Shown piece by piece: positions 1-59,163 of a stretch of DNA of 59,163 nt. This DNA is from Myxococcales bacterium (GTDB taxonomy: Bacteria; Myxococcota; Myxococcia; Myxococcales; 40CM-4-68-19): contig JAIVGS010000190.1 in the NCBI GenBank assembly GCA_020201435.1, forward strand, positions 1 to 59,163, in the 5' to 3' direction. The translations under genes were made by a program, and so were the position numbers. The notes under the pieces are model-generated. The model did not search any database. It was given only the letters and a program-made list of their open reading frames with translations, and was not told the DNA's origin. Positions within the stretch are counted from its first letter, which is position 1; each line of letters starts with the position of its first letter.

Positions 1-206
1 GCGCTCGCTTTCAGCGCGGCGTCACGCACGCGCGCATAGCGGACCGGCTTCGGATCGGTCGGACGCAGCTCGTGCCGAAGCGTCGCGACGCCCTGCTCCG
101 CCAGCGCGGCGGCAAACGACTGCATGAAGCCGTTCGCGATTCCGCCGCCCGCGCCCGGCGCGAGAACGTAGATCGCCCACGCGTCCGGCGGCCGCTGCAG
201 AATCAT
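1..206 (-). CDS. alpha/beta-fold hydrolase, N-terminal part (gene continues beyond left edge)
   Basis: Hand translation of the reverse strand from ATG 206..204 gives MILQRPPDAWAIYVLAPGAGGGIANGFMQSFAAALAEQGVATLRHELRPTDPKPVRY. The YVLAPGAGGG..FM...A..LA..G pattern resembles the N-terminus of KANL3/Tex30-type alpha/beta hydrolases. The ATG overlaps the ligD stop as ATGA. It is absent from the ORF track because it is truncated. Confidence 0.4.
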   Translation of the reverse strand, partial: MILQRPPDAWAIYVLAPGAGGGIANGFMQSFAAALAEQGVATLRHELRPTDPKPVRYARVRDAALKAS

Positions 207-2659
207 TTCAACCTCTCCGCCAGCCTGGCGAGCGCTTTTTGCAGATCGGGCTTGAGCACGAGCACCTTCGCCAGCGGATCCTCGCCGAGCTTCTTCATCC
301 GCGCGGGCGCGTTCTTCAGCGTGTACTTCGCGGGATCGAGCCTGCCGCTCACCTCGCTCCATTTGAGCGGCATCGACACCGTCGCTCCCGGCACCGGCCG
401 CGCGCTGAACGGTCCCGCGATCGTCTTGCCGTACCCGTTCTGGTAGCAGTCGAGATAGACGCGCCCCTTGCGCGACGGGATGTGCCGGGCGGTGCTGGAG
501 ATGTCGCCGTGATCCTTCTCGATCGTGCTGGCGATCAGCTCGGCGAGCGTGATCGATTGCGCGTGCGTGAGCTGGCCGCCGAGCGGGATCAGCACGTGCA
601 GACCCTTCTGACCACTGGTCTTGCAGAAGTTCGGCAACCCGATCTCCTCGCACAGCTCGTGCGCGGCGCGGGCGAGCGTCACGACATCCTCGAACGGCGC
701 CGTCTTCGGATCGAGATCGACGATGCACCAATCCGGGTTCTGCAGCGCGCTCAACCGCGCCGACCAGAGGTGCAACGGGATGCTCGCCATGTTGACGACG
801 TAGAGCAGCGACTCGACGTCGTCGCAGACGAAGTAATCGTTCTCCTCGCCGGGAACGCGCGCGGTGCGAATCCAGGCCGGCACGAAATGAGGCGCGTCCT
901 TCTGGTAGAAGCTCTTCCCCGCGATGCCGTCGGGATACCGGGTGAGCATCACCGGGCGATCGCGCAGGTACGGCAAGAGCCACGGCGCAATCGCGCGGTA
1001 ATACTCGATCAGATCGCCCTTCGTGTACTTCTGCTCCGGCCAGAAGATCTTGTCGAGGTTGCTGAACGGCACCTCGCGTTTCACCGACGGCACCGCAGGC
1101 GGCGCCTCCGGCGAAATGCATTCGAGCGGCGCCTTGTCGGTGCGAAATCGCAGGAAGGTCGGCTGCCGCAGAAGACCATCTTCGGTGATTTCCTTATATC
1201 GAACTTCGACGACGAGCTTCGGCTCCACCCAGGTGTTGCCCGAGCCGCCGGGTAGCGGCCCCACGCAGGGCGGTTTCGGCAGCCGCAGCTTCTCGAGATC
1301 TTCTCGCGCCTGCTTGACCTCCTTTTCGCTGAAGCCGCCACCGACCTTTCCGACGTAGAGGAGCTCGCCGTCGCGCGCGACCGCGACATGGACCGAACCG
1401 AATCCGGACCGCGACCCCTCGCCCTTGCTGAAGCCGACCACCGCGAAATCGCCGACGCGGTCGCTGCGGATCTTCTGCCAGTCGCGGAACCGCCCGCCGC
1501 GGTATGGCGACTGCGCGCGCTTCGCGACGATGCCTTCGAGGCCGAGCTCCCTGACGCTGGCGAAGAGCGCGCGCCCGTGGCCCTCGACGTGATCGACCGC
1601 GCGGAGCGGACCGATCGAGGGCACCAGCTTCGCCAGCAGACGCTTCCGGTCGGCGAGCGGCAGCGGCCGCAGGTCGAAGTCCTCGAACGCGAGCAGATCG
1701 AAGAGAAACAGTGTGGCCGGCAACTCCGCCGCTGCGCGGTCGACGTCCCGCGGCGCGGTGAGCAGCGCACGCTTCTGCAGCCGCTGGAAAACGGGCCGCC
1801 CGGTCTCGTCGAGCACGGCGATCTCGCCGTCGGCGACGAAGCGTTCGGCCGGCAGCGACAAGAGAGCGCGCGCGAGGTCGGGAAAGACCGAGGTGGCGTC
1901 CGATCCCCGCCGATAGAAGATGCGCGGCCGCGAATCTTCCCGCGCGACGATCGCGCGAAACCCGTCGTACTTGAGCTCGAACATCCAGTCAGGATCGTCG
2001 AATGCCTCGCGCGCCGGCTCGGCGAGCATCGGCTCCACCTCTTCGCCGCGCACCTCGCGTCGGGGCGCTCCGAGCCGCTCGCATTCGGCCCGAATCTCCG
2101 CCGCGCGCTTTCCGTGCTCGCGCAGCTCCTCGACGCCGAGTCCCGAGAGGATCGAACGATCGTCGTACGGGAACGGCTCGCCGCGGCGAACGTGCCCGTC
2201 TCCCGTCTCCTTGATCAGCAGCCATTCCTTCTGCGACTTCATCCGCACCAGCGTCCACATCCCCTTCAGCTTGAATCCTTTGAGCTCGAACAAGATCTTC
2301 CCGGCCCTCTCGCCCTCGCGCGGATCGCCGACCGGCTGCCATTGCCCGCGGTCCCAGACGATCATCGGCCCCGCGCCGTACTCGCCCGCCGGGATCACGC
2401 CCTCGAAGTCGGCGTACTCCACCGGATGGTCCTCGGTGTGCATCGCCAGCCGCTTCTCGGCCGGATCCGGCGACGGCCCGCGCGGCACGGCCCACGATTT
2501 CAGGACGCCGTCCCACTCGAGGCGCAGGTCGTAGTGCATGCGCGTCGCGGAGTGCTTCTGCACGACGAAAATGCCTGGACGGGGCCCGCCGCCGCCCATC
2601 GGCTCTGGCGTGCGATCGGGCGACCGCTTGCGGCGGTACTCGTCCAGGAAGTTGGCCAT
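203..2659 (-). CDS. ligD: ATP-dependent DNA ligase LigD (phosphoesterase-ligase-polymerase, NHEJ)
   Basis: 883-aa ORF 203..2854. Conserved sequence begins near M66 (LDEYRRKRSPDRTPEP, the LigD 3'-phosphoesterase N-terminus), so the start is set at ATG 2659. PE domain: FVVQKHSATRMHYDLRLE. Ligase adenylation motif: ELKYDGFR. C-terminal primase-polymerase domain: FSNLDKIFWPE..YPDGIAGKSFYQKD. Confidence 0.9.
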   Translation of the reverse strand: MANFLDEYRRKRSPDRTPEPMGGGGPRPGIFVVQKHSATRMHYDLRLEWDGVLKSWAVPRGPSPDPAEKRLAMHTEDHPVEYADFEGVIPAGEYGAGPMIVWDRGQWQPVGDPREGERAGKILFELKGFKLKGMWTLVRMKSQKEWLLIKETGDGHVRRGEPFPYDDRSILSGLGVEELREHGKRAAEIRAECERLGAPRREVRGEEVEPMLAEPAREAFDDPDWMFELKYDGFRAIVAREDSRPRIFYRRGSDATSVFPDLARALLSLPAERFVADGEIAVLDETGRPVFQRLQKRALLTAPRDVDRAAAELPATLFLFDLLAFEDFDLRPLPLADRKRLLAKLVPSIGPLRAVDHVEGHGRALFASVRELGLEGIVAKRAQSPYRGGRFRDWQKIRSDRVGDFAVVGFSKGEGSRSGFGSVHVAVARDGELLYVGKVGGGFSEKEVKQAREDLEKLRLPKPPCVGPLPGGSGNTWVEPKLVVEVRYKEITEDGLLRQPTFLRFRTDKAPLECISPEAPPAVPSVKREVPFSNLDKIFWPEQKYTKGDLIEYYRAIAPWLLPYLRDRPVMLTRYPDGIAGKSFYQKDAPHFVPAWIRTARVPGEENDYFVCDDVESLLYVVNMASIPLHLWSARLSALQNPDWCIVDLDPKTAPFEDVVTLARAAHELCEEIGLPNFCKTSGQKGLHVLIPLGGQLTHAQSITLAELIASTIEKDHGDISSTARHIPSRKGRVYLDCYQNGYGKTIAGPFSARPVPGATVSMPLKWSEVSGRLDPAKYTLKNAPARMKKLGEDPLAKVLVLKPDLQKALARLAERLK

Positions 2660-2687
2660 TTCCCGGGGCAGGTTATCATCCGTGCCC
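2660..2687. promoter_or_regulatory. 28-bp divergent ligD/ku intergenic spacer
   Basis: Only 28 nt separate the best-supported ligD start (2659, minus) and ku start (2688, plus). Promoter elements for each gene must therefore overlap the partner gene. Confidence 0.35.
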
Positions 2688-3563
2688 ATGAGCGCTCGGT
2701 CCATCGCGTCCGGGACCATCTCCTTTGGATTGGTCTCGATCCCCGTGAAGCTGTTTTCGGCGAGCCAGTCGTCCGCCGCCATCTCGTTCAACCTGCTCCA
2801 CTCAAAGTGCAAAGGCCGGCTCAAGCAGCAATACATCTGCCCCCGCGACGACAACGCCCTGGTTTCGCGCGAGGAAATGGTGAAGGGTTACGAGTTCGCC
2901 AAGGATCGCTACGTGACCTTCACCCCGGAAGAGCTGAAGGCCCTCGAGGAGAAATCGACGCAGCAGATCGAGATCGCCGAGTTCGTGCCGAGCGAAAAGA
3001 TCGATCCGGTCTATTTCGACAAGCCGTACTACCTCGGACCCGAGAAAGGCGCCGACCGCGCGTACCGATTGCTCGCCGAGGCGATGCGGCGCAGCGGGCG
3101 CACCGCGCTCGCGCGCTATGCGGCGCGAGGCAAGCAGTATCTCGTCCAGATCCGTCCGCTCCCCGAAGGCGGGCTGGTGATGCAGACGCTGCTCTACGCC
3201 GACGAAGTCCGTCCCTTCTCGGAGGTCGAGTTCGAGAAGGGCGACGTCAAGGACCAGGAACTGGCGCTCGCGCAGCAGATCATCGACCAGATCTCGACCG
3301 ACGAGTTCAAGCCCGAGAAGTTCGAAGACGACGTGCGCAAACGGATCGAAGCGCAGATCCAGCGCAAGGTCGAAGGCCAGGAGATCCAGATCGAGCCGGA
3401 GAAGCCGCAGACGCAGATCATCGATCTGATGGAGGCCTTGAAAGCGTCGTTGGCCGCGAAGGGCCTCGCGCCGCAGAAGGCGCCGGAAGCGGAAGAAGAA
3501 CGGAAGCCGGCCAAGCGGGCGCCTCGTCAGGAACGATCGTCGAAATCGAAGGCCAGCAAGTAG
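2688..3563 (+). CDS. ku: Ku DNA end-binding protein (NHEJ)
   Basis: ORF 2538..3563. Start chosen at ATG 2688, because MSARSIASGTISFGLVSIPVKL is the canonical bacterial Ku N-terminus. Motifs: YVTFTPEEL and PVYFDKPYYLGPEKG. Lys/Glu-rich tail. Divergent from ligD. Confidence 0.93.
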   Translation: MSARSIASGTISFGLVSIPVKLFSASQSSAAISFNLLHSKCKGRLKQQYICPRDDNALVSREEMVKGYEFAKDRYVTFTPEELKALEEKSTQQIEIAEFVPSEKIDPVYFDKPYYLGPEKGADRAYRLLAEAMRRSGRTALARYAARGKQYLVQIRPLPEGGLVMQTLLYADEVRPFSEVEFEKGDVKDQELALAQQIIDQISTDEFKPEKFEDDVRKRIEAQIQRKVEGQEIQIEPEKPQTQIIDLMEALKASLAAKGLAPQKAPEAEEERKPAKRAPRQERSSKSKASK

Positions 3564-3607
3564 CCTCACCCGCGAGCGCGGCCTAACTTCCCCTCGGGGG
3601 AGGGGGC

Positions 3608-5764
3608 ATGCGCTTTGTTCGAATGTGCGCGTGCGGGGCGCTGATCGCCGCCGCATGCGGCGGACGCCGCGACGCTCCGCTCGTCTCGATGACGATCTCG
3701 CCCGCCACCGCCACCGTCGACCAGGGCGGCACGCAAGCGTTCGTCGCCCAGGTGGTCGGCGCCGACCTGCCGGTCGCCTGGTCGCTCGCTGAGGGGCCGA
3801 CGGCGGGCAGCATCGCCGGCGACGGCACCTACAGCGCGCCTCCGGCGCCGGGCTCGTATCACGTCGTCGGGCGGGCGGGTCCGGCGACTGCGACGGCAGT
3901 GGTGACGATTCCGCCGATCACGGTTTCGATCTCACCGGCCTCGGCCGACGTCCTCGCCGGCGGGTCGGTGCAACTGCAATCGAATGTTTCAGGCGCTGTG
4001 GATCGAACCGTGCGCTGGTCGGCGAGCGCCGGGTCCGTCGATGCGACGGGACTTTACACGGCGCCGCTGGGGCCGGGGATTGCTTACGTCGTTGCCACCA
4101 GCCGCGCCGATCGATCGCGCTCGTTCTCCGCGGCGATCAATGTCGTCACGCAGCGGACCCTCTCGATCGATCCGCCGATCGCCGCGCTCGAGCCCGGCGC
4201 TTCGCTGCGATTCAATCCGACCGTCGCGGCGTCGTGGAGCGCGGATGGCGGGACGATCGACGCCGACGGCCTCTACGTCGCTCCGCAGACGCCCGGCTGG
4301 TATCACGTCACCGCCGTCGCCCTCGGCGACGGCTCGCAGCGCGCGACGGCGCAGGTCTACGTCGAACCGAGGGTCACGGTTGCGATTGCGCCCGCGTCAC
4401 CGCGCCTCGAAACCGGCGCGCAACAGCAGTTCGTCGCCGCCGCAGCCGGGAGCGATCCGGGCGTGACCTGGACGGTCCAGGAACCGGTCGGCGGGACCAT
4501 CGACCCGACCGGCCTCTACACCGCGCCGCGGGCGGCAGGTGCTTATCACGTCGTCGCCACCAGCGTCGCCGACCCATCGCGCAGCGCGAGCACCGAAATC
4601 ACGGTCGCGGTTCCGCCGGTTTCGGTGATCCTCTCGCCGGCGGCGATCACCGTGAAGCCGGGCGCGAGTCTGACGTTCAAAGGCGTCGCAGCGGGAGCGC
4701 AGGACACGCGGCTGCACTGGTCGAGCAACTGCTGCAAGGCGATCGCGCAGGACGGGACGTTCACGGCGCCGCTCTGGCCGGGCGCGTATCACCTGATCGC
4801 TCGCAGCGTCGCCGATCCGTCACAGTTCGCCTCCGCGACGATCACGGTCCAGTCGGACGCGCCGATCGATCCCTCCGCGGTGACGCTCGCCGCCGGGGAT
4901 CGGATCGCGTTCACCTCGTCCGATCCGTCTGCGATCTGGTCGCTGCAGGAAGGCGCGCGGGGCGGGACGATCTCGAACGGCGTCTACCAGGCGCCGAGCG
5001 ACCACGGCGGAAGCTTTCACGTCGTCGCGAGCGGGCGGTTCGGGACCACGATCGCGCAGGTCGACGTGCTGCCCGCCGATCTCGTCGATCACGGCGGGAC
5101 GGTCGTCCCGACCACGCGCACCTTCGCGATCTTCTGGGGCGATCCGAACGGTTGGCCCGCCGACGTCCGGCCGGCGCAGGAGGCGATTCTGCGCGGTCTC
5201 GCGGGAAGCGCGTATCTGCGCCTCGGCGACGAATACCTGCGCGGCGCCACCGGTGGCACCTCGTTCGGCGGCACCTTCACCATCCCTTCGAACCCGCCCG
5301 GTTCACCGGACAAGGCGGACAACCAGACCGTCGGGGCCGTCGCGTGCGAGGCATTGAAGGCCGGCGGCGTCACCGTCGCGCCCGGCGACGTCGCCATCGT
5401 CTACGGCTCGGCCCAGCTTTCTCCGGCGCCTTCGTGGTGCGCATGGCACTCGTACTTCACCTGCGGGGGGACCACGCTGCTGATCGCGTTCATCCCCAAC
5501 GTCGCGGGCCCCTACGGGTGCGTCAAGCTCGGCGCGAACGCAGGCTGCAACTTGCTGTCCGAAGACGCCAACGCGACCGGCTCGCTCGCAGCCCACGAGC
5601 TGCTCGAAGCGATGACCGATCCGCTGCTGAGCGCGTGGACCGACGCGGCCGGCGGCGAGATCGGCGACAAGTGCGAAGAGCAGACGCGCTGCATCGCGCT
5701 GTCGACCGGATCGTTCCAGCTGCAGACCGAATACTCGAACGCGATCCACGCCTGCGTGCCTTGA
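3608..5764 (+). CDS. probable lipoprotein with six Ig-like repeats and a Cys-containing C-terminal domain
   Basis: The N-terminus MRFVRMCACGALIAAACGG is a lipoprotein-type signal. Six repeats each end in a G(T/L)Y(T/S/V)AP..PG.YHVV motif. The C-terminal ~230 aa carry HGGTVVP..FAIFWGD, CAWHSYFTCGG and AAHELLEAMTDP. GGAGGGGG precedes the ATG. Confidence 0.8.
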   Translation: MRFVRMCACGALIAAACGGRRDAPLVSMTISPATATVDQGGTQAFVAQVVGADLPVAWSLAEGPTAGSIAGDGTYSAPPAPGSYHVVGRAGPATATAVVTIPPITVSISPASADVLAGGSVQLQSNVSGAVDRTVRWSASAGSVDATGLYTAPLGPGIAYVVATSRADRSRSFSAAINVVTQRTLSIDPPIAALEPGASLRFNPTVAASWSADGGTIDADGLYVAPQTPGWYHVTAVALGDGSQRATAQVYVEPRVTVAIAPASPRLETGAQQQFVAAAAGSDPGVTWTVQEPVGGTIDPTGLYTAPRAAGAYHVVATSVADPSRSASTEITVAVPPVSVILSPAAITVKPGASLTFKGVAAGAQDTRLHWSSNCCKAIAQDGTFTAPLWPGAYHLIARSVADPSQFASATITVQSDAPIDPSAVTLAAGDRIAFTSSDPSAIWSLQEGARGGTISNGVYQAPSDHGGSFHVVASGRFGTTIAQVDVLPADLVDHGGTVVPTTRTFAIFWGDPNGWPADVRPAQEAILRGLAGSAYLRLGDEYLRGATGGTSFGGTFTIPSNPPGSPDKADNQTVGAVACEALKAGGVTVAPGDVAIVYGSAQLSPAPSWCAWHSYFTCGGTTLLIAFIPNVAGPYGCVKLGANAGCNLLSEDANATGSLAAHELLEAMTDPLLSAWTDAAGGEIGDKCEEQTRCIALSTGSFQLQTEYSNAIHACVP
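3680..5080 (+). repeat. six tandem ~75-80-codon Ig-like coding repeats
   Basis: Recurrent peptides at roughly 75-80 aa spacing: DGTYSAPPAPGSYHVVGRA, TGLYTAPLGPGIAYVVATS, DGLYVAPQTPGWYHVTAVA, TGLYTAPRAAGAYHVVATS, DGTFTAPLWPGAYHLIARS, NGVYQAPSDHGGSFHVVAS. Confidence 0.75.
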
Positions 5765-5779
5765 GCGATCCGGCGCTCC

Positions 5780-6604
5780 GTGCCATGGATGGCGCGGATG
5801 AGCGGCTACGGCGCGCGCGAAGTGGCGAAGATGCTCGGGCTCTCGGTGGGCCAGGTGCGCGCGTACGTCCGCGCCGGTTTTCTCGAGCCCTCGCGCGGTC
5901 CGCGCGGCGAGCTGCGCTTTTCGTTCCAGGACCTGGTGCTACTGCGCACCGCGCAGGGGCTGGTCTCGGCGCGCATCGCGCCACGGCGCGTGCGGAGCGC
6001 GCTGCGCAAGCTGAAAGAGCAGCTCCCTGAAGGACGCCCGCTGCGCGGCGTGCACATCCACGCCGAGGGAGATCGGATCGTCGTCGGCGACGGGCGCGCG
6101 CAGTGGAGCCCCGAATCGGGGCAATTCCTGTTCGACTTCGGCGCGCGAGAGCTGGCGCGCAAAGTGGCGCCGCTGCACATGCGCGCCCGCGGCGGCGATG
6201 CGATCGACTGGTACGAGCGCGCGTGCGATCTCGAGGAGGCCGCGCCGGACGACGCCTGCGATGCGTACCGGCGCGCGCTCGAGCTCGATCCCGATCTCGC
6301 CGACGCATGGGTGAATCTCGGCCGGCTGCTGCACGAAGCCGGCGACACGCGCGCGGCTGCGGAACATTACCGCCGCGCGATCGAGCTCAAACCCGACAGC
6401 GTGATCGCGCTCTTCAATCTCGGCGTCGCCCTGACCGATCTGCGCATGCCCGACGAAGCGATCCTCGCGTACCGAACTGCGCTGGCCGCCGATCCCGGAT
6501 GCGCCGACGCGCACTACAACCTCGCCCACCTGTACGAGCGCCGCGGCGATCCGGCGGCTGCGCTTCGTCATCTGCGCACCTACCGCAAGCTGGTGCAGGC
6601 GTGA
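5780..6604 (+). CDS. MerR-family HTH protein with C-terminal TPR repeats
   Basis: The MerR-like HTH region is YGAREVAKMLGLSVGQVRAYVRAGFLEP...FSFQDLVLLRTAQGL. It is followed by about 4 TPR units (AWVNLGRLLHEAGDTRAAAEHYRRAIELKPD, ALFNLGVAL.., AHYNLAHLYERRGD). The start could be one of three ATGs at 5780-5798. Confidence 0.8.
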   Translation: MPWMARMSGYGAREVAKMLGLSVGQVRAYVRAGFLEPSRGPRGELRFSFQDLVLLRTAQGLVSARIAPRRVRSALRKLKEQLPEGRPLRGVHIHAEGDRIVVGDGRAQWSPESGQFLFDFGARELARKVAPLHMRARGGDAIDWYERACDLEEAAPDDACDAYRRALELDPDLADAWVNLGRLLHEAGDTRAAAEHYRRAIELKPDSVIALFNLGVALTDLRMPDEAILAYRTALAADPGCADAHYNLAHLYERRGDPAAALRHLRTYRKLVQA

Positions 6605-7296
6605 TCCACGTCGGCACCAGCGGGTACAACTACGAGGCCTGGCGGGGCACGTTCTATCCCGAGGATCTCTCGTCGAAGAAGATGCTCGGGTATTACGCGG
6701 AGCGTTTTTCCACGGTCGAGATCAACTATTCGTTCTACCGAAAGCCGACGCCGAAGATCCTCCAGGGCTGGTCCGCCCAGGTGCCGCCCGGGTTCCGCTT
6801 CGCGCTGAAGGCCTGGCAGCGGATCACGCACCAGAAGCGCCTGCGCGAGGCCGAGGATTTCGTCGACGCGTTCGCCGAAGTCGCGCGCACGCTGGGACCG
6901 CAGCTTGCGCCCGTCCTGTACCAGCTGCCGCCGAATCTGAAGGCCGACATGCCGCTCTTGCGGGAGTTCCTGATGCATCTCCCCAAGGACCTCCGCGCCG
7001 CGTTCGAGTTCCGCCACGAGTCGTGGTTCGACGACGCGACGTACCTGGCGCTGCGCGAGCACCGCGCGGCGCTGTGCATCGCCGAGAGCGAAGAGCTGTC
7101 GACGCCGGAGGTCGCGACGGCGCCGTACGGTTACTTTCGGCTGCGCCGGCTCGACTACGACGCGGCTGCGCTGCGCAGATGGGCGGAGACGATCCAGGCG
7201 CTGCGCTTCGCCGACGACGTCTTCGTCTATTTCAAGCATGAAGACGAAGCCCGCGGCCCCGCTTTCGCCCGCGACTTCCTCCCGCTGATCGCCTGA
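6601..7296 (+). CDS. DUF72 (UPF0759/YecE-like) protein
   Basis: This is the in-frame distal part of ORF 6103..7296. GTG 6601 overlaps the preceding stop as GTGA. VIHVGTSGYNYEAWRGTFYPEDL..YYAERFSTVEINYSFY..VFVYFKHEDEARGP is a typical DUF72 pattern. The upstream part of the ORF is Arg-rich nonsense. Confidence 0.85.
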   Translation: MIHVGTSGYNYEAWRGTFYPEDLSSKKMLGYYAERFSTVEINYSFYRKPTPKILQGWSAQVPPGFRFALKAWQRITHQKRLREAEDFVDAFAEVARTLGPQLAPVLYQLPPNLKADMPLLREFLMHLPKDLRAAFEFRHESWFDDATYLALREHRAALCIAESEELSTPEVATAPYGYFRLRRLDYDAAALRRWAETIQALRFADDVFVYFKHEDEARGPAFARDFLPLIA

Positions 7297-7304
7297 GGTG
7301 AGAC

Positions 7305-8462
7305 ATGGAGACGATGGATCTCGAGCAGCTCATCGGATGGGATTCGCTGTTGAACGACGACGAGCGCGCCGTCCGCGCGAGCGTGCGCCGGCTGGTGCGC
7401 GAGAAGTTCATGCCGCGCATCGTGGCCGATTACGAGGGCGGCCGCTTTGCCATCGAGCTCCTGCCCGAGCTCGCCCGCCTCGGCCTGCTCGGCGCGAATC
7501 TGGAGGGTTACGGCTGTGCCGGCATGGGCTCCCTCGCGTACGGTCTCGCTTGCCACGAGCTCGAGTCGTGTGACTCAGGCCTGCGATCGTTCGTCTCGGT
7601 GCAGACCAGCCTCGCGATGTACGCGATCCACAAGTTCGGCTCCGAGCGGCAGAAGCAGAGGTGGTTGCCGGAGATGGCCGCCGGTCGCGTGCTCGGTTGC
7701 TTCGGGCTCACCGAGCCGAACCACGGGTCCGATCCGGGCGGCATGGAGACGCGGGCCGAGCGCGACGGCGCCGACTGGATCGTCAGCGGCCGCAAGCTCT
7801 GGATCACCAACGCGCAGATCGCGCACGTCGCGATCGTCTGGGCGCGGACCAGGGACGGAATCGGCGGCTTCATCGTCGAGCGCGGCCAGTTCGCGAGCGA
7901 GGAGATCCCGCACAAGCTGTCGATGCGCGCGTCGATCACCGGCGGGCTGGTGATGGACGGAGCCCGCGTGCCCGACGAAAACCGGCTGCCGGAAGCCGCG
8001 GGCCTCAAGGCGCCTTTGAGCTGTCTCGACAACGCTCGATTCGGCGTCGCCTGGGGCGTCCTCGGCGCCGCGCGCGCCTGTCTCGAGATCGCGATCCAGT
8101 ACGCGCGCGAGCGCACGCAGTTCGGCGTGCCGATCGCCGCGAAGCAGCTGGTGCAGCTCGAATTGGCGGACATCGCCACCGAGGTCGTGAAAGCGTCTTT
8201 GCTCGCCGTGCACTACGCGCGGCTGAAAGAGGCCGGCAGGCTGCATCCCGCGCAGACGAGCCTGCTCAAGCGCAACAATTGCCGCATCGCGCTCGAGGCT
8301 GCGCGGCGATCGCGCGCGGTTTTGGGAGCGAACGGTATCGCCGGCGAGTTCCACGTCCTGCGGCACGCCGCGAATCTCGAGTCGACCTTCACCTACGAGG
8401 GCACCGATCAGATCCACACGCTGTCGATCGGGCGCGCCCTCACCGGTTCGGCGGCGTTCTGA
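7305..8462 (+). CDS. gcdH: glutaryl-CoA dehydrogenase
   Basis: The 385-aa protein aligns along its length with my recollection of GCDH: GLTEPNHGSDPGGMETRA, LWITNA, LKRNNCRIALEAARRSRAVLGANGI, NLESTFTYEGTDQIHTLSIGRALTG. Confidence 0.88.
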   Translation: METMDLEQLIGWDSLLNDDERAVRASVRRLVREKFMPRIVADYEGGRFAIELLPELARLGLLGANLEGYGCAGMGSLAYGLACHELESCDSGLRSFVSVQTSLAMYAIHKFGSERQKQRWLPEMAAGRVLGCFGLTEPNHGSDPGGMETRAERDGADWIVSGRKLWITNAQIAHVAIVWARTRDGIGGFIVERGQFASEEIPHKLSMRASITGGLVMDGARVPDENRLPEAAGLKAPLSCLDNARFGVAWGVLGAARACLEIAIQYARERTQFGVPIAAKQLVQLELADIATEVVKASLLAVHYARLKEAGRLHPAQTSLLKRNNCRIALEAARRSRAVLGANGIAGEFHVLRHAANLESTFTYEGTDQIHTLSIGRALTGSAAF

Positions 8463-8465
8463 CGC

Positions 8466-9158
8466 TCACGCCCGAAGCAGCGCGAGATTTTCTTCCGAAC
8501 GAGCGCGCCAATCGCCTGCGGTGCCGGAAAAGACGATCCGACCCTTGACCATGATCAGGTGGCGATCTCCGATCTCGAGCAGCGCGCGGACCTCCTTGTC
8601 GACGATCAGCGCCGCGGTTCCCTCCCCGCGCAGCTGGCGCACCGCCGACCAGATCTCTTGACGCACGAGCGGCGCGAGCCCCTCCGTCGCGCCATCGAGG
8701 ACGATCAGGGACGGATTGGTCAGGAGCGCGCGAGCGATGCTCAACATCTGCTGCTCGCCGCCCGAGAGCTGCGCCCCGAGATGGTCGAGCCGCTCGCCGA
8801 GCCGGGGAAAGAGTCGCAGAACGCGATCGATCGTCCACCGCCCCGGCCGCGCCGAGACGAGGAGATTTTCCCGCGCGGTCAGCGTCGGAAAGATGCCCCG
8901 CCCCTCCGGCACCAGCGCGATCCCTTCCCGCGCGATGCGATGGGCGGGCCATCGCGTCACCGTCGTGCCGCGCACCCGCACCTCGCCGGATCGCGGCGGC
9001 GTCAGGCCGAGCGCGCTGCGGATGGTGGTCGTCTTGCCCATCCCGTTGCGGCCCATCAGCGTGACGGTCTCGCCGGCGTTTACCGAGAGGCTCACGCCGT
9101 GCAGCACGTGGCTCTCGCCGTAGAAGGTGTGCAGATCGATCAGCTCGAGCAGCTTCAC
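8466..9158 (-). CDS. livF: branched-chain amino acid-type ABC transporter ATP-binding protein (LivF-like)
   Basis: Distal part of ORF 8466..9593. GTG 9158 overlaps the livG stop as GTGA. Walker A GRNGMGKTT, signature LSGGEQQML, Walker B LIVLD. Confidence 0.88.
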   Translation of the reverse strand: MKLLELIDLHTFYGESHVLHGVSLSVNAGETVTLMGRNGMGKTTTIRSALGLTPPRSGEVRVRGTTVTRWPAHRIAREGIALVPEGRGIFPTLTARENLLVSARPGRWTIDRVLRLFPRLGERLDHLGAQLSGGEQQMLSIARALLTNPSLIVLDGATEGLAPLVRQEIWSAVRQLRGEGTAALIVDKEVRALLEIGDRHLIMVKGRIVFSGTAGDWRARSEENLALLRA

Positions 9159-9877
9159 GGCTGTTCCTCGCCGAGGTAGGCCTCGCGCACCGCGCGACTG
9201 GCGCGGATCGCTTGCGGCGTTCCGCGCTCGAGGACGCGGCCGCCGACCAGCACGGTGACGGTGTCGGCGATCGAGAAGACCGCGTCCATGTCGTGCTCGA
9301 CGAGAATCATCGTGCGATCGCGGGCGACTTCGCGCAGCAGCGCGACGATGCGCTGCGCCTCGTCGTGCCCGAGGCCTGCCAGCGGCTCGTCGAGGAGCAG
9401 GAGCGACGGTTCGGTGGCGAGGACCATCGCGATCTCGAGCTGCCGCTGTTCGCCGTAGCTCAGCTCGCTCGCGCGGATCGCGCGGCGCGACGACAGGCCG
9501 CAAGCGTCGAGCGCGCGCTCGGCGCCGGGAAGCCTTCCCGCCCTGGACAGGAGCCGCATCGGCGCTCGCGATTGCGCGGCGAGCCAGACGCACTCCGCGC
9601 CGGAGAGCTCGGCGAAGACGTTCGCGGTCTGATAGCTGCGGCCGATCCCGAGCCGCGACAGCCGATCGGGCGAGTGATGGGTGACGTCCACGCCGCGCAG
9701 CCGGACCCGGCCGGACGTGGCGCGCAGCTCGCCCGAGAGCAGGGCGAGCAACGTCGACTTGCCGGCGCCGTTCGGACCGATCAGCGCATGGATCTTGCCG
9801 GCTTCGAACGACAGCGAGACGCCGTCGACGGCAGCCAGCGCGCCGAAGCGGCGGCAGAGCGCTTCAGTCTCGAGCAT
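9155..9877 (-). CDS. livG: branched-chain amino acid-type ABC transporter ATP-binding protein (LivG-like)
   Basis: 240 aa. Walker A GPNGAGKST, signature SYGEQRQLEIA, Walker B LLLLDEP. Confidence 0.9.
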   Translation of the reverse strand: MLETEALCRRFGALAAVDGVSLSFEAGKIHALIGPNGAGKSTLLALLSGELRATSGRVRLRGVDVTHHSPDRLSRLGIGRSYQTANVFAELSGAECVWLAAQSRAPMRLLSRAGRLPGAERALDACGLSSRRAIRASELSYGEQRQLEIAMVLATEPSLLLLDEPLAGLGHDEAQRIVALLREVARDRTMILVEHDMDAVFSIADTVTVLVGGRVLERGTPQAIRASRAVREAYLGEEQP

Positions 9878-10760
9878 GAACGAGCCCCGCCAGACCGCGC
9901 GGAAGGAAGAGGACGACGGCGATCACCAGCGCGCCGATCAGCGCGTTCCAGTGCACGGTGAATTGCTCGCCGTAGTGCTCGACGAACGTCAGCAGCAGCG
10001 CCCCGAGGATCGGGCCGTGGAGCGTCCCTTTTCCGCCGAGCAGCACGGTCATCAGCACCAGCCCCGACTGCCGCCAACCGAATTCGGCGGGGTTGACGAA
10101 GCCGTACAGCGCGGCATCGAGATAGCCGGCGAGACCCGCCAGCGTTCCGGCGATGACGAAGGCGACGAGCTTGTAGCGGGGCGTCGGAAAGCCGAGCGAT
10201 CGCATCCGCTGCTCGTTGACCCGGATGCCGACCAGCGCGTGCCCGAATGGCGCGTGCAGCACGCGAAGCAGGACCGCGTAGACGATCACCAGCGCCGACC
10301 AGATCGCGAAATACGCCGTCGTCCGCCCGGAGAACGGACGTTCGTTCACGTAGAGCCCGTCGGAGCCGCCGAGGCCGGGCGCGTCGTTGAACAGGTAGTA
10401 GAGCATCTGCGTGAACGCGAGCGTCACCATGATGAAGTAGACGCCGGTCGCGCGCAGGCTGAGCCAGCCGATCACCACCGCGGCGAAGGCGGCGCCGGCG
10501 AGGCAGATCGGAAGCGTCGCGACCGGGCTGACGAGCCCGTAGTGGTTGCTCAATCCAGCGAGGAGATATGCGGAGATTCCGAAGAACGCCGCGTGCGCGA
10601 GGCTGACCAGGCCGGTGTAGCCGACCAGCAGGTCGAGGCTCATCGCGAAGATGCAGCCGATCATCGCCTTGCCCATGAACTGCAGCCAGAAGCGATCGCC
10701 GGTGAAACCGACGGCGAGCAAAGCGAGGGCGAGCACGACGAGCAGCGCGCGGCGGATCAT
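9864..10760 (-). CDS. livM: ABC transporter permease (LivM-like)
   Basis: Distal 298 aa of ORF 9864..11459, starting MIRRALLVVLALALLAVGF. Multi-pass hydrophobic protein. ATG 10760 overlaps the livH stop as ATGA. Confidence 0.85.
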   Translation of the reverse strand: MIRRALLVVLALALLAVGFTGDRFWLQFMGKAMIGCIFAMSLDLLVGYTGLVSLAHAAFFGISAYLLAGLSNHYGLVSPVATLPICLAGAAFAAVVIGWLSLRATGVYFIMVTLAFTQMLYYLFNDAPGLGGSDGLYVNERPFSGRTTAYFAIWSALVIVYAVLLRVLHAPFGHALVGIRVNEQRMRSLGFPTPRYKLVAFVIAGTLAGLAGYLDAALYGFVNPAEFGWRQSGLVLMTVLLGGKGTLHGPILGALLLTFVEHYGEQFTVHWNALIGALVIAVVLFLPRGLAGLVHARD

Positions 10761-11617
10761 CCGGCCAGCCCGCGAGGACGGACGAGCAGCACCGCCGCCA
10801 TCACCGCGTACACCATCGCGCTGGCGAGCCCGGGCAACAGCACCTTGCCGAACGTGTCGGACAGGCCGACCAGCATCGCGCCGAAAAAAGCGCCCTTGAT
10901 CGAGCCGATGCCGCCGATCACCACCACGACGAACGAGAGCACCAGCACGTTCTCGCCCATCCCCGGATAGACGGTGGTGAGCGGCGCGGCGAGCATTCCG
11001 GCGAGCGCGGCGAGCGCCGTGCCGGCGCTGAACAGCGCGGAGAAGAGCTTTCGCACGTCGATGCCGAGCGCCTCGACCATTTCCGCGTTCGACGCGCCCG
11101 CGCGCACGCGCATTCCGAATCGGGTCTTCAGGATCACCTGCCGCATCAGCGCCGCGACGGCGATGCACGCGGCGGCGGTGAAGACGCGGTACGCGGGCCA
11201 CTCCTGCGCGGAGCCGAGCGGAATGCGAAACGCCAGCAGGCGCGGCGCGTCGACGCCGTGGACGTCGTTGCCGAACAGCGCGCGCTGCAGCTCGTTGAAG
11301 AGCAGCACCAGGCCGTAGGTGAGCAGCACCTGCGAGAGATGATCGCGTTTGTACAGGCGTGCGATGGCGAGGCGCTCGACGAGGAACCCGAGCGACGCCA
11401 TCACCGGAATGCCGATCAGGACCGCGGCGAGCAGGCTGCCGGTGCCCGCGGAGATCCAAAACGCGAGATACGCGCCGAGCATGTAGAACGATCCGTGCGC
11501 GAAGTTCAGCACGCCGAGGACGCCGAACACCAGCGTCAGCCCGCTCGCCACCAGAAACAGCAGCAAGCCCTGCTCGACTCCGTTGAGGACCTGCAGCCCG
11601 AAGAGGGAAAAGCTCAT
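10757..11617 (-). CDS. livH: ABC transporter permease (LivH-like)
   Basis: Distal 286 aa of ORF 10757..12580, starting MSFSLFGLQVLNGVEQGLLLFLVASGLTLVFG, a typical LivH N-terminus. ATG 11617 overlaps the binding-protein stop as ATGA. Confidence 0.85.
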   Translation of the reverse strand: MSFSLFGLQVLNGVEQGLLLFLVASGLTLVFGVLGVLNFAHGSFYMLGAYLAFWISAGTGSLLAAVLIGIPVMASLGFLVERLAIARLYKRDHLSQVLLTYGLVLLFNELQRALFGNDVHGVDAPRLLAFRIPLGSAQEWPAYRVFTAAACIAVAALMRQVILKTRFGMRVRAGASNAEMVEALGIDVRKLFSALFSAGTALAALAGMLAAPLTTVYPGMGENVLVLSFVVVVIGGIGSIKGAFFGAMLVGLSDTFGKVLLPGLASAMVYAVMAAVLLVRPRGLAG

Positions 11618-12789
11618 TTCACCATCGCGCAGCCGAATGCAGGATCTTCCGCATTCTTCAGCGCCACGCCGAGCACCGCTTCCTTGCCGCCCTTCACCTG
11701 GCGCACGTAGACGTTCTGCACCGGGTTGTGCGCCTTGGAAAAACGGAACGGTCCGCGCGGGCTGTCGATGCGGACGCCCTCCAGCGCGGCGATCAGCTCT
11801 TTCTGCGCCGAAGCATCGCCCTGCACTTTCTCCAACGCGGCGGCAAGCGCATGGACGGTGTCGTAGCCGGCGACCGCGTAGACGTCGGCTTCGCGCCCGG
11901 TGGCCGTCTTGAACGCGTCGCGGAACTTCCTGTTCTGCGCATTGTCGAGCGAGTCGGCGTAATGCAGCGTGGTCTTGATCCCTTCGGCGGCGGGACCCTG
12001 CGCGCCGAGCACTCCCTCGGTGAGAAAGCCGCTGCCGTACAGCGGGACCTTGTCGCGCAGGCCGGCGTCGGCGTAATCCCTGACGAACTTGGCCGCGCCC
12101 GCTCCGGCGAAGAAGACGAAGACCGCGTCCGGTTTCAGCGAAGCGATCTCCGACAGATTCGCCTGGAACTCCGTCTGCGGGAACGGCACCGCGATCTCCT
12201 TGATGACCGTTCCGCCGCCCTTGGTGAATCCCTCCTTGAACGCCGCCATCGACTCCTGGCCGAAGCTGTAGTTCCAGAACATCAGCACTACCTTCTTGCG
12301 GCCGTCCTTCAGCATCACGTCGGCGCACGGATACGACGTCTGCCAATTGGAGAACGAGGTGCGGAAGACGTTGGGCGCGCAGAGCTGCCCGGTGACCGCC
12401 TGCGCGCCGGCGTTGGTCACGATGGTGAGCGTCTTTTCCTGACGGACGATCTGCATCATCGCCATCGCCACGCCGGAGTGGACCGGGCCGGTGAGGATGT
12501 CGACCTTCTCGCCGGCGATCAATTTGTTCACGTTCGCCGGCGCCTTCGCCGGATCGGATTCGTCGTCGACCGCGATCCATTCGATCTCGCGGCCGGCCAG
12601 CTTTCCGCCGCGCTCGCCGGCGGCGAGCTTCATCGCGTCGGTGATGTTGTTGCCGAGCGCGGCGTAGGTGCCGGAGTACGGCAAGAGCAGGCCGATGCGA
12701 AGCTTCGCTTTGGTCGCGCCGAAGACGCGCGTGGTGGCGGCGACCGACGCCGCCGTCGCGCCGAGGAACGTGCGCCGGGAAAAGGGCAT
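11614..12789 (-). CDS. periplasmic ligand-binding protein of Liv-type ABC transporter (Tat signal)
   Basis: Distal 391 aa of ORF 11614..13548. MPFSRRTFLGATAASVAA is a twin-arginine signal. LRIGLLLPYSGTYAALG and GYDTVHALAAAL are typical of type-I periplasmic binding proteins. Confidence 0.88.
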   Translation of the reverse strand: MPFSRRTFLGATAASVAATTRVFGATKAKLRIGLLLPYSGTYAALGNNITDAMKLAAGERGGKLAGREIEWIAVDDESDPAKAPANVNKLIAGEKVDILTGPVHSGVAMAMMQIVRQEKTLTIVTNAGAQAVTGQLCAPNVFRTSFSNWQTSYPCADVMLKDGRKKVVLMFWNYSFGQESMAAFKEGFTKGGGTVIKEIAVPFPQTEFQANLSEIASLKPDAVFVFFAGAGAAKFVRDYADAGLRDKVPLYGSGFLTEGVLGAQGPAAEGIKTTLHYADSLDNAQNRKFRDAFKTATGREADVYAVAGYDTVHALAAALEKVQGDASAQKELIAALEGVRIDSPRGPFRFSKAHNPVQNVYVRQVKGGKEAVLGVALKNAEDPAFGCAMVK

Positions 12790-12861
12790 GGCTCGCAAAC
12801 CTCCGACAAATGTCCGTGCCGTTGTAGGCAGAATTCGCAATCTCATGCTAGTGCGGCGCGC

Positions 12862-13320
12862 ATGCGCTACTTCGAGGACTTCTCCGAAGGCCAGACGTTC
12901 GAGCTCGGCGAGCAGCGGATCACCGAGGAGGACATCCTCGAGTTTGCGCGGCGCTTCGATCCGCAGCCGTTCCACGTCGATGCGCAGAAAGCGCGTCACA
13001 GCCTCTACGGCGGCCTGATCGCGAGCGGCTGGCACACCGGATCGATCTACATGAGCCTGCTCGTCCGGGGCCTCTTGCACGACGCCGCGAGCCTCGGGTC
13101 GGCGGGCATCGAAGAGCTCCGCTGGCTCAAGCCGGTGCGGCCCGGGGACGTGCTGCGGGGGCGGCTGACGGTGACGTCGCTCAAGCCGTCGCTGAAGCAT
13201 TCGGATCGCGGAACCGTCTTCAACCTCGGCGAGCTCTTCAACCAGGGCGGGGAGCGGGTGATGTTCGTTCGCTCGTCGGGAATGTTCAAACGAAGGTCTC
13301 CTTCTCCAGCATCGCCGTAG
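12862..13320 (+). CDS. MaoC-like (R)-hydratase / hot-dog fold protein
   Basis: Distal 152 aa of ORF 11728..13320. MRYFEDFSEGQTFELG..ITEEDILEFARRFDPQPFHVD..GGLIASGWHT is the MaoC dehydratase signature. Confidence 0.85.
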   Translation: MRYFEDFSEGQTFELGEQRITEEDILEFARRFDPQPFHVDAQKARHSLYGGLIASGWHTGSIYMSLLVRGLLHDAASLGSAGIEELRWLKPVRPGDVLRGRLTVTSLKPSLKHSDRGTVFNLGELFNQGGERVMFVRSSGMFKRRSPSPASP

Positions 13321-13563
13321 ATCCGTTCCACTCCGCGGGCGGCGGCTCGTCCATGTACTTCGGCATCGCTCGGCGAGCTTCCACGACGCCGCGTCGTGCT
13401 TTCCGAGCGTGTCGAAGACCTCGACGAATCGCGTGCCCGCTTTCCGAAAATTGTGCTCGGCCGCCCTTCCCTTCGTGGTGGCCATCTGCGCGCCCTCCCG
13501 TGTGTGAGAAATGCCACACGTCGTGCGCGGGAACGGGTGAGTGCGCACAACCGTTGCACCGAC

Positions 13564-14714
13564 ATGCGGATCGCATGTGCCATCGCGCTCTGCGGCCTTG
13601 CCTGCGCCAGCCCGGTCGCTGCTCCACCGGCCGAGCGAGCGTCGCCGCCGCCACCGCCCGCCGCGCCGCCGTCCATCGATGGCGGGGTATCGGAGGCTCC
13701 TGCCGACGCCGGAACGGTCGTCCAGCCCGGCTGGCAGGTCATTTCCCGCGAGGACTTCGAGTCGTCGTCCTTGCCGCAGGCCGCGTGGTCGCCAGACCCG
13801 GTTCCGGACGACGGCCCCTTCGCCGACGATGGCGCGTTCTTCAAGGCGCAGGGCGTCGTTCCACCGAAGGCGTATCGGATTTCGGCGCCGGCAGCTGGCT
13901 GACGGCAGAGTCGTACACGCGCAACAGCGCGCGACCTTTTTCCGATCTCCTCTCGATCGTGCCGGACCCTTCCGGCGCGCCGGGTCACGTCCTGAAGCTC
14001 GCCTCGCCCGCGCACACCGACGCGACCGTGATCCGCCCTACCCAGCCGCTGCCGTCGAAGTACCGCATCTCGCTGCGGGTCGGGTTCGCGAGCTTCGGCG
14101 ACGGCAAACCGGGTTTGAACGGTTATGCGACCGGAACCGAGACGGCCGAGCCCTGGCATCCCTCCGATCCCGCCAACGGTCAAAATGGCTTTTACTGGTT
14201 GACGATCCTCGACGCGATGCCGCGGCCGCACAACAACACCTGGATCCATCACCACCGCAAAGTCGTGATCGACTCCGACAACAACGTGCCGCCGTGGATG
14301 GAGATGTGGAACGACTCGTCCTTCTCGCTCAACGGCGAGCAGCCGATCATGATCATCGCGCTCGACGGCACGCAGCCGGTCAGCGATCTCTACGGACCTC
14401 CGTTCCTCTCGTACTCGGCGGGCGCCTGGCAGCCCTCGGGCGACATCCGCGCCGTCGACTCGTACCTGCCCGGCGAGTGGTACACCGCGAGCATCACCCG
14501 CGCCGACGGAAAGTTCACGCTCGAAATATCCGGCCGCTTCAAGTATGGCGGCCTGCGCACGTACAATGCGACCGTCGACATGGCCGCGACCTCCGTCTTC
14601 CATTTCGATCAGGCGCAGTTCCCCGACTGGTTCATGTTCGGCGACCCTCACAACAACTACTACCAGGGCTACGTCTATTACGACGACGTGCGGCTCGAGA
14701 CCTGGAACGACTGA
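13564..14714 (+). pseudogene. secreted lipoprotein split by an apparent frameshift near 13875-13890
   Basis: Frame 1 (ORF 13396..13902) encodes the lipoprotein signal MRIACAIALCGLACAS plus ~100 protein-like residues, and stops at 13902. Frame 3 (ORF 13353..14714) becomes protein-like only from FGAGSWLTAESYTR onward, and its upstream part is Arg-rich nonsense. The C-terminal region ends DDVRLETWND. Confidence 0.6.
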
Positions 14715-16031
14715 CTACTTCTCGCCGGACCCGATCTTCGCCCGCGTCCTGAGCTCGGCGATCGAGCGGCGGATGTCGCCCTTGTCCGACGCCGATGGCG
14801 CGAGCTGCAGGTACCGCTGATACGCCTGCAGCGCCTGGGTGTCGTTGCCTTGCATCGCGTACGCCATCCCCATGCCGCGAAACGCGACCGCGAGCGTCGC
14901 TTCGTTTTCCAGCGCCGCTCGGAAGCTCTCCAGCGCTTCGTCCGCTCGCCCTTTTTCCAGCGCGGACTCGCCGCGTCGAACCTGCGAAATCGCGACGGCG
15001 TGAAGCAGTTGCGCCTGCGAAACCTCAGCCGTCCGTTTCGGCCTGGCGGGCTTTTCCGCAGCGGCGCCCGCATCGGCCGGCCCGGCTTGCGCGACCGGCG
15101 CGTCGGCGGCGCCGGCATCGACGATCGCCACCGAGCCCGCGTCGACTTCGACCGCGGGCGCTTTCTTCTCCTCCACGACCGCCGCCTTTTTCTCCTCCAC
15201 CGGCGGCACCGGCGGTGGCGTGACGGCGGCCGCGGTCGGCGCCTCGCGGCCGTGGCCGGGAACGACGATCATGCCCAGCGCCCATCCCGCGCCGATCACC
15301 GCAGCGGCCGCGATCAGCGCGGCGATCAGCGCCGGCGCGAACCCCGAGGACGGCGCTCGCGCCGAAGGGATCCGCTGCTGCCCGTCGTGGAACCGATCGA
15401 GCTGCTCCGCCGCCTGCCTCTGCACCGCCTCGATCCGGGTCTGCGCCTTGGCCAGGTGCGCGATCTGCGCCTCGAGCGCGCCGACCTTCTCGATCAATCG
15501 CGCGAGCGCCTCTTTCTCCGGCGCGACCCGCGAAAACCTCGTGCGCATCGCGTTGAAGATGTTGCGTTCGCCCTCCGGCGGCGGCCGCGGCTGCACGCCC
15601 TCGACGGCGTCGTAGAGCTGGGTCAGATCGCCGAAGCGCTCGCGCCGATCGGGCGAGAGCGCCATGCGCACGATGTCGCCGAGCGGCCCGCTCAGCTCGG
15701 CCGGGTTGCCCGGAGCGCGATGGCCGGTGAGCAGCTCGAATCCGAGGGCGCCGGCGGCGTACACCTGCACCCGCGGCTCGCTCTTGCGCGGCGCATCGGC
15801 GCCGTGCAATTCCGGCGCGAGATAGCCCGGCTCGGTCTCCGGCGCCTGGTCGTCGAACTGGGCCAGGTGCAGCGCGCCGGAGTCGTCGATGGTCAACAGC
15901 CGCGAACGGATCGTCGCGCCCTGCGCCGCCGCCGTCCGCACCGCCGCGGCGAAGAGGACCGCGGCGTCGCTCGGTGGAAGCCGCTGCTGCGCCGCGCGGC
16001 ATTTCTCGATGATGTCGTGGAGGTTGGTCAT
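14715..16031 (-). CDS. membrane-anchored protein: degenerate kinase-like N-domain, coiled coil, TM helix, TPR domain
   Basis: 438 aa. The N-terminal ~130 aa keep kinase C-lobe-like strings ([27 protein letters not shown]). There is no Gly-loop, VAIK Lys or HRD. Then come a coiled coil ([22 protein letters not shown]), a TM helix ([27 protein letters not shown]), a VEEKKA duplication, and C-terminal TPR ([28 protein letters not shown]). Confidence 0.75.
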
Positions 16032-16072
16032 GGCCGCCGCATCTACTGTATCTTCATTTTCGCAAACCAGCC

Positions 16073-17257
16073 GTGGGAGCGCCCATGCCGATGTCGTTGC
16101 TCGAGCAGCTCAAGGCGGTCACCGTGGTCGTCGCCGACACCGGCGACATCCATTCGATCCGCAAGTTCACTCCCCGCGACGCGACGACCAACCCGTCGCT
16201 GATCACCGCCGCGGCGCAGATGCCCGAGTACCAGGACGTGGTCCGCGCGGCGCTCGACTGGGCGCGGCGCGAGGTGCCCAAAGGTGCGTCTCGCGAGGAC
16301 ATCTGCCGCCTCGCGGTCGATCGGCTGGCGGTCGAGTTCGGCTTGCGCATTCTGCAGATCGTTCCCGGGCGCGTGTCGACCGAGGTGGACGCGCGCCTTT
16401 CGCACGATACCCAGAAGATGATCGAGAAGGCGCGTTTTTTGATCAAGCTCTACGAAGCGGCGGGCGCGAAGCGGGAGCGGATCCTGATCAAGATCGCCTC
16501 GACCTGGGAAGGAATCCGCGCCGCCGGGCAGCTCGAGAAGGAAGGGATTCACTGCAACTTGACGCTGCTCTTCGGCATGCACCAGGCGGTGGCCTGCGCG
16601 GAGGCGGGGGTCACCCTCATTTCGCCTTTCGTCGGTCGCATCCTCGACTGGTACCTGAAAGACACCGGGCGCACCGAGTACGACCCGGAAGAGGATCCGG
16701 GCGTGGTTTCGGTAACCAAAATTTACAACTATTACAAAAAGCATGGTTATCGAACCGAGGTGATGGGCGCCTCGTTCCGCAACGTGGGCGAGATCCTCGA
16801 ACTGGCGGGATGCGATCTGCTGACGATCGCGCCGAAGCTGCTGTCCGAGCTGGCGAGCTACGGCGGCGAGCTCGAGCGCAAGCTCGATCCCCGCACCGCC
16901 GAGACGCTGCCGATCGAGAAGATCCACGTCGACGAAAAGACGTTCGGCGAGATGCACGAGAAGGACCGGATGGCGCGCGAGAAGCTCGCGGAAGGAATCG
17001 ACGGCTTCACCAAGGCGCAGGTTTCGCTCGAAGCGATGCTCCTCGAAAAGTTCATGGGCGACACCTCGAACGCGGCGCGCGATCTGTTCCGCGTCTTCGA
17101 CCTCGACGGCGACGGTTTCATCACCCGCGAGGAGTGGGCCGGAACCGACGCGGTCTTCGACGCCCTCGACGTCAACGGCGACGGCCGCATCACCCCGGAA
17201 GAAATGGGTGCCGGCCTCGGCGCCGCCTTCCGCCTCCCGGAAGCATCGCACAGCTAA
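16073..17257 (+). CDS. tal: transaldolase fused to a C-terminal EF-hand pair
   Basis: TalB-like body: [63 protein letters not shown]. It is followed by a 67-aa tail with two canonical 12-residue EF loops, [12 protein letters not shown] and [12 protein letters not shown]. The start could be the ATG at 16073, 16085 or 16091. Confidence 0.9.
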
Positions 17258-17357
17258 CTGCAACAGCGCACCGCGAAGGCGCGAAGGTTTCGGATTCGTT
17301 GCGCGGCGGCGACGATTGCAAGGCCCGACCCCTTCGCGTCTTCGCGCCTTCGCGGTG
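17256..17357. repeat. palindromic GCGAAGG-unit repeat element, copy 1 (intergenic)
   Basis: AACTGCAACAGCGCACCGCGAAGGCGCGAAGG ... CCTTCGCGTCTTCGCGCCTTCGCGGTG. The arms at 17269..17287 and 17331..17357 are inverted complements. The element is near-identical in its ends to copy 2 at 44162..44273 and starts inside the tal TAA stop. Confidence 0.8.
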
Positions 17358-17452
17358 AGATTTGCTTCTGGCAGTCGCCCCCAGATGACGGATGGCGGCC
17401 TGCGACGAGGGTCTGCTACATCGCTCGCGCCTTCCTCCCCCCGGAGCGTGTC

Positions 17453-19009
17453 TTGAAGCGGATCCTCGCCATCCTCGTGTTCGCCGCGGCCTGTGGCGGC
17501 ACTGGCCAGCTCGACGCGGACGACCAGAATTTCACCAGCGATGTCGCGACCTTGCTGGTCATGGACCTGGACTCGCAGCTGGTGACCTCGACCACCGCCA
17601 ACGCCGCGGGCCAGATCCGCGCGCAGCTGATGTACACCGTCGGCCACCTGAACGCCGAACCGGGCGTCTCACGGCTCGACAAGCTCAACCTGTCGAACGT
17701 CGCGACCACGAGCCTCGGCGGTGGCCTGTACCGAATCTCCTACCACGTGAAGCTTCCGGTCGCCTGGGGCAGCAAGACGAACCTCCCCAGCCAGTACACC
17801 TTCACCCTTCCGAAGCGCGTCGACGCCAGCGGCCAGCAGGCTTTCTGGAACAAGTACTCGCCGGTCTGCAACGATCACGACGGCGACGAAGTCACCGTCG
17901 ACAACTTCTGGTACCATTACCGGCCGCACTGGTCGGGCTGCACCCTCGCTGCGGCGGACGTCGTCGTGACCACCGCGAAGGCGGCGATGAGCCCCGTCAA
18001 CACCATCGCCAAGTACCCGGAATATCACAAGGTTTGGGAAGACGGCCTGCTCACGGTGGTCGCGGTCTTCGGCAAGTACGCGCCGGGCGCGACCGACACC
18101 TGGTCGGACGCCGGACTGACCGCCTATGCGCAGTTTGCCCGTGCAGCCGCTGCAGAGCTCGGCGTTCCCGCTCCAATGGCGGACGCCGCGCACCCGGACA
18201 TCACGGTGCGCTCCGGCAACGTGGTGATCACGATGCTCCTGACCGACAAGCTGATGCTCGCGCCGCTCAGCTGGCAGAAGCGGTTCGCGGAGGTGAGCAC
18301 CAACGCCGACCTGATCATGTACAACGGGCATGCCGGCCTCGGCGCGAACGTCCGCGCGCTCGCCAACATGGGCACCTTCTTCCCCGGCAAGTACCAGGTG
18401 CTGTTCATCGACGGCTGCGACACCTTCGCCTACGCCGACAACAGCTGGGCGACGCGGCGCGCCGCGCTCAATCCCGACGATCCTTCGGGCACGAAATATC
18501 TCGACGTCGTCACCAACGCGATGCCGGCGTTCTTCGATTCGATGCCGGATGCGGCGATGGCGCTGGTGAAAGCGCTGCGCCACCCGGAAGCGCCGAAGAC
18601 GTATCCACAGATCTTCCACGACATCAACCCCGACCATGTCGTGGTCGCGAACGGCGAGGAGGACAACGTCTTCCACCCGGGGGTCGCGTATACGCCGCGC
18701 TGGTCGCTCGCCGAAGAGGGTTTCGTCGGCAAGAGCGAATCCGTCCTCTACACGGCCAACGTGCAGCCGGGCACGTACGTGTTCGCGCTCTCGCCCGATC
18801 CGGCGATCGCCGGCGGCGACGGCGACCTGCGCGTCCGCGCCGGCGCGATGCCGACGACCGACCTCACCTACAAGTGCAAGAGCTACATCGGCAACACCAA
18901 CGAGCGCTGCAAGCTCACCGTGGCGTCGCCGCAGAAGATCTACATGACGGTCACCGGCGATGCCACCGGCGTGCAGTCGCGGTTCTTGCTCCGCGCCTTT
19001 TCCCTTTAG
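17453..19009 (+). CDS. lipoprotein with possible caspase-fold His/Cys dyad and C-terminal PPC (pre-peptidase C-terminal) domain
   Basis: MKRILAILVFAAACGG is a lipobox signal. LIMYNGHAG (H293) and VLFIDGCDT (C322) each follow hydrophobic strands. The last ~90 aa (GTYVFALSP..GDGDLRVRAG..YKCKSY..ERCKL..IYMTVTGDATG..FLLRA) match the bacterial PPC-domain pattern. Confidence 0.78.
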   Translation: MKRILAILVFAAACGGTGQLDADDQNFTSDVATLLVMDLDSQLVTSTTANAAGQIRAQLMYTVGHLNAEPGVSRLDKLNLSNVATTSLGGGLYRISYHVKLPVAWGSKTNLPSQYTFTLPKRVDASGQQAFWNKYSPVCNDHDGDEVTVDNFWYHYRPHWSGCTLAAADVVVTTAKAAMSPVNTIAKYPEYHKVWEDGLLTVVAVFGKYAPGATDTWSDAGLTAYAQFARAAAAELGVPAPMADAAHPDITVRSGNVVITMLLTDKLMLAPLSWQKRFAEVSTNADLIMYNGHAGLGANVRALANMGTFFPGKYQVLFIDGCDTFAYADNSWATRRAALNPDDPSGTKYLDVVTNAMPAFFDSMPDAAMALVKALRHPEAPKTYPQIFHDINPDHVVVANGEEDNVFHPGVAYTPRWSLAEEGFVGKSESVLYTANVQPGTYVFALSPDPAIAGGDGDLRVRAGAMPTTDLTYKCKSYIGNTNERCKLTVASPQKIYMTVTGDATGVQSRFLLRAFSL

Positions 19010-19034
19010 AAACAATCGGCAACGCGCCGCGTGA

Positions 19035-19062
19035 TTGACACCGCGCAGCCGGGCGTTAGCTT
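19035..19062 (+). promoter_or_regulatory. candidate sigma70-type promoter upstream of the Spy/CpxP-like gene
   Basis: TTGACA at 19035..19040, a 16-nt spacer, then TAGCTT at 19057..19062. It lies about 75 nt upstream of ATG 19138. This is a sequence match only. Confidence 0.3.
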
Positions 19063-19137
19063 CGACGTACGGTGAGGCATTTCGCCCACCGTGAAATCCC
19101 CGTGGGGAGCGACAGCCCCTGCGAGTCGGAGGAAGCA

Positions 19138-19617
19138 ATGTACCCAGGCATGATGTGGTGGTGGAAGCACGCTCGGCGTCACGGCTGCGGCGAAGGCGCT
19201 CGCGCGGAGGAAGGCGGCTGGCAGGCCGGACCGTGGGGGCATCACGGCCACGGCGGTGACGACTTCGGCGGCGGTGGCGCATTCGGCGTCCGGCGCCCGC
19301 TGCGGTTTCTCGCCTACAAGCTGAACCTGAACGAAGAGCAGGTCGCGCAGCTGGCGAAGATCCTCGACGAGCTCAAGACCGAGCGCGCCCAGGCGGCGGT
19401 CGACGATCGCCGCACGGTGGCCGCGTTCGCCGACGCGCTCGGCCTCGAGAAGTTCGACGAGCCGCGCGCGAAGGAAGGCGGCGACCTGCGCGCGAAGAGC
19501 GCCGAGCGTCTGCGCGACGCGGTGATCAAGGCGCTCGGCAAGATCCACGCCGTTCTCGACTCGGGCCAGCGGGCGCAGCTCGCCTACCTGATCCGCACCG
19601 GCGTGCTCTCGATCTGA
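19138..19617 (+). CDS. Spy/CpxP-family (LTXXQ-type) protein with His/Gly/Trp-rich N-terminus
   Basis: Start set at ATG 19138, preceded by GGAGGAAG. LNEEQVAQLAKILDEL and DSGQRAQLAYLI resemble the paired LTXXQ helices of CpxP/Spy/ZraP. The N-terminus is MYPGMMWWWKHARRHG..GHHGHGGDD. No clear signal peptide. Confidence 0.55.
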   Translation: MYPGMMWWWKHARRHGCGEGARAEEGGWQAGPWGHHGHGGDDFGGGGAFGVRRPLRFLAYKLNLNEEQVAQLAKILDELKTERAQAAVDDRRTVAAFADALGLEKFDEPRAKEGGDLRAKSAERLRDAVIKALGKIHAVLDSGQRAQLAYLIRTGVLSI

Positions 19618-19623
19618 AACCGC

Positions 19624-19656
19624 GCGCGGGGCGGCCTCTCGCCGGCCGCCTCGCGC
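19624..19656. terminator. GC-rich hairpin between convergent genes (possible bidirectional terminator)
   Basis: 19624..19636 pairs with 19644..19656, giving a 13-bp stem including one G-U pair, with loop TCTCGCC. It lies between the stops at 19617 (+) and 19659 (-). No U-tract. Confidence 0.4.
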
Positions 19657-19658
19657 AT

Positions 19659-21404
19659 TCAGCGAAGAACGTCGTTTTCGTACTTGCCCGACGCGATCAG
19701 ATGGTCGGCGACGTTCTTGATCTCTTCGTCGTTGTTGCGGCCGGTGCCCGCGCGCAGGTTGGCGCGGATCCGGTGGCGGGCGTCGGAATAGAACGCGAAC
19801 GTCATGTTCAATTCGACGGTGCAGCCGGCCACGCCGCGCGTCTCGATCAACCGCGTCGTGCGCGCGATCGTCGCGCAGAGGGCGAGCAGATCGATCGCCA
19901 CGTCCGCGATACGCGTGGTCGCGAACTGCATCTCGACGACCTCGCGGCCGTGGCGGCGCAGGACGGTGTCGCAAAGGGCGGCGAGGCCCTGCACGGCGTC
20001 CTCGACGTACGCCACCTGCTCGCGCATCGACTCGTGCGCCTTCGAGATCTGCGTGCGTCCGTACGGGACCGCCTGCCTCGCCTTTCGGACCGCGTACTCG
20101 CGCAAGAGACCGAACCCCTTGATCGGATCGGTCAGCGAATTCGCGAGCTCCTTGCCGAGACCTTTCAGGTACTCGCCCGGCTTCTGCAGGCCGGTGAGCC
20201 CGATGTAGAGCCGCAGGATCTCGTTGGTGCCTTCGAAGATCCGGTTGATGCGCGAGTCGCGCATCGCCTGCTCGTAGGGCTGCTCGCGCATGTACCCCAT
20301 GCCGCCGGCGATCTGCAGCGCCTCGTCGGTCGCGTGCCAGAGCGCTTCCGAATTGAACACCTTGGTCGCCGCGCCCTCGACCGAATAGTCGACGCCGGAG
20401 CGATCGATCGTCGACGAGACCATGTAGCAGAGCGATTCGCTGACGTAGAGATTGGTCGCCATCCGCCCGAGCTTTTCCTTGATCTTGCCGAAGCTCGAGA
20501 TCGGCCGGCCGAACTGCTTGCGCTCGTTGGCGTGGGCGATCGCGGCCTGCAACAGGCGCCGCTGTCCGCCGACGGCGCCGGCGCCGAGGCCGGTGCGGCC
20601 GTGGTTCAAGATGCTCATCGCCACCTTGAAGCCCTTGCCCTCCTCGCCGAGAACGTTCGCCGCCGGAACGCGGACGTTGTCGAAGAAGACCGCGGTCGTG
20701 TTCGACGCGCGGATGCCCATCTTGTCCTCGTGCGGCCCGTGCGTGACGCCGCCGAGATCACGGGTGACGATGAACGCGGTGATCTTTCCCTTTTGCGACG
20801 GCGTGTCGGGCGTCGTCTTGGCGAAGACGGTGTAGAAGTCGGCGATCCCGCCGTTGGTGATCCAAAGCTTCTGGCCGTTCAGGACGTAGAAGTCGCCGTC
20901 GCGTTTGGCGCTGGTCTTGACCGAGAACGCGTCCGATCCGGAGCCGGGCTCGGTGAGGCAGAACGCGGCGATCATCTCGCCGGTCGCCAGCTTCGGCAGG
21001 TACCGCTTTTTCTGCTCGTCGGTGCCGAAGAGCAGGAGTCCCTTGAACCCGATCGACGAGTGCGCGCCGAGCGTGACCGCGATCGATCCGTCCCACCCTG
21101 CGACCTGCTGCATCACGCGCGCGTAGCCGGTGTTCGACAGACCGAGCCCGCCGTGCGCCTCGGGGACGATCAGCCCGAACAGCCCGATCTCGCGCAGCGA
21201 CTGAAGAAGCTCGTTCGGCATCTCGCCGGTGCGGTCCAGCTTTCGCGAGTCGATCGTGGCCATGTACTTGTCGATCGAGTCGCAGATCGGCGCCACCAGC
21301 TCCGCCTGATCGCGCGGCATCTCCGGATAGGGAAAGATCTGATCCTCGAGGATCTCGCCGAAGAAGAGAGATTTGCCGAAGCTGGCGTTGGGGTCGAAGG
21401 GCAT
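19659..21404 (-). CDS. long-form acyl-CoA dehydrogenase (VLCAD/ACAD9-like, with C-terminal extension)
   Basis: 581 aa. Motifs: CLTEPGSGSDAFS, LWITNGGIADFYTVFAKT, FEGTNEILRLYIG, plus a ~180-aa C-terminal helical extension typical of the very-long-chain type. Confidence 0.9.
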   Translation of the reverse strand: MPFDPNASFGKSLFFGEILEDQIFPYPEMPRDQAELVAPICDSIDKYMATIDSRKLDRTGEMPNELLQSLREIGLFGLIVPEAHGGLGLSNTGYARVMQQVAGWDGSIAVTLGAHSSIGFKGLLLFGTDEQKKRYLPKLATGEMIAAFCLTEPGSGSDAFSVKTSAKRDGDFYVLNGQKLWITNGGIADFYTVFAKTTPDTPSQKGKITAFIVTRDLGGVTHGPHEDKMGIRASNTTAVFFDNVRVPAANVLGEEGKGFKVAMSILNHGRTGLGAGAVGGQRRLLQAAIAHANERKQFGRPISSFGKIKEKLGRMATNLYVSESLCYMVSSTIDRSGVDYSVEGAATKVFNSEALWHATDEALQIAGGMGYMREQPYEQAMRDSRINRIFEGTNEILRLYIGLTGLQKPGEYLKGLGKELANSLTDPIKGFGLLREYAVRKARQAVPYGRTQISKAHESMREQVAYVEDAVQGLAALCDTVLRRHGREVVEMQFATTRIADVAIDLLALCATIARTTRLIETRGVAGCTVELNMTFAFYSDARHRIRANLRAGTGRNNDEEIKNVADHLIASGKYENDVLR

Positions 21405-21480
21405 GCCGCAGTCTAGAACAGATCGTTATCCCGAGCCGGCCGAAGCCGGTCACCTCCGCGCGCAAACGTGCGGCGCGGTT

Positions 21481-21903
21481 TCATTGATGTAAACGGACGA
21501 GCAGCCGCTCGGCCGGGAGCAGCACGTACAACCCGTCGAATTCCTCGTCGGGTACGTCGAACGTCACACCGAAAGCGCGCGCGACCTCGGGGAGCGTGTT
21601 CGAATGCCCGACGACGAGCGCGCGATCCTGCTTGCGCAACAACTCGACGAGACCGGCGGTGTCGTCGGCCGCGTGGATCTGGACCTTCACGCCGAGACGC
21701 GCAGCCAGCGGCGCTGCCGTCTTCTGCGTGCGCCGGTACTGCGTGGCGAAGATCGCGGTGATGCCGGCTTCGCGCAGCTTGTCGGCCAGCGCGTGTGCTC
21801 GCGCTTCGCCCGCCGCCGACAACGCCGCATCCTTCGAGTTGTCCACCTTCTCGGCGTGGCGGACGAGAAAGAGCACCTGGAGCAGCGCGAGCAGCACCGT
21901 CAT
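21481..21903 (-). CDS. histidine phosphatase family protein (SixA-like)
   Basis: Distal 140 aa of ORF 21481..23298. Motifs LVRHAEK (RHG-motif variant) and [11 protein letters not shown] 21903 overlaps the pgm stop as ATGA. Confidence 0.8.
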
Positions 21904-23507
21904 TTCAACGCCTCGGCGACGATCGCCTGGGCCTCTTCGACGATCTTCTCGAGATGTGCCTGATCGCGGAACGACTCCGCGTAGATCTTGTAGACGTCTT
22001 CGGTGCCCGACGGGCGCGCCGCGAACCAGCCGTTCTCCGCCGTCACCTTGAGCCCGCCGATCTCCGCGTCGTTCCCGGGCGCCCGCACCAACCGCGAAAG
22101 GATCGGCTCGCCGGCCAGCGTCGACGCCTTCACTGCGTCGGGCGACAATTTCTTCAACGCCGCCTTCTGCTTCGGGGTCGCCGGCGCGTCGATGCGCGTG
22201 TACACCGGACTCCCGAGCTCGGCCGCGAGCTCGCGATACCGCAGACCCGGCTCCTTGCCGCGCGCGGTCATCTCCGCGCCGAGCAGGTCCATGATCATCC
22301 CGTCCTTGTCGGTCGACCACGGCGTCCCGTCGCGCCGCAGGAACGACGCGCCGGCGCTCTCCTCGCCCCCGAATCCGAGCGACCCGTCGAGCAGGCCGTC
22401 GACGAACCACTTGAACCCGACCGGCACCTCTCGGAGCGTACGCCCGACCTTGCGCGCGACGCGGTCGATCAGCGCCGACGACACCAGCGTCTTGCCGACC
22501 GCCGCCCGCGACGGCCACTGCCGCGCGCCGCCGAACAGATACGAAATGCTCACCGCGAGGTAATGATTCGGATTCATCAAACCGGCCGAAGGCGTGACGA
22601 TGCCATGCCGATCGGAATCGGTGTCGTTGCCGAAGGCGAGGTCGAACTCGTTCCTCAGGGCGACGAGCGACGCCATCGCGTACGGCGACGAGCAATCCAT
22701 CCGGATCTTCCCGTCGTAATCGAGCGTCATGAATCCGAAGGTCGGGTCCACTTTCCGGTTCACGACCGTCAGGTTCAACCCGTACTCGGAGGCGATCGGA
22801 TCCCAGTAGTCGAGGTTCGAACCCCCGAGCGGGTCGACCCCGAGCCGCAGCCCCCGCGCCGCGGAGAGATCGACCACGTTGCGCAAGTCGCGAACGTACG
22901 GCGCGATGAAATCGCACTCCTTCAATTGCGCATCGACGCGCCGCGCCCGCTGCGCGTCTTTCAGGAGCTCGTTCGCGCGCTTCTCGATCCATCCGGTCGC
23001 GGTGGTATCCGCCGGGCCGCCGTTGGGCGGGTTGTACTTGATCCCGCCGTCCTCGGGCGGATTGTGCGAGGGCGTGATCACGATCCCATCGGCGAGGCCG
23101 GAAGAGCGCCCGCGGTTGTACGTCAGGATCGCGTGCGAGATGACCGGAGTCGGCGTCGCCTTCCGGGACCAGAACGTCGGCACCCCGAATGCGCCGAGCA
23201 CGTCGAGCGCGGTCTCCTGCGCCGGATCCGAGAGCGCGTGCGTATCCTTGCCGAGGAACAGCGGCCCGTTCGTCCCCTGCGCCTTGCGGTACTCGCACAC
23301 CGCCTGCGTCACCGCGAGGATGTGCGCCTCGTTGAACGCCCGCTTCAGGGACGATCCCCGATGCCCGCTGGTCCCGAACGCAACGCGCTGCTCCGGCACC
23401 GACGGATCGGGCCGCTCCTCGAAATAGAGCTTCCGCAGCCGCGCGACGTCGACCAGCACCTCGCGCGGGGCCGGCTTTCCCGCAAGTGGATGGACCATGC
23501 CGCGCAA
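21900..23507 (-). CDS. pgm: phosphoglucomutase, alpha-D-glucose phosphate-specific
   Basis: 535 aa. Phosphoserine loop FGTSGHRG, metal loop [11 protein letters not shown], sugar-binding loop GGEESAG. Colinear with E. coli-type Pgm. The start could be 23507 or 23498. Confidence 0.9.
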
Positions 23508-23516
23508 TCTACTGCG

Positions 23517-24296
23517 TCAAAACGTTCCTGACACGGCGAGCGACGGCCCCTGCGCAGCGATGGACAAGGCGTTCCCACGCTTGTGCAACAAGGGAAAGGC
23601 AACGCCGCAGGCAGCGCCGATCGCGGCTCCCGTCAGCACGTCGGTGAAGTAATGCTTCTCGGCCATCATCCGCAGCATGGCGCTGCTGACCGAGGCGACT
23701 CCCGCCGCCGCCCACAGCCACGGCGCGGCGCGCGATTCCTCGAGCGTCGCCGTCATCGCGAGGGAAACGCCGAGCGAGGTGGCGAATCCGGTGTGCCCCG
23801 ACGGCAGGCTGATGTGGCTGTCGCGATCGTTCAGATCGTACGTGCCGGTCGCGTCCGCATGTCCGTAACGCGCGAACGGCCGCTGGCGCGCGGCGGTGAA
23901 TTTGACCGCCTGGAGGATCGCCGCCTGCACCGCGACGGCCTCGGTGACGATTTCGACCGCGCGCAATCCCGCGCCCTCGCTCCCGTACGGCCCCGTCAAC
24001 GTGTACGCCCCGACCAGCGTCGACGCGGGCAGCAGGGCGTACACCCAGACGTTGCTGATCGTGTCGGCGGTCTTCCGATCGACCACCCAGCTGGTCAGAT
24101 GATCGTGAAAGAACGCGTCCGCGCCGTTCAACGAGCCGTCGCAGATCCGGCAGGATGCCGGCGCGATCTGCTCCTTGAGCAACTCCGGGACGATGAACCC
24201 GACCAGACCGACGGCGATGATCGGAACGTCCGCCGCGGGCCGGACGTCGACCTTGTCCTGCGCGCCGACCGACAGCGCGAGGAGGATCGCGATCAC
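23517..24296 (-). CDS. PAP2-family membrane phosphatase
   Basis: Distal 259 aa of ORF 23517..25688. The GTG start overlaps the kinase stop as GTGA. The three acid-phosphatase motifs are KFTAARQRP, PSGHTG and RMMAEKHYFTDVLTG. Several TM segments. Confidence 0.85.
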   Translation of the reverse strand: MIAILLALSVGAQDKVDVRPAADVPIIAVGLVGFIVPELLKEQIAPASCRICDGSLNGADAFFHDHLTSWVVDRKTADTISNVWVYALLPASTLVGAYTLTGPYGSEGAGLRAVEIVTEAVAVQAAILQAVKFTAARQRPFARYGHADATGTYDLNDRDSHISLPSGHTGFATSLGVSLAMTATLEESRAAPWLWAAAGVASVSSAMLRMMAEKHYFTDVLTGAAIGAACGVAFPLLHKRGNALSIAAQGPSLAVSGTF

Positions 24297-26236
24297 GCCG
24301 CGTACCGATCGCGGATCGTCACCAGCGCTTCCGACATCTCCCGGCAGCTGTGGAACCGCTGCCGCGGATCCTTCGCCAGCGCTTTGAGGATCACCGCTTC
24401 GAGCTCGAGCGGAATTCCCGGATTGCGCGCCCGCGGCGGCTGCGGCGCGTTGTTGACGTGCATCATCAACAACGGCACGAGCTCCGGATGATTGAACGGC
24501 ACCTTCCCGGTGAACAGCTCGTAAGCGCAGACGCCGAGGGCGTAGACGTCGGTCAGGTGCGTCACCGTGCTGAAGCTCGAGATCTGCTCGGGCGACATGT
24601 ACATCGGCGTCCCCGCGATCGATCCCGCCACCGTCACGCCCGGCGTCGCGTGCTGCTTCGCAATCCCGAAGTCCATCACTTTCAGCACGCCGTCGTTGGT
24701 GACGAAGAAATTGTCCGGCTTCACGTCGCGGTGCACCACGCCGGCGTCGTGCGCGGCCTGCAGTCCGTGGCAGGCCTGCACCAGGTATCCGATCGCGGTG
24801 CGGAAATCGATCGATCGCGCCATCCGATCCTTCAGGCTCTGCCCGGTCAACAGCTCCATCGAGATGTACCGGTGTCCGTGGTGCATTCCGATGTCGTAGA
24901 GCCGGATGATGTTCGGGTGGATCAGCTGGCGCGACAGCTTCAGCTCCTGCTTGAAGCGCGCCACCGCGACGTCGCTCGTCTGCTCGAGGTTGAAGACCTT
25001 CAGCGCGACCTGCTCCTCGAGCTCGAGATCCCAGGCGCGGAATACCGCCGCCATGCCGCCTTTGCCGATCTGCGCTTCGAGCCGGTAGCGCGACGCGATC
25101 GTGCTGCCGGCGGCGAATTTGTCGATCGGTTGCTCCGGCTCGACGATCACCTCGGCTTCGGCGAGCACTTCTTCCGGCTGCGTCGCCGTCCCGGCGACCC
25201 GCTGCGCCGCCTGGGCGACGAGCTCCGGATCGTGACGCATCATCGTCGCTTCCATCCCGGGCAGATCCCCGAGGTCGGGCAGGTCGGGAAGGCTCTTGCG
25301 CCTGTGGAGATCGGCATGCTCGAGCACCTGCCGCGCCACCATCGCCGACGGCCGAATCTCGGCATCGAGATCGGAGAGCCGCTCGCGCGCTCCGGCGTGG
25401 CCGGGCTGCAGGTCCAGCATCTTCTGCAGCACCTCGCGCGCGTTCTCCGGGTAGCCGCGCGAGATGTAGAGCCGCGCGAGGAGATCGAAGACCGCGAGCT
25501 CCTCCGCGTCCCTGGCGCCGCTCTTCACGTAGGGGCCGAGGAAGTGCTCGAGCCGGAAATCGAGCACGCCCAGATTCGTCGCCAGCCGCACGGCCCGCGC
25601 GGCCGCCGTGCGGTAACGTGGATCCTCTTTCGGCACGCGGCAGAGATTGTCGAGCGCTTTGCCGGTGTCGCCCGCTTCCAGGTAGCATTCGGCGGATTCG
25701 AACGGCAGCCCTCCTTCGGCGTAGAGCTGCGCCGCGTCAGCCGGCTTTTTCAACGCCGTCGCCATCCGCGCCGCGTCGCCGAACCGTTTCAGCTGCGCAT
25801 ACGACTCGAGCGCGAGCTGCCACTTGCCCTGCTCCTCGAGCTTCTGCGCCGACAGCACCGAAAGGGCCTGCCCGCCGACCGCCGTCGCGGGCGCTTTGGA
25901 CAGGATCGGACCGGTCTCGAACTGACCGGGTCTCATCGACGACAGCCGCGCCGCGCCGGCCGTATCGCCAGAGCGCTGCAACAGCTCGACCGCGCGGCCC
26001 TGCTCGCCGAGGGCCATGAAGAGCTGCACGGCGAGCTCGTTCTCGCCGGCCTTGCCGAGAAAGATCGCCGCCATCAACGCGCGCTTTTTTCCCCCCGAGT
26101 CGAGCTGCCCGGCCTGCGAGGGCTGCACGCCGAGCGACTCGAGCAGCAGCTGTCCGGCATCGCGGGGCCGCTTCAGGGGCCCGCCCAGGACGCGCGCCGC
26201 GTCCTCGGTCGCGCCCGCTTCGAGAAACAGCTTCAC
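24293..26236 (-). CDS. Ser/Thr protein kinase with N-terminal TPR-like helical region (kinase domain C-terminal)
   Basis: Distal part of the 1993-aa artefact ORF. The kinase motifs are complete: GKGGMAAVF, VALKV, HRDVKPDN, DFG, SPE. The N-terminal ~330 aa are TPR-like helices. The conservative start is GTG 26236. Protein-like sequence continues up to 26302 without an ATG, GTG or TTG. Confidence 0.85.
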   Translation of the reverse strand: MKLFLEAGATEDAARVLGGPLKRPRDAGQLLLESLGVQPSQAGQLDSGGKKRALMAAIFLGKAGENELAVQLFMALGEQGRAVELLQRSGDTAGAARLSSMRPGQFETGPILSKAPATAVGGQALSVLSAQKLEEQGKWQLALESYAQLKRFGDAARMATALKKPADAAQLYAEGGLPFESAECYLEAGDTGKALDNLCRVPKEDPRYRTAAARAVRLATNLGVLDFRLEHFLGPYVKSGARDAEELAVFDLLARLYISRGYPENAREVLQKMLDLQPGHAGARERLSDLDAEIRPSAMVARQVLEHADLHRRKSLPDLPDLGDLPGMEATMMRHDPELVAQAAQRVAGTATQPEEVLAEAEVIVEPEQPIDKFAAGSTIASRYRLEAQIGKGGMAAVFRAWDLELEEQVALKVFNLEQTSDVAVARFKQELKLSRQLIHPNIIRLYDIGMHHGHRYISMELLTGQSLKDRMARSIDFRTAIGYLVQACHGLQAAHDAGVVHRDVKPDNFFVTNDGVLKVMDFGIAKQHATPGVTVAGSIAGTPMYMSPEQISSFSTVTHLTDVYALGVCAYELFTGKVPFNHPELVPLLMMHVNNAPQPPRARNPGIPLELEAVILKALAKDPRQRFHSCREMSEALVTIRDRYAA

Positions 26237-26304
26237 CGCGGGCTCGCCCTGCCCGGCCTTCTCGAGCGCGCGCGCCTTCTCGATGGCCTTTTTCGCGTCC
26301 AGGA

Positions 26305-27381
26305 CTAGTCCTCCGGCAGCTGTGCGGCCAGGCTCTTCAGCGACTCGGGCTGGTTGGCGAATTTCAGCGCTTCGTCGACGGTGATGTCGCCCTGCTTGAC
26401 GAGGCGGAACAGGCACGCGTCGAGGCTCTGCATTCCCGATCCGTCGTTCGACGCGGTCTCGAGATAGCCGTCGATCTGGAACACCTTGTTCTCGCGGATC
26501 AGGTTCGACACCGCGTAACTCTGCAGCAGAATCTCGAGCGCCGCCACCCGCCCCTCGCCGCTGGCGTGCTTGGCGAGGTGCTGCGAGATCACTCCCCGCA
26601 GCAGCACCGACAGGGTGCTGCGCACCTGATCGCGGCTCTCCTCGGGGATCACGTCGATGATGCGATCGATCGCTTTCGCCGCCGAGTTCGAGTGCAAGGT
26701 GCCGATCACCAGCACGCCGGTTTCGGCGGCCGCGATCGCCAGGTTGATCGTCTCGAGATCGCGCATCTCGCCGACGACCAGCACGTCCGGGCTCTCGCGC
26801 AAGGCCGACCGCAGCGCGCCGGCGAACGATTCGGCGTGCTCGCCGACTTGCCGCTGCGTGATCACGCCCTTGATCGGCTGGTGGAGGAACTCGATCGGGT
26901 CCTCGATGCTGATCACGTGCCGCTCGCTGCTCTTGTTGATCTCGTCGACGATCGCCGCCAGCGTCGTGCTCTTGCCCGACCCGGTGGGGCCGGTCACCAG
27001 GACCAGGCCGTTGTTCAGCATCGACAGCCGCTTCACCGCCAGCGGCATCCCGAGCTGCTCCATCGTCGGACACTGATTCGGAATCACGCGGAAGACGGCG
27101 CCGAGCCCGTGCGACTGGACGAAGACGTTGGCGCGGAACCGCGCCACGCCCTCGATCGAATAGACGAAGTCGCACTCCTGCTTCTCCTCGAAATCCGCGC
27201 GCTGCTCCTCGGTCATGAGCTCGAGCAGGAAGCGGCTGGTCTCGACCTCCGAGAGGTGCCGGAACGGCAACGACATCAGCTCGCCCTCGTGGCGGATGAT
27301 CGGCACGTTGCCGGCATGAAAGTGCAGGTCCGAGGCGCCCTGCTGCGCGACGAGGCGCAGGAACGAGTCGATGCGAGGCAT
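26305..27381 (-). CDS. pilT: type IV pilus retraction ATPase PilT-family
   Basis: 358 aa. DLHF, Walker A GPTGSGKSTT, Asp box IEDPIE, Walker B VLVVGEMRD, His box IGTLHS, and the PilT-type AVSNLIRENK motif. The ATG follows the upstream stop with no spacer. Confidence 0.9.
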   Translation of the reverse strand: MPRIDSFLRLVAQQGASDLHFHAGNVPIIRHEGELMSLPFRHLSEVETSRFLLELMTEEQRADFEEKQECDFVYSIEGVARFRANVFVQSHGLGAVFRVIPNQCPTMEQLGMPLAVKRLSMLNNGLVLVTGPTGSGKSTTLAAIVDEINKSSERHVISIEDPIEFLHQPIKGVITQRQVGEHAESFAGALRSALRESPDVLVVGEMRDLETINLAIAAAETGVLVIGTLHSNSAAKAIDRIIDVIPEESRDQVRSTLSVLLRGVISQHLAKHASGEGRVAALEILLQSYAVSNLIRENKVFQIDGYLETASNDGSGMQSLDACLFRLVKQGDITVDEALKFANQPESLKSLAAQLPED

Positions 27382-30192
27382 CTACGCTTTCTTCCCGTTC
27401 TGCGGCGGCGCGGCCGCCGTCACCAGCTTCGGCTTCTTCGCCGCCTGCGCCTGCTTCTCTTCCTCGTCGACGAACGCCTCGAAGTCCTTCTTGCTCACCG
27501 CCTTCACGTACGCGTCCTCGGCGCTGATCTTGCCCTCCTTCATCAGGCGCATCAGGTCGTTGTCCATCAGCTGCATGCCCTGCTCGCGGCTGGTCGAGAT
27601 CACCGACGGGAGCTGGAACGCCTTCCCCTTCCGGATCAGGTTCGCGACCGCGTCGTTGTTGACCAGCAGCTCGACCGCCAGGACCCGCCCCGGGCCGTTC
27701 TTCTCCTTCATCAGGTACTGGCAGACGACCGCGCGCAGCGAGTCGGCCAGCGTCGAGCGGACCTGCTGCTGCTGCCCGGGCGGAAAGGCGCTGACGATTC
27801 GATCGACGGTCGTCGCCGCCGAGACGGTGTGTACCGTCCCGAACACGAGATGTCCGGTCTCCGCCGCGACCACCGTGAACTCGATCGTCGCCAGGTCGCG
27901 CATCTCGCCGACCAGGATCACGTTCGGATCCTCGCGCAACGTGGACCGCAGCGCGGAGGCGAACGACCGCGTGTGGGTCCCGACCTCGCGCTGGTTGACG
28001 AGGCTCTCCTTGCGCTTGTGGATCACCTCGATCGGATCCTCGAGCGAGATGATGTGCCGCGACGAGGTGCGGTTGATGTAGTCGATCAGCGCCGCCAGCG
28101 TCGTCGACTTGCCCGAGCCGGTGGGTCCACCCACCAGCACCAGCCCGTTCTTCATGTCGCCGAACGTCTTCACCAGCGGCGGCAGGCCGAGCTTCTCGAA
28201 CTCCGGCAGCGACCCGCGGATGCGCCGGAACACGGCCGAGAGCCCGCCGAGCTGCTCGAAGACGTTGGCGCGGAAGCGCAGTCCCTCGCTCTTCACCTCG
28301 TGCGAGTAGTCGACGTCCTGCAGCGCCTGCAGCGCCATCAGCTGCTCGGTCGAGAGGTGCGGCATGAGCACCGCCTTCACCTGCTCCTCGTCGAGCGGCG
28401 CCGGCGTGATCGAGGTGATGCGCCCGACTTTCTTCATGAACACCGGCTTGCCGGAGGCGACGATCAGGTCGTCGCCTTCCTGCTGCGCGAGCTGCATCAG
28501 CAGCCGATCGAGCAGCGGCACCGCCAGCGGGGTGTGGCCCTGCGCGGTGATCCGCCAGCGTGTGATCAGCTCGCGCGCCGCGCCGCGCACTTTCAGGTGC
28601 GGATCGTCGTTGAGCTTCGCGACCGCTGTCGCATGCGCGTTGCCGTCGAACTTGTCGAGGTATTTCAGCGCCAGGAACCGGACGTCCGGACTCTCCGATG
28701 CGCACAGCGCCGCCACCTGCGCCGCCGCGCCCTTCGCGTTCATGTCGATCAAGGCCTGGATGCAGACCGGCTGCAGATCCGGGTCCGCGCCCATGATGTG
28801 GACGATGTACGGGATCGCCCTCTCGTCGTTGATCAGCGCGACCGCCTCGATCGCGGTTTCCTTCACCCACCAGTCGGGATCCTGGGTCGCGATCTGCACC
28901 AGCGATCGCAGCGCTTTCGGATCCTTGAGACGCCCCAGCACGTTGACGGCGAAGCGTCGGATGACGTCCGACTTGTCGGACAACAGCGGCACCATGTGGG
29001 GAGTCAGGCGCGTTCCACCCAGCTCGATCAGCGCGTCCATCACGCGCTCGCGCACCCACCAGTCCTCGTCGCGCAGCACCGCCATCAGCTTGGGCCACAG
29101 CGACTGATCCGGGTCGGGCACCGCGCGGATGACCTCGGTGGCCATCCGGCGCACGTTGACGTCGCGGCTGCGCAGCAGCCACACCACCGTGCGCGAGAGG
29201 TCGAGCTTGCCCTCCATCGAGAGCTGCTTGAGCACCTCCGCCGCGCGGTTGCGCACCGGGATCTGCTTGTGGCCGAGGGCGTCGACGAGCGGCGGCAGCA
29301 CCACGTCGTTGCCGATCGCCTCCAGCGCGTTGAGCACGGCGAGCCGGATCGCGCGCGGCCCGGCGCGCATCTTCCGCTCCAGCGCGGCGATCACGCGCGG
29401 CGAGGAGAAGCGGCGCAGGCCGTCGACGGCGGCCTTGACCATGCCGATCGAATCCGAGTCGAGAAAGATGCCGACGTACTCGAACCAGTCCTGCTCGGCG
29501 CAGAGCGCCGAGAACGAAAGGATGCCCTGGATCACCACCGGCTCGGGCTGCTGCTGCGCGTCGAGCACCGGCGCGACTATTTTGAGGGCCGCGGCCGGAT
29601 CCTTGCCCATCGTCTTCGGGTCGCCGAGATGCTTCAGCGCGTGAACCTTCTCGGTCGGATTTCCCGCTGCGATCGCGGCCTGCAGCGCCGGCACGGCCTG
29701 GTGCTTGGCGAATCCGACCAGCACGTCGAGCGCTTCGATGCGGCCGGCAAAGCTCGGCTCGCCGACCGCGCGGGTCAGCAGCTCGAAGACCGTCTTGCTG
29801 CCGCCGAGCTGCGCGAGCGTCCGCGCCACCGTCGCGCGCAGGCCCGCGTCGCTCGAGCGGAGGTGCTCGACCAGCGCGGCGTGCTCGGTGGCGCTGTTCA
29901 CCTTCGGAATCAGCGAGGCCAACGTCGTCCGCAGCCCCGGCTCCGCCGCTTTCAGCGCCTTGACGAAAGGGATGAACAGCGCCTTGTCGGGGTTCTTGTC
30001 GATGATCCGCGCAAACACCGTCAGGCGCGATCGATGGACGTTCGCGTCCGGCGCCTTGCCGGAGACGATGTCGAGCAGCTTCAGCACCTCGGGCGCCTGC
30101 GGCGCCTCGACCGTCGCCAGAAACGCCTCGATCTCCTCGGGCGCCTTCCACGCGGCGGCTTTGAACTGGGTGAGCAGGTCCTTCGAGCTCAT
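27382..30192 (-). CDS. HEAT-repeat domain fused to PilT/PilU-like ATPase
   Basis: 936 aa. The first ~560 aa are HEAT/PBS-lyase-like repeats (DEDWWVRERVMDALIEL, DPDWWVKETAIEAVALI, SPDVRFLALKYL). The C-terminal ~370 aa are a complete PilT-type ATPase (GPTGSGKSTT, LEDPIE, ILVGEMRD, FGTVHT, AVANLIRKGK) with a Lys/Glu-rich tail. Confidence 0.85.
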   Translation of the reverse strand: MSSKDLLTQFKAAAWKAPEEIEAFLATVEAPQAPEVLKLLDIVSGKAPDANVHRSRLTVFARIIDKNPDKALFIPFVKALKAAEPGLRTTLASLIPKVNSATEHAALVEHLRSSDAGLRATVARTLAQLGGSKTVFELLTRAVGEPSFAGRIEALDVLVGFAKHQAVPALQAAIAAGNPTEKVHALKHLGDPKTMGKDPAAALKIVAPVLDAQQQPEPVVIQGILSFSALCAEQDWFEYVGIFLDSDSIGMVKAAVDGLRRFSSPRVIAALERKMRAGPRAIRLAVLNALEAIGNDVVLPPLVDALGHKQIPVRNRAAEVLKQLSMEGKLDLSRTVVWLLRSRDVNVRRMATEVIRAVPDPDQSLWPKLMAVLRDEDWWVRERVMDALIELGGTRLTPHMVPLLSDKSDVIRRFAVNVLGRLKDPKALRSLVQIATQDPDWWVKETAIEAVALINDERAIPYIVHIMGADPDLQPVCIQALIDMNAKGAAAQVAALCASESPDVRFLALKYLDKFDGNAHATAVAKLNDDPHLKVRGAARELITRWRITAQGHTPLAVPLLDRLLMQLAQQEGDDLIVASGKPVFMKKVGRITSITPAPLDEEQVKAVLMPHLSTEQLMALQALQDVDYSHEVKSEGLRFRANVFEQLGGLSAVFRRIRGSLPEFEKLGLPPLVKTFGDMKNGLVLVGGPTGSGKSTTLAALIDYINRTSSRHIISLEDPIEVIHKRKESLVNQREVGTHTRSFASALRSTLREDPNVILVGEMRDLATIEFTVVAAETGHLVFGTVHTVSAATTVDRIVSAFPPGQQQQVRSTLADSLRAVVCQYLMKEKNGPGRVLAVELLVNNDAVANLIRKGKAFQLPSVISTSREQGMQLMDNDLMRLMKEGKISAEDAYVKAVSKKDFEAFVDEEEKQAQAAKKPKLVTAAAPPQNGKKA

Positions 30193-30482
30193 GCAGTTTG
30201 CGAGGATACCAGACGGGCGCAGGTCCGCCTTTTTCCTTTCTTCGAGGTGGGCGCCGGACGTACACCGGATTCACCGTTGCAGCGGTGCGGTGCGAAAAAG
30301 TACGTCACGCGCGCACCCGACGAGCTGGCCACCGATCTCACGCTCGCCTGAAGCCGGGGCCGCCCTCTCGCACGGCGGGCCGGACCAGGCGGTCGAGAGC
30401 TTGAATTGTCATCCAGATACCGACCGCGACTGCATCTCTGCCGTTTCGTCGGGCCTGAAGACCGGGAAATGATGCTTAAGCT

Positions 30483-31094
30483 TTGCGGGTGAAACCGATC
30501 TATCTGGCGCTCGGCGACTCCACCGGCACCGGCGTCGGCGCGGCCTCCGGCGGCGGATATCCGGAGCGGCTGGCGCGCCTGCTTCCGGTGAAGTTGGAGC
30601 TGCTCAACCTCTGCCGCAGCGGAGCGACCAGCGCCGACGTGCTCGCCGATCAGCTGCCGCGGGCGCTGCGATCGCGGCCGCGGTTGATCACCCTCGGCAT
30701 CGGGATCAACGACGTCGGGCTGCAGGTCCCCGACGAATCGTTCGCGTTGAATCTCGAGAACATCGTCGTCGGCCTGGGCAAGCTCGGCGCGCCGATCGCG
30801 ATCCTGAATCTGCCCGATCTCGCGCTCTCGCCCGCAGTGGCCCGGCTGGTGCCGCGATCGATCTACGAAAAACGGATCGAGATGTTCAACGATCACGTGA
30901 CCGCTACCGCCGCGCGGCACGACCTGGCGCTGATCGATCTGTACGCGTTGAGCCGCGAGATCCTGCCCGACCGGCCGGAACTCTTTTCTTCCGACGGTTA
31001 CCACCCGAGCGCGCTCGGCTACGACGAATGGGCGAAGCGGATGGCGCCCGCGGTCGAACGCATCCTCGGGGTGGGTGTCGCTGCTACCGGCTGA
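30483..31094 (+). CDS. SGNH/GDSL hydrolase
   Basis: 203 aa. Block I LALGDSTGTG, block III GINDV, block V SDGYHPS. TTG start at 30483, or alternatively GTG at 30489. Confidence 0.8.
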   Translation: MRVKPIYLALGDSTGTGVGAASGGGYPERLARLLPVKLELLNLCRSGATSADVLADQLPRALRSRPRLITLGIGINDVGLQVPDESFALNLENIVVGLGKLGAPIAILNLPDLALSPAVARLVPRSIYEKRIEMFNDHVTATAARHDLALIDLYALSREILPDRPELFSSDGYHPSALGYDEWAKRMAPAVERILGVGVAATG

Positions 31095-31150
31095 AACCAG
31101 GGCTGAAATGCGGTCACTCCTGGTGCGTAAGGAAGAACCAGGAGGCCGTC

Positions 31151-31342
31151 ATGGGAGCACGGAAGCTGATCTTCCCGATCGCGCTCGCAATTCTCTGGGT
31201 GGTCATGGCGGCCATGGCGATGGTCGATTTCGCGGCCTTCGATGCCACGACGAAGCCGTCCCGTCCGCCGGTCTCGATGCAGAAGCCGCTGCGCACGTCG
31301 ATGCAGGCGGAGGGACGAACGCTCCGGCTCGTCCGCGGCTAG
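31151..31342 (+). CDS. small membrane protein (63 aa)
   Basis: ATG 31151 is preceded by AGGAGG 6-7 nt upstream. MGARKLIFPIALAILWVVMAAMAMVDF forms one TM helix. No recognisable family. Confidence 0.5.
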   Translation: MGARKLIFPIALAILWVVMAAMAMVDFAAFDATTKPSRPPVSMQKPLRTSMQAEGRTLRLVRG

Positions 31343-31361
31343 GCGTGTAGGCAGATGTACG

Positions 31362-31664
31362 TCACGCCTTGCCGCGCATCTTCGCGAACCACCAGCGCAA
31401 ACCGATGAAGAGGAAGCGCCAGTCCTTGAAGAACTCGGGCGGTTTCCTTTCGTAGTAGTGCCCGACGAACTGCAAGATCCAGCCGACGGCGAAGAGCGCC
31501 AGCGCCCAGCGCCATACACCCGCGACGAACAACGACAGGAACGCGAGCGCGATCGAGATCGCGATCATCGGAATGCCGATGGTGTGGCACACGCGGTTGA
31601 TCGGGTGGGTGTGCGCCGTCGCGTACTCGGCGATCCATTCTTCGTTGGTCCGCTCTCCCATCAT
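31362..31664 (-). CDS. DUF962 (Mpo1/YGL010w-like) membrane protein
   Basis: Distal 100 aa of the 1418-aa artefact ORF. HTHPINRVCHTIGIPMI plus two TM helices and GHYYERKPP fit DUF962. ATG 31664 overlaps the AKR stop as ATGA. Confidence 0.75.
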   Translation of the reverse strand: MMGERTNEEWIAEYATAHTHPINRVCHTIGIPMIAISIALAFLSLFVAGVWRWALALFAVGWILQFVGHYYERKPPEFFKDWRFLFIGLRWWFAKMRGKA

Positions 31665-32710
31665 CGGAAAGCCTCCCCGGTTGCGGGCGCCACGCGAGCG
31701 ATCGCGGCATTTTCCTCGACGTGCGCCGGCGTCTTCATGCCGACCAGCGCGCAGGTGATCCCCGGCGTGCTGCGCGCGAACTGCAGCGCGCGTTGCGCAT
31801 CGGTCTCGAGGCCTGCGAGCGCGTCGCGCACCGGCTGCGGCAGCGCCTGCGCCAGCCGGCCCTGCAGGACGCTCGCCGAGGCGAAGACCGCGACGCCGGC
31901 GTCGCGCGCCGCCTCGAGCAGGGTGCGCCCGCCCTGGTTGCGCAGCGTCGCGGCTTCGTCCATCTCGACGTTGAAGGGAAGCTGAATCGCCTTGAAATGG
32001 TTCCTGTCGCCGCCCGCGTCGCGCGCCGCTTCGACGAGCTCGGCGAGAGCGAGATGTTCTTCCTCGTCCGACTCGAGGCGCAGGCCGCTCCAGGTCGCGG
32101 CTCCGTAGACTGCAATCCGTCCATCGTCGCAGGCGCTCTCGAGCGCTGCGAACGCCGTTCGCAGCCGCTTGCGGAACTCGGCGCGCGGCACCTCCCCGAG
32201 CTGCGTCTCTGGATTGTGTACGTAGTATACGTCGATGCAATCGACGCCGAGGTTGGCGCGCGAGCGGTCGATCTGATCGTCGAGATACCGCGCCGCGAGC
32301 GAGTGGCAGCCGGCGACGATCTCGTCGGGTTTCAGCACGCCGGGCTTGAAGAACGTCTCCTCGAGATAGGCGCGAAGATTCTGCGGCCGCCCGCCGTCGA
32401 ACGGCAGGTAGCCGCCCTTGGTGCAGAGCACGATCTGCTCGCGCGCGAACTCGCGGATCGCGGCGCCCACCGCGCGCTCGCTCCGCTGGTTGCGGTAGTT
32501 GATTGCGCTGTCGATGACGTTGACGCCGAGCTGCAGCGCTCGGCGGACGGACTGCGCGTACGAGGCGTCGGTCGCGGCATCGTCGCGGCCCAGGTAGGTG
32601 CCGATGCCGAGCGAGGAGAGCCACAGCCCGCCCAGCGCCTCGCGGAAATGGCCGGAAGCGGCTCCGCTCGCGTCGCGGAACTTCGCCGTTCCCTCGGTCG
32701 TCGCGCGCAT
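31661..32710 (-). CDS. aldo/keto reductase
   Basis: 349 aa. LGIGTY, VIDSAINYRNQRSER, YYVHNPE and LQGRL are typical of the AKR family. Confidence 0.88.
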   Translation of the reverse strand: MRATTEGTAKFRDASGAASGHFREALGGLWLSSLGIGTYLGRDDAATDASYAQSVRRALQLGVNVIDSAINYRNQRSERAVGAAIREFAREQIVLCTKGGYLPFDGGRPQNLRAYLEETFFKPGVLKPDEIVAGCHSLAARYLDDQIDRSRANLGVDCIDVYYVHNPETQLGEVPRAEFRKRLRTAFAALESACDDGRIAVYGAATWSGLRLESDEEEHLALAELVEAARDAGGDRNHFKAIQLPFNVEMDEAATLRNQGGRTLLEAARDAGVAVFASASVLQGRLAQALPQPVRDALAGLETDAQRALQFARSTPGITCALVGMKTPAHVEENAAIARVAPATGEAFR

Positions 32711-32719
32711 GGCGCGAGC

Positions 32720-35608
32720 TTAGATCCGGGTGACTGCGAACGCCACCGCGCCGGCCAGCGCCGCCACTTTCAGGACGCGGCGCGTGCGCAGGCGACGGGT
32801 CGCGATCCGCGATTCGCGCGGCTCGGCGCGCTTCTCGCGCAGCGCCATCTGCAGCACCTGCGCGATGTGCACCGGCTTCCGATCCGCGGTCTCGATCTGC
32901 CCGTGGCAGCTGAAGCCGTCGGCGACGATCAGCGTGTCTTTGGGCGCGTCGCGCACTTTGGGCAACAGCCGCCGCTCGCCGACCTGCATCGAGATCTCGT
33001 ACTTGTCCGCTTCGTAGCCGAACGATCCCGCCATTCCGCAGCAGCCGGAGTCGACGATCTCGTGCTCCGGAAGCACCTGCTTCAAGAGCTCCACTTCCTT
33101 CTTCCAGCCGAGCACGGCCTTGTGATGGCAGTGGCCGTGGACGATCGCCTTGCGATGCAGCGGCGGCGGCTTCCACTTTCGATCGACGAGGAATTCGGAG
33201 AGCAGGAACGTCTGCCGGCGCAGGCGCTGCGCGTCGGCGTCGTGCGGGAAGATCCCGCGCAGCTCGTCGCGGAAGACCGAGATGCAGCTCGGCTCGAGGC
33301 CGACCACCGGCGTGCCGCGCTCGATCTCGTCGCGCAGGTCGTCGAGGATCTGCCGCAGCTTGGACCGCGCGAGATCGAGCATGCCGTAGTCGTAGAGCGG
33401 CCGGCCGCAGCAGAGCTTTTCGCCCTGGACGATCACGTCGCAGCCGGCGTCCTCGAGCACTTCCACGGCCGCTTTCAGGATCTCCGGGTGGAAGAAATTG
33501 TTGAACGTGTCCGCCCAGAGGATGACTCGCTCGCCCTTGCCGGGCCGCGGCCGCCTGTCGAACCAGTCGCGGAACGTCTGCGTCGCAAACTTCGGCAGCC
33601 GGCGCTGCCGCGCGATTCCGGCGAGAGGCTTGAGCAGCGCGCCGACCGCGTTCGCCAGACGCGGCATGCGCGATGCGACGCGCGCCGACCAGTGGATCAG
33701 GCCCATCGCGTACGCCGCACGAGGGCGCAGCCGGCCCTTGTAATAGTGCGCGAGGAATTCGGCCTTGTAGGTCGCCATGTCGACGTTGACCGGGCACTCG
33801 CCCTTGCAGCCCTTGCAGGCGAGGCAGAGATCGAGCGCCTCTTTCACCGCCGGCGAACGCCAGCCGCCGTCGAGCGGATTGCCCTGCAACATCTCGAAGA
33901 GCAGGTGCGCGCGGCCGCGGGTGGAATGCTGCTCCTCGCGCGTCACCATGTACGACGGGCACATCGTGCCCTTCTCTTCCTTGCGGCACTCGCCGATGCC
34001 GACGCAGCGCACCGTCGCCTTCGCGAAGCTGAAGTCGTCGTCGGCGTAGTTGAAGATCGTCGGCAGCGCAGGCGGCCGATAATGCGTCCCGATGCGGAGG
34101 TTCTCGTCGGCTCGGAAGGGCCGCACTTTCTTGCCGGGGTTCATCTTCCAGTCGGGATCCCAGATCGACTTGAACTCCGCGAACGCGTGGATCAGGTCCT
34201 CGCCGTACATGATCGGGAGCAGCTCGGCCTTGCTCTGACCGTCGCCATGCTCGCCGGAGATCGATCCGCCGAGCGAAACCACGAGCCGCGCCGCCTCGTG
34301 GAGGAAGTTGCGGAACTTGCGGATTCCCTCGGCGTCGCGGAGGTCGAAGTTGATGCGCGTGTGCACGCAGCCCTGCCCGAAGTGGCCGTAGAGCGCGCCG
34401 TCGTAATCGTACCGGTCGTACAGCTTGCGCAGCTCGCGCAGATAGCGGCCGAGGTTCTCCGGCGCCACCGCGGAGTCCTCCCAGCCCTCCCAGTTCTCGA
34501 CCCCGGTCTCCGTCCGCGCCGTCGCCCCGAGACCGGACTCGCGCACTTTCCAGAGCTGTTCCTCGGCATGCTTGTCGTCGAACAGCTTCATCGTGCACTT
34601 GCCGCGCAGCTTCTGCATCAAGGCGTGCGCTTTCCCGTCTGACTCTTCCTTGGTCTCGCCGCCGAACTCGACCAGCAGCCAGCCGTTTCCTTCCGGGAGG
34701 AGGGTGACGTCGTCGGGATGGATGCCCTTGATCTTCATCTCCTCGACGAGCTTGTCGTCGATCCCTTCGCAGCCGGTCGGGCCGGCCTCCATCACTTCCG
34801 GGATGTGATCGGCGCTCTCGTAGACGCTGTCGTAACCGAGGACCAGCAGGCTCCGGCACGGCGGGCTGTGGACGAGCCGCACCTTCGCGGCGAGCACGAG
34901 CGCGCAGGTTCCTTCGGTTCCGACCAGCGCGCGGGCGACGTTGAAGCCGTTTTCGGGAAGCAGCTCGGGCAGGTTGTATCCGGACACCCGCCGCGGAATT
35001 CTCGGAAAACGCGAACGGATCTGATCGATGTATCGATCGCGCAGATCCGACAACTTCCGGTAGATCGGATGCCCGCCTCCGCCGGCGCCGACGCGCATGC
35101 GCGTGCCGTCGTAGAGGAGGATGTCGAGCTCCTCGACGTTCTCCTCCGTCTTGCCGGCCATCACCGAGTGAACGCCGCACGAGTTGTTGCCGATCATTCC
35201 GCCGAGGGTGCAGTGGTTGTGCGTCGACGGATCGGGGGCGAACGTGAGATGCCGCTTCTCGGCGTCGTCGCGCAGCCGATCGAGCACGACGCCCGGCTCG
35301 ACCCAGGCGGTGCGACCGTCGTAGTCGAGCTGCAAGATGCGGTTCAGATACTTGGAAAAATCGATGACCACGGCCACGTTGCAGCATTGGCCGGCGAGAC
35401 TGGTTCCACCGCCGCGAGGCACGATCGGCGCCCCGAATTCGCGGGCCAGCCTCACGGTTTCGACGACGTCCTCGACGCTCCTCGGGATGACGACGCCGAT
35501 CGGCACCTGCCGGTAGTTCGAGCCGTCGGTCGCATACAGCGCCCGGCTGCCCTTGTCGAACCGGACTTCGCCTTCGATCCGTTCCTTCAGCGCCCGTTCG
35601 AGATCCAC
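32720..35608 (-). CDS. FAD-linked oxidase fused to 4Fe-4S/CCG domains (GlcD-GlcF-like 2-hydroxyacid dehydrogenase)
   Basis: Distal 962 aa of ORF 32720..36424, with GTG start 35608. PCMH-type FAD domain: VVIPRSVEDVVETVRLAREFGAPIVPRGGGTSLAGQ. Ferredoxin-type clusters: CVGIGECR..CPSY and CLACKGCKGECPVNVD. Two CCG motifs: CCGRPLYD and CCGMAGSFG. Hydrophobic C-terminal tail. Confidence 0.88.
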   Translation of the reverse strand: MDLERALKERIEGEVRFDKGSRALYATDGSNYRQVPIGVVIPRSVEDVVETVRLAREFGAPIVPRGGGTSLAGQCCNVAVVIDFSKYLNRILQLDYDGRTAWVEPGVVLDRLRDDAEKRHLTFAPDPSTHNHCTLGGMIGNNSCGVHSVMAGKTEENVEELDILLYDGTRMRVGAGGGGHPIYRKLSDLRDRYIDQIRSRFPRIPRRVSGYNLPELLPENGFNVARALVGTEGTCALVLAAKVRLVHSPPCRSLLVLGYDSVYESADHIPEVMEAGPTGCEGIDDKLVEEMKIKGIHPDDVTLLPEGNGWLLVEFGGETKEESDGKAHALMQKLRGKCTMKLFDDKHAEEQLWKVRESGLGATARTETGVENWEGWEDSAVAPENLGRYLRELRKLYDRYDYDGALYGHFGQGCVHTRINFDLRDAEGIRKFRNFLHEAARLVVSLGGSISGEHGDGQSKAELLPIMYGEDLIHAFAEFKSIWDPDWKMNPGKKVRPFRADENLRIGTHYRPPALPTIFNYADDDFSFAKATVRCVGIGECRKEEKGTMCPSYMVTREEQHSTRGRAHLLFEMLQGNPLDGGWRSPAVKEALDLCLACKGCKGECPVNVDMATYKAEFLAHYYKGRLRPRAAYAMGLIHWSARVASRMPRLANAVGALLKPLAGIARQRRLPKFATQTFRDWFDRRPRPGKGERVILWADTFNNFFHPEILKAAVEVLEDAGCDVIVQGEKLCCGRPLYDYGMLDLARSKLRQILDDLRDEIERGTPVVGLEPSCISVFRDELRGIFPHDADAQRLRRQTFLLSEFLVDRKWKPPPLHRKAIVHGHCHHKAVLGWKKEVELLKQVLPEHEIVDSGCCGMAGSFGYEADKYEISMQVGERRLLPKVRDAPKDTLIVADGFSCHGQIETADRKPVHIAQVLQMALREKRAEPRESRIATRRLRTRRVLKVAALAGAVAFAVTRI

Positions 35609-36648
35609 CGCTCCGCATCCTTCCGTTTCAATTCCAGGCCCAATCCGGGCCGTGAGAGATCGGGCCGCAGCATCCCGCGCTCCGGCTGCGGCGCGCCGTC
35701 GAAGAGCATTCGCTCGATCCGCTGGTGATCGAAAAACCACTCGAGGTGCCGGACCGCCGGCAGCGCGCAACCGAGCGCGACGTGGAGCGCGGGCGCGCAG
35801 TGCGACGACATCGGCAACTCGTGAGCGGAGATCAGCGCATGCGCGTCGAGGAATCCGGTGATGCCGCCGCAGCGGGTGGCGTCGGCCTGCACCACGTCGA
35901 GCACCGGGATCAGCGCGAGGAAATCGGCGGGCTCCCAGGCGTACTCGCCGCCGGTGATCTCCATCGAGGTCCGGTCGCGCAAGAGCCGCAGCCCGTCGAG
36001 GTCGGTCTTCACCACCGGCTCTTCGAACCAGGTGACTCCCGCCTCGGAAAAACCGCTTGCGAATTGCAGCGCCTGCTTGCGGTCGTACGCGCCGTTGGCG
36101 TCGACGAACAGCTCCGTGCCGCGCCCGATCGCCTTGCGCGCGGCGCGGACCCGCTCGAGGTCCTTGCCGCGGCCGACCTTCATCTTCACCGCCGAAAATC
36201 CGTCGTCTGCCCACCGCGAGAGCTGGTCGCAGAGCTGCGCCTCGCTCAGCGAGGTGAACCCGCCGCTGCCGTACGCCGGCACTTCGGGCCGGACCGTTCC
36301 GAGCAAATGCGCAAGCGGCACGCCGAGCAGCCGGGCCTTCAGGTCCCAGGCCGCGCAGTCGATCGCCGAGATCGCCATCGCGCTCGCGCCGCCGCGGCCG
36401 TGGTTGCGCAGCGTTGTAACGCACGTTCTGAAAATAGAACGCGTGTTATATGGAGACAACTCGCTCAGGTGCGGGGCAAGGAACTGGACCGCGCGCGCGG
36501 TGGCGTCGTCGGCGTAGGTGTATCCCATGCCGCGCACCGCGCGATGCTCCAGCTCGACCAGCACCAGCGTAGTCCGGTCCCACTCCGCGGTGCCGTCGGA
36601 CTCCGGGGCCTCGGTCGGCACCGTGTACGCGGCAACGTGGACGTTCAT
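35587..36648 (-). CDS. enolase-superfamily enzyme (mandelate racemase / muconate lactonizing family)
   Basis: Distal 353 aa of ORF 35587..36987. AISAIDCAAWDLKARLLGVPL, KMKVG, FVDANGAY, WFEEP and the metal-ligand spacing fit the MR/MLE family. ATG 36648 overlaps the upstream stop as ATGA. Confidence 0.85.
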   Translation of the reverse strand: MNVHVAAYTVPTEAPESDGTAEWDRTTLVLVELEHRAVRGMGYTYADDATARAVQFLAPHLSELSPYNTRSIFRTCVTTLRNHGRGGASAMAISAIDCAAWDLKARLLGVPLAHLLGTVRPEVPAYGSGGFTSLSEAQLCDQLSRWADDGFSAVKMKVGRGKDLERVRAARKAIGRGTELFVDANGAYDRKQALQFASGFSEAGVTWFEEPVVKTDLDGLRLLRDRTSMEITGGEYAWEPADFLALIPVLDVVQADATRCGGITGFLDAHALISAHELPMSSHCAPALHVALGCALPAVRHLEWFFDHQRIERMLFDGAPQPERGMLRPDLSRPGLGLELKRKDAERWISNGR

Positions 36649-38435
36649 TCGTCCTTCTTGAAGACGCCCGCGATGGCGGTCTTCACCGTCTCCGCGATCA
36701 TGTGCTTCGCCTCCGGATCGCCCTTCGCCACCGACTTCGCGTACGCCATCGCCTCCTTCAGCGTAACGTGCGGGGGCATCATCGGGAACTCGGGATCGAC
36801 GACCGCCTCGACGAGCACCGGCCGATCCGCTTTCAGCGCGACGTCCCAGGTCTTCGCCACGTCTTCCGGGCGATCGCAGCGCAGGCCCATAAGACCGATC
36901 GACTCCGCATACTGAGCGTAGGGGAAGTCGGGAATCTCCTGCGACCCGTCGAACTTCGGCTCGCCCGACTGCGCGCGCAGCTCCCAAGTCACCATGTTGA
37001 GATCGCGGTTGTTCAGGACCAGCACCACGAACCGCGGGTCTTTCCAGTCCTTCCAGTACTTCCCGACGGTGATCAAGACATTCATGCCGTTCATCTGCAT
37101 CGCGCCGTCGCCGACCAGCGCGAACACCGGCCGGTCGGGATAGGCGAACTTCGCCGCCACCGCGTACGGCATTCCCGGCCCCATCGTCGCCAGGTTGCCG
37201 GACAGCGACCCCATCATCCCTTTACGGAAATCGAGAAAGCGCGCGTACCAGGTCGCCGTCGAGCCCGAGTCGGCAGTGAAGATCGACATCTCCGGCAGCC
37301 GCTTGTTCAGCTCCCAGAAGACGTACGCGGGATTGAGCGGCTTCGCCTCGACGTGCGCGTGGGCCTCGAGCACCTGGCGCCACTCGCGGATCCCGTCGTC
37401 GATCTTCTGCCGCCAGGACCGATCCTTCTTCCGCTTGAGGTACGGAAGCAGCGCGCGCAGCGTCTCGGTTGCGTCGCCGTGGAGCGCGACCTCCATCGGG
37501 TACCGGATGCCGAGCATGCCGCCCGCGAGATCGATCTGAACGCCGCGCGCCTGCCCTTCCTTGGGCAGGAACTCGGAGTACGGAAACGACGATCCGACCA
37601 TGAACAGCGTGTCGCAACCAGCCATCATCTCGTAGCTCGGCTTGGTGCCGAGGAGGCCGATCGAGCCCGTGACGCCGGGGGTTTCGTCCGGCAGCACCGC
37701 CTTGCCGAGGAGCGCCTTCGCGACGCCCGCGCCCAGCACGTCGGCGACCTGCACCACCTCGTCGGCCGCCCGCATGCATCCCGCCCCGACGAGCATCGCG
37801 ACCTTGGAACCCGCGTTCAAAACTTCTGCCGCCCGTTTCAAGTCCGCGTCGCGCGGAACGACGCGCGGCGCGCTGTACCCGACGCTGGAGTGGATCGTGT
37901 TGTGCAAGTGCTCCTGCTGCTCGACCGCCTTCTCCTCCTGGATGTCCTTGGGAAAGATCACGCACGTCACGCAGCGCTCGGCGAGCGCGATGCGGAACGC
38001 GCGATCGATCGCGTGCCGCGCGGCGGACGGAGTTGTAACGGTCGTTATGAAATTATGACAGACGTCCTTGAACAGGTTCTGGAGGTCCACTTCCTGCTGG
38101 TACGCGCCGCCCAGCGCGGTGGTCGCCGACTGCCCGACGATCGCCACCACCGGCTGATGATCCATCGCCGCGTCGTACAACCCGTTCAACAAGTGGATCG
38201 CGCCCGGCCCCGACGTCGCGAGGCAGACGCCGACGTCGCCGGTGAATTTTGCATGCGCCCCCGCCATGAAGGCGGCGAGCTCCTCGTGCCGCGCCTGGAT
38301 GAACCGCGGCTCGTTCCCGGCGTGCTCGAAGGCCGCCATGATCCCGTTGATGCCGTCGCCCGGGTACCCGAACACCCGCTGCACACCCCAGGACTTGAGA
38401 CGTTCGACTACGAAATCGCCGACACTCTTCGCCAT
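36645..38435 (-). CDS. thiamine-diphosphate enzyme, pyruvate oxidase/PoxB-like
   Basis: 596 aa. The N-terminal Pyr domain GYPGDGINGI..RHEELAAFMAGAHAKFTG..ATSGPGAIHLLNGLYDA is colinear with my recollection of E. coli PoxB. The TPP-binding motif is GDGAMQMNGMN..NN. Confidence 0.88.
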   Translation of the reverse strand: MAKSVGDFVVERLKSWGVQRVFGYPGDGINGIMAAFEHAGNEPRFIQARHEELAAFMAGAHAKFTGDVGVCLATSGPGAIHLLNGLYDAAMDHQPVVAIVGQSATTALGGAYQQEVDLQNLFKDVCHNFITTVTTPSAARHAIDRAFRIALAERCVTCVIFPKDIQEEKAVEQQEHLHNTIHSSVGYSAPRVVPRDADLKRAAEVLNAGSKVAMLVGAGCMRAADEVVQVADVLGAGVAKALLGKAVLPDETPGVTGSIGLLGTKPSYEMMAGCDTLFMVGSSFPYSEFLPKEGQARGVQIDLAGGMLGIRYPMEVALHGDATETLRALLPYLKRKKDRSWRQKIDDGIREWRQVLEAHAHVEAKPLNPAYVFWELNKRLPEMSIFTADSGSTATWYARFLDFRKGMMGSLSGNLATMGPGMPYAVAAKFAYPDRPVFALVGDGAMQMNGMNVLITVGKYWKDWKDPRFVVLVLNNRDLNMVTWELRAQSGEPKFDGSQEIPDFPYAQYAESIGLMGLRCDRPEDVAKTWDVALKADRPVLVEAVVDPEFPMMPPHVTLKEAMAYAKSVAKGDPEAKHMIAETVKTAIAGVFKKDE

Positions 38436-38666
38436 ACGTAGACCCCCGCGTCACAGTAGTTACCTGCCACCGCTCTGACACGGAGCGACGCAGCGCTTGC
38501 CAACTTCCTCGATCTTTGCTCTGCATCCTGCCGTCCCTCGCGCTCGAACGGCGAACGAGGACGCAGGACCTGCGACGTTCCGTCGCGCGACAAGTCGATC
38601 CCAGCTGCGCGAAAACTCTTCGGCTACCGCTCGGCCGCTGGCCGGGCATCCCACGATGAACCAGGC

Positions 38667-39313
38667 ATGAGCTCTCTCTTCAAGCCGTCGTCCAACACCC
38701 GCTTCCGGATGGCGCTGGTCGCGCTCGCGGTGCTCTTCGGCGGCGGCCTGATCGCGGGGCCGATGATCTACGTCCGCACCCCCTACTACCAGCAGATGCA
38801 GGACCCGATCGATCAGCCGGTGCAGTTCGATCACCGACACCACGTCGGCGACGAAGGCATCGATTGCCGCTACTGCCATTACCTGGTCGAGAAGTCCCCG
38901 AACGCCGGCGTACCTCCGACTTCGGTCTGCCTCAACTGCCACGCGCAGATCTGGAACAAGAGCCCCAAGCTCGCGCCGGTGCGCGAGGCGTACTTCGCCG
39001 ACCGGCCGATCGTCTGGAACAAGGTCAACAAGCTTCCGCACTTCGTCTACTTCAACCATTCGATCCACGTGAAGCAGGGCGTCGGCTGCGTCACCTGCCA
39101 CGGCCGCATCGACGAGATGCCCGCGGTCGAAAAAGGCGAGCCGCTGACGATGGGCTGGTGCCTCGACTGCCACCGCGCGCCGGAAAAATTTCTCCGGCCG
39201 CGGGATCAGGTCACCAACATGACCTGGAAGCCGAAAGATCAACTCGAGATCGGGCGCGCGCTCAAAGAGCAGTACCACGTGCAGACACGGGTTTCGTGCA
39301 CCACATGCCATCG

Positions 39314-39317
<4 letters not shown>
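38667..39317 (+). CDS. actA: alternative complex III subunit ActA (pentahaem cytochrome c)
   Basis: 216 aa with an N-terminal TM anchor. Five CxxCH motifs: CRYCH, CLNCH, CVTCH, CLDCH, CTTCH. Confidence 0.9.
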
Positions 39318-42217
<2,900 letters not shown>

Positions 42218-42218
42218 C

Positions 42219-43631
42219 ATGGCAGAGAACGCTGCGATCTACGCGCTCCGCGGCACCGCGCTGATCGAGGGCCAACAGGACGACGGCACCCTCAACAAGA
42301 CGCTGCTCGATTTCATCTGGCAGAGAGCGCGCCCCGGCTGGCTCTTCCTCCTCGCCATCGGCCTCGCGCTCACCGGACTGCTCTTCGCCGCGATCACCGT
42401 CACGCTCGCGATCGGCATCGGGATGTGGGGCAACAACATCCCGGTCGCCTGGGCGTTCGGGATCATCAACTTCGTCTGGTGGATCGGCATCGGCCACGCG
42501 GGCACGCTGATCAGCGCCATCCTGCTGCTGTTCCAGCAGAAGTGGCGCACCAGCATCAACCGCTTCGCGGAAGCGATGACGCTCTTCGCGGTGTTGCAGG
42601 CCGCGCTCTTCCCGGTGCTGCACACCGGGCGGCCCTGGTTCGCGATCTACTGGCTGTTCCCGTACCCGTCGACGCTGAAGATCTGGCCGCAGTTCAAGAG
42701 CCCGTTGATGTGGGACGTCTTCGCGGTCTCGACGTACTTCATCACCTCGCTGCTGTTCTGGTACCTGGGGCTGCTGCCGGACCTCGCCGCGCTGCGCGAT
42801 TCGTCCTCGAGCCGCCGGTCGCGAATCGTCTACGGCATCTTCGCGCTCGGCTGGCGCGGCTCGGCACGCCACTGGCACCACTACAAGATCGCGTACCTGC
42901 TGCTCGCCGGCCTCGCGACGCCGCTGGTGCTCTCGGTGCACACCATCGTGTCGTGGGACTTCGCGCTGTCGATCGTGCCCGGCTGGCACACGACGATCTT
43001 CCCGCCCTACTTCGTCGCCGGCGCGGTCTTCTCGGGCTTCGCGATGGTGCTCACGCTGATCATCCCCGCGCGCCGGTTCATGCACTTCAAGCACGTCGTC
43101 ACGCTGCGCCATCTCGACTCGATGGCGAAGGTGATGCTCTGCACCGGCTTGATCGTCGCCTACGGCTACATCATGGAGCACTTCGCCGCCTGGTACAGCG
43201 GCAACGTCTACGAGCAGCACGTCTTCTTCTTCACCCGGCCGCGCGGGCCGATGGCGTGGGCCTACTACCTGCAGATGTTCTGCAACGTCCTGGTGCCGCA
43301 GGTCTTCTGGCTGCGCTGGGCGCGCCGCAACATCGCGGTCCTCTGGATCGGCTCGGTGCTGGTCAACGTCGGCATGTGGTTCGAGCGCTTCAACATCATC
43401 GTCACTTCGCTGCACCAGGATTTCATCCCCTCGAACTGGGCGATGTACTACCCGACCTGGGTCGACCTGTCGCTGCTGGCGGGGACGATCGGATTCTTCG
43501 GCACCCTGTTCCTGTTGTTCCTCAAGTTCGTCCCGGCGATCGCGCTCTCCGAGATCAAAGAGCTGCGGCACGAGATGGCGGAAGGCGCATTGGATTACCA
43601 GCCCACCGAGATGGAGGGTGCGAAGCCATGA
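42219..43631 (+). CDS. actC: alternative complex III subunit ActC (NrfD/PsrC-like membrane quinol-binding subunit)
   Basis: 470 aa polytopic membrane protein with NrfD-like sequence ([31 protein letters not shown]). Confidence 0.9.
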
Positions 43632-44158
43632 GGCGCTTCGTCCTCGGCGAATTCTCCGAGCCGGCGGCGTGCGTCGAAGCGGCGCGCAAGCTGCACGCGG
43701 AGGGCGTTCCCGGTCTCGACGCGTACTCGCCGTATCCGATGCACGGGATCGACGAGGCGCTCGAGTTGCCGCGCAGCAGGGTGCCGCTGATCGCGCTCAC
43801 CGGCGGCGTGCTCGGCGCGTCGGGCGGCTACGCGATGCAGTGGTGGATGAACTCGGTGAACTACTCGATCAACGTCGGCAACCGACCGCCCCATGGGTTC
43901 TGGACCAACATCCCGATCACATTCGAGAGCGGCGTGCTGATCTCGGTGCTCTCGATCTTCTTCAGCTCGATCTTCTATTTCTTCAAGCTGCCGCGCACCT
44001 ACCACCCGGTCTTCGAGTCCGAGAAGTTCCGCACCGCTTCGCTCGACAAGTTCTGGCTCAGCGCCGAAACCGAAGATCAGGACCAGGTGTCCTCGCTCGA
44101 AGCCAGATTCCGCTCCGCCGGCGCCCTGCGCGTCCACACCGTGGTGGAGCAAGTATGA
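43628..44158 (+). CDS. actD: alternative complex III subunit ActD (DUF3341)
   Basis: In-frame part of ORF 42425..44158. ATGA overlap with act[36 protein letters not shown] plus two TM helices is the DUF3341 pattern. Confidence 0.85.
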
Positions 44159-44841
44159 ACGAACTGCAACTGCACACCGCGAAGGCGCGAAGGCGCGAAG
44201 TTTTTTCGCGCTGTGCTCGCAGCGGCGCTTTGTCCGCCAACCCCAACCCCTTCGCGCCTTCGCGCCTTCGCGGGGGGCTTTTGCTCTTGCTTTTCAGCGC
44301 GGCGTGCGGGGACACGACCTTGTTCGACCCCATGGAGAGGCAGCCGAAGTTCAGGGCCTTCTCCGCCAACTCCCTCTACGAAGACGGCCGCGCGATGCGG
44401 CAGCCGCCCGCCGGCACGGTGCCGCGCGAAGCGATCACGATGCGACCGGAGATCACCACCGCCGCCGACCGGAAGGGCGCCGTGATCGACACGATCCCGA
44501 TCTCCGTCACTCGCGAGCTGATGGACGCCGGCCGCACCAGGTTCGAGATCCACTGCGCGCCCTGCCACGGCCTGCTCGGCGACGGCGTGAGCCCGGTCGC
44601 GACGCAGATGTCGCTCCGCCCGCCGCCGAACCTGCACAAGATCCGCAACCCGAGCCCCGGCCACGTCTTCCAGGTGATCAGCCTCGGCTTCGGCCTGATG
44701 CCCTCCTACGCGCCGCAGCTCACCGCCGAGGAACGCTGGGCGATCGTCGCGTACGTCGAGGCGCTGCGCCGCAGCCAGTCGGCGATGCTCGCCGAGGCGC
44801 CCCCGGACATCCAGAAGAAGCTGCGCGAGGAGCCGCAATGA
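44155..44841 (+). CDS. actE: alternative complex III subunit ActE (monohaem cytochrome c lipoprotein)
   Basis: In-frame part of ORF 43618..44841. ATGA overlap with actD. Lipobox LFSAAC and one haem motif CAPCH. The first ~40 codons are occupied by a palindromic repeat element (see findings). Confidence 0.78.
   Translation: MNELQLHTAKARRREVFSRCARSGALSANPNPFAPSRLRGGLLLLLFSAACGDTTLFDPMERQPKFRAFSANSLYEDGRAMRQPPAGTVPREAITMRPEITTAADRKGAVIDTIPISVTRELMDAGRTRFEIHCAPCHGLLGDGVSPVATQMSLRPPPNLHKIRNPSPGHVFQVISLGFGLMPSYAPQLTAEERWAIVAYVEALRRSQSAMLAEAPPDIQKKLREEPQ
44162..44273. repeat. palindromic GCGAAGG-unit repeat element, copy 2 (inside actE 5' end)
   Basis: AACTGCAACTGCACACCGCGAAGGCGCGAAGGCGCGAAG ... 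CCTTCGCGCCTTCGCGCCTTCGCGG. The arms at 44175..44200 and 44249..44273 are inverted complements. Its ends match copy 1 at 17256..17357. Confidence 0.8.
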
Positions 44842-46052
44842 GCCACGAGGCCGCGCCGCTTCCCGACGCCAACCTGCCGCCCTTCGACGGCGGCCGCCTG
44901 TTGATGCTCGGCGCCGCGATCGCCGGCGCGGCCGGGCTGCTCCTGACGCTGCTCGGCGGGTTCTTCAATGCGCGGGCCGCCCTGCTCGCCTACCTGGTCG
45001 CGTTCGTCTTCTGGCTCGGCCTCGCCATCGGCGCCGCCTCGCTGGTGATGGCCAACTACGCGGCGGGCGCGCACTGGAACGTGACCGTCCGCCGGCTCGG
45101 CGAGCACGTCGCGGCGATCGTCCCGATCTTCGTCCTCCTCTTCCTTCCGCTGTTCCTCGGCGCCCGCTACATCTGGTTCTGGGTCGCGCCGCAGGAGCCG
45201 ATCAGCAAGGAAACGCTCGAGCTGCTCGCGCACAAGCGCATCTACCTCAACATGACCTCGTTCATCTGGCGCGCGGTCGCGTACTTCGCGATCTGGATCG
45301 GAATCGCGTGGCGGCTGCGCGCGGTTTCGCTCCAGCAGGACGAGAGCGGCGATCCGGCGTTGACGATCAGCGCGCGCCGCCTCTCCGCTCCCGGCCTGGT
45401 GCTCTTCATCCTCAGCTTCACCTTCGCGTCGTTCGACTGGCTGATGTCGCTGCAGCCCACCTGGTACTCGACGATCTTCGGCCTCTACGTCTACGCGGGA
45501 TCGTTCGTCGCCTCGCTCGCGCTGGTCTGCCTGGTGGTCACCGGCCTGCGTTCGAGCGAGGAGCCGTGGGGCAAGCTGATCTCGGTCGATCACCAGCACA
45601 ACCTCGGCAAGCTGCTGCTCGCCTTCACCGCCTTCTGGGCCTACATGGCCTTCTCGCAATACATGCTGATCTGGGCCGGCAACCTCCCCGAGGAGGTGCA
45701 ATGGATCGTCACCCGCAGCCGCGGCGCGTGGCGGCCGGTCGGGCAGCTGATCCTCTTCGGACAGTTCGTCGTCCCGTTCTTCCTCCTGCTTTCGCGCGAC
45801 CTGAAGCGCAGCCCGCCCGCCCTCGCCGCGGTCGCGGTCTGGATCCTCTTCATCCACTACGTCGACGTGTACTGGATCGTGATGCCGGCGGCGTCCTTCG
45901 ATCGACTCGGCCTGCACTGGACGCACTTGACCGCGTTCGTCGGCGTCGGCGGTGTCTCGGTCGCTGCCTCGCTGTTCCTCCTCCGCGGGACCCGGCCGAT
46001 CCCGGTGCGCGATCCTTTCCTCTCCGATTCGCTGAGGTACGTGCAGCCGTGA
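44838..46052 (+). CDS. actF: alternative complex III subunit ActF (ActC-like membrane subunit)
   Basis: In-frame part of ORF 44304..46052. ATGA overlap with actE. 404-aa polytopic membrane protein. Confidence 0.85.
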   Translation: MSHEAAPLPDANLPPFDGGRLLMLGAAIAGAAGLLLTLLGGFFNARAALLAYLVAFVFWLGLAIGAASLVMANYAAGAHWNVTVRRLGEHVAAIVPIFVLLFLPLFLGARYIWFWVAPQEPISKETLELLAHKRIYLNMTSFIWRAVAYFAIWIGIAWRLRAVSLQQDESGDPALTISARRLSAPGLVLFILSFTFASFDWLMSLQPTWYSTIFGLYVYAGSFVASLALVCLVVTGLRSSEEPWGKLISVDHQHNLGKLLLAFTAFWAYMAFSQYMLIWAGNLPEEVQWIVTRSRGAWRPVGQLILFGQFVVPFFLLLSRDLKRSPPALAAVAVWILFIHYVDVYWIVMPAASFDRLGLHWTHLTAFVGVGGVSVAASLFLLRGTRPIPVRDPFLSDSLRYVQP

Positions 46053-46438
46053 GCCACGAGCCCTCACACGCAACCGAGCACATGTCTCCTCCGCCGGCGC
46101 AAGCCGAGGAGGGCATCAAGTGGAGCGCGGTCCTCGGCGTCGGCATCGGGTCGGTGGTCGTCTTCACGGTCGCGATCCTGATCGTCCTCAGGATGCTGCA
46201 CGCGCGCGAGAAGGCGTTGCAGCCGCTGGGTCCCGATCCGATGCCGCTGCAGATGGGGCAGACCGAGATCGGCATCGTCGACCAGACCCCGTTCGACGTG
46301 ACCCGCGCGCTGCAGAGCTATCGCAGCGATCGGATGCAGCGGCTCGAGACCTGGGGTTGGGTCGACCGCAGGGCCGGCACCGTGCACATGCCGATCGACA
46401 AGGCGATGGATCTCGTCGTCCAGGAGCAGCGCAAATGA
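46049..46438 (+). CDS. small single-pass membrane protein between act and cox genes
   Basis: In-frame part of ORF 45308..46438. GTG 46049 overlaps the actF stop as GTGA, with an alternative ATG at 46082. One TM helix (WSAVLGVGIGSVVVFTVAILIVL). Coupled on both sides. Confidence 0.6.
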   Translation: MSHEPSHATEHMSPPPAQAEEGIKWSAVLGVGIGSVVVFTVAILIVLRMLHAREKALQPLGPDPMPLQMGQTEIGIVDQTPFDVTRALQSYRSDRMQRLETWGWVDRRAGTVHMPIDKAMDLVVQEQRK

Positions 46439-47193
46439 TCGCGGCCCTCCTGCTCGCGGCCGCGGTGTCCGAGGCGGTCGACGTCGTCGAGAAGCTCGGC
46501 GAGCCCGTCGCCGATGCCCCGTTCATGGACACCGCGGCGAACCACGTGCAGCTGCGCGATCTCGCCGCGCGCGGCAAGCCGGTGGTCTTGACGCTGATCT
46601 ATTTCGACTGCCCGATGCTCTGCAGCCTCGTTCAGCAGGGAGTGATTCGGGCGCTGAACGAAACCGGCCTGAAGCTCGGCGAGGATTATTACGGCCTGAC
46701 CGTCTCTTTCTCGCCCAGGGACGTGATCGCCGAGGCGCGGCTGCGGCAGGGCGGATACCTCCAGACGCTGAAGAACGCCGCCCGGGCGCAGCCGTCCGAC
46801 TGGCCGTTTTTGACCGGCGGCGAGAAAGCCATTCGCGCGCTCGCCGATTCGGTCGGATTCCACTATCGCTGGGACGCCGAGGCGCAGCAGTTCGAGCACC
46901 CGGCGGTGAGCGTCGTCCTCGGCCCCGACGGAAAGATCTCCCGTTATCTGTACGGGATCGAGATCGCGCCGCGCGACATGAAGCTGGCGGTGCTCGAGGC
47001 CGCCCAGGGCCGCGCCGGCACCACGCTCGATCGCGTCCTCTTGCGGTGCTTCAAATACGACCCCGCCAGCCGCAAGTATCACTTCTACGTGATGGGCGCG
47101 CTGCGGATCGGCTCCGGCGCGTTCGCCGTCGCGCTCGTCGCGCTGCTCGGCGTCCTCTGGTGGCGGGAGCTGCACAAAGGGCGCACGGCATGA
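46435..47193 (+). CDS. SCO1/SenC copper chaperone
   Basis: In-frame part of ORF 46120..47193, with an ATGA overlap. Thioredoxin-like fold with the CPMLC motif and downstream His. C-terminal TM helix. Confidence 0.85.
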   Translation: MIAALLLAAAVSEAVDVVEKLGEPVADAPFMDTAANHVQLRDLAARGKPVVLTLIYFDCPMLCSLVQQGVIRALNETGLKLGEDYYGLTVSFSPRDVIAEARLRQGGYLQTLKNAARAQPSDWPFLTGGEKAIRALADSVGFHYRWDAEAQQFEHPAVSVVLGPDGKISRYLYGIEIAPRDMKLAVLEAAQGRAGTTLDRVLLRCFKYDPASRKYHFYVMGALRIGSGAFAVALVALLGVLWWRELHKGRTA

Positions 47194-48242
47194 ACGAGCT
47201 CCTGCGCCGACTGTTGTTCCTGCCCGACCAGGCGTCGACGTTCGCGCGGGACGTCGATCAGCTGCATTTCTTCGTCATCCTGACCACCTTCGTGATGTCG
47301 ACCGCGGTGGGAATGACCGCCGTCTTCTTCTTCATCCGCTACCGCCGCCGTTCCGAGACCCAGACCACGCCGCACATCGAGCCGCCGGCGTGGATGGAAG
47401 CGCTCTTCGTCACCGTGCCGCTGTCCTTCTTCCTGCTCTGGTTCTTCATGGGGTTCAGCGAGTTCGTCCGGCAGCAGACGCCGCCGTCGGACTCGATGGA
47501 CGTGTACGTGATGGCGAAGAAGTGGATGTGGAAGTTCGCCTACCCGGACGGGCCCAACGCGATCAACGTCCTGCGCGTTCCCGCCGGACGCAACGTTCGC
47601 CTGCTGATGACCTCGCGCGACGTGATCCATTCGTTCTACGTCCCGGAATTCCGGATCAAAAAGGACGTCTTGCCCGGCCGCTATACCGATCAATGGTTCA
47701 ACGCCCTCGAGCCGGGGCGTTACCAGATCCTCTGCGCCGAATATTGCGGCGCCGGCCACTCGATCATGCGCGGCGAAGTGATCGTGATGAAGCCGCAGGA
47801 CTACGAGGACTGGCTGGCGAGCGCGAAGCGCGGCCTCGCCTCCCGCCAGGACGGCGCGCCGACCTCGATCGATTTCGCGCCGCCGATCGGCAACCTGATC
47901 GAGCAGGGAAAACGGATCGCCGCCGAGCAGGGCTGTTTCAAATGCCATTCCACCGACGGCACGCGCCACATCGGCCCGACCTGGCTCGACCTCTACCACC
48001 GCCGCGAGAAGCTCAACGACGGCAAGCTGATCGACGCCGACGAGGCCTACCTGACGCGCTCGATGATGGATCCCGCGCTCGAGGTCGTCGACGGCTTCCA
48101 GCCGGTGATGCCGAGCTTCGAAGGAAGAGTCTCCGGGCCGGAAGTCGCCGCCCTCGTCGAATACATCAAGTCGCTGCAGAGCGACGCGGTCCGCACCGGA
48201 CCGTCGGAAGGACCCGCGTATGCGCCTGTCCGAAACCGATAG
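47190..48242 (+). CDS. ctaC: cytochrome c oxidase subunit II with fused cytochrome c domain (caa3 type)
   Basis: In-frame part of ORF 47046..48242. ATGA overlap with sco. CuA motif HSFYVPEF..CAEYCGAGHSIM. C-terminal haem c motif CFKCH. Confidence 0.9.
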   Translation: MNELLRRLLFLPDQASTFARDVDQLHFFVILTTFVMSTAVGMTAVFFFIRYRRRSETQTTPHIEPPAWMEALFVTVPLSFFLLWFFMGFSEFVRQQTPPSDSMDVYVMAKKWMWKFAYPDGPNAINVLRVPAGRNVRLLMTSRDVIHSFYVPEFRIKKDVLPGRYTDQWFNALEPGRYQILCAEYCGAGHSIMRGEVIVMKPQDYEDWLASAKRGLASRQDGAPTSIDFAPPIGNLIEQGKRIAAEQGCFKCHSTDGTRHIGPTWLDLYHRREKLNDGKLIDADEAYLTRSMMDPALEVVDGFQPVMPSFEGRVSGPEVAALVEYIKSLQSDAVRTGPSEGPAYAPVRNR

Positions 48243-49869
48243 CGCCCGGCTGGCCGGGTCGCCGCCGGCGCCGAGCTACCTCGAGGACGGCACGACCCTG
48301 ATGTCGTGGCTGAACACGCGCGACCACAAGCGCGTCGGCGTGATGTTCCTGGTCGCGGTGATCGTCTCGTTCTTCCTCGGCGGCATCTTCGCGCTGTCGC
48401 TGCGGATGAAGCTGTTGCAGCCCGGCCCGTTCCTGATGGACGCGCTCGGCTACAACCGGCTCTTCACGCTGCACGGCGTGGTGATGATCTTCCTGTTCCT
48501 GATCCCGGCGATACCGTCCGCGTTCGGCAACTTCGTATTGCCGCTGATGATCGGCGCGCGCGACGTGGCGTTCCCCCGGCTGAATCTCGCGTCGTTCTAC
48601 CTCTACCTCGCGGGCGCGGCGATCGCGATCTACGGAATGGTCCACGGCGGCGCCGACACCGGGTGGACTTTTTACACTCCGTATTCCTCGACGACACCGA
48701 CGCAAGTGCTGCCGATCCTGTTGGGCGTGTTCATCCTCGGCTTCTCCTCGATCGTGACCGGCCTGAACTTCATCGTCACGGTCCACACCTTGAGAGCGCC
48801 CGGGTTGAACTGGATGAAGATGCCGCTCTTCGTCTGGGGCATCTACGCGACCAGCATCATCCAGGTCCTCGCCACCCCGGTGCTCGGCATCACGGTCCTG
48901 ATCGTCTCCGTGGAGCGCTTCGCCGGATTCGGGATGTTCGACCCCGCGCGCGGCGGCGATCCGGTGTTGTTCCAGCACATGTTTTGGTTCTACTCCCACC
49001 CTGCCGTCTACATCATGGTCCTGCCCGCGATGGGCGTGATCTCCGAGACGGTGTGCGCGTTCGCGCGCAAGAATCCCTTCGGATACAAGGCGATCGCGAT
49101 GAGCTCGATCGGCATCGCCTTCGTCGGCTTCTTCACCTGGGGGCACCACCTCTTCGTCGCGGGACAGAGCACGTTCGACGCCGGCGCGTTCGGAATCCTT
49201 TCGATGCTGGTCGGGATCTTCACCGCGATCAAGATCTTCAACTGGGTGGGAACGATGTATCGCGGCGCGATCGCGTTCAAGACTCCGTTCGCGTACATCT
49301 GCGGCTTCCTCTATTTCCTCGTCTTCGGCGGAATGACCGGCGTCGCGCTGGCCACGACCTCCCTCGACATCCATTGGCACGACACGTATTTCGTCGTCGC
49401 CCATTTCCATTTCATCATGGTCGGCGCGTCGGTGATGGCGTTCCTCGCCGCGCTGCACTACTGGTTCCCGAAGATGTTCGGCAAGACCTACCACGAGGGC
49501 TGGGGCCTGGTCGCGGCTTCGTTGATCATCCTCGGCTTCAACGCGACGTTCGTGCCCCAGTTCCTGCTCGGCAATTACGGGATGCCGCGCCGGTACTATC
49601 AATATCCCGAGCATTTCCAGGCATTGAACGTCGCTTCGACCGCCGGCTCGACGCTGCTCGGCTTCGGCTTCGTGATCATCCTGATCTATCTCGCCATCGC
49701 GCTCCGCTGGGGACAGCGATCGGAGCAGAATCCGTGGGGCTCGAAAGGCTTCGAGTGGATGACCGCGTCGCCCCCGCCGACCCACAACTTCGACGAGATT
49801 CCGACCATCACCCAGATGCCGCACGACTACCGCACGCACGAACCTCCGGGGGTGATCCGTGTCACCTGA
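48220..49869 (+). CDS. ctaD: cytochrome c oxidase subunit I
   Basis: 549 aa. Motifs: HKRVGVMFL, GNFVLPLMIGARDVAFPRLN, WFYSHPAVYIMVLP, HHLFV, VAHFHFIMVG. Confidence 0.95.
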   Translation: MRLSETDSARLAGSPPAPSYLEDGTTLMSWLNTRDHKRVGVMFLVAVIVSFFLGGIFALSLRMKLLQPGPFLMDALGYNRLFTLHGVVMIFLFLIPAIPSAFGNFVLPLMIGARDVAFPRLNLASFYLYLAGAAIAIYGMVHGGADTGWTFYTPYSSTTPTQVLPILLGVFILGFSSIVTGLNFIVTVHTLRAPGLNWMKMPLFVWGIYATSIIQVLATPVLGITVLIVSVERFAGFGMFDPARGGDPVLFQHMFWFYSHPAVYIMVLPAMGVISETVCAFARKNPFGYKAIAMSSIGIAFVGFFTWGHHLFVAGQSTFDAGAFGILSMLVGIFTAIKIFNWVGTMYRGAIAFKTPFAYICGFLYFLVFGGMTGVALATTSLDIHWHDTYFVVAHFHFIMVGASVMAFLAALHYWFPKMFGKTYHEGWGLVAASLIILGFNATFVPQFLLGNYGMPRRYYQYPEHFQALNVASTAGSTLLGFGFVIILIYLAIALRWGQRSEQNPWGSKGFEWMTASPPPTHNFDEIPTITQMPHDYRTHEPPGVIRVT

Positions 49870-50506
49870 AGCGGGTCTCCCTGAAGGCATTCTCGCGCAT
49901 CATTACTCGTCGCTCGAGCGGCAGAACGAGGCGATGCGGCTCGGCATGTGGCTCTTCCTCGCCACCGAGATCCTGCTCTTCGCCGGGCTGTTCACCGGCT
50001 ATGCCGTCTATCGCTATCAATTTCCGCTCGCGTTCGCCGAAGGCAGCCGTCACCTGAACATCACCGCCGGCACGCTCAACACGATCGTCCTGATCACCTC
50101 CAGCTTCACCGTCGCTCTCGCGCTGCATTTCGCGCGCATCGACAAGCCGCGCGCGGCGGCGATCTGCATCGTGCTGACGCTGCTCTTCGCGCTCGGCTTC
50201 CTCGGGATCAAGGCCGTCGAATACATCGAGCATTTCCAGGAGCACGCGCTGCCGGGAAAGTATTACGCGTTCGAAGAGGTCAACATCGCCGGAGCGGCGA
50301 TGTTCTACACGATGTACTTCCTGATGACCGGCCTGCACGGACTGCACGTCGTGGCCGGAATGAGCGTGCTCTCGTGGCTCTTATGGCGCACGCTGCAGGG
50401 CCGGTATTCGTCGCTCTATTCGACCGGCCTCGAGATGGGCGCGCTCTACTGGCACCTCGTCGACCTGGTCTGGATCTTTCTCTATCCGCTGCTCTACCTG
50501 ATCTAG
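49859..50506 (+). CDS. ctaE: cytochrome c oxidase subunit III
   Basis: 215 aa with a GTG start overlapping the ctaD end. Motifs: GMWLFLATEILLFAGLF, TGLHGLHVVAG, YWHLVDLVWIFLYPLLY. Confidence 0.9.
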   Translation: MSPEAGLPEGILAHHYSSLERQNEAMRLGMWLFLATEILLFAGLFTGYAVYRYQFPLAFAEGSRHLNITAGTLNTIVLITSSFTVALALHFARIDKPRAAAICIVLTLLFALGFLGIKAVEYIEHFQEHALPGKYYAFEEVNIAGAAMFYTMYFLMTGLHGLHVVAGMSVLSWLLWRTLQGRYSSLYSTGLEMGALYWHLVDLVWIFLYPLLYLI

Positions 50507-50518
50507 GAGCGCAAAGCC

Positions 50519-50935
50519 GTGGCCGAGAGCGCGCTGCCGTCCGAGAAGCTGCACCCCGATCGGGAAGAGCCGCACGCGCATTCCGCGGTGCCGTACGTCA
50601 TCGTCTGGATCGTGCTGCTCTTCTTCACCGCGCTCACCTACGTGACGGGCACGATGCACCTCGGCAAATGGGCGCTGCCGATCGCGCTCGCGATCGCCTG
50701 CGTCAAGTCCGCGCTGGTGGTGCTGATCTTCATGCACCTCAAGGAGTCGAGCGGCACCACGCGGCTCGTCTTCGTCACCGCGCTGATCTTCCTCGGCCTG
50801 CTGATGTTCTTCACCGTCGCCGACGTGGCGACGAGGTTCAAGCTGGCGACTCCGGCCGGGGCGCCGTTCGGCACCGAACGCTCACAGCCCGAGGGCCTGC
50901 TCGAGCACGAGATGCCGGCCGAGCCTGAGCAGTAA
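50519..50935 (+). CDS. cytochrome c oxidase subunit IV (prokaryotic CoxIV/CyoD-like)
   Basis: 138 aa with a GTG start. Three TM helices, with the KSALVVLIFMHLK motif typical of bacterial subunit IV. Confidence 0.8.
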   Translation: MAESALPSEKLHPDREEPHAHSAVPYVIVWIVLLFFTALTYVTGTMHLGKWALPIALAIACVKSALVVLIFMHLKESSGTTRLVFVTALIFLGLLMFFTVADVATRFKLATPAGAPFGTERSQPEGLLEHEMPAEPEQ

Positions 50936-50938
50936 GGG

Positions 50939-51061
50939 TCAGAAATACACCAACGTGCCGACCGCGATCTCGGTTGCCGTCGGAATCCGCGACAATTCCG
51001 CGGAGAGCGCGAAGCCGCCGGGCAATGCGAGACGTGGCGCGGAGAAATGAGGGCGCGAAGG
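50939..51061 (-). pseudogene. 3'-terminal relic of a DUF4105-family outer-membrane gene
   Basis: Hand translation of the minus strand gives (stop)[40 protein letters not shown](stop). It aligns with the C-terminus of the intact gene at 53175 (RVALHGDLALSAELCRIPFATELTLGVFKYF) at 19 of 31 residues and about 62 of 96 nt. An in-frame TGA lies immediately upstream. Confidence 0.6.
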
Positions 51062-51100
51062 TCACGGCGACGTCGGCAGATCTGCCGAACGTCGCCGTGA
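51062..51100. terminator. 39-nt near-perfect hairpin (possible bidirectional terminator or recombination site)
   Basis: In TCACGGCGACGTCGGCAGATCTGCCGAACGTCGCCGTGA, 51062..51079 pairs with 51082..51100, with a single bulged A at 51088. It lies between the relic/cox operon end and the PIG-L gene stop at 51112. No U-tract. Confidence 0.45.
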
Positions 51101-51111
51101 TTGCGCACAAA

Positions 51112-52185
51112 CTAGTTGCAGTTTGGCCCAGTGCAATAGCAGTCGTACGAGCCTGAACCATCCGGAAGACAGTTTTCATTCGACAAGCACGAATGTCCGC
51201 AATAGCCGCAGTTTGGACTCTCTGATAAATCAACGCAAACGCCGGAACATTCGACCAGACCGCTGTCCGAACATGGCGGACCCGAGTTGAAACAACTCGA
51301 TCCGTCTCCGCCGGTCGCGACGTAATCATTCCTGCCGATGAACGCCAAGTGGGCCTCATCCTGGGTTGAGGGGAAACCCGAATCTGTCAGTGCGCTGTCA
51401 GTAACCGCGAATACAGTGCGCTCAATTTCGGTGTCCGTATCAGAGAGATCCGCGGGTTGAGTCGCTGAATAGTCGCCCATAAAACGAGCCACGTTGGCGC
51501 AACGCATTCGGGCTGCCACGTAATCCATGAGATAGCCGGTGTTGGTATGATCAGAATGGTCGTCGCGATTGTAAGTTGACGAAGAAGAAGGAATGTTAAA
51601 CCACGTGTACGTTGTGCCGGTGTTCGCGAGTTCGGCCCGAACCATGACTTCGATGGTTGTGACGAGGTCATCCCAACTTGTGTACGTCGTCGAGCCGTCC
51701 ACTGCCGTCATACTGCAGATCGCCCCTGTCCTGAACTTCAGCAAAGACTCATAATTTGACGCCCCACAGCCGCTGCCATCAGGACAGCCATCGGCGAGAC
51801 GTAGGAAATAGGACCGCGTGTTTTTGTACGTATATCCAGAAATAGTATGCCCGTTGAAGTTCGTTGATGTGAAAGTACCTGACGTTGAAGGTGAGTACAC
51901 ATCGGCACAGTACCGAATCGCCCGACGCGCGCCCTCTTCTCGTGCATTAGACCACGACCCGTAACCGCCGCCCGCATCACCCGCGGTTACGTAGATCAGC
52001 ACCACTTTCACGGTTGAGCCAATCGCGTCTCCATATGTGTTCGGATCGAAGAACAACTGCCAGTCGTCCTCATGCGCGACTACGTGGAACGTTACCGCGG
52101 CCCACTGCGCTGCTGCCTGACGGGTCAACCCCAAGCAGCACACAGTGACCAGGAACATCAACCGCAGACATGGTCGTACGCTCAT
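51112..52185 (-). CDS. secreted PIG-L/LmbE-family deacetylase with Cys-rich C-terminal module
   Basis: Start set at ATG 52185, preceded by GGGAGG. Signal peptide MSVRPCLRLMFLVTVCCLGLTRQAAAQ. VVAHEDDWQLF is a variant of the PIG-L AHPDDE motif, and DDHSDH is the HxDH motif. The last ~60 aa contain 14 Cys (CSGVCVDLSESPNCGYCGHSC..). Codon usage is visibly AT-richer than in the neighbours. Confidence 0.78.
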   Translation of the reverse strand: MSVRPCLRLMFLVTVCCLGLTRQAAAQWAAVTFHVVAHEDDWQLFFDPNTYGDAIGSTVKVVLIYVTAGDAGGGYGSWSNAREEGARRAIRYCADVYSPSTSGTFTSTNFNGHTISGYTYKNTRSYFLRLADGCPDGSGCGASNYESLLKFRTGAICSMTAVDGSTTYTSWDDLVTTIEVMVRAELANTGTTYTWFNIPSSSSTYNRDDHSDHTNTGYLMDYVAARMRCANVARFMGDYSATQPADLSDTDTEIERTVFAVTDSALTDSGFPSTQDEAHLAFIGRNDYVATGGDGSSCFNSGPPCSDSGLVECSGVCVDLSESPNCGYCGHSCLSNENCLPDGSGSYDCYCTGPNCN

Positions 52186-52324
52186 ATGGTTACCTCCCTG
52201 ACCTGCTCGTCCACGAACCGCTCGTCTCGGCTGCGGCACATAGCTCGCATTGCCGCGCCATCTTTCATCGGGAGTCCCGATCTGCGCTCTTGTGACGCCG
52301 AAATCTGTGCGTTAGTTGATTGGA

Positions 52325-53188
52325 ATGACGACTTGTCCCATCTGTGACAGCCCACGAGAGGTTGGCGTTCTCCCTTGGCTCGTTCGCTGTCCAAGCTGTG
52401 GATTCGTACAATCTTCGTTACAGCCTGGACTTGGCAACGCCGCGTCCCACAGCCGGCTGGATGAGGTCGCTCGCGCAGAAGGGCTCACCACCGTTCGCAA
52501 CAACAACTTCGCCGTGATTCTCCGGGAGCTCGCTCGACTCCGACCGCACCCCGGTAAGATGCTCGAGGTGGGTTGTGGCCATGGCTGGTTCCTGGAGGCA
52601 GCCGGTCGAAATGGATGGAAAACAATAGGCATAGAGCCTGATCGTGAGATCGCATCGATCGCGACTCGACGAGTGCCCGGAGTGCGACTCGGAATGTTCC
52701 CGGAGTCAGTCGATCCGGGCGAAACTTTCGATGCGGTCGTATTCAATGATGTATTCGAACACTTACCCGACGTGAACCAGGCGATGGCAGCATGCGCCAG
52801 AGTGCTTGCGGCGAACGGACTGCTCGTCATCAATCTTCCGGATGCGCGAGGGATCCTCTATCGCACCGCGCACGCTCTCGCACACCTCAGGATTTTTGGT
52901 CCGTTACACAGGCTTTGGCAAAAAGACTTCCCCTCGCCTCATTTGAGCTACTTCACGGGTCCACTCCTCAGACGTCTCGCGCAACGACATGGGTTCGTTT
53001 CTCTGCATGGCTCACGCCTGCAAAGTGTAGCGTTTCGTGGCCTGTGGCCGCGGATCCGATACGACCGTGACATGGGCGCAGCAAAGGCGAGCGTCGCATT
53101 CGCGATCGTTGCTGCCGCATACCCCCTCCTGCGCGTGTTGCCTTCCGACATCTGGTTCGAGATCTTCGAGGCGTCTAGAAGTACTTGA
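52325..53188 (+). CDS. class I SAM-dependent methyltransferase with N-terminal zinc ribbon
   Basis: CPICDS..CPSCGF is a four-Cys ribbon. MLEVGCGHGWFLEAA is the SAM motif I, and VVFNDVFEHLPD the motif II region. ATG 52325 was chosen inside ORF 52316..53188. Lower GC than the surroundings. Confidence 0.8.
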   Translation: MTTCPICDSPREVGVLPWLVRCPSCGFVQSSLQPGLGNAASHSRLDEVARAEGLTTVRNNNFAVILRELARLRPHPGKMLEVGCGHGWFLEAAGRNGWKTIGIEPDREIASIATRRVPGVRLGMFPESVDPGETFDAVVFNDVFEHLPDVNQAMAACARVLAANGLLVINLPDARGILYRTAHALAHLRIFGPLHRLWQKDFPSPHLSYFTGPLLRRLAQRHGFVSLHGSRLQSVAFRGLWPRIRYDRDMGAAKASVAFAIVAAAYPLLRVLPSDIWFEIFEASRST

Positions 53189-55040
53189 AAACGCCCAACG
53201 TCAGCTCGGTCGCGAACGGGATGCGACAGAGTTCCGCCGACAGGGCGAGGTCACCGTGCAGCGCGACACGCAGCGACGCGTCGAGCTTGAAGAGCGATCG
53301 CGGCTGGGCCCCGGGCAGATATTGCCACTGCGCGGAGCCGAGCATCACCAGCCGATCGCCGAGCCGTGCGCGCACCGCGCCGGAAGGGCCGATACCCAGG
53401 CGGGCGGGCCAGCCGGAAGGACCCTGCAGATGTGGGGTCGCGACGATCGTCGCATCGCCGGTCGCGAGGAGCGCGAGCTTGTCGTCGAAGAACGCGATCG
53501 ACGCGCCGCCGCCGGTTTCGAACGCGCCGGCGAGACAGCCATTGCAGCCCGCGTCGCGCAGCGTCAACGCGCCGGCCCGCATCTTCCAGGTCAACGGCTG
53601 GTCGAATCGATCCATCGGCGCGACCGACGCCACGTCCGCGAGCCAGGCGCTCTCCAGCCACAGCGTCTGCGCGCGTACGTTGTAGCGAAATCGCATCGGC
53701 AGGAATTCGAGCTTGGCGAGCTCGGGATATCCCGCCACCGGATCGAGCAGATCGTGCAGCGCGAGCCGGAAATCGAAGATCGCGAATTCGCCGGTGTCGG
53801 TCGAGCCGCCGCCGCCGAGGCCGACGCGCATCGAGCCGTGTCCGCGATCGGGCTGCGACAGCGGCGGGAGCGGCTTCAATTCCTCGCTCTGCACCGGCAC
53901 CGCGCTGCGCCGCTCGAGGAGGTCCTGCTTCAGCTTCATCGCCGGCGCATCGGTGCCGAGCAAGAGGCCGCGGCCATACCGCAGATCGACGAGATCGAGC
54001 TCCGCGTCGAGCACTCGCGCGCGTTGCACCGGCGTCAGCCACGGCTCGTCGGCGAGCTTCGCCACCTGGGCGAGCTCGGGACCGGAAAGCTCGGCCGCGC
54101 GGCGCCGGAACTGCGATCGAATCGACGGCCGGTAATGCACCGCGCGCACGAGCCCCGGCACCGAATCGAGGGCTTTCACGGTATCCGCCGGCACCGCGAC
54201 ATGGCCGACGTGCGAGAGCAAGTCCAGCTCGGGCACCGCGGCTTCCAAAGCAGCGAGCAGCCAATACGAGCAATTGCGCGAGATGTAGTAGTAGGGAAAT
54301 CGCGTCGCGCCGAGCTCGAAGATGTGCGCCACGACCAGCGCGACTTGCTGGGGCGTCAGCGCGAGGTCGTATTCCCAGAGATCGCGCGACTCGAAATCGT
54401 TGTACTCGCGCACCTTGTAGAAATACGGAATCGCGCTGAATTGGCCGGGGAAAACGCCGAGCAATCCTTTCACCGCATAGACCAGCGCGTTTTCGGTATC
54501 GACGTTCGCCGAGTAGTTGACGCCGTAATCGAGCAGCTCGAAATGCTTGCCCGCTTCGGCGCCGTCGGTCCTGTCGAATCGCAACAGCGTGTGGCCGAAC
54601 GCGGAAGCGGGACTGCTCAAAAAATACGACGAGAAGACCATCGTGATCGAGCGCGCGCCAATCTTGCCGAAGAACTCCTCGAACTTCGGACAGGACGCCA
54701 AAGGCAGTCGTGCAAAATCGAAATGCAGACGGGAATTCAGCCACGCCATCCGCGCCGGAAACCGGCATTGACCGTCGGCGGAAAAGAACGATGCCAGCGT
54801 CGCGTCGAGCTCGCCGGCGGGATCGTCGGCGCCGCGCGGAGAGAGAAAGAACGACGACGAGGCCTCGCTGTGCCAGCCGCCGAATAACCCGCGCTCGTAA
54901 TGGACCAGCCCGATCCAGCCGCGCTCCTCGGCGAGGCGCTGCTCCCTCGCCGAGGCCTGCAACTCCGGGAGATAACCGTCTGCGCGTGCGGCCGACGCCG
55001 CGAAGGCGGCCGCAATCAACACGGCCGCCTGCACGTTCAA
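53175..55040 (-). CDS. DUF4105-family outer-membrane protein
   Basis: 621 aa with signal peptide [47 protein letters not shown] and RNCSYWLL are DUF4105 hallmarks. The C-terminal half ends in the beta-barrel-type terminus GVFKYF. Confidence 0.85.
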   Translation of the reverse strand: MNVQAAVLIAAAFAASAARADGYLPELQASAREQRLAEERGWIGLVHYERGLFGGWHSEASSSFFLSPRGADDPAGELDATLASFFSADGQCRFPARMAWLNSRLHFDFARLPLASCPKFEEFFGKIGARSITMVFSSYFLSSPASAFGHTLLRFDRTDGAEAGKHFELLDYGVNYSANVDTENALVYAVKGLLGVFPGQFSAIPYFYKVREYNDFESRDLWEYDLALTPQQVALVVAHIFELGATRFPYYYISRNCSYWLLAALEAAVPELDLLSHVGHVAVPADTVKALDSVPGLVRAVHYRPSIRSQFRRRAAELSGPELAQVAKLADEPWLTPVQRARVLDAELDLVDLRYGRGLLLGTDAPAMKLKQDLLERRSAVPVQSEELKPLPPLSQPDRGHGSMRVGLGGGGSTDTGEFAIFDFRLALHDLLDPVAGYPELAKLEFLPMRFRYNVRAQTLWLESAWLADVASVAPMDRFDQPLTWKMRAGALTLRDAGCNGCLAGAFETGGGASIAFFDDKLALLATGDATIVATPHLQGPSGWPARLGIGPSGAVRARLGDRLVMLGSAQWQYLPGAQPRSLFKLDASLRVALHGDLALSAELCRIPFATELTLGVFKYF

Positions 55041-55504
55041 ATTGCCGAGCAGGAAAGCTGCTTGTCCGCTTTCAGCGTCGCCAGCACGTTGTCGGCGACG
55101 ATGTCACTCGAGACCTTCTCGTTCGGGATGATGCTGCTGAAATTCTTCTGCAGCGTCGCGCCGACGACCTTGGCGTCGCTGCAGCCGGTCAGCTGCGTCA
55201 ACGTCGCGATCGTCTCGCCCGAGCCCCGCGCCATGTCCTTGGCCAGCGCCTCGCGATTCACGTCGATGAACAGCCGCGCGCCTGCCGGCGTCGCCGGAGG
55301 ACCGCAGTTCAACGTGCCGGTCGTGATGCCGAACGTCTGGTTGCCGAAGATGCCGTTGGTGGTGGCCGCGACTACCTGGACGAATCCTGGCTGCGAGCCG
55401 AACAGCACTGATCCAAGCCCGCATCCAGCCGTGCCGTAGGCCGGAGCGGCGGACGCCGACCCTGCCGTCAGGAGCAACGCCGCGACCGCGATCGCTTTGC
55501 GCAT
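55037..55504 (-). CDS. DUF3015-family periplasmic protein
   Basis: 155 aa with signal peptide [28 protein letters not shown] and GITTGT are typical of DUF3015. There is a 4-nt overlap with the DUF4105 gene start. Confidence 0.78.
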
Positions 55505-55523
55505 GTCATCCCCTCTCGTGTCG

Positions 55524-55542
55524 GAGGGCCGAAAGGGCCCTC
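55524..55542. terminator. small hairpin GAGGGCC-GAAAG-GGCCCTC between DUF2795 and DUF3015 genes
   Basis: 7-bp GC-rich stem with a 5-nt loop. It lies downstream of the DUF2795 gene and ~20 nt upstream of the DUF3015 start on the minus strand. No U-tract. Confidence 0.3.
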
Positions 55543-55593
55543 TCGCTGAGGAGCGACACTAGCGCATTTCATGCGCGGAAGTGGGACGTTTCG

Positions 55594-55896
55594 CTACGGA
55601 TGTCGCGGATCCGGCGCGTCCTCCGCGGCGACGCGGCCGATGTCGTCGCGGCGCGCGCGCGGATCGGCGGCGTTGCCGCTCGCCATCCGCCGCTCGGCTT
55701 CCGCGAAGTCGCGCAGAAGCTCTTCCTGCGACGCGTACCGCTCGCGCGGCAGGGACTTGAAGAAGTTGATCACCTCCGGAGGCGATTCGTTGTCCTCCGC
55801 CGTCTCGACCAGCTCCTCGCGGGTCGCAGGAAAATCGACCTGCGCCATGTGCGCCGCGGGGCTTCGCTTCGGGTCTTCGCCGATTCCTCTCGCCAT
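55594..55896 (-). CDS. DUF2795 protein
   Basis: Distal 100 aa of ORF 55594..58440. [42 protein letters not shown] is the DUF2795 pattern. The rest of that ORF is antisense to the GGDEF-EAL gene. Confidence 0.75.
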
Positions 55897-56022
55897 GCCC
55901 TGAAACCTAGGCCGCGGCCCGATTTGCGCCATCTGTCGCCTGGTGGACGGGCGCGCATCCGCTCCCACCCACGGCCCCTTAACTCCTACCCGAGGGCAGT
56001 GCGTAAGTGGCCCAGAGGGAAG

Positions 56023-58488
56023 ATGGCCCAGACGCAGCCCCCGCGCCGGGTTCGTGAGCCGCAGCTGCTCCGTTCCGTGCGCGAAGCGGCCCAGAAGGCG
56101 AGCAGCCTCGAGGATGCGCTTCGCGCCGCGCTGCAGCGCATTTGCGCCGCGACCGGATGGCAGGCGGGCCGCGTCGAGTTCGCGCACGAAGCCGGCGAGT
56201 TCGCCTCGCGCATCGTCTGGCACCTGGCGCGGCCGGATCGGCTGGACACGCTGCGGCATCTGGCGGAACGGCGGCGCCGCAGCCACGGCGACGAGATCGC
56301 CACCAAGGTCCTGCGCGACGGCGAGCCGCAGTGGCGGCCGAACCCCGAGGAGGGCGCCGCGGCGGTGTTCGCCTTCCCCGCGGTCGCCCACCACAAGACG
56401 CTCGCCGCGGTCGAGTTCTTTTCCACCGCCGAGGAGCCGCCGGACGACGCGCTGCTGGCCGGAATCGCCAACGCCTGTGCCGAGCTCGGGCGGATCATCG
56501 AGCAGAAACCTGCCGAGGAAATGTTGCGCAAGGTTGAACGCGGATATCGGGATTTGTTCGAGAGCGTCGCCGAGGCGCTGATCGTCATCGACCCGCGCAA
56601 CGGGGTGATCCTCGACGCCAACCCGCGCGCGGCCGAGTTGTTCGGCGTGCCGCGCGAGCGATTGTTGGGGACCAGCGCGCATGCGCTCTGGTCGGACGCG
56701 GGAGTCGCGCGGGCCGCGATCGCGCGCGGGCGCCGGTTCGAGTCGCTCTTGCGGCGGCCGGGCGGCATCGAGGTGGTGCTCGAGGTGAGCGCGAGCGGCG
56801 TGCACTACCACGGGGAGCAGGCGACGCTCCTGCTCGCGCGCGAGGTGACCCAGCGCGTCCGCGTGCTCGACGCGCTGCGGGCGTCGGAAGAGCGCTACCG
56901 GGTCCTGTTCGAAAACAATCCGCAGCCGATGTGGGTCGAAGATGCGGATACCGGCGGGTTCCTCGCCGTCAACGAGGCCGCCGTGCGTCATTACGGTTGG
57001 CCGCGCGAGAAGTTCCTCGCGATGCGGTCCGCCGATCTGCGGCTCGATCCGGGCGCGGCCGCCGAGCAGCGCAATGGGTCGCCGGCGGTCGAGCGGCATC
57101 GGACCGCGTCGGGCGAGGCGCACGATCTCGAGCTGTCGGTCCACGAGGTCGTCTTCGAAGGCCGCCGCGCGCTGCTCGTCGCCGCCACCGACGTCACTGC
57201 CCGGCGCAAGGCGCAGGCGAGGCTGCTGCAGGCGGCGTTCTACGATCCGCTCACCGGCCTGCCGAATCGCGCGCTCTTCAAGGATCGCCTCGAAGTCGCG
57301 TTCGCGCGCGCGAAGGGCCGCGAAGCGGCGCGGTTCGCGGTGCTGTTCCTCGATCTCGATCGCTTCAAGCTGGTCAACGATTCGCTCGGCCATCGCGCCG
57401 GCGACGAGCTCCTCGTCCAGATCGCGCGGCGGCTCGAGAGCTGCCGGCGCGCGGGCGACACCGTGGCGCGGCTCGGCGGCGACGAGTTCACGCTGCTCGT
57501 CGAGGGCGTCTCCGGCGAGGAGGAAGCGATCTCGGTCGCCGAGCGCGTCCACCGCGCGCTGGCCCCGCCGTTCGTCCTCGAGGGGCACGAGGTCTTCGCC
57601 GGCGCATCGATCGGAATCGCGCTCGGCGGCCCGACCACCGACCGGGTCGAAAATCTCATGCGCGACGCGGACACCGCGATGTACCGCGCCAAGATCCGCG
57701 CCACCCGCCACGCGGTCTTCGACAGCTCGATGCACGAGCGCGCGATGGCCGCGCTGCGCCTGGAGAACGAGCTGCGCCGCGCGCTCGAGCGCGGCGAGCT
57801 GCGGATTCACTACCAGCCGATCGTCGAGCTCTCGACCGGGCGGACCCAGGGCGTCGAGGCGCTGGTGCGCTGGGAGCACCGCGATCGCGGCCTGGTGCCG
57901 CCGAGCGAGTTCATTCCGCTGGCGGAGGAGACGGGGCTGGTGATCCCGCTCGGACGGTGGGTGCTCGACGAAGCCTGCCGGGCGCTTTCCGTCCTGCCGG
58001 ACCCGCTTACACTCTCGGTGAACCTGTCGGGCCGGCAGTTGCTTCAGCCGGACCTGCCCGAGCAGCTCACCGCGATGCTCGCGCGCGGCGGCCTGTCGCC
58101 GCGGCGGCTCAAGCTCGAGCTGACCGAGAGCATGCTGTTCGGGAACGGAGCGGCCGCGATCGACGCCCTGAACAGGCTGCGCGCGACCGGCGTGCGGCTC
58201 TGCATCGATGATTTCGGGACGGGGTACTCGTCGCTCTCGTACCTGCACGAGCTGCCGATCGATTCCTTGAAAATCGACCGCTCGTTCATCGGGGCGATGG
58301 GCGACGACGAGCGCAAGACCAAGATCGTGCAGACGATCCTGCTGCTCGGGAAGGGGCTCGGCATCGAGGTCGTCGCGGAGGGCGTGGAGACCGAGCAGCA
58401 GGCGGCGGCGCTGCGGCGGCTCGGGTGCGAGCGGGGGCAAGGGTATTACTTCGCTCGGCCGGCCCCGCTGGAGCAGTTGACGCTTTAG
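56023..58488 (+). CDS. GAF-like/PAS/PAS/GGDEF/EAL cyclic-di-GMP signalling protein
   Basis: In-frame 821 aa of ORF 55600..58488, with ATG 56023 preceded by GAGGGAAG. Two PAS modules ([16 protein letters not shown].., [16 protein letters not shown]..). Intact RLGGDEFT. Intact EAL motifs ([26 protein letters not shown]). Confidence 0.9.
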
Positions 58489-58961
58489 CTGCCGTCCCCG
58501 TGCCCGTCCCCGTTTTCGAGCACGTCCCCGTCCCCGTTCTCGTTTTTGAGCACGTCCCCGTGGAGGTGCTCGTGCCCGCGCCCGTGACCTATTTTCGGAC
58601 TGGCGGGTTCAAAATCGTAGTGTCGAATCAGTCCTGTAAGCAGTCCGTACACTCTTCCGGCGGTGTCGCGCGCAACGCGTCCTCTCTCCGGATCGCACTC
58701 GCGAGCTGCTCCGGCGACATCGATCGCAGCAGCAGTTTCGCAGCATTCGCCGCGCGCGATCGCATACACCCGTTTACGGTCCGCGTTGCTGAAACGTCCA
58801 ACAGCTTCCGCGATGTTCAGGCAGATGCTCTTGCTCGCGCGAAGCAGTTGGTCACGCGTCCGTGGGTCTGTGACCTCCAAGTCGCGAACCTCTTGAAGCA
58901 ATTGAAGCGCGATCTGGTACGCGAGTAGCTTGTCGTGCGGCATGGGCTGATCGATTGACAT
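58485..58961 (-). CDS. four-helix-bundle protein (23S rRNA intervening-sequence protein family) with repeat-encoded His/Gly/Asp tail
   Basis: Start set at ATG 58961 ([22 protein letters not shown]). [44 protein letters not shown] matches the family core (..SI..NIAEG..R.S..D...F..IA.GS..E). The last ~35 aa ([34 protein letters not shown]) are encoded by the left inverted repeat. Confidence 0.8.
58489..58589. repeat. left terminal inverted repeat of the cassette
   Basis: The repeat begins CTGCCGTCCCCGTGCCCGTCCCCGTTTTCGAGCACGTCCCCGT. Its first 43 nt match the reverse complement of 59037..59079 at 40 positions by hand alignment. It contains an internal direct sub-repeat, (T)TTTCGAGCACGTCCCCGT / TTTTTGAGCACGTCCCCGT. 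Confidence 0.8.
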
Positions 58962-58998
58962 GACCGGGCCCAAGCTTGCACAACGGGTGCCATCATCC

Positions 58999-59079
58999 GC
59001 GGGCACTCGCACGGGCACCTGCTCGAAAAAACGGGCACGGGGACGTGCTCGAAAACCGGGACGGGAACGGGCACGGCAG
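58999..59079. repeat. right terminal inverted repeat of the cassette
   Basis: The reverse complement reads CTGCCGTGCCCGTTCCCGTCCCGGTTTTCGAGCACGTCCCCGTGCCCGTTTTTTCGAGCAGGTGCCCGTGCGAGTGCCCGC. It is colinear with the left repeat, with a few gaps. Confidence 0.8.
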
Positions 59080-59163
59080 TTACTGCTCGCCGACGCCGCC
59101 GACGACCTGCTTCGCATACCCCGGCTGAATCTTCCCGCCCTCCTCGACCCCATTGATCAGCGC
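59080..59163 (-). CDS. 3' end of an unidentified gene entering from the right edge
   Basis: The minus-strand frame is open to the window edge and ends at TAA (59082..59080). Translation: ALINGVEEGGKIQPGYAKQVVGGVGEQ. GC3-rich codons. Too short to assign. Confidence 0.3.
   Translation of the reverse strand, partial: ALINGVEEGGKIQPGYAKQVVGGVGEQ

Follow-up and report, generated by a model that had tools for sequence, protein, structure and literature searches.

At the right-hand end of the window (the whole 59,163-nt stretch of DNA analysed here), two convergent genes, coding for a GGDEF-EAL protein and an M48 peptidase, are separated by a 591-bp cassette that fills the gap between their stop codons exactly. 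Its termini form a long inverted repeat, and the two arms enclose a gene for a four-helix-bundle (4HB) protein and a sigma-54-type promoter motif. The features are as follows:

58489..59079, minus strand: whole cassette, 591 bp, set between two convergent stop codons
58486..58488, plus strand: stop codon TAG of the GGDEF-EAL gene, abutting the cassette
59080..59082, minus strand: stop codon TAA of the M48 peptidase gene, abutting the cassette; the M48 gene runs off the window
58485..58961, minus strand: four-helix-bundle gene, 158 aa; its TAA at 58487-58485 overlaps the TAG of the GGDEF-EAL gene
58488..58619, minus strand: linker and Gly/Asp/His/Glu/Asn-rich tail of the 4HB protein, predicted to be disordered
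58977..58992, minus strand: putative sigma-54-type promoter motif TGGCAC-CCGTT-GTGCA, with the -24 GG and the -12 GC, the GC lying 17 nt from the ATG
59000..59079, minus strand: 5' arm (sense orientation), hexamers (NNNNCG)n with a higher-order repeat of ~26-30 nt
58489..58572, minus strand: 3' arm, reverse complement of the 5' arm, which also encodes the C-terminal tail of the protein
59025..59048, minus strand: terminator-like hairpin GCACG-TCCC-CGTGC followed by a T-run, within the 5' arm and 32 nt past the M48 stop codon

The genes around the cassette code for the M48 peptidase, response regulators, CheB/CheR, the GGDEF-EAL protein and DUF proteins. A first-pass annotation of this DNA had described an inverted-repeat cassette placed exactly between convergent stop codons, and all of its statements about the sequence hold, including the ends at 58489 and 59079. 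These borders coincide with the inverted-repeat termini and agree with five relatives whose orthologous junction is without the gene (L144, L084, L085, L143 and L145).

The inverted repeat (58486-58538 and 59030-59082) spans 53 nt with 91% complementarity, its halves lie 491 nt apart, and it is by far the strongest in the 59-kb window. The 43-nt terminus, annotated as matching at 40 positions, was recovered at 58489-58531 on the plus strand and at 59037-59079 on the minus strand with three mismatches, while 100 shuffles gave an expectation of 0. As noted earlier, gapped similarity continues beyond these 43 nt, and it reaches ~80-84 nt (58489-58572 versus 59000-59079); the sub-repeat seen inside each arm, TTTTCGAGCACGTCCCCGT, occurs four times, twice per arm (0.02 expected). 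Both arms are built of hexamer units (NNNNCG)n. When the order of the hexamers was shuffled in one arm, the local alignment score of the arms averaged 31.8 and peaked at 70, and none of 2,000 shuffles attained the observed score of 97. Thus, the arms are collinear copies, and their similarity goes beyond low-complexity CCCGT repetition. Folding of the cassette RNA (-311.6 kcal/mol, z = -9) closed the predicted structure with a stem formed by the arms, as proposed, and the ~80-bp arm stem contains a perfect duplex of 20 bp, GTTTTCGAGCACGTCCCCGT. The stem of the terminator-like hairpin is kept in the 91%-identical relative L082, but the evidence for a terminator is weak, since a consensus scan found one such site where 1.0 was expected by chance. 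The window also holds two gene-less hairpins with stems of 8-mer arrays.

The sole cargo of the cassette is the 4HB gene. Its product scored above the cut-offs of both PF05635 (55.9 bits, cut-off 33.8) and TIGR02436 (57.3 bits, cut-off 24), in line with the family assignment made at first reading. The ATG at 58961 is likely to be the correct start codon and replaces the one first called; it was chosen because the N-terminus from there on is conserved in homologues. Translation agreed with the earlier statement that the ~35 final codons of the gene are the left arm read as protein. AlphaFold predicted four helices (residues 2-21, 27-49, 53-79 and 85-110) with pLDDT above 94, and a tail of low confidence. 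The best structural matches of this model in the PDB were 2GSC and 2RLD, with target-normalised TM-scores of 0.77-0.86 (for 2GSC, Foldseek E = 1.5e-5 and TM 0.83-0.86; phmmer E = 4.5e-6). Homologues end in HEHE, NENE or GDGHG tails, and their upstream extensions, which read VLVL..., are the reverse complement of these tails. GC at third codon positions is 0.63 in the 4HB core versus 0.91-0.94 in the neighbouring genes, and other 4HB cassettes have comparably low values; by this composition, the gene looks foreign.

Sigma-54 promoters resemble TGGCAC-N5-TTGCW and are recognised by two dinucleotides 10 nt apart, GG at -24 and GC at -12. The motif upstream of the 4HB gene, TGGCACCCGTTGTGCA at 58992-58977, agrees with this -24/-12 consensus and is the single match to TGGCAY-N6-TGCW within the 59-kb window. 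In 893 kb of loci this pattern matched 14 times, ten of these matches preceding a 4HB gene by no more than 130 nt, and nine related cassettes carry a sigma-54-type motif 6-15 nt upstream of the ATG. The conserved motif is a candidate sigma-54-type promoter; a scan for sigma-70 promoters returned no sites. With the putative promoter located after the 5' arm and ahead of the ATG, a transcript started there would leave out the 5' arm, so that the gene's mRNA could not form the stem.

L082 allowed us to compare constraint across the parts of the cassette. Between the window and L082, the 4HB gene is 90, 95 and 53% identical at codon positions 1, 2 and 3, a pattern of purifying selection that indicates a functional gene. 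The 5' arm is 94% identical (79/84, with 11 gap columns) and the adjoining leader 63%, while the 3' arm shows 89, 94 and 89% identity at the three codon positions. Since these positions are similarly conserved, the constraint on the 3' arm acts on nucleotides and not on protein. Conservation of 89-94%, against 53% at synonymous sites, shows that the arms are functional. In addition, the L082 arms match each other perfectly over CGTTTTCGTTTTCGAGCAGGT, where three substitutions and an indel separate the two arms of the window, which points to concerted change of the arms. The arm sequence itself is conserved beyond pairing and would also fit sequence-specific protein binding. Among arm mismatches we counted 28 sense G.U, 46 antisense G.U and 130 transversions, the alignment being ambiguous within the repeat arrays. 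As mismatches were not enriched for sense G.U in this moderately strong test, RNA-specific pairing selection was not detectable. The second of two readings originally offered, an RNA-level module in which a long stem brackets the ORF, is weakened both by this absence of wobble bias and by the position of the promoter inside the 5' arm.

We then compared the M48|GGDEF-EAL junction across relatives. The cassette is present in L082, whereas the content of the junction differs in relatives at 86, 84, 81, 77, 75 and 70% identity. In L144 the stop codons are directly adjacent (a 0-nt gap, TAG|CTA), which supplies the empty site that had been called for, and in P0124 they are 30 nt apart. L085, L143 and L145 carry unrelated fillers, and unrelated hairpins and repeat arrays are found among the fillers of relatives; that of L143, whose contig ends soon after the junction, is an unrelated palindrome of 272 nt. 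L084 holds a 65-nt hairpin that is homologous to the outer arms of the cassette, sharing CAGTAACTGCCGTG and CGAGCACG..CCCCGTT with the window, and contains neither gene nor promoter. In the M48 tree, L084 falls outside the group of window, L082 and L143, and L143 is the sister of the filled lineages. Altogether, the stop-to-stop gap among close relatives exists in seven states, including five unrelated fillers; the junction is a hot spot. Since presence and absence differ at an orthologous junction, the 591-bp unit of 4HB gene, sigma-54-type promoter and long inverted arms is a discrete insertion.

The first of the two readings had been a small mobile element that targets stop codons or TA sites. 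The mobile part of that proposal gained from the discrete insertion and from related multicopy cassettes; the targeting part did not stand. The flanks, TAA and CTA, are the two stop codons, and beyond the TA inherent in them there is no target-site duplication of TA or TTA. The cassette ends at the stop codons because the ancestral gap was ~0-30 nt and only an insertion between them spares both genes. Stop-codon targeting was rejected as unnecessary, the ancestral gap seen in L144 and P0124 being sufficient. The cassette encodes no recombinase, and we detected no transposase in it or among the called genes within 4 kb on one side, and no transposase or reverse transcriptase among those up to 10 kb past the right edge, where such a gene had been suggested. 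Further copies of the terminus were likewise sought: a second copy of the arms was absent from the window, L001, ~0.45 Mb of related loci and a metagenome scan, in which all 56 matches to the arm 20-mer GTTKTCGAGCACGTSMCCGT fell in unrelated coding sequences that had no 4HB gene in their vicinity. The metagenome result carries little weight, since the L082 contig is evidently absent from that collection. Mobility of the window's cassette would thus follow from presence and absence at the junction together with the related families. PADLOC gave no defence-system match. Rfam searches of 58000-59163 returned neither rRNA nor any other family, in keeping with a cassette flanked by the stop codons of two protein-coding genes; for the cassette and ten related loci, only chance miRNA-like matches on long hairpins were found, and no known RNA family corresponded to the arms or to a conserved leader hairpin.

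4HB genes are multicopy in metagenome-assembled genomes (MAGs) of Polyangia-like Myxococcota and favour convergent gaps: 20 of the 39 with identifiable neighbours on both sides lie between convergent genes. We asked whether other members have similar repeats, as the first-pass annotation had recommended, and they do. Flanking inverted repeats scoring at least 40 were present at 13 of 65 4HB genes versus none of 131 random positions, and hexamer arrays occurred in 14 upstream and nine downstream flanks (background 3%); periods of 3, 4, 5, 8 and 9 were not enriched in these flanks. One MAG, DP_25, contains the same cassette four times, at different loci with unrelated flanks. Arm types differ by cassette family (GGGAAA, GTTCTA, ACGTGC and CGTCCC) and are wholly different in sequence. 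Members of the tailed clade occupy unrelated loci yet share a common CGTNNN-type arm style; arms and ORF therefore co-diverge. Many 4HB loci in MAGs are situated at contig ends.

Of known systems, the closest is the gene-carrying intervening sequence (IVS) of 23S rRNA, which the cassette resembles while sitting outside any rRNA. In the S23p-type IVS of Leptospira and Coxiella burnetii, complementary borders are cleaved by RNase III, variable heptameric repeats lie upstream of the ORF in Coxiella, and for over 30 years it has been an open question where ORF-carrying IVS come from, how they move and what they do (PMC4990558). The IVS-like architecture proposed for this locus was borne out: the ORF belongs to the same PF05635/S23p family, it is enclosed by complementary, stem-forming termini, and short tandem repeats separate stem and ORF (heptamers in Coxiella, hexamers here). 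Sporadic distribution, atypical base composition and the lack of an encoded recombinase are further common traits. The location differs: S23p-type IVS occupy the tip of helix 9, 25 or 45 within a 23S rRNA gene, whereas the cassette lies between protein-coding genes (M48 peptidase and GGDEF-EAL). Hexamer arrays of ~80 nt make up its arms, compared with a 28-bp stem in Coxiella; its ORF continues through one of the arms, a sigma-54-type promoter motif is found inside the arms, and its gene is clearly under purifying selection while the Coxiella ORF is reported to be decaying. XCC0516 (PDB 2GSC) and BT_0352 (PDB 2RLD), free-standing members of the 'S23 ribosomal protein family', have the same fold and family, but they lack the repeat-encoded tail, and their entries describe proteins only, with no account of a cassette around the genes. 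The Avd proteins of diversity-generating retroelements (PDB 4DWL and 8UB7) share the four-helix-bundle superfamily fold (PMC10053308); their match is weak, however (E ~0.1-0.2, 9-15% identity), and no reverse transcriptase is found among the genes neighbouring the cassette. REP/BIME elements, REPtrons and bacterial MITEs are likewise palindromic intergenic elements at gene ends, especially convergent ones, are multicopy and exist in gene-less hairpin versions. The cassette differs from them in carrying a conserved gene that is neither a RAYT nor a transposase, and in long tandem-array stems that vary by family, without target-site duplication. Literature searches of incomplete coverage turned up no report of hexamer arms, of a link to sigma-54 or of any S23p/4HB cassette that lies outside rRNA.

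The explanation that we consider rather probable, though far from assured, is that of a self-contained 4HB cassette family in the intergenic gaps of Polyangia-like Myxococcota, with arms kept by pairing and a sigma-54-driven gene. Cassettes with an S23p-family 4HB gene would populate intergenic gaps, mainly between convergent genes. The unit in the window would have inserted where two convergent stop codons met with practically no gap, before its lineage parted from that of L082, and would have passed on vertically ever since, gene and arms travelling together. A promoter just inside the 5' arm would yield a leaderless or nearly leaderless mRNA, and the ORF would continue through the 3' arm to give a disordered acidic/His tail that ends in the stop codon of the neighbour. 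Normally the gene may be silent, its expression depending on the firing of a sigma-54 activator. The arms may be kept because they pair: a read-through transcript from either neighbour would contain both of them and could form the ~80-bp duplex with its perfect 20-bp core. By analogy with rRNA IVS, such a duplex might serve as RNase III substrate and as barrier to read-through, so that cassette and host genes would be uncoupled and the insertion harmless. In DNA, the palindrome might permit templated correction and hence concerted evolution of the arms.

Three other explanations account for parts of these data. A MITE-like transposon with terminal inverted repeats and a passenger gene, its arms bound by a transposase encoded elsewhere and its subterminal hexamers acting as recognition units, would fit the terminal repeats, the insertion polymorphism, the related multicopy family with common arms and the position of many 4HB loci at MAG contig ends, as is seen for repeated elements; the L084 hairpin resembles a gene-less derivative. 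We nevertheless hold this to be unlikely. Of the hallmarks of such elements, the cassette has the terminal inverted repeats and lacks target-site duplication, its TA stemming from stop codons, and no transposase is encoded within ~10 kb past the edge or beside ~80 related loci (ORF and Pfam context). A single transposase could not recognise all arms, since the four types differ completely, and transposition selection alone would be insufficient for arms so strongly conserved over long single-copy vertical inheritance. Similarly unlikely, in our view, are arms that act as protein-binding arrays, either upstream activating sequences for a sigma-54 activator or operators for a pentameric 4HB protein, with the inversion reflecting looping or symmetric binding. 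The 5' arm extends from a few bases to ~90 nt upstream of the -24 element, overlapping the usual enhancer zone (for the general mechanism of sigma-54 see PMC3162934), and its regular 6-nt and ~30-nt higher-order periods, nucleotide-level conservation beyond complementarity and absent wobble bias are all consistent with binding. Avd, a relative within PF05635, binds nucleic acid in the complexes of diversity-generating retroelements, the fold match to 8UB7/8UB8 being weak. But arms differ entirely between cassettes of the same or related MAGs, so that no one host activator could act on all of them; the L082 arms evolve together toward perfect complementarity, for which pairing or templated correction is simpler; and the L084 hairpin is kept with neither promoter nor gene.

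A little less plausible still is a hairpin-first origin, in which an ancestral intergenic hairpin, for instance a bidirectional terminator resembling the 65-nt hairpin of L084, received promoter and ORF at its tip and the arms expanded later. IVS likewise occupy rRNA helix tips. What speaks for this order of events is the L084 hairpin, located at the same site without a gene, sharing sequence with the window's arms and branching outside the window, L082 and L143 in the M48 tree; different stop-to-stop hairpins at the junction of other relatives and the window's own gene-less 8-mer-array hairpins also suit it. It conflicts with arms that co-diverge and move with the ORF to unrelated loci (the DP_25 copies and the CGTNNN tailed clade), and with L143, the sister of the filled lineages; because its palindrome is unrelated, turnover is needed under either scenario. 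That an ordinary resident gene merely lies between chance CCCGT-rich sequence has a negligible probability: both arms do consist of similar C-rich hexamers, but the unit shuffles, the lack of expected 43-mer matches and the absence of the gene from the junction in five relatives all contradict it. A more far-reaching reading, which we hold to be unlikely, is that 4HB cassettes are widespread autonomous palindromic mobile elements whose protein acts on the hexamer-array arms or their hairpins and thereby propagates the unit, rRNA IVS being of the same class. If so, IVS would be copies that landed in rRNA helix tips and are tolerable through RNase III excision, and the 4HB protein would be the long-sought IVS mobility factor, moving DNA without a classical recombinase.

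An S23p-type gene with stem and short-repeat architecture in ordinary intergenic DNA makes the origin of IVS easier to study. The filled and alternative states of the junction and the multicopy families offer natural before-and-after sites and many independent copies, and arms, promoter, protein and tail are concrete, testable parts. Such cassettes could reveal a role of S23p/Avd-like proteins outside retroelements and a route to rRNA helices. The junction hot spot is also of interest for the way in which intergenic palindromes are tolerated and recycled in compact, high-GC genomes. When the arms and the fillers of relatives were compared by BLAST with all fetched loci, nothing was shared with one exception, the heptamers of L145: this array matches one located upstream of a 4HB gene in L027.

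The cassette at 58489-59079 (minus strand) has a real architecture, beyond what chance would produce. Among the inverted repeats of the 59-kb window, the pair at its ends (58486-58538 / 59030-59082) was the strongest by far, with 53 nt at 91% complementarity and a spacing of 491 nt. A search with the 43-nt terminus gave two matches (0 and 3 mismatches) against an expectation of none, which bears out the inverted repeat described in the first-pass annotation. By gapped local alignment, the arms extend over 58489-58572 (3' arm, in gene sense) and 59000-59079 (5' arm). Each holds two copies of a 19-nt sub-repeat, and both consist of repeated (NNNNCG)n hexamers, overlain by a higher-order period of 26-30 nt. 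Given this hexamer make-up, we tested for a purely compositional match by shuffling the hexamer order in one arm. The observed local score of 97 was reached in none of 2000 trials (shuffled mean 31.8, maximum 70). This excludes low-complexity repetition, which the same annotation had raised as another source of the similarity, and the two arms are collinear copies.

The cassette fills the space between two convergent stop codons; the product of the right-edge gene was read from the 99.2%-identical contig L001 (GCA_046262975.1).

58486-58488: TAG stop of the PAS-GGDEF-EAL gene, adjoining the cassette
59082-59080, minus strand: TAA stop of the M48 peptidase gene, adjoining the other cassette end

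We then looked up graded M48 peptidase orthologues and read the stop-to-stop content of the M48|GGDEF-EAL junction at each locus.

Junction content in related loci, by M48 identity to the window
L082, 91%: cassette present, four-helix-bundle (4HB) protein 84% identical
L143, 86%: 272-nt palindrome, highly structured, unrelated to the cassette
L084, 84%: 65-nt hairpin without a gene
P0124, 81%: 30-nt gap
L085, 77%: 85-nt hairpin, unrelated, with a perfect 23-24-bp stem
L144, 75%: 0 nt, stops back to back (TAG|CTA)
L145/L146, 70%: heptamer arrays, 84 nt

In a neighbour-joining tree of M48, the window and L082 grouped with L143, followed by L084, P0124 and L085, with L144 outside these. Junction contents and tree together thus confine the 4HB gene at this junction to one small lineage, and the cassette is an insertion. 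The junction is a hot spot at which several kinds of palindromic or tandem-repeat filler were gained and lost. The hairpin of L084 has CAGTAACTGCCGTG and CGAGCACG..CCCCGTT in common with the window arms, each of which is longer by ~18 nt (three hexamers); it is either ancestral or a derivative that lacks the gene. Among close relatives, this one convergent gap exists in seven states (0, 30, 84, 85, 65, 272 and 591 nt). The heptamer array (GCCTGAA)n that fills the junction of L145 (4449-4483) without a 4HB gene recurs in a different MAG (L027, 2760-2799), ~200 nt upstream of a 4HB gene.

The sole family-supported ORF of the cassette scores above the cut-offs for PF05635 and TIGR02436. Since homologues keep the N-terminus M(S/T)xDxxMPH(D/E)KL, the start codon is probably ATG 58961, giving a protein of 158 aa. 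Its AlphaFold model comprises four helices (pLDDT >94) and a low-confidence tail from ~residue 111, which is presumably translated and may have a role of its own. The closest structures were XCC0516 (2GSC) and BT_0352 (2RLD), while DGR Avd was a weak match. In comparison with the L082 orthologue, core codon positions 1/2/3 were identical at 90/95/53%, which points to purifying selection on the protein with nearly saturated synonymous sites. GC3 of the gene core (58620-58961) was 0.63 versus 0.91 and 0.94 in its two neighbours, and low values are common to other 4HB cassette genes (0.68-0.77 in L001, L012, L040, L082 and L083). As GC3 is low in both the window and L082 despite near-saturation, it is either kept by selection or renewed through exchange. 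4HB genes at GC3 0.63-0.77 sit within genomes whose remaining genes have ~0.9.

The arms are better conserved than the leader and the synonymous sites of the core. The 5' arms of the window and L082 were 94% identical (79/84; 11 gap columns), versus 63% for the leader and 53% for core synonymous sites. In the 3' arm, which also encodes the protein tail, codon positions 1/2/3 were conserved about equally (89/94/89%), showing that the nucleotides rather than the tail peptide are constrained. The L082 arms match perfectly over CGTTTTCGTTTTCGAGCAGGT, where an indel of 4 nt and three substitutions separate those of the window; this indicates that the two arms change in concert.

The sigma-54 promoter consensus is TGGCAC-N5-TTGCW, and a fitting motif lies between the 5' arm and the start codon.

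58992-58977, minus strand: sigma-54-type motif TGGCAC-CCGTT-GTGCA

It is the single match to TGGCAY-N6-TGCW in the window, and 14 of its 16 positions are conserved in L082 within a poorly conserved leader. The motif lies 12-15 nt upstream of the ATG in the window and L001, L082, L083, L002, L003, L004, L011 and L018, and 6 nt upstream in L007. In 893 kb of loci, 10 of 14 matches were located at most 130 nt upstream of a same-strand 4HB gene. With the promoter GC 17 nt from ATG 58961 and no Shine-Dalgarno sequence ahead of it, the 4HB mRNA would have little or no leader and would not include the 5' arm.

A scan of the genome collection yielded 80 loci with 4HB genes, every one from Myxococcota MAGs, with multiple copies per MAG (L002-L081) and at least 7-10 in several. 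Many lie a few hundred bases or less from contig ends, as expected because repeated elements break assemblies. Flanking inverted repeats scored at least 40 in 13 of 65 complete 4HB genes and at least 70 in 10 (0 of 131 random positions). Hexamer tandem arrays were found in 4HB flanks (14 upstream, 9 downstream; background 3%), and periods 3, 4, 5, 8 and 9 were not enriched there. Arm types vary among cassettes (GGGAAA, GGAGAA, GTTCTA, ACGTGC, GTGCGN, CGAAAA, CGTCCC). In MAG DP_25, a discrete 650-715-bp cassette could be aligned across four copies with unrelated flanks, each copy beginning 0-25 nt past an upstream stop codon; the cassette of L040 spans stop to stop. Long-tailed relatives of the window gene occupy unrelated loci and carry HEHE, NENE or GDGHG tails, the reverse complements of which lie upstream and read as VLVL... 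extensions. Their arms consist of CGTNNN-style units, as in the window. Together with the DP_25 copies, this shows that arms and ORF co-diverge and travel as one. Where neighbours were identifiable on both sides, 4HB genes lay in 20 convergent, 16 tandem and 3 divergent gaps.

The closest known kind of element is the S23p-type intervening sequence (IVS) of 23S rRNA. IVS and cassette share the protein family, a flanking stem, atypical composition and short tandem repeats beside the ORF, such as the heptamer repeats of the Coxiella IVS (PMC4990558). However, the cassette lies outside 23S rRNA, the defining IVS location, and is therefore IVS-like but not an IVS. We found no target-site duplication at its borders, no transposase or reverse transcriptase among the neighbouring genes (features of transposons and DGRs), no PADLOC match, and, in literature searches, no account of S23p/4HB cassettes outside rRNA. 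The mobile element proposed in the first-pass annotation is supported in outline, as an inserted unit of a multicopy family presumably spread by some form of transposition, but not in its details, targeting of stop codons or TA sites. The most fitting description of the cassette is that of a new, non-rRNA variant among S23p/IVS-type elements, and it is one member of a multicopy family in Myxococcota.

We favour a model in which the cassette is an insulated module. The predicted fold of the whole cassette RNA (-311.6 kcal/mol, z = -9) is closed by the arms, whose stem contains a duplex of 20 bp without mismatch. With the promoter positioned between the two arms, only RNA that reads through from M48 (sense) or from GGDEF-EAL (antisense) can fold into this stem. 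There, the duplex would act as RNase III substrate and barrier, by analogy with rRNA IVS (PMC4990558). The arms could pair in DNA as well, allowing templated correction and concerted evolution, and a sigma-54 promoter under tight control would drive the 4HB gene itself. The other first-pass proposal, a stem in RNA around the ORF, applies at most to read-through transcripts, but not to the gene's own mRNA. Arm mismatches in 17 cassettes contained no sense-strand G.U excess (sense G.U 28, antisense G.U 46, transversions 130) and therefore give RNA-specific selection no positive support.

Further arrangements were seen around other 4HB genes. Tail-to-tail convergent pairs, 0-30 nt apart (L025 2998-3673, L054 2986-3679, L053, L056), are whole-cassette inverted duplications; in L025, each gene has a separate upstream leader hairpin. 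A conserved hairpin, CGCGCCA[stem]-loop-[stem]GTCAC(T)-N5-CTGCA, lies ~95-108 nt upstream of the 4HB ATG (L010, L012, L013, L016, L023, L025, L029, L031, L032, L038, L040, L053, L055, L065, L068). Its stem covaries clearly (AACGCC/GGCGTT, GCCCC/GGGGC, GGGCC/GGCCC and others), and a ~21-bp hairpin pairing ribosome-binding site and start codon follows. Within 455 kb it occurred exclusively beside 4HB genes, and it had no Rfam match. Its 3' half reads TGGCAC-N5-CTGCA (sigma-54-like) in L013, L016 and L036, and TGTCAC in most copies. In Labilithrix-like MAGs (L074, L076, L077, L079, L080), a long stem ~20-110 nt upstream pairs the first ~20 nt of the CDS, ATGACCGACCAAACCAAG, with the upstream complement CTTGGTTTGGTCGGTCAT and encloses CGCGCCAGCGCC...GGCGCTGTCAC; hexamer arrays of (GGGTCG)/(GGGGCG) type lie downstream of these genes.

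In the same organism, L001 carries a further 4HB cassette, different in type (709-1420), ~9 kb beyond the right edge of the window. It starts directly after an upstream stop codon, has (TTATCC)6 and (CGAAAA)5 upstream and (TCCTTT)3 and (TCGTTC)9 downstream, and contains a hairpin with TGGCAC-N6-TTGCA. A perfect 23-bp hairpin (908-930 / 949-971) would sequester GGAGG and the ATG of its 4HB gene. A sigma-54 activator gene (1828-3177) adjoins this cassette.

The window itself also holds a gene-less palindromic element of ~100-120 nt in two copies.

17255-17355: gene-less palindromic element
44160-44284: gene-less palindromic element

The start of both, AACTGCAAC.GC.CACCGCGAAGG, directly follows a stop codon, and their stems are inverted tandem 8-mer arrays, (CGCGAAGG)n ... 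(CCTTCGCG)n. They form a REP/MITE-like family whose stems are tandem repeats. Their first bases, AACTGC, are similar to the cassette terminus TAACTGCCG.
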